Source of the DNA: Macrostomum lignano
Lineage: Eukaryota
Direction: 5' to 3'
Assembly (NCBI GenBank): GCA_002269645.1
Contig: NIVC01001502.1
Coordinates: 131,827-195,826 of the forward strand
Length of the DNA: 64,000 nt
Shown: one piece after another, positions 1 to 64,000 of the stretch
How the letters are laid out: each line of letters begins with the position of its first letter
Numbering within the stretch: position 1 is the first letter of the stretch
Translations under genes and position numbers: made by a program
The notes under the pieces: model-generated
Seen by the model: only the letters and a program-made list of their open reading frames with translations
The model's database searches: none
What the model was told of the DNA's origin: nothing

Positions 1-11
1 ATTACGCCCAG

Positions 12-25540
<25,529 letters not shown>

Positions 25541-26044
25541 TTCGCGAAGAAGGCGATAGATCCGATTTCAGTGTTAACAAGAGAAATATTTCCACTTTCG
25601 AAGGCGTGTACATGTATGTACATACGATATCAAAATGTCGGCATCACTGACCGTTTATCTGACACAAATACTCCGCCCCCGCAGGTTTCGTACACCTACT
25701 ACATGTACATTCAACATGCAGACAGCCCATTGCAATAAGTCGCAAAACCAACCCGTGTTTCGCTGTTAATTTTTATTAATTTCCAATGGAGCCATTTTTA
25801 AGAAAAAATTCTGAATTCTATTTTGGTAATAAAATAATGCTATTGTTGATCAATGCTATTGGTTATACAAATACATGTATTAGTATATCTTCAAGTACCT
25901 TTTAGCAACTGTAGTGTAATTGAATGTACACCAATTTTATATTAATTACGAGTATTATGACAACTGGAGCGGTTTACACACTGCTAAATTTTGAAATTGT
26001 TTTGATTTTTATATTATTACATGTAGCTCCATCCTGGTCTCAGG

Positions 26045-26720
26045 AGCTAGGGCGCTATCTGAAGGACATCAGGTTGTGGCTCCTGAAGGCACTGAAGAGG
26101 TAGTGGCGCTTCTTGAAGGAACTGAGGAGGTAATGGCGCTTCCTGAACGAACTGAGGAGAAAGTGGCGCTATCTGAAGGAACTGAGGAGAAAGTGGCGCT
26201 ATCTGAAGGAACTGAGGAGAAACTGGCGCTATCTGAAGGAACTGAGGAGAAACTGGCGCTATCTGAAGGAACTCAGGAGAAAGTGGCGCTATCTGAAGGA
26301 ACTCAGGAGAAAGTGGCGCTATCTGAAGGAACTGAGGAGAAACTGGCGCTATCTGAAGGAACTGAGGAGAAACTGGCGCTATCTGAAGGAACTCAGGAGA
26401 AAGTGGCGCTATCTGAAGGAACTCAGGAGAAAGTGGCGCTATCTGAAGGAACTGAGGAGAAAGTGGCGCTATCTGAAGGAACTTAGGAGAAAGTGGTGCT
26501 ATCTGAAGGAACTGAGGAGAAAGTGGCGCTATCTGAAGGAACTTAGGAGAAAGTGGTGCTATCTGAAGGAACTGAGGAGAAAGTGGCGCTATCTGAAGGA
26601 ACTGAGGAGAAAGTGGCGCTATCTGAAGGAACTGAGGAGAAAGCGGCGCTATCTGAAGGAACTGAGGAGAAACTGGCGCTACCTGAAGGAACTGAGGAGA
26701 AATTGGCGCCTCCTGAAGTT
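26045..26720. repeat. Minisatellite, 30 bp unit gaaggaactgaggagaaagtggcgctatct
   Basis: Tandem copies between the MPDZ and PSMA5 3' ends. Confidence 0.95.
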
Positions 26721-27324
26721 AAGCTACCGTTTATCTATGCAGCAGGGTCATGAAATTACCAAGACAGAAAACAGGCAAAGTTAATTTGAAAACATTTACT
26801 CAACAAATTGCGCCCGATAACAACAAGTAGCTTCACTTACCTTCAGTATCAGTATATTGTTATTAAGGAGCAGCAATGTTGAGAATCAAACGTTAGAGAG
26901 AACGAATACAAGCAACAAAGGTTATAGTTGATCATACTATTACTTAGTAAACATATATGGATGTAAAGATATAGAGAAAATTAGGCTAACTATAGGCTTG
27001 CTATTCTGACCGAGTGTATTACAAAAGCACTGGGTACCGGATGTGTCGCTGATAGTACTCGTAGTATTAACAGCGTATTTTTATTACCTATTACTCGTAG
27101 AAAATAATTGGCTGCAAAAGCTACCGGGGTGCTTTTTTATCGCACTGAACACAAAAAGGCCTGCTGCTGATGCTGGATAATTAAATAATAAATTGTCAAA
27201 TTTTATTTGATAGGATAATTGCAAATTTGAAGGGCGCTTTGCCTATAAACATTGCCCAGATTTAGATGATCCTGCATTAAACACTTTAGATACACTATTA
27301 AGATTTATATATATTATCTACGCT

Positions 27325-27470
27325 CGTATAGACGCCGTTAGGACATCTATAGACATCGTTACGACGGTCTATAGACACCGCTAGGGTGACCTATAGACAC
27401 CTTTAGGGTGATCTGTAGACGCCGTTAGGGTGACCTATAGACACTGTTAGGATGACCTAAAGACACCCAT
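27325..27470. repeat. Degenerate 22 bp repeat tatagacaccgttagggtgacc
   Basis: About six diverged copies. Confidence 0.7.
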
Positions 27471-27587
27471 ATCAATAATTATTTTGCACATAATTTCTTA
27501 AACTCACAGTTTACCTTAGAATCCCAAAAAGCACCCAAAATCGTATCCCTCCTAACTGTTCTCGAGAACCTTGTCGTTGAACTCAGC

Positions 27588-29742
<2,155 letters not shown>

Positions 29743-30594
29743 GATGTCAATAAATTGCTGATTTCACAATTGCTAATAACTGACTCCCGAAAGATCGACG
29801 CGCGCACCTTCTGGCATAAAGCGTTTGAAAATTAGTTGAATCATCATCATAATTCTTGATAAAATATGCAATATTCTTATAAGCTACTTATCAAATAGAA
29901 ATATAGGCTAAATATAATTTAAAAAATAAATAACGAACAAAATTTATTTTCAAAATTAAGAAATGCCGTCCAGGAAAAGAGATGTTATTATTGCTGATCA
30001 AAGTCAAACAGTGTGTGTGTTTTAGCTGCGCCACGACAAATTTGGCAGACGATTGAGCGCATAATAATAATGATAATAATAATAGTAATAATATAAAAAT
30101 TGCTTTTACAATCAGAGCGTGGGGGCTGAGCGCACAGACAAAAATGACTGAGAGAAAAAAATCGAAAAAAAATAACAAAGAACAGTTGGGACTTCCGGGA
30201 GGGGGAGGAGGATTTGGCGAACTCGAACTAATTCGACACAAAAACCTTATAAAAGCGCAAAGACTCGAGAGAATAAATGTGACTGAAAAGTGTTTGCAAG
30301 CCAGAAAAGTACATTCATAAAACATAAAGCATAGGCAGTTCCGGTCAGATGTTTTCGAATGTTAATCGGGTACTTAAAAAAAACTTTTTTATTTCTGTGT
30401 CAATTTTGTCAAGAGCAGAACTTTCAAATAGATGGAAAACGCACGGGGTAGAGCAGAGTATTAAAGATAGCTGGATAACAAAATAAACGCAAATGCGCGA
30501 AAAACTGCATCTAAAAGCATCGTAGACTGGATTTGAGCACGGAGTATTGATTTTTTCTTATCGGAGCATTTTTAGAAAAACTTGTGCATTTTTT

Positions 30595-31350
30595 ATGGAG
30601 ACTTGATCGGCTCATTGGGGAGACTTGATCAGCTCATTGGGGAGACTTGATCAGCTCATTAGGGAGACTTGATCAGCTCATTGGGGAGACTTGATCAGCT
30701 CATTAGGGAGACTTGATCAGCTCATTAGGGAGACTTGATCAGCTCATTAGGGAGACTTGATCGGCTCATTTGGGAGACTGAAAAATTAGTCAATTAGTGA
30801 CACTTGGACTATTTTATTAAAGGGAGTAAGAACAGTCTATTAGGGAGACTAAAACCAGTCCATTAGGGAAACTCAGACCCGTCAATTAGGGAGACTAAGA
30901 CCAGTCAATTAGGGAGACTAAGACCAATTCATTAGGGAGACTAAGACCAGTCGATTAGGGAGACTAAGACCAGTTCATTAGGGAGACTAAGACCAGTACA
31001 TTAGGGAGACTAAGAGCAGTCCATTAGGGAGACTAAGACCAGTTCATTAGGGAGACTAAGACCAGTCCATTAGGGAGACTAAGAGCAGTCCATTAGGGAG
31101 ACTAAGAGCAGTCCATTAGGGAGACTAAGAGCAGTCCATTAGGGAGACTAAGACCAGTCCATTAGGGAGACTAAGAGCAGTTCATTAGGGAGACTAAGAC
31201 CAGTCCATTCGGAGACTAAGACCAGTCCATTCGGAGACTAAGACCAGTCCATTCGGAGACTAAGACCAGTCCATTCGGAGACTAAGACCAGTCCATTCGG
31301 AGACTAAGACCAGTCCATTAGGAGACTAAGAGCAGTCCATTAGGGAGATC
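30595..31350. repeat. Two related arrays: 22 bp ttagggagacttgatcagctca (30595-30780) and 23 bp ttagggagactaagaccagtcca (30838-31350)
   Basis: Both share the cattagggagact core. Confidence 0.92.
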
Positions 31351-31456
31351 AACCTATTAGAGATAATTAGAGTAGTCAATGATTAGACAAAATTTCAGCC
31401 TTAAAAGTCAGTCGAAGTGAGTGAACACGATCATAAAAGGTATTCATGTTTGCTTT

Positions 31457-34400
31457 TCACCGCCTTCGGCGCGGTTTAATCGGCGCCCGTCGAGTCGCTT
31501 CGCCAGCGCCGCCACCAGCCGCAGAGAAGTTGAAATTTGGCGCCGGCGCTTGCGGCGCAGCTCCAGCGACGGCCGCGCCAAGAGAGAAATTGAAGCTGGA
31601 ACCACTGGATGACTGCTGCTGCTGATTCTGCTGTTGTTGCGGCGGCTGCTGTCCGAAGCTGAACAAAGAGCCGCCAGTTGAAGAAGTCGATCCAGCGGTA
31701 GCTGCCGACTGGCCAAACGTAAAGCCGGTGCCGGCGCTGGTTGAAGATGGTGGCGCATTTGGCGCGGCATTTGCAGCGCCGGAATTATTAGCGCCAAAAC
31801 TAAAGCTGGGATTTGAGGCTGATTTGCCGAAACTGAACGGATTGGGAGAAGCGGCGGCAGCCGGTTTTGCCACGGTGGACTGGTTGCTGCTCGCTGATTG
31901 GCCGAATAGGGTACCGGCTGATGACGTGTTCGAAACTGATTGGCCGAAAAGTAGACCAGTGGATGAGTTGCTCGAAGCTGATTGGCCGAAGACTGGAGCA
32001 GCGGATGACGTGTTCGAAGCTAATTGGCCGAAGACTGGAGCAGCGGATGACGTGTTCGAAGCTGATTGGCCGAAGACTGGAGCAGCGGATGACGTGTTCG
32101 AAGCTGATTGGCCAAAGACTGGAGCAGCGGATGACGTGTTCGAAGCTGATTGGCCAAAGACTGGAGCAGCGGATGACGCGTTAGAAGCTGATTGACCAAA
32201 AAGCGACGTTCCTGAAGACTTACTGACAGTGGAGGCAGCATGACCAAACAAATTATTGGCAGATGCGGTAGTGGCAACGGTCTGTCCGAAAACGGAGGAG
32301 CTCGATGATGCAACCGAAGATGCTTTACCAAAGGTGAATGCACCGGATGTTGAAGATTTAGAAGCAGAGTAACCAAATGCGGAAGCCGTGGAAGCTGTAG
32401 TGGCAGCAGGTTGGCCAAATACGGAACTTGTGGAAGAAGCACTTTTACTAAATACGAATCCTGAACTAGCAGATGACACATTTGAACCCGACTGGCCGAA
32501 AATTGGTGCGGCAGATGACGCATTTGAAGCTGATTGGCCAAACACCGGACCAGCTGATGACGTGTTGGAAGCCGATTGGCCAAAGATTGGACCATTTGAT
32601 GACGTGTTAGCAGCTGATTGGCCAAAGATCGGAGTGGCAGATGACGCATTTGAAGCTGATTGCCCAAACACTAGACCAGCTGATGACGCATTGGAAGCTG
32701 ATTGGCCAAAGATTGGACCAGCCGTTGGCTTACTAGAAGCTGATTGGCCAAAGATTGGACCAGCTGATGACGTGTTGGAAGCTGATTGGCCAAAGATTGG
32801 ACCAGCCGTTGGCTTACTAGAAGCTGATTGGCTAAAGACGGGACCAGCTGATGACGTATTAGAATTTGATTGGCCGAAGACTGGAGCAGCAGATGACCTA
32901 TTAGAAGCTGATTCGCCGAAGACTGGAGCAACAGATGACGTGTAAGAAGCTGATTGGCCAAAAACTGGAGCAGCAGATGACGTATTAGAAGCTGATTGGC
33001 CAAAAACAGGAGCAGCAGATGACGTATTAGAAGCTGATTGGCCAAAAACAGGAGCAGCAGATGACGTATTAGAAGCTGATTGGCCGAATGCTGGAGCAGC
33101 AGATGACGTATTAGAAGCTGATTGGCCGAAAGCTGGAGCAGCAGATGACGTGCTCAAAGCTGATTGGCTGAACACAGGAGCAGTAGTAGAAGTTTGACCA
33201 AAGCCTGTAGCTGTAAAACTTGCAGAAGCATTATTATTAAAAGAAGAGTTTGAAGCAGCCAGGTTTAAACCTGATGCAGTAGTTGAGCCTAAAGCTGGTT
33301 GACTAATCACTGGAGCTACAGATGCAGCAGTAGACGCAGTGTTGGAAGCTGCCTGACCAAATGTTACAGCGGCAGACGGAGTGTTGGAAGCTGCCTGACC
33401 AAATGTTACAGCGGCAGACGGAGTGTTGGAAGCTGCCTGACCAAATGTTACAGCGGCAGACGGAGTGTTGGAAGCTGCCTGACCAAATGTTACAGCGGCA
33501 GACGGAGTGTTGGAAGCTGCCTGACCAAATGTTACAGCGGCAGACGGAGTGTTGGAAGCTGCCTGACCAAATGTTACAGCGGCAGACGGAGTGTTAAAAG
33601 CCGTTACAGTTGTCACAGGAGCTGACGTGTTCGAGGCTGCTGTAACTGACACGGAGTCTGCAGACGGGGTCTTGGAAACTGTTTGGCCAAAGCTCACTGC
33701 TGCGGATGAAGTGTTGGTAGCTGTTATATTACTAGCAGTAGTTGGAGTTTCAGAAAAAGCGGTCCCCAGCACGGGAGCGTTGAGAGACGAAGTGTTAGAA
33801 TCCGGCTTACGAAATTCTGCCAAAGGCGTTGCCGAAGCGGCAAGGTTCAGCACAGGTGCAGCGGCGGCAGCGGGCGTGCTAGGACTGCTATTCAACGAAT
33901 TATTCGCCGCAGCTGCAGATTCTCCCGCAAGCAGGCGACGAATTCTTTCCCGACGACTGGCTCTGGCCTGACGGTCGCGTTCGCGAGCTTGCCGAGCGGC
34001 GGCCAGTCGGTCTATCGGTGAGGCGCCGCTCGGCATCGTCGACGAAAATTCCTCGCCGACGGTATCGCTGGCCGATACGGCGGCATCATCCCGACGCCTG
34101 CCGGAGCGCTCCAGGTTGGCGACCAGAGCGGAGACGGTAGCCCGAGCTGACGACTGCTGCTGGTGGTGCCTGCGACGCGCCGATGCCGACAATATCGAAG
34201 TCGACGAAATCGACGGCGAAGGCGAAACCAAACCGACATTGGTCGCTTCATCGACGCCGACTGTCGCAGTTGGTTCGGTACTGGGCGTAACTGCCGCTAG
34301 TTGAAGCGGCGCGGCAGCAGGTCCGGAAGTATCTCGCTGCTCCGACGGCGCCGGCTCCGTCGCCGGAAGCGGCGGCGGCAAAATCCGCCTAGGCGCCACC

Positions 34401-35113
34401 GGAAGCCGAATTGGCCCGCCGCCGAGCACTTCGCGCAGCGACGTCGCTTTGAATTTGCCGCCGTCTAATCCGCCGCCAGATTCCGACGTTGGTCCGGCTG
34501 CCGCGGCGGCGCCGCCACTAGACGAATCACCTAGGATGTCGTCAAGAGCAGCGGCGGCTGCTGCGTCGGCAGCGGGTGTCGCAGCGGCGATGCTGACACG
34601 TCGTCGCTTTTTCTTTGTCGAAAAAGAAGTCGCCGACGCGTCTTCAAAGTCGGCCCTATTCTCCACGTCCGGATTGACGTCCTCAGCAATGTCGGCTGCT
34701 TCCCCGCCGCCTTCTGCATCGTCGTTGTTGATGCTGGGCGGCGCCAGGGAGCGCCGTTTCCTGGTCTCGATGATGCGCAGGGCGCGCAGCACGCTGGTCT
34801 GCTCGTCCTCGTCTCGAAGCACTGGCTGCTGCTGCTGCTGCTGCTGCTGATGCGGCCTCGGCGGCAGCGGCATGGTGCACCTACTGGGCGGTCCACGTTG
34901 AAACGGCGACTTCTTTGCCGACACTGATAGCTCTGTTGACGCCAACTGGCGGCTGGTGAGCACCGACGAAGTTGGCCGGCTGGCTGCAGTCGAAGAGGGC
35001 AGCAGGCCGACTGAGATGCTCGCCGGCGATTTGGTCGTCGCCGCGGCGGCGGCATCGGCAGCGGCGGCGGACCGCTTCGAGAAGCTGTAGTAGCCGGAGG
35101 CTCTCGGACGCAA
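31457..35113 (-). CDS. FG-repeat nucleoporin-like protein (Nup153/POM121-like C-terminal architecture); one 1218-codon exon without its own start exon
   Basis: Uninterrupted ORF starting at a phase-0 acceptor (tattccag|TTG CGT). More than 30 FGQ motifs in S/T/A-rich 14-aa repeats, basic NLS-like motifs (TRKRR, KKKRRR), and a basic C-terminal tail RRAPIKPRRRR resembling Nup153/Nup1 ends. No zinc fingers or TM segment visible. Confidence 0.8.
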   Translation of the reverse strand: MRPRASGYYSFSKRSAAAADAAAAATTKSPASISVGLLPSSTAASRPTSSVLTSRQLASTELSVSAKKSPFQRGPPSRCTMPLPPRPHQQQQQQQQPVLRDEDEQTSVLRALRIIETRKRRSLAPPSINNDDAEGGGEAADIAEDVNPDVENRADFEDASATSFSTKKKRRRVSIAAATPAADAAAAAALDDILGDSSSGGAAAAAGPTSESGGGLDGGKFKATSLREVLGGGPIRLPVAPRRILPPPLPATEPAPSEQRDTSGPAAAPLQLAAVTPSTEPTATVGVDEATNVGLVSPSPSISSTSILSASARRRHHQQQSSARATVSALVANLERSGRRRDDAAVSASDTVGEEFSSTMPSGASPIDRLAAARQARERDRQARASRRERIRRLLAGESAAAANNSLNSSPSTPAAAAAPVLNLAASATPLAEFRKPDSNTSSLNAPVLGTAFSETPTTASNITATNTSSAAVSFGQTVSKTPSADSVSVTAASNTSAPVTTVTAFNTPSAAVTFGQAASNTPSAAVTFGQAASNTPSAAVTFGQAASNTPSAAVTFGQAASNTPSAAVTFGQAASNTPSAAVTFGQAASNTASTAASVAPVISQPALGSTTASGLNLAASNSSFNNNASASFTATGFGQTSTTAPVFSQSALSTSSAAPAFGQSASNTSSAAPAFGQSASNTSSAAPVFGQSASNTSSAAPVFGQSASNTSSAAPVFGQSASYTSSVAPVFGESASNRSSAAPVFGQSNSNTSSAGPVFSQSASSKPTAGPIFGQSASNTSSAGPIFGQSASSKPTAGPIFGQSASNASSAGLVFGQSASNASSATPIFGQSAANTSSNGPIFGQSASNTSSAGPVFGQSASNASSAAPIFGQSGSNVSSASSGFVFSKSASSTSSVFGQPAATTASTASAFGYSASKSSTSGAFTFGKASSVASSSSSVFGQTVATTASANNLFGHAASTVSKSSGTSLFGQSASNASSAAPVFGQSASNTSSAAPVFGQSASNTSSAAPVFGQSASNTSSAAPVFGQLASNTSSAAPVFGQSASSNSSTGLLFGQSVSNTSSAGTLFGQSASSNQSTVAKPAAAASPNPFSFGKSASNPSFSFGANNSGAANAAPNAPPSSTSAGTGFTFGQSAATAGSTSSTGGSLFSFGQQPPQQQQNQQQQSSSGSSFNFSLGAAVAGAAPQAPAPNFNFSAAGGGAGEATRRAPIKPRRRR

Positions 35114-35151
35114 CTGGAATACGGAAATTTGCTTACGATTTATGATTGTGC

Positions 35152-35845
35152 TCAGCTAGGGATCAAAGAGACTCAATGGGAGTTACTCGGCTAGGGATCA
35201 AAGGGACTCAATGGGAGTTACTCAGCTAGGGATCAAAGGGACTCAATGGGATTTACTCAGCTAGGGATCAAAGGGACTCAATGGGAGTTACTCAGCTAGG
35301 GATCAAAGGGACTCAATGGGATTTACTCAGCTAGGGATCAAAGGGATTCAGTGAGATTTACTCAGCTAGGGATCAAGGGGATTCAATGGGATTTACTCAG
35401 CTAGGGATCAAAGGGACTCAATGGGATTTACTCAGCTAGGGATCAAGGGGATTCAATGGGATTTACTCAGCTAGGGATCAAAGGGACTCAATGGGATTTA
35501 CTCAGCTAGGGATCAAAGGGACTCAATGGGATTTACTCAACTAGGGATCAAAGGGACTCAAAGGGATTTACTCAGCTAGGGATCAAAGGGATTCAGTGGG
35601 ATTTACTCAGCTAGGAATCAAAGGGACTCAATGGGATTTACTCAGCTAGGGATCAAAGGGAATCAATGGGATTTACTCAGCTAGGGATCAAAAGGACTTA
35701 ATGGGATTTACTCAGCTAGGGATCAAAGGGACTCAAAGGGATTTACTCAGCTAGGGATCAAAGGGATTCAGTGGTATTTACTCAGCTAGGAATCAAAGGG
35801 ACTCAATGGGATTTACTCAGCTAGGGATCAAAGGGATTCAATGGG
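35152..35845. repeat. Minisatellite, 35 bp unit ctcagctagggatcaaagggactcaatgggattta
   Basis: About 20 tandem copies between RPS3 and the FG exon. Confidence 0.96.
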
Positions 35846-36039
35846 GTACTAAGCATAATAGGACACGCCTACTAGTCGATAGAATAACAAAGACAAACTA
35901 TTAAACAAAGATTCCAAGCCAACAAACTTCCAGTCGCCAACTGCAATCAGTCTCTTTGCTCACAGAGACAAGCAAATTTACTAATTTTAACCATAGTATT
36001 CATTGAAAGGTCCTCCAACGCAATCCTTCAACAGGCTGT

Positions 36040-39000
36040 TTAGGCCACGGCCATGACCTCAGCCTGAGGCTTCTGCTGCTTATTCTCCGAATAAGGCTCG
36101 GCCGGCACCGGCTGCTCTTTGGGATCGGCGATGGTCACGTGATCCGGCAGGGGCTTGCGGGGCGCGACGCCTCCAGCCGGGGCCTCCCAGTTCTGCATGA
36201 TCTTCACCTGAGAGGAATTGAGATTGGAGTTAGTGAGTCGTACAGCGGTTCATACAGTGAGTCATACAGGAGTCATACAGTGAGTCATACACGAGTCATA
36301 CAGTGAGTCATACACGAGTCATACACGAGTCATACACGAGTCATACAGTGAGTCATACAGTGAGTCATACAGTGAGTCATACAGTGAGTCATACACGAAT
36401 CATACAGGAGTCATACAGGAGTCATACAGTGAGTCATACACGAGTCATACAGAAGTCATAACTGATACAGTGAGTCAGATCAATAAGCCTCACCTGGATG
36501 CCCAGTACACCCTGCCGGAGCTGTACGTGCCGCACAGACCGGTCAATGAAGCGGACAGACGGCTCGCCGCTGTGGATCATGAAGCCTTCAGTGAATTTCA
36601 TCGATTTGGCGCGCTGACCGCGCAGCTTGCCGCTAACAATGACTTCGGCGCCTTTGGCGCCAGACTCCATAATGAAGCGCAGCACGCCGTAGCAGGCGCG
36701 ACGGACAGCCAGGCCACCGAGAAGCTTGTAGCGCAGGGACTCGGCCTGCATGGTTGGGTTGGCAGTTTGTTTTAGTAAAGAGGATTGGATTCTGCTAGTA
36801 GAGTGCAAGTTAGTTATGCCGTTTGGGGCAACATGACGGTAAATCGGTGACGCTGATTGATCTGGCGCCATCTGACGCTGATTGTTGATCTGGCGCCATC
36901 TAACACTGATTGATCTGGCGCCATCTGACACTGATTGATCTGGCGCCATCTGACGCTGATTGTTGATCTGGCGCCATCTAACACTGATTGATCTGGCGCC
37001 ATCTGACGCTGATTGTTGATCTGGCGCCATCTGACGCTGATTGTTGATCTGGCGCCATCTAACACTGATTGATCTGGCGCCATCTGACGCTGATTAATCT
37101 GGCGCCATCTGACACTGATTGATCTGGCGCCATCTGACGCTGATTGATCAGGCGCCATCTGACGCTGATATATCTGGCGCCATCTGACACTGATTGATCT
37201 GGCGCCATCTGACACTGATTGATCTGGCGCCATCTAACACTGATTGATCTAGCGCCATCTGACACTGATTGATCTGGCGCCATCTAACACTGATTGATCT
37301 AGCGCCATCTGACACTGATTGATCTGGCGCCATCTAACACTGATTGATCTAGCGCCATCTGACACTGATTGATCAGGCGCCATCTAGTACTTATGTTTGC
37401 TTTTAATTTAGTCTTGGCATCATACTTTTCTTAAATAGCTGTCGTCATAAGTTGGTACGAATGTGAACAGCAGATATAGATGTTAAAATCATTGCCATTA
37501 GTACTAAAACTTAAAATTATTGGCTTATGAATTTACGAGTACATGTATGTTTGTAGTCAAGGACTGAATGATGAGATTGGGATCGGGGGTGGGACTGAAC
37601 TGAAGATGGTATCAGATAAGAGACTTAAGATGTGCTCATACAAAGCATGTTGCTGTCGTCATAGCTCAAATCTTTAAGGCTAACGAATGTGAACAGCAGT
37701 AATGCAATTTAATCATAGCTGCTCATATAAAACAACAAAATCATATTTTATGAAATCAATTCCAGTTGGCATCATACTGAACAATATGTTGTCGGCATAA
37801 CTTGTACGAATGTGAACAGCAGAATGGTTATAATCACTGCCAACTTGGGAATTCACGGGAGATGGGACTCGGGATGGGTCTGAGGATGGGACTGAGGATG
37901 GGTCTGAGGATGGGTCTGTGGATGGGACTGAGGATGGGTCTGAGGATGGGTCTGAGGATGGAACTGAGGATGGGACTGTGGATGGGACTGAGGATGGGTC
38001 TGAGGATGGGACTGAGGATGGTCTGAGGATGGGTCTGAGGATGGGACTGAGGGTGGGTCTGAGGGTGGGACTGAGGATGGTCTGAGGATGGGTCTGAGGA
38101 TGGGACTGAGGGTGGGTCTGAGGGTGGGACTGAGGATGGGACAGAGGATGGGTCTGAGGATGGAACTGAGGATGGGTCTGAGGATGGGACGGAGGATGGG
38201 TCTGAGGATGGGACGGAGGATGGAACTGAGGATGGGTCTGAGGATGGGTCTGAGGATGGGTCTGAGGATGGGACGGAGGATGGGACGGAGGATGGAACTG
38301 AGGATGGGTCTGAGGATGGGTCTGAGGATGGGACTGAGGATGGGACTGAGGGTGGGACGGAGGATTGGTCTGAGGATGGGACTGAGGGTGGGTCTGAGGG
38401 TGGGACTGAGGATGGGACAGAGGATGGGTCTGAGGATGGAACTGAGGATGGGTCTGAGGGTGGGACTGAGCATGGAACTGAGGATGGGTCTGAGGATGGG
38501 ACGGAGGATGGGACGGAGGATGGGTCTGAGGATGGGACTGAGGATGGTCTGAGGATGGGTCTGAGGATGGGACTGAGGGTGGCTCTGAGGGTGGGACTGA
38601 GGATGGGACAGAGGATGGGTCTGAGGATGGAACTGAGGATGGGTCTGAGGATGGGACGGAGGATGGGTCTGAGGATGGGACGGAGGATGGGACGGAGGAT
38701 GGGTCTGAGGATGGGACTGAGGATGGTCTGAGGATGGGTCTGAGGATGGGACTGAGGGTGGCTCTGAGGGTGGGACTGAGGATGGGACAGAGGATGGGTC
38801 TGAGGTTGGAACTGAGGATGGGTCTGAGGATGGGACGGAGGATGGGTCTGAGGATGGGACGGAGGATGGGACGGAGGATGGGTCTGAGGATGGGACTGAG
38901 GGTGGGACGGAGGATGGGACTGAGGGTGGGTCAGAGGATGGAACTGAGGATGGGACAGAGTTACAAATGATAAAATCTGTCACCAAGGCAACGCTCAACC

Positions 39001-39318
39001 CACCTGTGCCACAGCGGACAGACCCCTGTTGGCCATCTTCTCCGCGTAGATTTCAATCTGGCCATCCTCGAAGCCGAATCGTTTCTGCAGCACGGCGGTG
39101 AGCTCGCGAACCTTGCGGCCCTTCTCGCCCAGCACGCTCTGGGTGCGGGTGGCCAGCACGATCACCTCGATCTTGGCCGGGGTCACGCGGAGCTCGATGC
39201 CCGAGTACCCGTCCTCGGCTAGTTCGCGCTTCAAGAATTCGTCCAGTTCGGCGCGGAACACGCCGTTGGCAACGAATGCCCGCTTCTTGCTCATCACAGC
39301 ATTCTTGCTGGCGGCCAT
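36040..39318 (-). CDS. RPS3: 40S ribosomal protein S3 (uS3), 244 aa
   Basis: Exons 39318-39004, 36745-36494, 36207-36040, phase 0. Motifs [65 protein letters not shown]. Confidence 0.98.
36232..36478. repeat. Minisatellite, 14 bp unit gagtcatacagt/cacg, RPS3 intron 2
   Basis: Tandem copies. Confidence 0.92.
36850..37386. repeat. Minisatellite, 23-26 bp unit ctgattgatctggcgccatctgaca, RPS3 intron 1
   Basis: Tandem copies. Confidence 0.94.
37415..37497 (-). ncRNA. Box C/D snoRNA, diverged paralog (type 3)
   Basis: TGGCA stem - C ATGATTT - guide CTGCTGTTCACATT - D' CGTA - C' ATGACGA - D ATGA - TGCCA stem; 83 nt, sense to RPS3. Confidence 0.72.
37632..37721 (-). ncRNA. Box C/D snoRNA, type 2, RPS3 intron 1
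   Basis: C ATGATTA (37716-37710), guide ACTGCTGTTCACATT, D' CGTT, C' ATGACGA, D ATGA (37639-37636); terminal stem weak. Confidence 0.62.
37764..37845 (-). ncRNA. Box C/D snoRNA, type 1, RPS3 intron 1
   Basis: 8-bp terminal stem AGTTGGCA/TGCCAACT directly flanking C GTGATTA and D ATGA; guide CTGCTGTTCACATT before D' CGTA; C' ATGCCGA; 82 nt. Confidence 0.78.
37855..38960. repeat. Minisatellite, 12 bp unit gaggatggg(t/a)ct
   Basis: Tandem copies with higher-order block duplications. Confidence 0.96.
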
Positions 39319-39349
39319 GCTTGCATGCGGACAGTGGATACTCTTATTT

Positions 39350-39955
39350 AACCTGACTCTTATCTCCCTACTGACTCTCCTTATTTCACTACAGACTGTT
39401 CTCATCTCTCCCCCTCCTGACTATCCCCCTACTGACTCTCCCCCTACTGACTCTCCCCTTACTGACTCTACCCCTACTGACTCTCCCCCTACTGACTCTC
39501 CCCCTACTGACTCTCAACTACTGATTTTGGTCTACTTACTCTCCTCATCTCCCTACTGACTCTCCTCATCTCCCTACTGACTCTCTCCCTACTGATTCTC
39601 CCCCTACTGACTATCCCCTACTGACTATCCCCTACTGACTCTCCCCCTACTGACTATCCCCTACTGACTCTCCCCCTACTGACTATCCCCTACTGACTCT
39701 CCCCCTACTGACTATCCCCTACTGACTCCCCCCCTACTGACTATCCCCTACTCACTCATCCCCTACTTACTCTCCCCCTACTGACACCCCCTACTGACTC
39801 TCCCCCTACTGACTCTCTTCCTACTGACTCTCCCCCTACTGACTATCCCCTACTGACTCTAACCCTACTGACTACCCCTACTGACTACCCCCTACTGACT
39901 CTCCCCCTACTGACTCTCCCCCTACTGACTCTCCCCAACCGACACTACCCCCTAC
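39350..39955. repeat. Minisatellite, 15-16 bp unit ctactgactctcccc, upstream of the RPS3 ATG
   Basis: Tandem copies. Confidence 0.94.
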
Positions 39956-41004
39956 AGCCTGACAAGTGGCAGTAAAGGAGCCAAGAACCAAGTGAAGTCG
40001 CATAATGCAGAGCTTATAAATCTGCACTAGTTACTAAAAACAATTGCAACTTAAAGATTTAGGCGACAGCTTAACTGAAGACGCGTCTCGTTTTATTAAA
40101 AAATATTTTTCATATTTCCACTTCATATATAAAAAGTAAAAGGAGGGTTGCGGCTGTCAGATGTCTTAAGTCAAACAAAATGATATTAAGGGTCAAATTT
40201 AGGGAGAAAATAAGACGGTGACAGCTTCAGACACTGAATTGATTTGCAGATAAGAGAGTTATTTAATAACAAAAAGGGCATTAACGATACAATGGGTTTG
40301 TACAACAGGATTAAAAGTAATAAACTACTGCCAGTAGCTGGGTTATAAGCTATATATATTGCTACAGCACAAAGCAAAGACGAGACCCAAAGAAAATGTG
40401 CGAGTTCTGCCGCCCCACCCACGGACCGAAGCACCTGCACTCGCGCTGCACACGCTCAATAGTGAATAATTAATAATCCGATTAATACATTTTTGCATAC
40501 ATTCTGTTCGAAAAACAACTTAATAAACACACGGCAGTGACACAAAACATGTGCGATAAACTATTATTGTACGCAGAAGCAAACTAAATTAATATAGAGA
40601 GTAAATTTATAAATAAACATACAATCAATCACAATTTCTGTTGACAAATAAAGATTCTTAGCGGGGTCGCTAACCAGCGTCTGCAATTTTCTAATAAAGT
40701 TGTCTAGCTAGAGAATGGACAGAGAAAAAAATTGACCTTGTTCGATGCACGTCTCAAGTTTTGTTCTCAATGGAAAAATTGTCTCATCACGCTACTATTG
40801 AAGGGCTTCTACACGGATAAGTAGTGAGTTTAGGTGATGAGCTGAATATTAATTCAATTTGTGTATTTTTACAATGCAAAGCAAGCAGTTCTCGAAATTG
40901 TACGATTTGGATGGCAGAGTGCGCGAGAAATATGCCGAAATAAAAGTACTCATTGGAGTACGCGCGAACTCTTCACTGTCACATTTACAAGCATTTTGAG
41001 GGCC

Positions 41005-41825
41005 ATGCTTATGGTGATTTGTGGGCGATTCTTATGGTGATTTGTGGGCGATTCTTATGGTGATTTGTAGGCGATTCTCATGGTGGTTTGTGGGCGATTC
41101 TTATGGTGGTTTGTGAGCGATTCTTATGGTGATTTGTGGGCGATTCTTATGGTGATTTGTAGGCGATTCTCATGGTGGTTTGTGGGCGATTCTTATGGTG
41201 GTTTGTGGGCGATTCTTATGGTGATTTGTGGGCGATTCTTATGGTGATTTGTAGGCGATTCTCATGGTGGTTTGTGGGCGATTCTTATGGTGGTTTGTGG
41301 GCGATTCTTATGGTGGTTTGTGGGCGATTCTTATGGTGGTTTGTGAGCGATTCTTATGGTGGTTTGTAGGCGATTCTCATGGTGGTTTGTGGGCGATTCT
41401 TATGGTGATTTGTAGGCGATTCTCATGGTGGTTTGTGGGCGATTCTTATGGTGGTTTGTGGGCGATTCTTATGGTGGTTTGTGGGCGATTCTTATGGTGG
41501 TTTGTGAGCGATTCTTATGGTGGTTTGTAGGCGATTCTCATGGTGGTTTGTGGGCGATTCTTATGGTGATTTGTAGGCGATTCTCATGGTGGTTTGTGGG
41601 CGATTCTTATGGCGGTTTGTGGGCGATTCTCATGGTGGTTTGTGGGCGAGTCTCATGGTGGTTTGTGGACGATTCTTATGGTGGTTTGTGAGCGATTCTT
41701 ATGGTGATTTGTAGGCGATTCTCATGGTGGTTTGTGGGCGATTCTTATGGTGGTTTGTGGGCGATTCTCATGTTGGTTTTTTGGCGAGTCTCATGGTGAT
41801 TTTTTGGCGAGTCTCATGGTTTGTT
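41005..41825. repeat. Minisatellite, 23 bp unit ttatggtggtttgtgggcgattc
   Basis: Tandem copies. Confidence 0.96.
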
Positions 41826-42017
41826 TTTTCAGGCTTGGAAGAAAGGTGATACAGTTCGGTTTTAGGGAGGAGATTCTTACGAGTTTTTTCACACAGTTTC
41901 AAAGCAATCAATCAGTTTTGGTAAAAAAAAGCAATTTTAAGTGAAATCAGTGACTTCTTACAAAGCAATAGATGTATGCATATATTGTCATTAACTTATC
42001 AACGGTCGCTAATTGCA

Positions 42018-45000
42018 TCAGCCAATCTGCATGCCCTGACCGCAGATGGACGAACTCTGCTGCTGCTGCTGAGGCAAATCAGACGAGGAGTTCAATGATC
42101 CCGTAGCAACAGCGGCGCCTGCTGCCATGCTGATAGTCACGCTAATGCCCAGGTTGCCAGTCTCAGCGAACAGGGAGGCAATATTTGAATCGAATACCAG
42201 GCAGTCCGAGTTCGCAATGGCGGCGTGCACGCCGTCGTGTATTGACCGCGGCGTCGCTTCCCAGGTGAGTCGGCGGCGCTGGCCATTGAGCTCGAGTCTG
42301 TAGGCGAACTGCTCCGCTTGCTTGCGGGTGCCAATGAGCTGCACGATGGCGTAGAACATCACCTGCAGTATAGGCGGGGTGGAGATGCTATTTGAGAAGA
42401 TGAGAAGTTGGGCAGTGGTGGTTAAGCTAGCTAACATCATGCTGTTGTGTAAATGAAGAAGACACATAATATAATGAGATGGGACTGGAGATGGGATCGG
42501 GTATGGGTTTGGAAATGGGATTCGGTGTGGGACTGAAGATACGCTTGGGTATGGGAATGGAGATGGGATCGAGTATCGGACTGAAGATGGGATCGGGTAT
42601 GGGACTAGAGATGGGATCGGGTATGGGACTAGAGATGGGATCGGGTATGGGACTGGAGATAGGATCGGGTATGGGAATGGAGATGGGATTGAGTATGGGA
42701 CTGAAGATGGGATCGGGTATGGGACTGGGAGATGGGATCGGGTATGGGACTGGGAAATGGGATCTAGGATCGGGTAAGGGACTGAAGATGGGATCGGGTA
42801 TGAGACTGGAGATGGGATCGGGTATGGAACTGAGATGGGATCGGGTATGGGACTGGAGATGGGATCGGGTATGGAACTGAAGATGGGATCGGGTATGGGA
42901 CTGAAGATGGGATCGGGTATGGGACTGGAGATAGGATCTGGTATAGTATGGGAATGGAGAAAGGATCTGCAATGGGATCAGGTATGGGACTGAATAACCT
43001 ATTATTTGCTCATACAAAGCATGTTGCTGTCGTCATAGCTCAAATCTTTAAGGCTAACGAATGTGAACAGCAGTAATGCAATTTAATCATAGCTGCTCAT
43101 ATAAAACAACAAAATCATATTTTATGAAATCAATTCCAGTTGGCATCATACTGAACAATATGCTGTCGGCATAACTTGTACGAATGTGAACAGCAGAATG
43201 GTTTTAATCATTGCCAACTTGGGAATTGACGGGAGATGGGACTCGGGATGGGTCTGAGGATAGGTCTGAGGATGGGACTGAGGATGGGACTGAGGAAGGG
43301 TCTGAGGATGGGTCTGAAGATGGAACTGAGGAAGAGTATGAGTTAGGGTCTGAGGATGGGTCTGAGGAAGGGTCTGAGGATGGGTCTGAGGATGGGTCTG
43401 ATGATGGGTCTGAGGATGGGTCTGAGGATGGGTCTGAGGATGGAACTGAGGATGGAACTGAGGACGGGACTGTAGAAGGGTCTGAGGATGGGTCTGAGGA
43501 TGGGACTGAGGATGGGTCTGAGGATGGGTCTGAGGATGGGTCTGAGGATGGGTCTGAGGATGGAACTGAGGACGGGACTGTGGAAGGGTCTGAGGATGGG
43601 TCTGAGGATGGAACTGAGGACGGGACTGTGGAAGGGTCTGAGGATGGGACTGAGGATGGGACTCAGGATGGGACTGAGGGTGGGACTGGGTATGGCACTG
43701 GAGATGGGATCGGGTATGGGACTGAAGATGGGATCGAGTATGGGACTGAAGATGGGATCGGGTATGAGACTGGAGATGGGATCGGGTATGGGACTGGAGA
43801 TGGGATCGGGTATGGGACTAGAGATGGGATCGGGTATGGGACTGGAGATGGGATCGGGTATGGGACTGAAGATGGGATCGGGTATGGGACTGGAGATAGG
43901 ATCTGGTATAGTATGGGAAGGGAGAAAGGATCTGCAATGGGATCAGGTATGGGACTGAATAACCTATTATTTGCTCATACAAAGCATGTTGCTGTCGTCA
44001 TAGCTCAAATCTTTAAGGCTAACGAATGTGAACAGCAGTAATGCAATTTAATCATAGCTGCTCATATAAAACAACAAAATCATATTTTATGAAATCAATT
44101 CCAGTTGGCATCATACTGAACAATATGCTGTCGGCATAACTTGTACGAATGTGAACAGCAGAATGGTTTTAATCATTGCCAACTTGGGAATTGACGGGAG
44201 ATGGGACTCGGGATTGGTCTGAAGATGGGACTAAGGATGGGTCTGACGATGGGTCTGAGGATGGAACTGAGGATAGGACTGAGGATGGACTGAGGATGGG
44301 ACTGACGATGGGACTGACGATGGGTCAGAGGATAGGTCTGAGGATGGGTCTGAGGACGGGTCTGAGGATAGGTCTGAGGACGGGTCTGAGGACGGGTCTG
44401 AGGATGGGACTGAGGACGGGTCTGAGGATGGGTCTGAGGATGGGACTGAGGGTGGGACTCAGGATGGGACTGAGGGTGGGACTGGGTATGGGACTGGAGA
44501 TGGGATCGGGTATGGGACTAAAGATGGGATCGGGTATGGCACTGGAGATGGGATCGGTTATGGGACCGAAGATGGGATCGGCCGATCGGGTATGGGACTA
44601 AAGATGGGATTGGGTATGGGACTCAAGATGGGATCGGGTATGGGACTGGAGATGCGACTGGGTATGATACTAAAGATGGGATCGGGTATGGCACTGGAGA
44701 TGGGATCGGGTATGGGACTGAAGATGGGATCGGGTATGGGACTAAATATGGGACTGAAGATAGGATCGAGTATGGGACTGCAGATTGGGTCGGGTATGCG
44801 ACTAAATGCATGACCAATTATCTGCTTATACAAGGCATGTCACTGCTATCACGGTTAAAATATTTTGAAAAGGAACACACAGGATTGCGAGAGAGAAGAA
44901 TGGCCCACTCACCTGACTATCCATTCGCTCCTGTTTCTCCAGTACAAGCATGAAATGATAGCCGAAGCAATTCTGCATCATGACCCAATCCACCGCGCCG

Positions 45001-45716
45001 GGCAAATTAATATCAGTAGCCAAAAAGATGATATCTTCTCCCTGCAAAGTGGTGATGCTCTTGTGCTGCTGCGTGAGGTGCTGCATGACATTCTCAAGTG
45101 AGCCCTGCCATTTGCAGCTGGCGCCAGGACAGGGACAAACGTACGGCCGGAATTCGCAGATCTCCTCGTGCTCAGCCTTAGCCGTGTGGTGAAACGCTGC
45201 CAGACAACCATTGCTGGCGTATTTGCACGGGAACTGTACCTGGGCGGCTAGGCGCTCCATAGCCAAGTTGCGAATATTGGCCAGAGGCCCGCGACAGCTC
45301 GGACAGCTGGTGAGTTTAGCCCGGCAGTTTGAGCACACAATGTGACCAGCCTGGCACTGGATTACAGGGGGCAGGGCGTAGTCAAAGCACACCGGGCACT
45401 CGAATAGCGAGGCCAGTTCCATATTGTGCGCGGCCGAGTCTGCGGCGCTAGCGCCGGCGCCAACTAAAGACGCGGCGCCGGGCGTTAAGCCGGACGAAGA
45501 AGGCGAGGCGGCGAGGGCGGCGGCGGCAGCTGCGGCGGCGCCAATCATCTGCGGCAGCACTGGCACGGATTTGGCGCCGGCGCATCCAGCGGCGCTATCA
45601 GACTGTAATGGCGCCGGCCGACCAATTGGGGCGCCGGTGGTAGCGGCGGCGCTGCTGTTGCTATTCCTATAGTGAGCCGAGGCCTTTGACGAAGGGTGAA
45701 CTTTGTTGCCATTCAT
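42018..45716 (-). CDS. SIAH: E3 ubiquitin ligase SIAH/seven in absentia, about 382 aa
   Basis: Exons 45716-44913 and 42362-42018, phase 0. [36 protein letters not shown], zinc fingers [25 protein letters not shown], and [37 protein letters not shown]. Confidence 0.97.
43006..43095 (-). ncRNA. Box C/D snoRNA, type 2, SIAH intron copy 1
   Basis: Same sequence as 37632-37721 through all boxes and the guide. Confidence 0.58.
43138..43219 (-). ncRNA. Box C/D snoRNA, type 1, SIAH intron copy 1
   Basis: AGTTGGCA-ATGATTA...CTGCTGTTCACATT-CGTA...ATGA-TGCCAACT. Confidence 0.72.
43971..44060 (-). ncRNA. Box C/D snoRNA, type 2, SIAH intron copy 2
   Basis: Duplicate of 43006-43095. Confidence 0.58.
44103..44184 (-). 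ncRNA. Box C/D snoRNA, type 1, SIAH intron copy 2
   Basis: Duplicate of 43138-43219. Confidence 0.72.
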
Positions 45717-48700
45717 TGTTGGCACTGGCAGTGTGCTCAATTATAGAGGGCTGATTACTACTCGCAAAGCAGGAATGGTGGATTACACCACAGCATCCTG
45801 CATTTGGACCATGAGTTCTAAATTGGCACTCTGTATTTTATTCACTGATTTTTTTAATTTGAAGTATCAATAATTTTAAAAGTATTAGGACTCTTGCAAT
45901 TTTAATACTTCTATCAATTGTCAAACAAGCAAGCATTTAAACATACAAACCTTAGAGATTTAGTACATTTAGATGATAGGGCAAATATTTGATTTAATTT
46001 ACAAGTTTTGACTGCACCAGCAAGCAAGTTAGGTTTGAATTCACCATCCTGACTTTGGACCTAAGATGCCAAATGTCACAGTGATTCTCAATGCTTAAAT
46101 GGTGATTTTTGTAAATATATTGATATTGATCATTTGTTATACAAGTAATACCTTGTAATACATTAAAACCTTATAGAGGTCAAGTTATTCTATACAAAGA
46201 GAACTGAATATAGGATTATAGTTTAATAATTGGATAGTCAAAATATTAAAAAATTATAGATAGAATTACTCATAGGAATATATACACTCATTTAGAGTCA
46301 ATATAAGAGTCAATAAAAGAAAACTTAGACTAGTATCCAGACTACTTGGAATATAATAAATAGCAATGCTCAAGTTAAACTATGAATTCTAGTAAAATAT
46401 TGAGTGAATTAATAGCATTAAATAACTGATTTAAACCTATGATAACACTGGTTGTAACATTAAAACAAAATTATAAATAGTTAGACATGTCTCCATTACA
46501 AATAGTTAATACATAAATAACCTGTTGGACAATATGATTTGATAACCAATAGAATCAAGACTGTTACTCTTTTAATTGTGAGATTTGCATTGTAATTTAT
46601 TAACCCTAACCCTAACCATCTTTTTTCATTATCTGATTCTAGGATTTTAGGAATCCAAATCAAATGCAAATGCAGTCTTGCATTTAAGTTGGCAACCATC
46701 TAGGAAGAAATGTATTAAACCTGGCTAGTCCACTTAGCTTTAAATATAAGATTATAGAAATATATGTTATATATATAAATTACAAGACCTCATTTGTATG
46801 CCAGAACTAAAAAATATGCCATTGACATAATGTTTCCACTGTGTTATATATGCTGAGATATATGTTGATGTATGCTGAAAAATGGCAAATACCTTTATTG
46901 CATATTGGGAAATCCTGGCATATATGTTGTCTTATACATGCCCAACCTCAAAATTTCACCCATCTGGTGCAACTTAGTTTTGTCTAGATTTGCGACTTAG
47001 TTCTTCTTGATTGCAACTTAGTTCCCCTAATTGTGACCTAATTTTCATTTTGTATATGACTTTTCTTGCCTTTTCTCGTTTTTTTCTTTTTTTCTTCTTT
47101 TTTTCACACTTTTCTCCCTCCATTTTTTCCTTTTTCTCTTCCTTTCCTTTCTTTCTTTGGCATTTTTTGTTGTTTTTTGCATTTTCAATTTTGTGACTTA
47201 CCTGGCCAGCAGCCATTCCACCCATCCAATTTGGATGGGTCAGTTGGACAGGTGTTAGGCATGTATGTATTGTCTTCCAAACTATGGCAAATGAAAGAAG
47301 TATCAATTTAATAATATAATGATATATAATATAATGTAATAATGCAATGCGATAATATAATATAATATACATAATTAGTACTTCTTTCATTTGCCATAGT
47401 TTGGAAGATGACATATATGCTAGGATTTCCCAGTATACAACAAAGGTATTTGCTTTGGTCTAAAAATTATTTTTAGATAGGAAAAATATAAATATAGGTT
47501 GGTACCATTTGATATAAGGGCACTAATATAGTTTTGTCTGTGAAATTATTTTTCTATTGAATTTAGCTAAACTAATAATTTTAATTTTTTAAGTGGTAAT
47601 TTTAAATCTTATAAATGATAAAATATACTTTAAAATTTAATTTTATAGGCCCTATTTCAATATATTTTTTGCTTCAGAAAAAGACTCTGTAAAAAATGCT
47701 TTTTGCTATTCTTTCTTTCCACTAAGCAATTATCAGACACTACACCTTTGGGCCATAGATAGGTCTAAGTCACAAGGTAGACTTTTGTTAATCTTTATCA
47801 CACAAATCATCAATTCAAAGCCTTGGCACTGGCACAAATTCAAATGAAAAATAATTTTGTGAAATACTGTTGACTAGGCTAAGGTGACCATGATGTTAAA
47901 ATGTCATCAACATTATCAATCATTGGAAGTGGCATGAATTCAATAGAAAAATAATTTTGCAAATGAAATTGCACTAGTCAGCTAATGGCCAATGCCAATA
48001 GGCTTATCCTATGCATAGAAAAATGTTCAATTTTTTCATAGGACATAGGCCCCTAGGGTCTATTTGCTATTCTGTTAAGCAGTTAAGCTTAATCCTTAAA
48101 GCCTAACCCTAAAGGTCTGGCTTAGGCCTAGCCTTAGCTTAGGTAGCACTGATAGGCCTAGAAGTACAGCAATTCAATAAGACTTAGGCCGCTAGACCTT
48201 AGGCTTAGCCTAAGGCACAATGGCACTGGCACATTTTATTCCATTAGCTAGACCTAGGCCGTCCTCTCCTTTATCCTATAATAAAGGCAAGGCCTTAGGC
48301 CTAGTAGGCCTAGGACAAATAGACTGTAGGCCCTAAAGTACAATAGTTCCAATTGTTATAAAAACTGGGGGCATTGCCTGGTTTCTTATGCCTATTATAT
48401 TTAGAGATTTTGGAGTACAAGCCTTAGAGGAGAGGAGAGTTACCCTAGAACTTATAGTCAAAGGCAAGTGCTTCTCGTGGTATAACTGGCATGTCTGACC
48501 TGATGTTACTCGACTCAGGCCTCAGGGCAGGTCCACTGCAGCCTGATCGGTTCAGTGCCGCCTCAAAACGACAAATATTTAGCACTTTATACACAATTCA
48601 GACAAAGTTTAATAGTAATTTTAAACAAAGAATTATATTTGTACAGAACTAAGTTTATAATGCTTTCAAACATTGACCAAAAGTTTAAAACATGTACGTT

Positions 48701-50409
48701 GTTAAAATGAGTTAAAGGAATAAAGAGTTTTAAGCCGTCATATTAGAACCTTTATAAAAAGGGGGTCCATGAGAATTGACTAAAGACGAAATGCTTGTCA
48801 AGATTTGTCCACAGGATATTTTCCCGTGAAAGCTTTTGCCAAATAAGGCAAAGTGGTTTAAAAAAATAACCTACGTAAAATTTTCGTAACTATTATCAAT
48901 TAACTAACTAAGCTGTTAGATGGAAAGTTAAATTCAACTGACAAAAAATGAACTGTTTATCACTAGCGAAAAGGTGACTTATAGTTAGCTTTGTGTACAG
49001 TATTACAAGTGCAAATACGCTACATTCGACCGGATCATGGCTTTAGACAAGAGTTTTAATTCCTGCCTATATAATATGCGAGCCCCCTCATGCCTAGGTT
49101 TAGTCAAGGAGCTCGAATCAGTTCAGTACAGTTCGTTTCGTTTTGCTTTAGTTTTGTCTCGCCAGTAAATACAGTTTCTCAGTTCTGCATTGGCCCTTCT
49201 CCCATTGTCAAAAATCAGCCTTTCTGATAATGAAAGTGTCTATGGTCAAACCTGATCCACACTCAATATATTTCTTCACTTAATTGAAACCTCTGGATAA
49301 TGGTGTTCATCTCGCGATAACAATGGGTTATTTTTAAAACAGAAAAATGGGTTAATTCTTTCTTGAAACAACGCGAACAAGAAAGAATAAACACAATAGT
49401 ATACTCGTTCGTATTAAATGGTGAAAATTAGTCTCCATGTACAGCAGAATTGTCACAGGTACCATCCTCCTTTATTACAGTTGGCAATTGTTGAGAGTAC
49501 AATTTTTATTGTGAAGATACTCCGGCCGTTCGTCTCCCGACCATCAGCCACATTACATGTTTCACCTTTTCTTGCGCGATGGAGCTCTGGATGCGCTGAT
49601 GTCGGTGCATTGTTACATGACCGCGTGGGTCTGTGCGTTTTCTCCCCATGCTCAGAGCAAGCGACACTGCATTTTTGCAAGGACTGTCCCGTTTCATCGC
49701 CAGGTAGCGCCGGACAGTGCCCTCGGACTTTTGATCCGTAATAGCCATGCTCATTGAATGCCCTTCCGATTCCAGATCGCACACTCTGCTAACTCTAGTC
49801 TAGAACGGAGCAGGAAACAAGACCAGGGAAATTCAAATTATTTTCAATCATGCAAACACATCGGGAAAGTCACATATACTTTCATCGACCCACTAACTCA
49901 CCGCGGATGCTGATTTGTGTATTCCTTCGGCAGCGGCACTTCTTTACTCAGCGCCTTCTTGAAGGTCCTTAGAGTACGAGGTAGTTGATTCCTCGCTTCT
50001 TTCTGCTTTGAAAAAAATCACCTGGTGCCTCCGACAATTAATCCTCGTCAGTATCACTGTTCTCCAAGAAATTGAAAGATAGAAAAGTTAAAAAATCTTA
50101 GATCATTGTCCTTGATGTCCTTCTCGGATGAAGACTCACGAGATCCAATTGAGTTCCTTAATTGAATAAACTTCCATTGTCCTGACTCAGTTCTCAACCT
50201 GGACCTGCTCTGAGGCTAACACAAGGACAACTTAAGTAGATTACTTGAGTAACTTTAAGTACTTAAGTTGTCCTTGACCCGAAGGGACTGGTGGCAGCAC
50301 TTACCTACGCAACCAAGAAAGCTTCCGCTTAAAGCAGCGGTGGGATACCTACCAGGCATTTGCACCACAGCGCGCAAGACCCCGATTTCGTCAGATTTCA
50401 TGACTCTGT

Positions 50410-51105
50410 TGCTTAGCAACTGACGCTCGGGTTTGCCTCAGAGAAGGCAAGGGTCTTGCATTGGCGCACGTGATTTTCCCCCATAAACACGAGCCAAGCG
50501 TCACGGACCCCCTGGCCGCCGCCCGGGAAACGCCGTTGTTCATATCGCGGCCCCATCAGCAGCTCCACCGGCGCTCGGCCCGTTGTTGCGTTGGGCGCCG
50601 TCTGGTAAGCCAGCATCCACTCGTCAGAGCGATCGCGCTAGTCTTTGTTTTCGGCGATATGGCAGCGCGAATGGCCTTGTTGATCGATCTGTTCAGGCGC
50701 TCGGTCAAGCCTTTGGCAGCCGGGTATAGCGGAGTGATGGCAGGAAGTCCTTAAACTGTCCAGACGAGAACGGAGGTCCATTATCCGTAATGATCTCCTC
50801 CGGGATGCCAAACCTGCAGAACGACTCGCGCAGCCGTGGGACAATGGCGTCTGCTGTTGTGGACCGCAAGACTATTGAACCTCCGGGTACCGGGAGTAGT
50901 GGTCTACGCAGACGAGCAGCATTTTTTTCTGAAGCGGGCCCAGCTGGTCGGCGCCGATCGACAGCCAGGCGCGTTTGGGTATTTTGGATGGTGCAAGGGC
51001 GTCGCGCTGACTGTTGGGTTGTGGGATGACTCGATGCAGCTCCGGCATCGGCGCTCATTTTTGGCCACCAGACCTTGCTGTTCCTGAGCATCCTGAGCAT
51101 CAAAG
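50410..51105 (-). mobile_element. Decayed Ty3/Gypsy LTR-retrotransposon integrase fragment (frameshifted)
   Basis: Motifs across frames: RNSKVWWPKMSAD (HHCC region), STTADAIVPRLRESFCRFGIPEEIITDNGPPFSSGQFKDF (second catalytic D), PAAKGLTERLNRSI (catalytic E), LAYQTAPNATTGRAPVELLMG. No LTRs seen. Confidence 0.85.
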
Positions 51106-52238
51106 TTGATTTGTTTATTCATTGTTTTAAAATTAATTTTTGACTTTAAAACTTGCTTGCTAAAATGATTTGTTTGAATATTTAAATTTAGAATTTAACC
51201 TTCTGTTATTAAAATTACGTAACACGCATGTAGACATACATATACGCCTGAACAAGCGCAATTCGATAAAAGTAAAGAAAATGAGAGCAAAAACTAGTCT
51301 GCTCTCTGGTGGATGATTGCGCTCTACGAGTATATCGCGATAGCGAAATTAAACAGTATGCACATGAAAAATCATGCACACATGGATCCAAGTTTATATG
51401 TACGTGTTTTTACATGTCAAGATACTAAATCATGAAAGAAAATATCATATATAAGATGCCACACAGGAATCAGTTTACATGATGCAGTAATTAGTTTAAG
51501 TTGACAGACTCTATCTATTTTTCATGCTCTGCACCTATGCGTGGGATTTTAAGAATTTGAGGAAAATAATAGATAATTGGATAAAATTAAACAGCTAGTT
51601 TAATAATTAGATTAATAATCTATTACAAATGAACAGCAGGATTAAAAGTGCATTCACTAAACAGTAAATTATTGGGATACTAATGCATGAAAATGTACTT
51701 TCAAATTGTTTACAACTATAGGTGGGCTTTACGACAGGATGCAGGATCAAGAAGAGTCCGATGTGAGGGTATCATACCAGGAGAGTACAACGCAAGGAAT
51801 TTAGGAGGGTGTAAGAAAATCAATGCATACCATATAGCGTATCGTAAACCTTTAAATATACTGTTGGTACGAGCTAATTGTGCAAAACTATGCTTTAACG
51901 AGAAGAGAAGAAGTCGGATGTCACCGATAGAAAAAAATTGTGACATTTTTTAGCTATACAGCAACAGTTCTGCACGAATGCATGTAAACGGAACAGTTAA
52001 AGTACGCCGTAATATAATAACCATATGGCGTGTAGTAGCAAGAATCATGGTCAATGTAAGCAAAAGGGTTGCAAAAAAGCTACATGTAGCTAAATAAAGC
52101 CTGTATTTAGCCTCCATACATGCCACTCGATACATGTAGCGAGTTAATGTTGTCACTCTGTAGCCACATGCAGCTAAAGCAAACTACTAGCAAATTAATC
52201 GTACAACAAGTCTCAGTTTATCCCGTCCAAAAAACGGA

Positions 52239-54029
52239 TCAGTTGGAGTGCAAATGTATGGTCGGATTCGATCCGTACAGCGTCAAAATCTGGCTGGCAC
52301 GACGACCAGTGAGCGCCTCGTTCGAAGCGCTGATCGACTGTCGCCTATCAGCGTCTCCAGATTCGTCGCTATCTTCCGATGCGGCCGGTTGGTCGTCGTC
52401 CTCGTCGCTGGTGTAGCCGATCTTGCCGCACAGGTAGGCCATGATGAGCGCCGAAGCCTCCAGCAGTTCGAAGCCGGTCAGGACGGAGAAGCCCAGAAAT
52501 AATCCCAGAGTGCCACCGATGTCCGACAAGTAGTTATCGATAGCGTAGGCCTGCTTCTCAATGATGTGCTCGGCCATCACACCGTCAACGTACACGACCA
52601 GATTGAGCAGGTTCCTTCGAGCAGCAAGCTTGGTCTGGTTTTTCAGATCGGCTACTTTCGGCTTGACGTCGACCAGGTCCCCAAACAGGCGCATCTCGTA
52701 ACTGTCGGTTGGCCACTCGCTGAGGGACTGCTTGAACGTAAAGTGTGACTCCTCGCACGGCAACTGACAGTCGCACTTGAGGTCACCCTGGTCCGAAGCG
52801 TACACGGTGTTCATCAGGCAGGACAACTGCTCCTCAGTCTGACACGGCTTAAGTCGCGCTTTCAGGTTGCTGTAGTAGACGGCGTTGGCCCTGTCGTAGC
52901 AGCCGCACAGCTTGTGCACGCGATCGTACAGGCAGAGCATGGTGCAAGCGTTATAGGTGTACTTGAAGCCGTGGTTTTGAAGAAAGCCTTCGCCATCGTG
53001 ACAGCTGCCCTTCGGCCGGTTGATGCGGTTGATCATGCGCAGCGACATGCCGATTGAAGTTTGAAAGCCGGGTGGCACCGAGAAGCCGGTAGTCTCTGGA
53101 AAGGCCAGCGAGCCGAACTCGTGAATGTGCACCTTGATACCCGAGCTCGGGATGAAATTCTGCAGGTATTCTTCCAGCTCAAGATAGAGCGTCAAGATGA
53201 GGCCGTGCTCTCGACCATTCTTGCCAATCACTGGCCTACCAGCCATGGCAGACTGCCAACCGTTGAAGGTGAAGCAACTGCCGTAAGTCTTAGTCAAGGA
53301 AACGCTGAAGTGCTTGGTGTTGCACCGCTGGCCGGCAAAGCTGCACTGCAGAATGAGGTCGGACATCTGGTAGCCCATGCGCAAGCGTTGCTCGGGCGTG
53401 TGGTTGCTAATGAGCCTGTGAAAGCGCATCCAATCGACCTGCTGAGTCATCAGTTGAGTTCCGTTATCCACCACCGAGTAGTTTTTTGTTTCTAGGCCGG
53501 CGATGAAGCGCTGCAGGTCCGGCTGGCCAAACAGGCTGACCATCGAGCGGCGGAGCGGGTTGTGGTTGCAGACCGTGACCGACGGGAACTCGAAGGGTTT
53601 GTAGGACAGCTGAATAATGGTGGACTTGGGATCGCTGAAATAAGTCCTGCTGAGGCTGTACAGCTGCCGGATTGTTAAAATCAGACAGACGGTGAATGCG
53701 ATGGCCCAAAGAGTTTTGAACACCGGATGACTGCGCTTAACAATGTTGCTGATGGCGAGTAGGCTGGTGTTGGACAGCAGCGCGTCCAGGAAATCTTTGA
53801 TGTTGTTCTCGTAAAGCGTCTGCTCTTCGCGCGTCCGCCGCTTTGGTCGCAGTTTTTCGCGAATAAGCCGTCCGTTGAACTTGCCAGAATTTGAGTCTTC
53901 GTCGGTGGACTTGGTTGCGCCATAGTCTGGCAACCCGGATGTCCGGGATGAGTCTGCCTTCTCGTCGTCCGAAGACTTTTCCAAGGATGTGACTCGTTTC
54001 TTGGAGCTGTCAGATGACTCTTTAGACAT
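52239..54029 (-). CDS. DEG/ENaC (ASIC/FaNaC-like) sodium channel subunit, 596 aa, intronless
   Basis: TM1 LWAIAFTVCLILTIRQL, post-M1 FPSVTVCNHNP, YGSCFTFN, G++LTLYLE, Cys-rich thumb, and TM2 YLSDIGGTLGLFLGFSVLTGFE. Confidence 0.93.
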   Translation of the reverse strand: MSKESSDSSKKRVTSLEKSSDDEKADSSRTSGLPDYGATKSTDEDSNSGKFNGRLIREKLRPKRRTREEQTLYENNIKDFLDALLSNTSLLAISNIVKRSHPVFKTLWAIAFTVCLILTIRQLYSLSRTYFSDPKSTIIQLSYKPFEFPSVTVCNHNPLRRSMVSLFGQPDLQRFIAGLETKNYSVVDNGTQLMTQQVDWMRFHRLISNHTPEQRLRMGYQMSDLILQCSFAGQRCNTKHFSVSLTKTYGSCFTFNGWQSAMAGRPVIGKNGREHGLILTLYLELEEYLQNFIPSSGIKVHIHEFGSLAFPETTGFSVPPGFQTSIGMSLRMINRINRPKGSCHDGEGFLQNHGFKYTYNACTMLCLYDRVHKLCGCYDRANAVYYSNLKARLKPCQTEEQLSCLMNTVYASDQGDLKCDCQLPCEESHFTFKQSLSEWPTDSYEMRLFGDLVDVKPKVADLKNQTKLAARRNLLNLVVYVDGVMAEHIIEKQAYAIDNYLSDIGGTLGLFLGFSVLTGFELLEASALIMAYLCGKIGYTSDEDDDQPAASEDSDESGDADRRQSISASNEALTGRRASQILTLYGSNPTIHLHSN

Positions 54030-54865
54030 TCTATTGCCTAGAGGCTTGGTAGAGACTGCAGTGGCAACGAGCGAGTTTTTGGATCGTGCTGCTTAAAACT
54101 CCTATCAAACCCGTTGTCAAGCAAAGGAACTTGAAGCTCTCGCCAAACAATCCCGAGATTTGCGTGCCAAAGCACTGCACTGGCTTGAGTCCTACGTGTG
54201 CAGTAGCTAGCCTAATATCGATATTGGAATCCCCATTCCAATCCAACGCCCTTCCTTAAAGTGATCCCCAAATATTCTTCCTGCGCAACCCCTACTCAGC
54301 CACTGCCCATAGCGCTGTTGAGGAAAAAGCGAGACGAAAAAATTTCTGCCGATTTTAGTTAAAAATGCGCGGTAGACCTGCACTGTTGAGGCAAAACTTT
54401 GTTGGAAACCAAAAAGTGTAGGAGAAAGGGAGACTCAAGGTGCTGCGCCAGGTTACGCCTACTCAGTCTCAAGCGTAGCCTACAGCTAGCTACTCAAATT
54501 AAGGAGGGAAAGAGATTCAGGAGATTAGTATTATAGTCAATCGAGAAGCAGTTGATGGCAACAGCTGCGCAGTGTACTGCACGCTCCCTAGCGAACAGCA
54601 GGCCCGGAAGATCGAGGTTTGATCCCTGCAGCATGCCAACTGTGGACAAGGGGAGAACTTCTCTGCAAAATTTGTTGTTCCGACAAGAGTTGGCCCCCCT
54701 AAAAACTGAAGCAGCAGACTCTGCTTTCGGTGAGATACGCATTAAATGGAAACGTAACTTTTCGCCTTTTTAGTACTTGGTTAAGATCAATATTCCAAGC
54801 AGACGAGATTTCTGGGACACAATAAAGCGTGGTTGTACATCAACTTTCATTTCCTTGTACGGCTA

Positions 54866-55460
54866 CCGGACATTTCCCCTCTGGCATTTCCCCTCCGGTG
54901 TTCCCCTCCGGCATTTCCTAACCTAAGTTTGCTCACCAACCTGCGCGGTTTTGCCTATATGCCTATGACTGCGCCCGAATCATCTGTTGAACCAACTGAA
55001 CAACTTCTCTTCCAGTTTGTTCGACAATGCTTTGTTACGTCATTTACGATTGTACGTTATTATGATTTTTACAATTTTTTACAATACACAGCAGCCACAT
55101 TCACAACCATGCAGCCACTTCTATTTCAATTTTTATCGAAACGCCGGAGGGGAAATGCCGGAGGGGCAATCTACTGCCGTCCGGAGGGGGAAATGCAGGA
55201 GGGCCAATCTACTGCCGTCCGGAGGGGAAATGCCGGAGGGACAATCTACTACCGTCCGGAGGGGGAAATGCAGGAGGGCCAATCTACTGCCGTCCGGAGG
55301 GGAAATGCCGTAGGGACAATCTACTGCCGTCCGGGGGGGGGGATGCCGGAGGGACAATCTACTACCGTCCGGAGGGGAAACGCCGGAGGGGAAACGTCGG
55401 AGGGGAAACGCCGGAGGGGAAACGTCGGAGGGGAAACGTCGAAGGGGAAACAACGGATTT
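54866..55460. mobile_element. MITE-like element with inverted subterminal 14 bp repeats
   Basis: Left block (cggcatttcccctcc)n at 54866-54918 is the inverse complement of the right block (ccggaggggaaatg/aacg)n at 55140-55460, around an AT-rich core. Exact TIR/TSD not resolved. Confidence 0.45.
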
Positions 55461-55829
55461 AGGTGTAGAAACTGAATGACAAAAGTGACAACCGTTTAAC
55501 ATACGGCAACTCATGCGTATCGTTTGTCAGATAAATAAATAACAACCATTTTTATATATACATGCTTAACTTTTTACTTGCAGTAGGCTAGTAGAATCGG
55601 GTCCACTAATTTTGATGAGTGAACGCATTTCTCATGGTATTTCACAACGTACAGGGGAGCAAAGAATTATTTAAACTACAATATTATCATTTTATTGCCA
55701 AGCTGTAAAACAGGTGACAATTTATAGCCAGTCTGCTGTGCAAGTAAAACTTGGTTTAAGCTGCGAAACATTGGTAGCATGGTGAATCTCATCAATGAAG
55801 TTTGCATTGAGATTATCAATATGGCATGA

Positions 55830-56310
55830 ATGGTAAATGGCGTGAATTATTAATGGCGCAAAAATGTGAATGGCGAGAGTTGTGAATAGTATACGCTTTG
55901 AATGTTGTGAATGGTTAATTGAATGAATCGTGAAGTGTGAATAGTGAATGGAGGTGAATGATGACGGAGGGTATTAACTGTGAATGGTGTTAAAGAGGAA
56001 GGGCGTGAACTGTGAATGGCGTGTATTTTGAATGGCATGAATTGTGAATGGTATCAATTGTGAATGGTATCAGTTGTGAATGGTATCAGTTGTGAATGGT
56101 ATCAATTGTGAATGGTATCAATTGTGAATGGTATCAAATGTGAATGGTATCAGTTGTGAATGGTATTAGTTGTGAATGGTATCAATTGTGAATGGTATCA
56201 GTTGTGAATGGTATCAGTTGTGAATGGTATCAGTTGTGAATGGTATCAGTTGTGAATGGTATCAATTGTGAATGGTATTAGTTGTGAATGGTATCAGTTG
56301 TGAATGGTGT
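55830..56310. repeat. Minisatellite, 16 bp unit gttgtgaatggtatca
   Basis: Clean from 56030, degenerate upstream. Confidence 0.92.
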
Positions 56311-56709
56311 GTCATGTGCTAATGAGACGAATAGTAAATAAAGTAAAAATAATTACCAATATTTAATAAAGAACTCTAATTAAAAAAAAAGAAACATTTT
56401 TAAGATTAATTTTATTTTCTAAGGTTTTTGTAGACGCACTGTTTGTATCAGGGAATGAAGGCCACAGAATTTAGAATTTTGAGCACTTTTTACCACCATT
56501 ACGTCGTGAGTAAGTAAACCAAAGGATTTTCAGCTCTCATTAAGAAAGAGTCAGGCGCTTTACGCTCGTATTTACAAAACTATAAACTGGCTGAAAAATA
56601 GATGAATAAAGCAAAAAACAGGATACAAATAACTAAATGGCTGCTAGTATTATTTGAGTACCTGATGTGAATTATTGTGTGATCTGATATGACAATATAA
56701 CTGTCAGAT

Positions 56710-57090
56710 GATCAGAGTTCACATTCTATGGTCACATTCTATGGTCACATTCTATGGTCACAGTCTATGGTCACAGTCTATGGTCAGTCTATGGTCACAG
56801 TCAGTCTGGTCTCAGTCTGGTCTCAGTCTGCGATCACAGTCTGGTCCCAGTCTATGGTCACAGTCTATGGTCAGTCTATGGTCAGTCTATGGTCACAGTC
56901 AGTCTTTGGTCTCAGTCTAGTCTCAGTCTGTGGTCACAGTCTGCGATCACAGTCAATGGTCACAGTCTATGGTCAGTCTATGGGCACAGCCTGCGATCAG
57001 TCTATGGTCACAGTCCGGTCAGTCTTAGATCACAGTCCATAATCAGTCTATGGTCACAGTCTACAGCCACAGCAGCTTAGGGTCACAATC
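56710..57090. repeat. Minisatellite, 11-13 bp unit tctatggtcacag
   Basis: Degenerate tandem copies. Confidence 0.88.
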
Positions 57091-57234
57091 ACAGTAATCG
57101 AAAGTCAATATGTTTTTAGGCTTTTTTTCATTTAATGACGGACGAGTGTCCACGAAGTCCGTAATTAATAGTCACAGACTATTGTGATTGTACAAGTAGA
57201 GCCAATGCTAATGCCTGCACTGTCCAGCATTGAG

Positions 57235-60200
57235 TCACATGTCCGTCTCGCTGTCCTCGGAGTCCACCGCGTAAGATGGTCGCAGTCGGTTTAGCCGATT
57301 CGGGAAAATGATTGTCTCGCGCCTCTGCCTGAGGAATGGATCCTGCATTCCATTGGCGTGTTTTTTAATGTTAGATTTCAGATGGCACTGACTGGACAGC
57401 CAGAGAGAGACGGCAGACGGAACAGACTGACAGAGAGCTGATAGAAGCCAAGGCATTCACGCAAATAGACATCCTTACAGGCAGACACACGGACACTAAG
57501 ACAACCTTACAGGCAGACATGCATACACTATAAGACATCCTTACAGACGGACATTCAGACACTAAGACACTCTTACATGCAGACATGAGGACACTAAGAT
57601 ATCCATACAGACAGACATGTGGGAACTAAGACATCCTTACAGACAGACATTCAGACACCAAGGCATCCTTACAGGCAGACATACAGACACTAAGACACCC
57701 TCACATGCAGACATGCGGACACTATAAGACATCCTTACAGACAGACATGCGGACACTAAGACATCCTTACAGAGACATACAGACACTAAGACACCCTCAC
57801 ATGCAGACATTCAGACACTAAAGCATCCTTACAGGCAGACATGTGGACACTAAGGCATCCTTACAGGCAGACATGTGGACACTAAGACATCCAAAACAGA
57901 GACTCACATCGGATTTGACATCCTCCGGCACAGCCAGCCGTCGAAGCGGCTGTCCGTCCTTGCCGTCGCACACGTGTTGGTGATGATGGTGATGCCAGTC
58001 GCCGGACTCAGTCACGTTGTCCAAGTCGAACTGGTCAGTGCCGCCAGACTGCACGTTCAAATCGAAGCTGTTGTAGAGGAAGGGCAGGCGGTTGTGCAGA
58101 CTCTTGGCCAGCGCTTTGATTCTCAATTTGCGCTTCTCGCTAGCCAGCAGGCGACGGCTGAGCTCCCGGCCGCTCACCAGACCAAGGAGGGTGGCGGTCA
58201 CAACCTGTGGGTTCGGTTTCGAGTCCATTGGTCTTGCTGTAACTGTAACATTCGAGACCAACAAGGGTAAGGTAGGGGTGTGGAGAACCGGTCAGTGGTA
58301 AAGTTCCAGCAGTTCCTTAAGGGTTACATGCCTGATGATGGAAAGTAAGGCTCATTTTACACCCTGTCAACCCCCAAGGCACAGTGAAGGAACGGCTAGG
58401 GCCGCTGTACATCTTCACTCCTGTGAAGATGTGTGCCTGTGCGTATGACTGCGTACGGATCCGCGCGGTTGTGTGCATGCTCAGGGGAGTCGGCGGAATG
58501 GGCAGTAATGCCTCTCGCCGGTTGCGACGTGCGCCTACGAGCGTATGTATTCAAATTCATGCACTTTCCATGGGTCAGCAATACGTTGGTCATCTTGATT
58601 TGACAGCCCTCTGCAAAGTTACTAGCTGGCGAAGGTTGCAGTTTCGGCCCTAAATTCGAACCAGAAACTATTGAAGCAGTTTAGGGGTAGCAAAATGTAC
58701 CCTCGTAAAAAACCTTGATTTCGCATTAACCATTGAACGAGCCGTGGATAAATCTCTTTGGCCGATCACGGTCAACACAGTTTGTGATTGGTTTCATGGA
58801 AGGAGTTTAAACCGGGTATCATATGTTGTCGCCAAGGACACTTACGAGCCAACAGTGGTTAAAGCAGAGCGTGGATGGTTGAATGCTAAAATCTTACGGA
58901 AGCAACTGTACCGAAAGCCCTTCTCTGAACCTAAAAGATCCTTCATAACATTGGGGACTGCCAATGCAAGTCAAGCTGCCTCCTCGTATTTAGCTCACGT
59001 GCTTTCCAATCGAGTCCAGTCGAACGCTGCGAATTTCCAGCTTCTCCTCGTCCTCGAAGTCGCCTTGCTCCATGGTGGATCCGGCGGCTGCCAGCTGCTG
59101 CAGCTGGCGACGCTTCTTCAGCTTTCGTTTGCACACGGTGCTCCACCGCATCATTGAGTCTGAATTTGTTATCGAAGCCGAATAGAAAAATGCTGATATA
59201 TAAAGGGTGACGCAAAAACGGATGAAAATTGAACGGTCTCTAATCCATTAGCAGGCTGGCTAAAAAGTCTGACTCACACGTCATGTCAATGAAACCGACG
59301 CAGTTCGTCCAAGTCTTCACCTCCGCGTCCGCATTGATCTGCTGCACGTCGCCAACAATGAGACCGATGAACAGATTCATGAGCACTATCGGCATGGTCA
59401 CCACGAAGAAGAAGTACACGAACCGAGTCAGAACATCGTCATAAACCTGCAGACGGGTGTTGGGAGATCATTGGAATAATGGTAGGTCAGTTTGGGATGA
59501 ATGGATATGATGCGAAGCTCTTAATTAATTGGTCGGTAACAATTGTACTTGCGCTCTGAAAGCATTGCAATTGGGAGCCGGGAGCCACTAGGCAGACACC
59601 TAACTATACGAGCGTACATTTAGAGCTCTCAGACCAGTCAGTTCTAATTAATTTCAGGTAAGAGAGCTCCGCAGCTCAAGTGGTCTAATGCGACGGCAGG
59701 CAATGTGCTATGCAATTATGGCCAAAGTTAATCGCGTAATGACATTATGGCGTTGAAATTACAGTCACAAAACTTTTAGAATACCTTAGCAGAAAAAGCC
59801 AGAGCTATTTAATTACAAAATAGTGGTCTAAAGAGACTATACTCACCAGCTTCTGATCCTTCAAATCGAGCTTTCCATCGTCCCTGTTGTAGATTGCACT
59901 GAAAATGTCATTGTAATCCAATCCACCCGTCATCATGTCGAAAACTTTGAAAAACGACACCCAGTAATTTCTGAAGTTGTAATGATTGTAGAGCAGCATG
60001 TGGAAGACTTGAACGAAGGCCATGATGAAGCTAAGAAAAGAGATGAGCACGCCCATGCCAGTCTTCACGGACGTGTAGAACATCATGACGTAAGTGCTGA
60101 ACACTTGGAAGCGGGAAAGGTAGAAGAACATCATGCTCCAGGCTAGAAAGGCGGCAACAACTGACACATTCCATTGCCAGTTCTCTCTGAAGCCACTGGA

Positions 60201-63200
60201 CCAGGGGCATTCGGACACGTTGATGCACGAGAGCAAGATCAGGGTGTACATGGTAAGCTCAATTAGATTCTGGAACCAGCCCTTGAAGTACTGTCGGGTA
60301 CTAGTGACAGCTTGGTAGATCTCTTTGAGTATGCAAGCCGCTGTGATGGCCAGCAGCACGTACTGGGCGGGCGTGATCCAGAACCAGCCGCGGTCCCAGT
60401 CGTACACGGGGCAGCGATTGAACCGTGGCTCGCTGCCGTTCAGGCAATGGGCAGAGTCCAACAGGCGGCCGTTGCACACTTCGCAGCTGGAGTTGAAAGA
60501 CCTGCAGTCGGCGGAGTGGTGAACGAAGAAGCCGATTTCGGGGCACTTGGCGTAGGGACAGTTGAAGTAGCCCGTGACCCGGTAGGACTCCGGGGTGCGC
60601 ATCAGATGAAAGCCGGAATAGTAGCTCGCCTCCGACCTGGGGTTGTTGGTGACCCAGGTCAGGTGGCCGACCAGCAGAGCCAGGTAGGCCAGGTGGAACA
60701 AGTTCATAAACACGGCGACAAAGAAGGAGCCGACGTAGAAGCGCTCGAGGTACTGAGTAACCATCGGGTGACTTTTCAGCGTAGCGTTTCCGGCCATGAC
60801 GCGCATAAGGCGGGAGTTCATCCTATCCGGTTCACCGTCGGGCTGGCGGAAAATGCCCTGCTCCATGCGCACGGCTTCAACTATCAGCTTTGGTTTCTTC
60901 TTTTTTTCAGCGGCCTTGCTTTTCTTCTTCGAAGCGACTCCTTCAGTCGGCTGGTCTTCGGCCGTCTCGACGTCCACCGCCTGCGTGATGATGTCGCAGG
61001 TCAGGAAGTAGTCGTACACCAGCACTAGAATCGAAAGTGCATCGTCGTCGTCGATTGCTAATTTGAGCAGGCCGATGTGATGCCGTTGGACATACTCATG
61101 CCAGTACCGCTGGATCACTGAATCCCTGGGATCGTGTCTGTTCTCATGTGCCTTGTTCTCAAATGCCAGGTTGTCGCGGGTACCATGACTGTGACCGCCT
61201 CCGTGCCCGTTTGGGGGCGCTAAATGTTCCGCATTGTCCAGGCTGTCGTGGTGATGGCCGTGGCTTTCGCATGGCGTCTTTGAATTGAGCATCTCCAAGA
61301 GCTCTGGGAACTTTTGAATGCTCTCCAAGATGGTTGATGAACTGACATTCATCAGAACTGCAGGAAACCGTCGCATCAGGTCCAGCACCAGAATTGATAC
61401 GCCAAAAGACAGAGCCAGTGACAGCGCACTGATGCTCACATCTCGGTCATCGACGTCCTTGAGCGTGAAGCTGTGACCAGGATCGATGCCCTCGCTGAGC
61501 AGAAAGTTGAAGACTTCCATGAACTGGCGGACTCGTTCCTCTTCCAGGGTGCCGTCCGCCTCCATCTCCTTGAGACCCGCGCCGCAGATCTCCACGAAAG
61601 CCATTAGCAAGGTGTAGCGACCCATCACCTGGCATTTCATGTTGAAACCCTTGCCTTTCAGCGTCTTCAGCGCCACCAGCAGCATCTTGTAGCGCTGATT
61701 AAAAGTCCGCATCAGCACTACGGCCAAGTTGCAGCACTTCTTGTCGCGAATGTTCAACCGAAAACTGTCCGGCATCTTGCGCAGCAGGCTGAGCGACAGC
61801 CAGCCGGGACAGCTGGGCTCGAAGGCTGCGAATATTGACACCTTGCCGTCCACCACGGCGTTCAAATCGAACTGGGCCGCCTCAATTACATCCAGATACT
61901 CCGGCAGCAGGCGCGACAGCTTCTCTTTGGGCAGCAGAGACTCGTTAAAGTCGGTCTCCCTGAACAGGAAGTGGATCATCCAGTGGAACAGGCTGTCCTT
62001 GTAGCGCTGCCGACGAATCGAATCGGAGCTGGTCGAGGCGGCGAAGCTGCTGAGCGACTCCAAAACGAGGCCCAGGCTGGTGGGACTCAGGGAGGCCCTC
62101 TGGTTGGCGTCGTCAACTACGGGCGACAGTTTCAGCTCCCAGCGCACGCCCTGGATCAGCGCCATGGACAGCTGAGAGGGAAAAGTGATGGGAAAGTATG
62201 AGTCATCAACCAGAAATTGCCGAGTCTTAGTAGTAGCAGGGATTTAATGCTATGCTGCTGATTCTCCGTTATACAACCCATAGGCTCAGGTAGCAGCACT
62301 ACAAGCCAGGTATTAATAATTCATCCAACAGACGCAGTACACAAGCTTATTGTTCTAATGGTTAATTATTAAGTTAGAGGGCAGCGCATCTACACGGGGT
62401 CCATGCACAGAAAGTTGGTCGCATGTGAAACCCTTTTTTACTATGGTCATGCAGGCCGAAATTGATCGTATTATCATAGAAAGGAGCTGATAAACACTAA
62501 TTTAAACAAAACAGAATGTGCTTTGTTGTCGTTTGAAGACGTCTCGGATTAACTAAAAAGTTTTCTACCTTTTTTGATTATAATAAAAATGCTACTAACT
62601 TGAGCAAGGAAGGATTCATGCTCGCTCTTTGTACTGTGTATACAGTTGATCTCAACCTCAAACAGCTACTCGTTCCCGACCATATAATCGTTACCTAGAG
62701 ACGTTAGTCTGTCATAAAGAAAGAAAAGTCCTTTTCGACCGCAGTACAATAATGACGTGCCCACTGTGGAAGAGCTCGAGTGCTACAGTTGGCAATTCCG
62801 CATTGGCCCCAGTGCGGATCAAGGACTTCACTTGAAAGAATTTGTCACTCAAACCCAACCCCACCCTGATCCCAAACTGCTCTGCACTGTACAGTAAAGC
62901 TGCTTAACTGACACAACGAAAATTATAATTGTCAACCTCCAATTTCTTTTTGAAATGAAAAGTACGCTTTTTACACTTCAATCATCAGGCAGTCAATACT
63001 TTCAATCAATTACTCTACTTTTTATGCATCAGTTATACCCCGCACCTGTCATTCCCCACCTGCAATATGCTTTCTCACCTGTTGCACGCTGGGAAAGATG
63101 CTGGAGATGCTCACGTGCCTGGAAAAGTGCTTGAGTAGAGTTCTCACAGTCGCTGGGGGGATTTGCGGATTGCGCAGCATCTGAACCACAACGTTCATCT

Positions 63201-64000
63201 CCATGTCAAGCGACTCTTCGCCCAGTTCCTTCATCTCGCTCTGGTGCGGGTCGCTGAGCACCGAGGCACCGGAGGCCGTGAGCAGCTCGCAGGCAATCTC
63301 CAAGATTTCCTGTTCGGTCCGGAACGTGCAACTTAGGCAGTTGATCATGACGCTAAGATCAACCTTGGCGTCGGCTCTAATTAACGACTGAACCAGGTGG
63401 CAGAGTTCGTGCCCGCTGAAGTGCTCGCTGCCGATGAGCACTTCCAGGCAGCTGCGCTTGTCAAAGTACGCGGTGTCCGGGGTGGCCCCGCGACTAAGCA
63501 GGAAGGCCACCAGCTCAGAGGCCACCGCTGGGTCTTTGACGTGCGAGATGATGGCGCAGATGAGGTTCTCCGACTTGCCTGACGCGTCCAGCTCGCCGGT
63601 GAGAAACGGCTTTGGTAGGCTTTGCAGCAGCACGAACAGCATCGCGGTGGTGTCCACGCTGCAGGCCTTCATCAGCGGCGTCAGCCTCTGCGCCGTGCGC
63701 TCCTGCTGACGCAACAACGACTGCAGCGTCGCGTGGCCGAGGCAATCCTTCGTCAGCAGGTTGGTCAGCAGAAACGGACTCTCCAACTCAATGCTGGCGT
63801 GCAGGAGGTTTCGCCCTTCCTCGTCGGTGTCGGTGAGCTTTCTTAGAAAGCCGTGCCTGACCAGCCAGTCGAATGAGTCGAAGGAGTCGCGCAAAGTGAC
63901 CATGAAGTAGCTGGGCACGGAGCGCCAGTTGAATCTGCGCTGTTCAAGCGCGAACACGGAGTCCTCGGGCAGGTCCGATTGCGGTGCAAAATCGATGCAC
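57235..64000 (-). CDS. Divergent ankyrin-repeat TRPA-like cation channel, 5'-partial
   Basis: Phase-consistent exons >64000-63079, 62171-59847, 59446-59278, 59192-58999, 58204-57908, 57387-57235. Degenerate ankyrin repeats (DEEGRNLLHASI, LTPLMKAC, FLLSRGATPD), six TM segments, and a TRPA-type S6 FFFVVTMPIVLMNLFIGLIVGDV. Confidence 0.87.
57465..57895. repeat. Degenerate minisatellite, about 32 bp cagacatgcggacactaagacatccttacag, last TRP intron
   Basis: Tandem diverged copies. Confidence 0.85.

What the first reader, a model, noticed from the sequence alone, without database searches (positions are those of the whole stretch)
34873..36040. FG-nucleoporin exon without a start codon directly behind RPS3: candidate operon using a spliced-leader AUG
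Seen: the 1218-codon ORF opens at a phase-0 acceptor (35113). Its first in-frame ATG is codon 81 (34873), and the first ATG after the acceptor (35055) is out of frame. Only 926 bp separate it from the RPS3 stop, about 690 bp of which is minisatellite, and I find no phase-compatible ATG exon in the gap. Established: flatworm spliced leaders end in AUG that can serve as initiator, and SL trans-splicing resolves operons. Inference: if this is a flatworm, SL-AUG + TTG CGT gives MLRPRA... in frame, making RPS3 to Nup a dicistronic unit, possibly extending to PSMA5.
Basis: partly seen in the sequence, partly recalled or inferred. Interest (0 to 1): 0.7.

Follow-up and report, generated by a model that had tools for sequence, protein, structure and literature searches.

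The report
Flatworm nucleoporin gene started by spliced-leader AUG
A Macrostomum lignano FG-nucleoporin gene just downstream of RPS3 has no start codon of its own and most likely takes its AUG from the trans-spliced leader, which is a clear example of a mechanism already known in flatworms.

Summary
The window is Macrostomum lignano, assembly Mlig_3_7, scaffold NIVC01001502.1 (23,276 nt identical). Its 35-nt spliced leader (SL) ends in ATG.

Evidence that the SL supplies the start codon:
- The acceptor TTCCAG|TTG (first exon base 35113) fits the published trans-splice acceptor motif [T/C]TNCAG.
- The public GenBank CDS of this gene runs exactly 35113-31457. It starts on the first base after the acceptor and has no ATG. 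A CDS starting there needs a transcript 5' end at 35113-35115, as expected from an annotation cut at mapped SL reads.
- Codons 1-80 carry the gene's own codon signature in frame 0 (0-1 of 2000 shuffles match it), and it begins at the acceptor.
- A diverged paralogous locus has cag|ATG exactly where this copy has cag|TTG. The next 15 residues (RxRAxGYYSFSKRSA) are conserved, largely through synonymous changes. Met81 is not conserved.

The operon with RPS3 meets the published working definition: 926 bp, or 231 bp without the minisatellite, and 353 bp in the paralogous locus. Co-transcription itself is not shown. Extension to PSMA5 is not supported. No SL-junction read could be retrieved. This is a good instance of a known mechanism, not a new one.

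The parts
39004..39318 (-). RPS3 (uS3) exon 1, ATG at 39318-39316, donor CAG|GTGGGT
   Evidence: (KH_2). GenBank CDSs here are 5'-partial, starting at 39315 or 39321.
36494..36745 (-). RPS3 exon 2 (AESLRY...GVLGIQ)
   Evidence: Ribosomal_S3_C.
36040..36207 (-). RPS3 exon 3 with stop TAA at 36042-36040. Contains a weak phase-0 donor-like site, GAG|GTCATG, at 36058/36057.
   Evidence: The old fused gene model P0001 used this donor-like site.
35977..35982 (-). AGTAAA, the likely RPS3 poly(A) signal, followed by a GU-rich stretch. It corresponds in position to AGTAAATAAATAAA in the paralogous locus L003.
   Evidence: Inferred; no poly(A) read was seen.
35114..36039 (-). 926-bp RPS3-Nup spacer, the putative intercistronic region or outron
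   Evidence: It is 353 bp in paralogous loci L003 and L005.
35151..35845 (.). 35-bp minisatellite, 19.9 copies. Absent from the paralogous loci.
35114..35119 (-). Splice acceptor TTCCAG, matching the M. lignano trans-splice acceptor motif [T/C]TNCAG
   Evidence: motif from PMC8629364. The same acceptor is used by fused model P0001. It is homologous to TTTCAG in L003.
31457..35113 (-). FG-nucleoporin ORF of 1218 codons plus stop. Identical to the extent of the GenBank CDS (L002 14203-17859).
35066..35113 (-). Codons 1-16, LRPRASGYYSFSKRSA: a conserved N-terminal motif. TTG at 35113-35111 sits where the paralog has ATG.
35053..35055 (-). First genomic ATG after the acceptor. Out of frame, weak context.
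34871..34873 (-). First in-frame genomic ATG (codon 81), good Kozak context caccATGc. Not conserved in the paralog (M versus R). Possible secondary start by leaky scanning.
29740..29742 (-). ATG of the proteasome alpha (PSMA5-like) gene. Its CDS is complete. Not shown to belong to the same unit.

Best explanation
The window is Macrostomum lignano. The FG-nucleoporin pre-mRNA is trans-spliced at TTCCAG|TTG (35114/35113) to the 35-nt spliced leader ...CAATTTATTGCATG. The SL's terminal AUG is in frame and directly next to the first genomic codon, so it acts as the initiator and the protein begins M-LRPRASGYYSFSKRS... This gene copy has no start codon of its own: TTG occupies the position where the paralog has ATG. 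Some ribosomes may skip the weak-context SL-AUG and start at Met81.

The gene lies 926 bp downstream of RPS3, or 231 bp without the minisatellite. It is most likely the downstream cistron of an RPS3-Nup operon that is resolved by RPS3 polyadenylation plus SL trans-splicing.

Shown: the sequence features, the identity of the organism, the extent of the annotated CDS, the coding status and conservation of the N-terminus, and the ATG/TTG difference.

Inferred: that the SL is actually joined at 35113, that the SL-AUG is used, and that the two genes are co-transcribed.

My estimates: trans-splicing with an SL-AUG start about 0.85; co-transcription with RPS3 about 0.6.
For: 1. **Organism.** Locus L002 (GCA_002269645.1, NIVC01001502.1) is 100% identical to the window over 23,276 nt.
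2. **SL.** The M. lignano SL is CGGTCTCTTACTGCGAAGACTCAATTTATTGCATG, and 30-39% of genes are trans-spliced (PMC8629364; PMC5730564). A Logan RNA-seq contig of a Macrostomum RPS3 mRNA carries ...TACTGCGAAGACTCAATTTATTGCATG at its 5' end.
3. **Acceptor.** TTCCAG fits [T/C]TNCAG. It is one of only two such sites in the gap.
4. **Annotation.**
   - The GenBank CDS extents equal ATG-to-stop for PSMA5 and SIAH.
   - For the Nup the extent is exactly 35113-31457.
   - A CDS that starts there needs a transcript 5' end at 35113-35115. Any longer transcript would extend the ORF up to 35155, or would switch the predicted start to Met81.
   - The annotation pipeline cuts transcripts at mapped SL-read peaks.
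5. **Coding signal.** With a frame model trained on codons 161-430 or 161-1218 of the same gene, codons 1-80 favour frame 0 by 0.59 or 0.80 bit per codon. Only 0 and 1 of 2000 dinucleotide shuffles reach this. The signal switches on at the acceptor.
6. **Paralog.**
   - The paralogous loci L003 and L005 have catttcag|ATG CGG... at the homologous acceptor.
   - Fourteen of the first 16 residues are identical, against 38% identity for the whole N-terminal domain.
   - Five codons in this stretch differ only synonymously, including AGA versus CGC for Arg.
   - Met81 aligns with Arg.
7. **The T is real.** T at 35113 is present in L001, in L002 and in the independent ML2 assembly, where codon GA+T = D in P0001.
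8. **Operon criteria.** Same strand; repeat-adjusted distance 231 bp here and 353 bp in the paralogous loci, against a threshold of 1 kb and a mode near 100 bp. The RPS3-Nup adjacency is kept in all four loci.
Against: - No SL-junction read or cDNA for this gene could be retrieved. The Nup proteins are absent from the searchable protein collections, and the metagenome scan found nothing.
- The SL-AUG context (uugcAUGu) is weak, whereas Met81 has a good one.
- In the paralogous loci the annotated CDS starts 13 codons further in, at aag|CGG. So the choice of SL site may vary, or the annotation there may be imprecise.
- For RPS3 in this window, 5'-partial CDS starts do not fall on an AG. A 5'-partial start in this annotation is therefore not always a clean SL site.
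- Co-transcription is inferred only from spacing and from the conserved adjacency. Published figures imply that about 60% of trans-spliced M. lignano genes are not in operons.
Confidence: 0.75

Rival explanations
1. The Nup is SL trans-spliced and uses the SL-AUG, but it has its own promoter inside the spacer (a monocistronic gene with a short outron). It is not co-transcribed with RPS3.
For: Published figures imply that about 60% of trans-spliced M. lignano genes are not assigned to operons. The spacer is AT-rich (35-39% GC) and contains a 695-bp minisatellite of unknown activity. RPS3 is expected to be expressed far more highly than a nucleoporin.
Against: In the paralogous loci the whole spacer is 353 bp, and the RPS3 3'UTR with its AATAAA signals takes up about the first 130 nt. 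That leaves roughly 220 bp for a promoter. The adjacency is conserved across diverged paralogous loci. The old ML2 gene model bridged both genes.
Confidence: 0.25
2. Translation normally starts at Met81 (34873). The 80 upstream codons are a 5'UTR that happens to be open in a GC-rich sequence.
For: Met81 has a good Kozak context, caccATGc. All three frames are open in this stretch. The SL-AUG context is weak.
Against: Codons 1-80 carry the gene's frame-0 codon signature. The first 16 residues are the best conserved block of the N-terminal domain between paralogs, with synonymous changes. Met81 is not conserved, and the paralog's next in-frame ATG is around codon 137. The out-of-frame ATG at 35055 precedes Met81 on any mRNA that starts at the acceptor.
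Confidence: 0.05
3. The acceptor at 35113 is used in cis. The upstream partner would be a small ATG exon in the gap (ATG AAT ACT ATG|GTTAAA, phase 0), or the donor-like GAG|GTCATG inside the last RPS3 exon, which would give an RPS3-Nup fusion as in UniProt A0A1I8FFD9.
For: Both joins are phase-compatible. The fused model P0001 uses exactly this acceptor. Flatworm acceptors are often shared between cis- and trans-splicing (PMC12582326).
Against: Both donors depart from the GT[G/A]AG consensus. The one consensus donor in the gap (CTCT|GTGAGC, GT at 35963) is phase 1 and leads to a dead-end frame that stops at TAG 34884. P0001 comes from an error-ridden assembly and hops between frames. The newer annotation keeps RPS3 and the Nup separate, and starts the Nup CDS at the acceptor, which excludes an upstream coding exon in that transcript.
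Confidence: 0.05

Closest known systems
Schistosoma mansoni mRNAs that need the SL 3'-terminal AUG as initiator (Cheng, Cohen, Ndegwa and Davis 2006, J Biol Chem 281:733; 'slORFs' in PMC9851317)
   Same: A flatworm SL ending ...UUGCAUG; the acceptor placed in phase 0 so that the SL-AUG is in frame; no genomic AUG at the start of the conserved coding sequence.
   Different: Here the evidence comes from genomics and annotation only, with no cDNA or translation assay. A paralog that keeps a genomic ATG at the same position serves as an internal comparison.
Macrostomum lignano operons as defined by Ustyantsev and Berezikov 2021 (PMC8629364) and the polycistronic transcriptional units of Wudarski et al. 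2017 (PMC5730564)
   Same: Adjacent genes on the same strand; downstream gene trans-spliced; repeat-adjusted spacer well under 1 kb; the spacer inflated by a tandem repeat, which that paper describes as typical.
   Different: Membership here rests on their working criteria. The precursor RNA for this pair was not seen here.
Caenorhabditis elegans operons resolved by SL2 trans-splicing
   Same: 3' end formation of the upstream gene, followed at short distance by SL addition to the downstream gene.
   Different: M. lignano has a single SL type and no SL2 specialisation. The nematode SL does not end in AUG, so it does not supply an AUG start codon.

Membership tests
Flatworm mRNA initiated at the SL 3'-terminal AUG | The species has an SL whose last three bases are AUG | tested here: met
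   The window is M. lignano. The SL sequence comes from PMC8629364. The SL 3' part...TTGCATG, is present at the 5' end of a Macrostomum RPS3 RNA-seq contig.
Flatworm mRNA initiated at the SL 3'-terminal AUG | [quoted passage not shown] | tested here: inconclusive
   The motif matches and the GenBank CDS starts exactly at 35113. No SL-junction read could be retrieved.
Flatworm mRNA initiated at the SL 3'-terminal AUG | The SL-AUG is in frame with the main ORF, with no stop in between | tested here: met
   The acceptor is at codon position 1, and the frame is open from 35155 to 31460.
Flatworm mRNA initiated at the SL 3'-terminal AUG | Conserved coding sequence lies upstream of the first genomic in-frame AUG | tested here: met
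   Codon-frame test. Conservation of residues 2-16 between paralogs with synonymous substitutions; Met81 not conserved.
Flatworm mRNA initiated at the SL 3'-terminal AUG | Translation actually starts at the SL-AUG | not testable with these tools
   This needs ribosome profiling, N-terminal proteomics or a reporter.
M. lignano operon (working definition of PMC8629364) | Adjacent genes on the same strand with no gene on the opposite strand between them | tested here: met
M. lignano operon (working definition of PMC8629364) | Repeat-adjusted intergenic distance below 1 kb | tested here: met
   926 minus 695 = 231 bp; 353 bp in L003 and L005.
M. lignano operon (working definition of PMC8629364) | The downstream gene is SL trans-spliced | tested here: inconclusive
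   Indirect only, as for the SL-junction feature above.
Operon in the strict sense | A single polycistronic precursor RNA from one promoter | not testable with these tools
   The only hint is the fused ML2 gene model P0001.
FG nucleoporin | FG-repeat region recognised by PF13634 above the gathering score | tested here: met
   95.3 bits against a cut-off of 32.2, in 7 stretches. Orthology to a named nucleoporin was not established. The N-terminal domain has no Pfam or PDB match and no homologue outside M. lignano.
Ribosomal protein uS3 (RPS3) | KH_2 plus Ribosomal_S3_C domains and a full-length match to eukaryotic uS3 | tested here: met
   (100% identical to PAA67202 and PAA76247).

The most novel reading that the evidence does not exclude
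One pair of duplicated loci (the window and L001) lost the genomic start codon (ATG to TTG at the first exon base). The diverged paralog pair (L003, L005) kept it. Because the SL-AUG sits in frame immediately upstream, the loss would have been silent (MM-R... becomes M-L-R...). This copy would now depend on trans-splicing for translation of its conserved N-terminus. That would be a natural example of the SL-AUG buffering start-codon loss and locking a gene into trans-splicing. The direction of change (ATG ancestral) is assumed, not shown.
Probability: 0.55. Interest if true: 0.45.

Novelty: new member of a known kind. Interest (0 to 1): 0.3.

Why it matters
For annotation, this CDS and others like it are stored as 5'-partial proteins without a methionine. 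Adding the SL-AUG would complete them. An older model wrongly fuses this gene to RPS3 (UniProt A0A1I8FFD9).

For biology, the ATG/TTG pair of paralogs gives a simple test case, in a flatworm that can be made transgenic, of how far the SL-AUG is really used as an initiator and whether it makes genes dependent on trans-splicing.

It does not change the general picture. SL-AUG initiation and repeat-inflated operons are both already described in flatworms.

Tried and rejected
- **Protein searches.** Two word-indexed searches with the Nup N-terminus (one with the window sequence, one with a window-plus-paralog alignment) and the exhaustive HMMER search found only the fused ML2 model P0001. This gave no orthologues and no RNA-seq-derived fragments.
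- **Exact look-ups.** The full ORF and the Met81 ORF were not on record. P0001 was not on record either. The exact L003 Nup translation is not in the protein collection.
- **Reconstructing the 1120-aa GenBank product.** There are 20 GT/GC-AG candidates for the 294 nt removed.
- **Metagenome scan.** A scan for the exon's first 40 nt found nothing.
- **SL gene.** The SL 35-mer is not in the window.
- **Supplements.** Those of the eLife 2016 and Nat Commun 2017 papers hold no usable entry for this locus. Wasik et al. 2015 is not held.
- **General codon model.** A model trained on other genes in the window does not resolve the frame even in undoubted Nup coding sequence, so I dropped it in favour of a model trained on the gene itself.
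- **Open frame as evidence.** Rejected, because all three frames are open.
- **Gene names as evidence.** Mlig008787g1 and g3 are both RPS3 copies, so these names say nothing about membership of a transcriptional unit.


Full report
**What is in the sequence**

Everything lies on the minus strand.
- The 1218-codon ORF runs 35113-31457. It is an FG-repeat nucleoporin (PF13634, E = 4e-27).
- It is preceded by gtaTTCCAG|TTG. The stop-free frame opens 14 codons further up, at 35155.
- The first in-frame ATG is codon 81 (34873). The first ATG after the acceptor (35055) is out of frame.
- RPS3 has three exons: 39318-39004, 36745-36494 and 36207-36040. It ends with TAA at 36042-36040, so the spacer is 926 bp.
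- Of that spacer, 695 bp (35151-35845) is a 35-bp minisatellite.
- A proteasome alpha subunit gene follows, with its ATG at 29742.

**Organism**

The Nup N-terminus hits a single protein among 5.8 billion: UniProt A0A1I8FFD9 of Macrostomum lignano (confirmed by an exhaustive HMMER search). That protein is a frame-hopping gene model from the old ML2 assembly. It fuses RPS3 to this Nup through exactly this acceptor.

The RPS3 protein led to GenBank entries of assembly Mlig_3_7 and then to their loci.
- L002 (NIVC01001502.1) is 100% identical to the window over 23,276 nt. The window is NIVC01001502.1:131827-195826.
- L001 is a near-identical duplicate.
- L003 and L005 are a diverged paralogous pair.

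**Known background**

- The M. lignano SL is CGGTCTCTTACTGCGAAGACTCAATTTATTGCATG.
- 30-39% of genes are trans-spliced, and the trans-splice acceptor motif is [T/C]TNCAG.
- About 15% of genes lie in operons. Spacers in operons peak near 100 bp once repeats are subtracted. The working threshold is 1 kb (PMC8629364; PMC5730564).
- All reported flatworm SLs end in AUG, and this AUG can initiate translation (Cheng et al. 2006, as cited in PMC9851317 and PMC12582326).
- For Macrostomum, the final ATG is explicitly called a start codon in PMC10468722.
- A Logan RNA-seq contig of a Macrostomum RPS3 mRNA begins with the SL 3' part...TTGCATG.

**Is the ATG-less stretch coding?**

The open frame alone proves nothing, because all three frames are open here. 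Two independent tests say that it is coding.
1. A frame model trained on later parts of the same gene prefers frame 0 for codons 1-80 by 0.59-0.80 bit per codon. Only 0 and 1 of 2000 dinucleotide shuffles reach that. The signal starts at the acceptor; the minisatellite upstream scores negative in all frames.
2. In the paralogous loci the homologous acceptor reads catttcag|ATG CGG CGC CGC GCC ACA GGC TAT TAC AGC TTC TCA AAG CGG TCA GCC. The window reads attccag|TTG CGT CCG AGA GCC TCC GGC TAC TAC AGC TTC TCG AAG CGG TCC GCC.
   - Fourteen of 16 residues are identical, against 38% identity for the whole N-terminal domain.
   - Five codons differ only synonymously.
   - Met81 aligns with Arg.

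So translation must begin at or before codon 1. This copy has TTG where the paralog has its start codon. The T is present in L001, in L002 and in the independent ML2 assembly, so it is not an assembly error.

**Where does the mRNA start?**

The CDS extents in the GenBank annotation run from ATG to stop for SIAH and PSMA5. For the Nup the extent is exactly 35113-31457. A CDS that begins there without an ATG means that the transcript model starts at 35113-35115. A longer transcript would have extended the ORF towards 35155, or made Met81 the predicted start. That annotation cuts transcripts at peaks of mapped SL-containing reads. This is the nearest thing to direct evidence available here.

Caveats:
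- In the paralogous loci the annotated CDS starts 13 codons further in, at aag|CGG. This is also phase 0, so the SL-AUG would again be in frame.
- For RPS3 in this window the 5'-partial starts do not follow an AG.

**Other sources of a start codon**

- The gap has three ATGs, each with a short ORF.
- The only phase-0 joins to 35113 use poor donors: ATG|GTTAAA in the gap and GAG|GTCATG inside RPS3.
- The one consensus donor (GTGAGC, GT at 35963) is phase 1 and runs into a stop.
- A second YTNCAG site at 35940 leads nowhere.

**Operon**

- The genes are on the same strand. The spacer is 231 bp after subtracting the repeat, and 353 bp without any repeat in the paralogous loci.
- There, AATAAA signals lie about 115 nt after the RPS3 stop, and about 215 nt remain before the acceptor.
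- The RPS3-Nup adjacency is kept in all four loci.
- This meets the published working definition, but a precursor RNA was not seen.

**PSMA5**

PSMA5 is a different matter.
- Its CDS is complete.
- An in-frame TGA lies just upstream, at 29766-29764.
- The nearest YTNCAG acceptor is 540 nt away.
- The upstream region is 35% GC.
- It is not the Nup's neighbour in the paralogous loci.

**Verdict**

The finding is an instance of a documented flatworm mechanism at a locus whose public annotation already places the mRNA 5' end at this acceptor.

The one new point is the ATG/TTG contrast between paralogs. It suggests that the SL-AUG made loss of the genomic start codon harmless.

Noticed in passing
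window 39300-39330 (-); L003 9990-10010; L004 1-60: The two GenBank RPS3 CDSs in this window are 5'-partial (AASKNAV... from 39315; SMAASK... from 39321), although a genomic ATG sits at 39318. The genomic GCATG (39320-39316) is identical to the last 5 nt of the SL, and neither annotated start follows an AG. The paralog has a clean cttcag|CCACATGG acceptor, and a Macrostomum RNA-seq contig shows the SL on an RPS3 mRNA. RPS3 itself therefore seems to be trans-spliced, but the junction in this copy is unclear.
   Followed up: partly
window 31457-35113 (-); L001 14215-17829: The annotated Nup product has 1120 aa, while the uninterrupted ORF has 1218 codons. So 294 nt inside the FG repeats are annotated as intron (252 nt in L001). 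This may be an artefact of assembling transcripts through the repeats. The L001 and L002 ORFs differ by 42 nt, which is one 14-residue FG unit.
   Followed up: partly
UniProt A0A1I8FFD9 (P0001) versus window 39297-34015: This old ML2 gene model, named '40S ribosomal protein S3', is a chimera of RPS3 and the Nup N-terminus. It hops between all three frames because of indel errors in that assembly.
   Followed up: yes
L003 11708-15130; L005 11710-15132: The paralogous Nup copy (1140 codons from its ATG) has degenerate FG repeats and no longer reaches any Pfam model. It keeps the N-terminal motif, several short islands (SVLRxLRI, FKATSLxEVL, TVSALVA, RQARERxRQ...RIRRLLA) and a basic C-terminus.
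   Followed up: partly
window 34882-35963 (-): A consensus donor-like site, CTCT|GTGAGC, lies 80 nt after the RPS3 stop. If it were spliced to 35113 it would continue the small ORF starting at ATG 36003 in another frame. That frame ends at TAG 34884-34882, 8 nt before Met81. It is probably part of the GU-rich element downstream of the RPS3 poly(A) signal.
   Followed up: no
window 29742-31456 (-): The Nup 3' region has no canonical poly(A) signal until AATAAA at 30818, inside or behind a 23-bp minisatellite (30613-31348). The stretch upstream of PSMA5 is AT-rich (35% GC) and contains several short upstream ORFs.
   Followed up: partly
whole window: Other genes in the window: a DEG/ENaC (ASC) channel ORF at 52242-54092 (-); SIAH, CDS 45716-42018 (-); a multi-PDZ gene on the + strand, about 11-25.5 kb; an 812-codon ORF at 59808-62243 (-) with no Pfam match. 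Almost every intron and intergenic stretch carries its own minisatellite.
   Followed up: partly

Follow-up and report, generated by a model that had tools for sequence, protein, structure and literature searches.

The same short sequence stands in introns of two neighbouring genes of Macrostomum lignano, which raises two questions: what does it encode, and by which history did it come to occupy both hosts? We addressed them in a 64-kb stretch of contig NIVC01001502.1 (hereafter the window; this contig is L002 in the comparison of contigs given below).

The shared core and its satellite flanks

The two host genes, RpS3 and SIAH, are adjacent and both encoded on the minus strand, with their introns 5.4 kb apart.

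39319-39004, 36745-36494 and 36207-36040, minus: RpS3 exons (splice sites read from the sequence; tblastn agrees)
36746..39003, minus: RpS3 intron 1 (host), between exon 1 (39319-39004) and exon 2 (36745-36494)
45716-44913 and 42362-42018, minus: SIAH exons A and B
42363..44912, minus: SIAH intron (host), between exons A and B
37634-37875: core copy in RpS3 (repeat family D9)
43008-43250: core copy in SIAH (repeat family D9)
43973-44214: core copy in SIAH (repeat family D9)

Splice sites could be read directly for both introns (CAG/GTGGGT and TGCAG/GCC for RpS3 intron 1; CAG/GTGAGT and CTGCAG/GTG for the SIAH intron). In a search for homologous proteins, the spliced RpS3 product turned out to be 100% identical to M. 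lignano BOX15_Mlig008787g3, and the called SIAH gene exhibits the Pfam domains Sina_RING, Sina_ZnF and Sina_TRAF. RpS3 intron 1 contains one copy of the 242-bp core (37634-37875) and the SIAH intron two, with start-to-start spacings of 5374 bp and 965 bp; the position of the core in both hosts, the 965-bp period and the common orientation are thus as originally predicted. The count of four substitutions between the RpS3 and SIAH cores likewise proved to be exact in a MAFFT alignment, in which the two SIAH cores are identical. Moreover, the 16-mer CGAATGTGAACAGCAG occurs seven times in the window, where 0.03 occurrences are expected by chance, and 7/7 of these lie inside the RpS3 and SIAH introns.

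The region is dense in minisatellites, and those associated with the core are as follows.

37861..38960: 12-bp minisatellite in RpS3 (GATGGGACTGAG on the plus strand), 92 copies (TRF)
37560..37633: 24-bp relic in RpS3, ~2-3 degenerate monomers downstream of unit B
42479..42992: 24-bp minisatellite in SIAH, downstream of copy b (TRF)
~43690-43957 and ~44480-44810: further arrays of the SIAH 24-mer
43235..43690: 12-bp minisatellite upstream of SIAH copy b (TRF and monomer spectrum)
~44200-44480: 12-bp minisatellite upstream of SIAH copy a

In the orientation of the gene, the 12-bp array of RpS3 is located upstream of unit A (see below), and its monomer spectrum contains private variants. The 24-bp relic of RpS3 comprises one 19-mer match at 2 mismatches and is ~73% identical to the equivalent SIAH flank. 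The original prediction of a tripartite cassette, with the core held between a 24-bp and a 12-bp satellite, is therefore accurate in part: the 12-bp satellite flanks all copies and 24-bp arrays are present at SIAH, but the 24-bp portion at RpS3 is a relic and not an array.

Putative box C/D snoRNA genes and their predicted target

Judged from its sequence, the core probably consists of two box C/D snoRNA genes, units A and B, which are encoded in the intron and would guide rRNA methylation. Two further elements, unit C, which lies in RpS3 intron 1 outside the core, and B' in the SIAH intron, had been overlooked originally.

37764..37845, minus: unit A, RpS3 copy, box C/D-like, 82 nt (descriptor scan, fold, alignment)
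37634..37719, minus: unit B, RpS3 copy, box C/D-like (alignment)
37415..37497, minus: unit C, third, older paralog in RpS3 intron 1 (16-mer and descriptor scans, fold)
44103..44184, minus: unit A, SIAH copy a (descriptor scan and alignment)
43973..44058, minus: unit B, SIAH copy a (local alignment)
43138..43219, minus: unit A, SIAH copy b (descriptor scan and alignment)
43008..43093, minus: unit B, SIAH copy b (local alignment)
44822..44866, minus: B', decayed remnant of unit B (3' half), 47 nt inside the SIAH intron

All seven snoRNA-like units are on the minus strand, sense to their host, in either RpS3 intron 1 or the SIAH intron. Each exhibits (i) a putative C box RUGAUU(A/U) just inside its 5' end, with U at position 6 where the canonical RUGAUGA has G, and (ii) a putative D box AUGA, in place of the canonical CUGA, just inside its 3' end. 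When a UGAUUA C box is combined with an AUGA D box, the usual G6-C1 pair of the k-turn would become U6-A1, so that by k-turn geometry the two variants should compensate each other. Specifically, the RpS3 copy of unit A has an 8-bp terminal stem joining its ends, the C box GUGAUUA, the guide CUGCUGUUCACAU, the C' box UGCCGA and the D box AUGA, while the RpS3 copy of unit B comprises the C box AUGAUUA, a 14-nt guide ACUGCUGUUCACAU, the C' box UGACGA and the D box AUGA, with a short terminal stem of only 2 bp. Unit C combines a 5-bp terminal stem, the C box AUGAUUU, the same guide as unit A, the C' box UGACGA and the D box AUGA; it is 77% identical to unit A and has retained only boxes, guide and stem. 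The remnant B', which lies close to the 5' splice site of the SIAH intron, shares 74% identity with unit B and lacks both C box and guide. Its local alignment score of 30 compares with 8.5 ± 1.35 in shuffles (~16 sd above), and it is found in both L001, the second contig introduced below, and L002. A transition of its own leads from B' into the 24-bp array.

A descriptor consisting of RUGAUUW, AUGA and a stem of at least 5 bp matched exclusively these units, all on the minus strand, and its canonical counterpart (RUGAUGA, CUGA and a stem) had zero matches across the whole window. Against Rfam, the 64-kb window produced no match at gathering score, nor did a 7.7-kb portion at E <= 1. A lax Rfam scan of 461 nt returned five minus-strand matches, all to CD-box families, the best of which scored 15-16 bits compared with gathering scores of 45-50; three of the five, all below threshold, aligned end to end, if weakly, namely SNORD11B and snoU36a with unit A and yeast snR41 with unit B. 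A plus-strand match to RAGATH-7 in the same scan is attributed to chance. Our search of the literature for M. lignano snoRNAs found nothing relevant.

All units are perfectly antisense, over 13 nt (14 nt in unit B), to a universally conserved segment of LSU rRNA: the guide 13-mer is present in 120/120 eukaryotic rDNA loci, Rfam places it inside LSU rRNA, and by our own estimate the chance of such a match is ~3e-4. Hence, the terminal stems, C and D boxes that should compensate each other, and an rRNA match of 13-14 nt kept by three diverged paralogs lend good support to the snoRNA reading, and with it to the original description of the core as two snoRNAs. The units would be processed from the host pre-mRNA into snoRNPs, each forming a k-turn from the variant C box (RUGAUUA) and the variant D box (AUGA). 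The 13-14-nt guide, (A)CUGCUGUUCACAU, is then predicted to pair with the conserved 28S segment AUGUGAACAGCAG(U) and to direct 2'-O-methylation of the presumed target near the 5' end of the guide/28S duplex. The human 28S segment AUGUGAACAGCAG presumably contains U2402 by our own count, and as target we would guess at the U that corresponds to human 28S Um2402. Which nucleotide would be methylated is uncertain, since no convincing (CUGA-like) D' box comes after the guide, where UCGUA or UCGUU stands instead; for the second antisense element of each unit, conserved rRNA offered no match of 10 nt or more.

A proposed history of duplication, conversion and unequal exchange

L001, another contig of this assembly, agrees with the window in that the core is common to the introns of the two neighbouring genes, as had been predicted, and carries the SIAH cassette once where the window carries it twice. 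The two contigs are ~99.9% identical over the entire RpS3 gene, so that the RpS3 core has one independent witness only. Two of the four core differences are host-specific in both contigs, and the other two are found only in the SIAH copies of the window, in both members of the tandem pair; the 41-nt spacer that separates the snoRNAs does not vary among the five core copies of L001 and L002. A 21-kb paralogous locus with an older RpS3 paralog (L003) is uninformative on the ancestral state because it has lost intron 2 and contains neither the guide (at up to 3 mismatches) nor either satellite (12-bp or 24-bp), with SIAH absent from its vicinity. A protein search with SIAH for further M. lignano loci yielded only UniRef entries with no contig attached.

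When the RpS3 and SIAH copies are compared, identity is 98-100% from ~37900 to 37634 and then falls to 22/30 (~73%) in the next 30 bp, a divergence that fast satellite turnover could exaggerate. The near-identical tract is ~270-300 bp long and has a sharp border right after unit B; its 5' border falls in the 12-bp satellite, which allows no exact placement. Around this tract there is older homology, as conversion would leave it: 73% identity in the flank, 74% in B', and 77% between units A and C. The sharp drop after unit B, together with the old and decayed B', argues that ectopic conversion or re-copying was superimposed on an older duplication.

The reading that we favour, and to which we assign a probability of roughly 0.6, is that a box C/D pair and its paralog, unit C, have been shaped by duplication, then conversion, then unequal crossing-over, with both order and mechanism deduced from the pattern of sequence identity. 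An old local duplication would have placed related cassettes in both introns, the flanks and relics of which are now ~25% diverged. Much later, when the two genome copies of the SIAH region had not yet diverged, a ~300-bp tract, comprising unit A, the spacer and unit B and reaching to the junction with the 12-bp satellite, may have been equalised between the introns by non-allelic gene conversion or templated repair. Finally, in the window copy only, unequal crossing-over between the SIAH 24-bp arrays might have duplicated a 965-bp block (24-bp satellite, 12-bp satellite, A and B); the tandem repeat fits such an exchange, since two 24-bp arrays are present in the one-copy contig L001. The satellite-mediated unequal recombination or conversion put forward originally is thus in keeping with the tract profile and the 965-bp repeat, but the homogenisation was also proposed to be continuing, and this part is not supported: two differences remain host-specific and fixed in each genome copy, so that no complete homogenisation has taken place since the contigs split.

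Other histories have to be weighed against this one. Long reads that were mis-joined or that stuttered in this satellite-rich region might have created the SIAH copies or the tandem pair, and both the density of minisatellites and the cassette number of one versus two between contigs would be in line with such an artefact. We nevertheless consider this extremely unlikely: the SIAH cassette is present in two separate contigs with its own substitutions and flanks, and the 12-bp arrays of the two 965-bp repeats, being 78-90% identical, differ in length and in monomer variants and hence represent no exact assembler stutter. Since L001 also carries the SIAH copy, once, neither this copy nor the tandem repeat looks like a product of assembly. 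Alternatively, ~300 bp might have been copied into the other intron in a single recent event, for example by template switching at satellite microhomology, with neither prior homology nor later homogenisation. Having only 2-4 differences in 242 bp, two of them host-specific and fixed in both contigs, and high identity that extends into the 12-bp satellite on one side would be expected of such an event, which is nonetheless unlikely in view of a flank past unit B that is homologous yet only ~73% identical, of the 24-bp monomer relic retained by RpS3, and of B', which with its own 24-bp array and 74% identity is an old resident of the SIAH intron. Taken together, these three features require an earlier layer of homology.

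The clear constraint on boxes and guide, which are invariant among units A, B and C in the alignment, could suggest that purifying selection alone has preserved an old duplication at two functional snoRNA loci, with no conversion. The identity is, however, not confined to these elements: the 41-nt spacer and a ~30-nt leader show little or no variation among the copies, and given flanks that are ~27% diverged we calculate a chance of ~0.73^41 = ~2.5e-6 for an unchanged spacer. The A and C paralogs, exposed to the same kind of selection, are just 77% identical and keep only boxes, guide and stem, so that selection alone cannot explain the identical spacer, and a history of this kind appears exceedingly improbable. 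Very unlikely, too, is independent insertion of the core into both introns as a mobile element, be it a snoRNA retroposon, a MITE or a tandem-repeat carrier of the Helitron type, even if snoRNA-derived retroposons are known in mammals and platypus (cited in PMC3412847). The core boundaries exhibit no poly(A) tail, target-site duplication or terminal inverted repeat, nor the A-tract and direct repeats around a single snoRNA that are hallmarks of snoRTs, and the repeat search returned no inverted repeats. Furthermore, two snoRNAs, spacer and satellite flanks were copied as one, and all copies lie within 7 kb in one orientation, with none in the window's other 57 kb or in L003.

Relation to known snoRNA duplications

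The duplication, conversion and exchange that we favour would leave our knowledge of snoRNA mobility unchanged, and the chief use of the locus is for annotation: it adds an unannotated candidate family of box C/D snoRNAs to a regeneration model whose non-coding RNAs are barely described. It also displays its layers side by side, that is, an apparently old duplication, a recent conversion between two hosts, and a very recent amplification in tandem by which the two genome copies differ, and may mark the speed of recombination in the minisatellite-rich introns of the duplicated M. lignano genome. One might tentatively speculate, although we are inclined to doubt it, that intronic minisatellites, as substrates of recombination, repeatedly exchange and amplify snoRNA genes across M. 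lignano hosts, resulting in concerted evolution, and that for at least one snoRNA family the lineage employs a compensated, non-canonical k-turn signature (UGAUUA/AUGA).

The closest architectural counterparts in Rfam are yeast snR41 (RF01218) and snoU36a (RF01302), the consensus sequences of which have a UGAUUA C box like the M. lignano units; the snR41 consensus ends in UGUAUGAGcc and thus has their UGAUUA/AUGA box pair. With scores of 15-16 bits against gathering scores of 45-50, and with different guides and targets, the resemblance is one of architecture only. Human SNORD143 and SNORD144 are a paralogous box C/D pair in SEC31A intron 3 that guides 28S Um2402 (PMC11773364; PMC5027482). They likewise represent a paralogous pair in one intron of a non-ribosomal host with the same 28S neighbourhood, the flatworm target being a guess, but we detected no relationship to them in sequence, and Rfam gave no hit. 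Intronic clusters of snoRNAs are also found in flies and plants. Tandem arrays of C/D snoRNAs, SNORD115/116 and 14q32, are cited in PMC2653536. What such arrays and clusters would have in common with the M. lignano locus is amplification by unequal exchange and several snoRNAs per precursor; here, however, there are only one or two repeats in the intron of one protein-coding gene, with minisatellites and not exons in between.

Ribosomal-protein genes are usual hosts of snoRNAs, and new snoRNA paralogs arise both through tandem duplication inside one host and through copies placed in a different host gene (PMC2653536; PMC3412847). The cis- and trans-duplication of intronic snoRNAs in nematodes, platypus, chicken and sponges resembles the present case in exactly these respects, a tandem copy and a copy in another host. 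In M. lignano, by contrast, the second host is the immediate neighbour, the copy was apparently made at the DNA level and includes satellite flanks, and the identity profile indicates a later ~300-bp conversion beyond one duplication. Hence, the locus most likely represents a clear but ordinary instance of snoRNA gene duplication, with local gene conversion and unequal crossing-over.

Copies of the core in introns of adjacent genes

A repeat search of the window finds a ~300-nt unit in three copies, starting at 37623, 42997 and 43962 and spaced by 5374 and 965 bp, in agreement with the original prediction that the same cassette core is present once in RpS3 and twice, at a period of 965 bp, in SIAH. 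The four substitutions counted there between RpS3 and SIAH cores were likewise reproduced: a MAFFT alignment of 242 bp places exactly 4 substitutions between the RpS3 core (37634–37875) and either SIAH core, and none between the two SIAH cores. That the core copies are real is close to certain. The protein encoded by the spliced RpS3 exons matches Macrostomum lignano BOX15_Mlig008787g3 at 100% identity, and locus L002 on contig NIVC01001502.1 (GCA_002269645.1) matches the window at 100% over 23,276 bp. Both RpS3 and SIAH are encoded on the minus strand, and every core copy lies within RpS3 intron 1 or the sole SIAH intron.

Host-gene exons and snoRNA-like units in the window
39319–39004, 36745–36494, 36207–36040, minus strand: RpS3 exons
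45716–44913, 42362–42018, minus strand: SIAH exons (Sina RING, ZnF and TRAF domains)
37764–37845, minus strand: unit A of the RpS3 core, 8-bp terminal stem
37634–37719, minus strand: unit B of the RpS3 core, 2-bp terminal stem
37415–37497, minus strand: unit C, RpS3 intron 1, outside the core, 5-bp terminal stem
44822–44866: B′, decayed copy of the 3′ half of unit B (74% identity; score 30 versus 8.5 ± 1.35 for shuffles)

A long minus-strand ORF (31457–35113) encodes a Ser/Ala/Thr-rich product with dozens of xFGQ repeats and is partly composed of coding tandem repeats of 42 and 126 bp. The gene called there has no Pfam match, and judging from its sequence the protein looks like an FG-nucleoporin.

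Predicted box C/D units and their guide

Against an expectation of 0.03, the window contains seven occurrences of the 16-mer CGAATGTGAACAGCAG, always on the plus strand and always in RpS3 intron 1 or the SIAH intron; read on the gene (minus) strand it is CUGCUGUUCACAUUCG. Seven occurrences imply three units in RpS3 rather than two, so that the proposed two-snoRNA core stands with its units A and B, and has to be supplemented by unit C outside it. From 5′ to 3′ on the minus strand, each unit consists of a terminal stem, RUGAUU(A/U) abutting the 5′ stem arm, the guide (a 13–14-nt antisense element common to the units), UAUG(A/C)CGACA, and GUAUGA abutting the 3′ arm. In the 64 kb, a descriptor built from the units' own features (stem and boxes) has no matches but these units, each on the minus strand, and gives 0.5 hits in shuffled sequence; a canonical RUGAUGA...CUGA descriptor has 0 matches in the 64-kb window. 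In the k-turn of box C/D RNAs, nucleotide 6 of box C forms a base pair with nucleotide 1 of box D, and the combination of UGAUUA with AUGA would thus replace the usual G-C pair by U-A, that is, by a compensated variant.

No Rfam family reached threshold. In a lax Rfam scan, all five minus-strand matches (5/5) were to CD-box families, and SNORD11B, snoU36a and snR41 align end to end with units A and B at 15–16 bits, a likeness that appears to be one of architecture and not of family membership. The yeast snR41 consensus, AUGAUUA...UGUAUGAGcc, has the same box pair as the units, and snoU36a likewise has a UGAUUA C box; Rfam would in this way indirectly back the box-variant reading. We consider the identification of the units as box C/D snoRNAs highly probable.

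In metagenome contigs, ATGTGAACAGCAGTTGRACATGGGTYAG was present at no fewer than 120 loci, with the match lying within full-length eukaryotic LSU rRNA (Rfam) at 2/2 loci tested, and the 13-mer AUGUGAACAGCAG was present in 120/120 among the matches listed. Unit B is complementary to rRNA over 14 nt. No other antisense stretch of ≥10 nt to conserved rRNA was found in any unit, and the opposite strand gave scattered low-count matches. Since the rRNA bases preceding the 13-mer in the listed rRNA loci are mostly UCC rather than CGA, the conserved 16-mer probably leaves its three final bases unpaired; they may form part of a degenerate D′ element, UCGUA or UCGUU. Were D′ to begin at CGU, the fifth-nucleotide rule would point, as a best guess only, to the second U of AUGUGAAC, which we take to be human 28S U2402. 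The predicted target of the flatworm guide would then be, again as a best guess only, the U equivalent to human U2402. The human site is known to be 2′-O-methylated, guided by SNORD143 and SNORD144 (PMC11773364, PMC5027482).

Just past the C′ box, every unit keeps the stretch CGACAGC, a mimic of the rRNA target (ACAGCAG) that is able to pair with the unit's own guide in its 5′ part. The predicted folds of C and B use such pairings, which could be coincidental or could serve auto-inhibition or chaperoning. The last unit lies ~650–670 nt upstream of the 3′ splice site in both introns (36746–37415; 42363–43008). In vertebrates, ~70–80 nt favours splicing-coupled C/D snoRNP assembly, so that processing of the predicted snoRNAs may be independent of this distance rule.

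Satellites and the proposed history of the cassette

According to TRF, the 12-bp satellite adjoining the RpS3 core comprises 92 copies (37861–38960), and the SIAH cores are surrounded by 24-bp and 12-bp arrays in alternation. The SIAH intron has 39 occurrences of the 24-mer and the RpS3 intron a single one, with two mismatches (37579–37597), so that the RpS3-side '24-bp satellite' is a relic of 2–3 degenerate monomers; the predicted satellite flanks hold otherwise. The 12-bp arrays have three main monomers in common, yet private variants in each, and differ even from one tandem repeat to the other and from contig to contig. They appear to turn over fast, and on their sequence the 5′ border of a putative conversion tract cannot be placed exactly within them. 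About 40 distinct minisatellite arrays (periods 4–59 bp, lengths 0.2–1.3 kb) are present across the window; satellites in introns and spacers are a general habit of this genome, not special to the cassette. Nearly every intron and spacer of the window is filled by minisatellites, each array with its own monomer; recurrence in the window is limited to the 12-bp and 24-bp families, solely beside snoRNA cores.

Aligned over 460 bp, RpS3 and SIAH cassettes are identical at 28–30/30 positions over a stretch that begins in the final 12-bp monomers and takes in A, the 41-nt spacer and B, and at 22/30 and lower beyond unit B, in the homologous flank toward the 24-bp array or relic. B′ starts 47 nt into the SIAH intron and has its own transition into the 24-bp array, in both L002 and the second contig, L001 (NIVC01000834.1). 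Selection alone cannot explain the likeness of the core copies: paralogs A and C, of shared function, are just 77% identical, with little kept save boxes, guide and stem, yet spacer and leader are the same, or nearly so, across the five core copies. Most simply, these sequences would reflect a two-layer history, in which a non-allelic conversion or re-copy of ~300 bp (0.8–1.7% divergence) recently overlay an old duplication (about 25% divergence). We assign the full explanation, of intron-encoded box C/D snoRNAs with this history and a later unequal exchange within the SIAH intron, a probability of roughly 60%. Ectopic conversion and unequal recombination, as first proposed, accord with the conversion-like identity profile and the tandem structure, respectively; transfer may have run in either direction between the introns.

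L001 contains the same block of SIAH, RpS3, FG-repeat protein and proteasome genes and the same three units in its RpS3 intron, and has the SIAH cassette once, not twice. In gene orientation its SIAH intron reads B′ - 24sat - 12sat - A - B - 24sat, and that of the window B′ - 24sat - 12sat - A - B - 24sat - 12sat - A - B - 24sat. The latter order is, we infer, the product expected of unequal exchange between two 24-bp arrays of the SIAH intron, which would have given rise to the tandem 965-bp repeat. The two repeats are 97–100% identical over the core and proximal 24-bp array but only 78–90% identical over the 12-bp arrays, which argues against an exact assembler stutter.

The four RpS3–SIAH differences comprise two that are host-specific in both contigs (G/C in the leader; GACAAC versus GACAGC in unit A) and two private to the window's SIAH copies (the C box purine; UAUAACC versus UAAAACC), common to both tandem copies. 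Hence, the SIAH cassette is older than the split of the two contigs, and the tandem duplication later than the two private changes. L001 and L002 form a mosaic, with ~99.9% identity from ~40300 down to 30100 and differences of 1–6% on the SIAH side; since this tract covers RpS3, their identical RpS3 cores are not independent witnesses. The tract (~10 kb; window ~30100–40300, L001 ~9000–19300) spans the FG-repeat gene and RpS3 with its 1.1-kb satellite, and its flanks are 1–7% diverged on both sides. Homeologs or haplotypes seem to have undergone recent conversion or recombination here, or else to share a segment identical by descent. L001:1279–1470, ~3 kb upstream of the L001 SIAH gene, resembles SIAH exon B (74% amino acid identity to residues 268–333); a counterpart is absent from the window, and the contigs cease aligning upstream of ~window 47500. 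An older RpS3 paralog (L003:10001–11354, on contig NIVC01001130.1) encodes a ~95% identical protein and has lost intron 2; its 610-bp intron 1 is satellite-free and devoid of guide or snoRNA-like unit, and no SIAH gene lies within 10 kb of it.

Comparison with known systems

The human SNORD143 and SNORD144, which guide U2402, are paralogs sharing one SEC31A intron (PMC11773364, PMC5027482). That snoRNAs duplicate, both inside one host gene and into further hosts, is well established, and tandem snoRNA arrays are equally well known (PMC2653536, PMC3412847). The flatworm cassette differs from such host-to-host duplications in that its second host is the adjacent gene and in that the copy, made at DNA level, took its satellite flanks along; the conversion signature and the compensated box variant are likewise specific to it.

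Follow-up and report, generated by a model that had tools for sequence, protein, structure and literature searches.

What kind of gene recurs within the introns of this Macrostomum lignano locus, and what would its product recognize? Across the 64-kb window, the whole stretch of M. lignano DNA analysed here, the 14-mer CTGCTGTTCACATT is present in seven exact copies, all on the minus strand, at the following positions:

37460, 37686, 37809, 43060, 43183, 44025 and 44148, minus strand: exact copies of CTGCTGTTCACATT

Chance predicts about 0.67 matches even when two mismatches are allowed, and a count of seven was reached in 0 of 100 shuffles. Each copy lies in a short unit that the original prediction had assigned to a box C/D snoRNA family. 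Our analysis indicates that these units are probably genuine, unannotated box C/D guides, whose terminal kink-turn carries a U-A pair in the place of the usual G-C. In kind they are unremarkable genes, except that their recognition boxes depart a little from the usual form.

Metazoan snoRNAs are as a rule intronic and sense to a transcribed host. The same placement, claimed earlier for the seven units, was confirmed by gene calls on an identical public contig and by reading the splice sites, which delimit two host introns:

36754..39003, minus strand: intron 1 of RpS3 (ribosomal protein S3), from gene calls and splice sites
~39306-39004 and 36753-36492, minus strand: RpS3 coding exons beside intron 1
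42363..44912, minus strand: intron of the sina/SIAH E3 ligase gene, from a Sina_RING/ZnF/TRAF gene call and splice sites
Upstream exon ending at 44913 and last exon 42362-42018, minus strand: sina/SIAH exons

The product of the RpS3 host gave a 100% match to M. lignano uS3 in a protein search. Three copies are carried by RpS3 intron 1, in the transcription order u3, u2, u1, and four by the sina/SIAH intron (u7, u6, u5, u4). No unit copy was found at the locus of a diverged RpS3 paralogue in M. lignano, showing that the units are not tied to every RpS3 gene.

The units are ~82-86 nt long and fall into three sequence types, A (u1), B (u2, u4 and u6) and C (u3, u5 and u7). Their coordinates, given below with the parts of each unit, agree with those first proposed to within 2 nt:

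37415..37497, minus strand: u1, type A, 83 nt, covariance model 73 bits; stem UGGCA 37497-37493, C box AUGAUUU 37492-37486, guide 37473-37460, D' CGUA 37459-37456, C' AUGACGA 37448-37442, D box AUGA 37423-37420, stem UGCCA 37419-37415
37634..37719, minus strand: u2, type B, ~86 nt, covariance model 61 bits; C AUGAUUA, guide 37699-37686, D' CGUU, C' AUGACGA, D AUGA
37764..37845, minus strand: u3, type C, 82 nt, covariance model 113 bits; C GUGAUUA, guide 37822-37809, D' CGUA, C' AUGCCGA, D AUGA, 8-bp stem AGUUGGCA/UGCCAACU
43008..43093, minus strand: u4, type B, the same as u2 inside the unit
43138..43219, minus strand: u5, type C, covariance model 115 bits, 8-bp terminal stem; C AUGAUUA 43211-43205, guide 43196-43183, D' 43182-43179, C' 43172-43166, D 43149-43146
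43973..44058, minus strand: u6, type B, identical to u4
44103..44184, minus strand: u7, type C, identical to u5

The order of elements held in every copy: RTGATT(A/T), spacer, guide, CGT(A/T), spacer, ATG(A/C)CGA, spacer and ATGA. The units are, however, not seven independent sequences. The type B copies are identical inside the unit, with u4 and u2 differing in their 3' flanks, and among the type C copies u5 and u7 are identical while u3 differs at 3 positions. A C-B cassette of ~230 nt, with a flanking 12-nt minisatellite, has recently been copied three times. Seven exact guide copies thus reduce to three diverged types. Between types, boxes and guide are identical at 34 of 36 positions and the spacers at 29-51%, and a 17-nt stretch comprising the guide and D' is invariant. 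The earlier observation of an invariant guide among diverging spacers therefore stands, but rests on three independent comparisons, since the cassette was copied three times. Copy number itself varies: two near-identical M. lignano contigs carry seven copies (the window) and five (contig L002), and 1.24 kb around u1-u3 is 100% identical between them.

Terminal stems of box C/D snoRNAs usually measure 4-8 bp. Stems adjoining the boxes had been proposed for all units; type A forms 5 bp (UGGCA/UGCCA) and type C 8 bp (AGUUGGCA/UGCCAACU), but in type B the stem is reduced to 2 bp (GC/GC), marginal for the HGNC rule of at least 2 bp (PMC4914119). The fold of type C beats that of shuffled sequences (z = -4.55 for u5). 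In type B, the D'-C' spacer, which is longer, at 19 nt, folds its own 5-bp hairpin, and D' and C' are thereby kept adjacent. Types A and C are strong candidate guides, and type B may be weaker or inactive, given its 2-bp terminal stem. A conserved GACAGCA located 3' of C' can pair with UGCUGUU, the 5' half of the guide, and could thereby occlude it.

In all units the terminal C box is RUGAUU(A/U) and the D box AUGA, each with one deviation from consensus. None of the units carries the consensus boxes RUGAUGA and CUGA, and a strict scan of the window yielded zero candidates. By contrast, a variant-box scan of both strands of the 64 kb recovered types A and C as the only box-plus-stem candidates, in line with the expectation that strict CUGA/RUGAUGA scanning would miss the family. 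We read the kink-turn pairing from the sequence using the established geometry, in which tandem G.A/A.G pairs are followed by a U.U pair and a Watson-Crick stem II (PMC8162545, PMC6770171). G3 and A4 of the C box lie opposite G3 and A4 of the D box, U5 lies opposite U2, and U6-A1 is a Watson-Crick pair; types B and C have an additional A7-U(-1) pair. No copy has lost the tandem G.A pairs or the U.U pair. As predicted from these letters, the boxes of the units would be able to form a kink-turn.

The U6-A1 pair had been put forward as a covariation. The fourth, stem II, pair is indeed kept in all three types, but these share a single state, which amounts to at most one evolutionary event. The comparison set comprised three independent sequences, all from M. 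lignano, which offer no stem covariation as support; a search for homologues in other species by way of the RpS3 protein, in a collection whose only Macrostomum genome is that of M. lignano, gave none. The second covariation that had been suggested, between C' and D', is unconvincing: the letters are more simply explained by a short Watson-Crick helix, UCGU/ACGA, and the neighbouring pair is broken in type C. The D' CGUA is missing the G needed for the second sheared pair; C'/D' is consequently no proper K-loop and may fail to bind Snu13.

Neither variant box is unprecedented singly. AUGA is an accepted D-box variant in a scan of the human snoRNAome (PMC4914119) and the D' consensus of yeast U18 (PMC5389607), and UGAUUA is the C-box consensus of the plant snoU36a family of Rfam. 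Whereas these are single deviations, the terminal motif of M. lignano combines both, with the Watson-Crick pair restored. Archaeal Nop5 makes sequence-specific contacts with G6 of the C box and C1 of the D box (PMC5389607), and it is at exactly these two nucleotides that the terminal boxes deviate. Mutations in stem II are reported to impair the binding of core proteins in extracts. The internal motif retains the nucleotides that Nop5/Nop56 reads, C1 in D' and the closing GA in C' (PMC5389607), which supports the D' register used below to select the target nucleotide. We tentatively suggest, at less than even confidence, that the family is functional with a stem-II U-A swap that drops both nucleotides read by Nop5/Nop58 from the terminal motif while the internal motif keeps them.

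The departures from consensus raise the question of whether the units are decaying pseudogenes of a canonical snoRNA located elsewhere, spread by local segmental duplication and forming no stable snoRNP. Neither the two terminal boxes nor D' follow the consensus, type B is nearly devoid of a terminal stem, and very recent duplication within unstable minisatellite DNA accounts for four of the seven copies; the difference between seven and five copies on near-identical contigs, and the empty paralogous RpS3 locus, fit such a history as well. However, three old, otherwise unalignable paralogues share both box changes with the Watson-Crick pair preserved, and the tandem G.A and U.U pairs are intact in all copies. 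Moreover, random decay would not spare exactly the columns of the invariant 17-nt guide and D'. We consider decay improbable.

Guide-target tests were performed with environmental eukaryotic rDNA, standing in for M. lignano 28S. The duplex between guide and LSU rRNA comprises 13 contiguous Watson-Crick pairs in types A and C and 14 in type B, in which the A preceding the guide also pairs. It ends one base short of D', as befits an antisense element of 10-21 nt next to D or D'. The target, the 15-mer CCAUGUGAACAGCAG, belongs to eukaryotic LSU rRNA as confirmed by Rfam. Among 120 environmental LSU rDNAs chosen by their flanks alone, 90 carry it without mismatch, and it is the sole contiguous match of at least 13 pairs in whole SSU-5.8S-LSU units. 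The proposed pairing with 13 nt of conserved LSU rRNA was thus upheld, with 13-14 nt and a unique site in these environmental eukaryotic sequences. Among further rRNA-antisense 12-mers in the window, the total is at chance level and no other element is significant. A fourfold antisense match at 2575-2966 was rejected as only a 23-nt minisatellite. By inspection, no accessory pairing was found between the D'-C' spacer and the rRNA beside the target. A second guide at the D box was also sought: the C'-D spacers are unconserved except for CAGC...GU.

Application of the +5 rule from D' (CGUA/CGUU) gave the nucleotide originally predicted, the fifth upstream base selecting the U of AUG-U-GAAC. We take this U to be human 28S Um2402, a placement consistent with Cm2409 on the C seven bases downstream. 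Human 28S Um2402 is a real methylation site, with SNORD143/144 as guides (PMC11773364, PMC4053766). Yeast Um1888/snR62, considered as a counterpart of the selected U, was rejected: Um1888 corresponds to human Um2824/U34.

An alternative that we regard as slightly less probable than decay is that a C/D-like RNA binds the same rRNA site without methylating it, acting as a chaperone or in processing (as with U3, U14 domain A or SNORD13), or binds another target RNA. It is suggested by the degenerate D' (CGUA), by the ability of C'/D' to form a plain helix instead of a K-loop, and by a match of the guide to conserved 5.8S rRNA, AAUGUGAAUUGCAG. This match is, however, interrupted (8+4 nt) by two central mismatches, whereas the duplex length in LSU rRNA, the D' spacing and the retained C1 and GA contacts suit a methylation guide, and in human the nucleotide so selected is a known Nm site. 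The methylation guide remains the favoured reading.

A further question is whether the units are snoRNAs at all. They adjoin minisatellites, have spread by segmental duplication and match no curated RNA family, as would a repeat with a coincidental C/D likeness, be it a piece of a mobile element, a sequence associated with minisatellites, a scrap of rDNA in antisense or an intronic splicing element. Yet the units can hardly be pieces of rDNA, for their complementarity to rRNA extends exactly as far as the guide and no further. Conservation falls exactly on the columns of the boxes and guide, all units share one strand and an intronic placement, and the terminal stems abut the boxes, making a repeat the least plausible of the alternatives, and very unlikely. 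For a miRNA precursor, the hairpins are far too short.

We also searched for relatives. Rfam at gathering thresholds gave zero matches over the whole window and, at E <= 10 over 37350-37900, noise only (SNORD11B, snoU36a and Afu_335, all with E > 5). A RAGATH-7 match on the plus strand of this interval was discarded as meaningless, being at noise level. The family had been described as unrecognized; no Rfam model matches it, but flatworm snoRNAs typically lack an Rfam match (PMC2770079), so this is normal and no sign of strangeness. The family covariance model R1, run unfiltered over the window and two further M. lignano loci, retrieved the known copies only (seven in the window, five in L002), with no diverged members and no other guides. 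The best extra match, at 25898-25991 (E 0.6), was rejected, the boxes being absent.

Two known systems provide a comparison. Like canonical intronic guides (U24/SNORD24, U18), the units have the stem-C-antisense-D'-C'-D-stem architecture in ~80-90 nt, an antisense element ending beside D', the +5 rule and an intron of a ribosomal protein gene as host. They differ from these guides by U instead of G at position 6 of the C box and U or A at position 7, by A instead of C at position 1 of the D box, by the D' CGUA/CGUU, and by the presence of three to four units in a single intron. Human SNORD143/SNORD144 (ZL5/ZL6) share with the M. lignano units the predicted target nucleotide in conserved LSU rRNA and are likewise intronic, with multiple copies per host intron and a common guide region (PMC11773364, PMC4053766). 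This likeness concerns target and layout, the hosts being SEC31A intron 3 in human and RpS3 and sina in M. lignano. Because no homologues of SNORD143/144 were found outside mammals (PMC4053766), common descent with the flatworm units is unsupported, nor does any Rfam match link them. An independent origin or guide turnover is likely.

From established snoRNP biology, we infer how the units would act. They would be transcribed within the RpS3 and sina pre-mRNAs and freed from the excised introns, with some cutting between units needed where an intron holds several, and exonucleases would trim them to protein-protected ends. Box C/D guides as a class are stable RNAs of 60-170 nt, associated with Snu13, Nop56, Nop58 and fibrillarin. 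With a 5-8 bp stem closing them, the RUGAUUW C box and the AUGA D box would fold into a kink-turn of tandem sheared G.A/A.G pairs, U.U and then U-A, where most snoRNAs carry G-C. Snu13 and Nop58 would bind this kink-turn, and Nop56 together with a second fibrillarin would join at the internal D' (CGUA/CGUU) and C' (AUGMCGA). Upstream of D', the antisense element of 13-14 nt would pair with LSU rRNA 5'-AUGUGAACAGCAG-3', and fibrillarin would 2'-O-methylate the U opposite the fifth guide base upstream of D' (AUG-U-GAAC), the equivalent of human Um2402.

These results reveal no new kind of RNA or mechanism. M. lignano is a model of regeneration and stem cells, and our literature search found no paper on its snoRNAs. 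If real, the family would be the first concrete, target-assigned snoRNA in a near-empty M. lignano catalogue, and would predict methylation at one particular rRNA site, a modification that in human cells varies and is linked to disease. Were the units stable and active, a flatworm would methylate the site equivalent to Um2402 with guides that have no relation to SNORD143/144, which are confined to mammals; the modification site would be conserved while its guides turned over or converged. On the practical side, snoRNA scanners for fast-evolving phyla should accept UGAUUW/AUGA box pairs. The units, if real, would also constitute a natural test of the respective shares of sequence and shape in how the box C/D stem II is recognized: were they stable and active, flatworm Nop58 would read shape and not sequence, or assembly would be driven from the internal motif.

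The window holds seven copies of the guide 14-mer CTGCTGTTCACATT, all of them on the minus strand (37460, 37686, 37809, 43060, 43183, 44025 and 44148); dinucleotide-preserving shuffles average 0.67 matches even when two mismatches are tolerated, and in 100 of them seven was never reached. All seven copies, read on the minus strand, show the box and guide order of the original prediction: RUGAUU(A/U), an 8-12 nt spacer, the 14-mer, CGU(A/U), a spacer, AUG(A/C)CGA, a 16-18 nt spacer and AUGA. Gene calls were made on contig NIVC01001502.1 (GCA_002269645.1), part of which is identical to window 26040-49315, and they place every unit, as had been proposed, inside an intron on the strand of its host; this host is RpS3 for u1-u3 and the sina/SIAH E3 ligase gene for u4-u7. 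An RpS3 query built from two window exons was 100% identical to Macrostomum lignano uS3.

Box C/D snoRNA-like units, host introns (gene calls on the contig) and repeated region
Window 36754-39003, minus strand: RpS3 intron 1, holding u3-u2-u1
Window 42363-44912, minus strand: sina/SIAH intron, holding u7-u6-u5-u4
Type A, minus strand: u1; D' CGUA, C' AUGACGA; terminal stem of 5 bp, UGGCA/UGCCA
Type B, minus strand: u2, u4 and u6, without differences inside the unit; D' CGUU, C' AUGACGA; terminal closure of only 2 bp, GC/GC
Type C, minus strand: u3, u5 and u7, with u5 identical to u7 and u3 differing at three positions; D' CGUA, C' AUGCCGA; terminal stem of 8 bp, AGUUGGCA/UGCCAACU
Window 37630-38537, against 43004-43901 and 43969-44780, and 5724-5944 of locus L002 (NIVC01000834.1): shared C-B cassette region

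The count of seven thus holds for copies, but these are not independent, as alignments resolve them into three types. A C-B cassette of ~230 nt, together with its flanking 12-nt minisatellite (GATGGGACTGAG), was copied three times, once in one host intron and twice in the other. Cassette and minisatellite are ~84% identical between the RpS3 and sina introns over 900 nt, the units themselves 98-100%. The sina cassette is tandemly doubled on the window contig and single on NIVC01000834.1, a contig 97.8% identical that carries five units rather than seven, and whose type C copy mixes u3 states with u5 states, a mosaic suggestive of gene conversion. A third RpS3 locus, a diverged paralogue with short introns on NIVC01001130.1 (locus L001, 10001-11354; protein 98% identical, exon DNA 83-89%), showed no trace of the units, and no sina gene was called within the 10 kb examined upstream of it. 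On the minus strand of window 26040-49315, where genes are GC-rich and introns AT-rich, sina comes first and is followed by RpS3, an FG-repeat nucleoporin-like gene (a 1120-aa call on the contig, a 1218-aa ORF in the window) and a proteasome alpha subunit, an order unchanged between the two near-identical contigs.

Minisatellite arrays (periods 11-29 nt, at most 92 copies) fill nearly every intron and intergenic stretch, for example window 36232-44780, 2530-3100, 8621-10392, 14539-15626, 17874-18326 and 28148-29742; they flank the snoRNA cassettes on both sides and produce many spurious long repeat ORFs. The ORF fragment at window 50705-51103 (minus strand) contains a motif (...RFGIPEEIITDNGPPFSSGQFKDF...) like that of a retroelement integrase and may be what is left of a degraded LTR retrotransposon.

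The main evidence for functional units over mere repeats is conservation: 34 of 36 box and guide positions are identical in each pairwise comparison of the three types, against 29-51% identity for spacers even when optimally aligned, the pattern expected for snoRNA paralogues under selection. If the units were instead decayed snoRNA pseudogenes, neither the invariant 17-nt guide plus D' nor a pair-preserving double change common to three old paralogues would be explained. Scanning the 64 kb on both strands for boxes joined to a stem recovered types A and C with their variant boxes, no other candidate of that form, and no consensus-box candidate, in line with the claim that strict scanners would miss the family. 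The type C fold is far stronger than shuffled controls (z = -4.55). By contrast, the status of type B is uncertain, since its closure equals the HGNC minimum terminal stem of 2 bp (quoted in PMC4914119).

In the kink-turn, G3A4 of the C box and of the D box form tandem sheared pairs, followed by the U.U pair of U5 with U2 and the pairing of G6 to C1 (PMC8162545, PMC6770171). The terminal motif of the units has the bases for every one of these pairs, with a Watson-Crick U6-A1 in place of G6-C1. The proposed compensatory change is therefore structurally correct; it is not repeated covariation, because U6-A1 is common to all three types and represents at most a single evolutionary event. Taken singly, each box deviation is precedented: ATGA is accepted as a D-box variant in a human snoRNAome scan (PMC4914119), AUGA is the D' consensus of yeast U18 (PMC5389607), and the Rfam consensus of plant snoU36a has UGAUUA at the C box. 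Archaeal Nop5 is reported to contact stem II sequence-specifically at no nucleotides other than the D/D' C and the last two bases, GA, of C/C' (PMC5389607). We consider the absence of these nucleotides from the terminal motif the family's one unusual feature; stem-II mutations weaken core-protein binding in extracts but can be tolerated in vivo (cited in PMC6770171).

The internal motif retains D' C1 and the terminal GA of C', the nucleotides contacted by Nop5/Nop56, which, by analogy with archaeal Nop5 (PMC5389607), would support the D' register used for the +5 rule, whereby the methylated nucleotide pairs with the fifth guide base upstream of the box. Its second sheared pair has lost the G, and the simpler reading of C'/D' is a short Watson-Crick helix, UCGU/ACGA, next to which type C has a C.U mismatch; on both counts, the second covariation put forward in the original prediction does not convince. 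Type B has a 19-nt D'-C' spacer that folds into a 5-bp hairpin of its own, so that D' and C' stay adjacent, in agreement with the box assignment. In all three types the guide 5' half (UGCUGUU) is complementary, over 6-7 bp, to a conserved GACAGCA at the C' end and next bases (for example window 43195-43189 with 43167-43161, minus strand), which resembles the rRNA target sequence ACAGCA; the type B 5' flank GAGCAG is also able to pair with the guide. Such a helix could occlude the guide, or simply be tolerated.

Metagenome contigs were scanned for the target with only its flanks fixed (AAGTGGAGAAGGGTT - N15 - TTGAACATGG). The 15-mer was exactly CCATGTGAACAGCAG in 90 of 120 matches, and in all five contigs checked an Rfam LSU_rRNA_eukarya match, full or partial, covered the site. 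Three complete SSU-5.8S-LSU units each held a single 13-nt Watson-Crick match to the guide, at the target site, and no comparable match elsewhere, in support of the predicted complementarity to LSU rRNA. Type B pairs over 14 nt, and the guide base adjoining D' is unpaired (U opposite C). Complementarity ends at the guide edges, which excludes an rDNA fragment. Given this conservation among eukaryotic LSU sequences, the target is very likely present in M. lignano 28S. The guide also matches conserved 5.8S AAUGUGAAUUGCAG at 12 of 14 positions (8+4 nt, two central mismatches; locus L059, ~4356, minus strand), taking in its 3'-most U, the base unpaired on 28S; this match is probably coincidental. 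Separately, a 23-nt minisatellite at window 2530-3100 (plus strand) carries in four copies a 12-mer antisense to LSU rRNA (CACATGTTAGAC); it has no boxes and is a coincidental match that the repeat has multiplied.

As predicted, the fifth guide base upstream of D', an A, pairs with the U of AUG-U-GAAC. We take this U to be human U2402, which agrees with Cm2409 on the C seven bases downstream. Human Um2402 is guided by SNORD143/144, formerly ZL5/ZL6, from SEC31A intron 3 (PMC11773364, PMC4053766). The flatworm family shares their predicted target nucleotide, whereas its hosts are RpS3 and sina. As the discoverers of ZL5/ZL6 retrieved no homologues beyond mammals (PMC4053766), we call the flatworm family a functional analogue, likened by predicted target, and take no position on common descent.

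No Rfam family matched at gathering thresholds, and none convincingly below them; a literature search brought up no paper on snoRNAs of M. lignano. The family is thus unrecognised by Rfam, as stated, but this is no evidence of strangeness, since schistosome snoRNAs likewise escape homology, U3 being the only known one findable that way (PMC2770079). Taken together, the original observation and its core interpretation stand, while independent copy number, covariation strength and surprise value were overstated. Judging from sequence, types A and C, at least, have a good chance of being genuine methylation guides, and a chaperone role without methylation activity is an unlikely alternative. In conclusion, our analysis supports, in its core, the reading of this family as a box C/D guide that annotation has passed over, whose variant boxes preserve the pair and whose predicted site is the Um2402-equivalent U.
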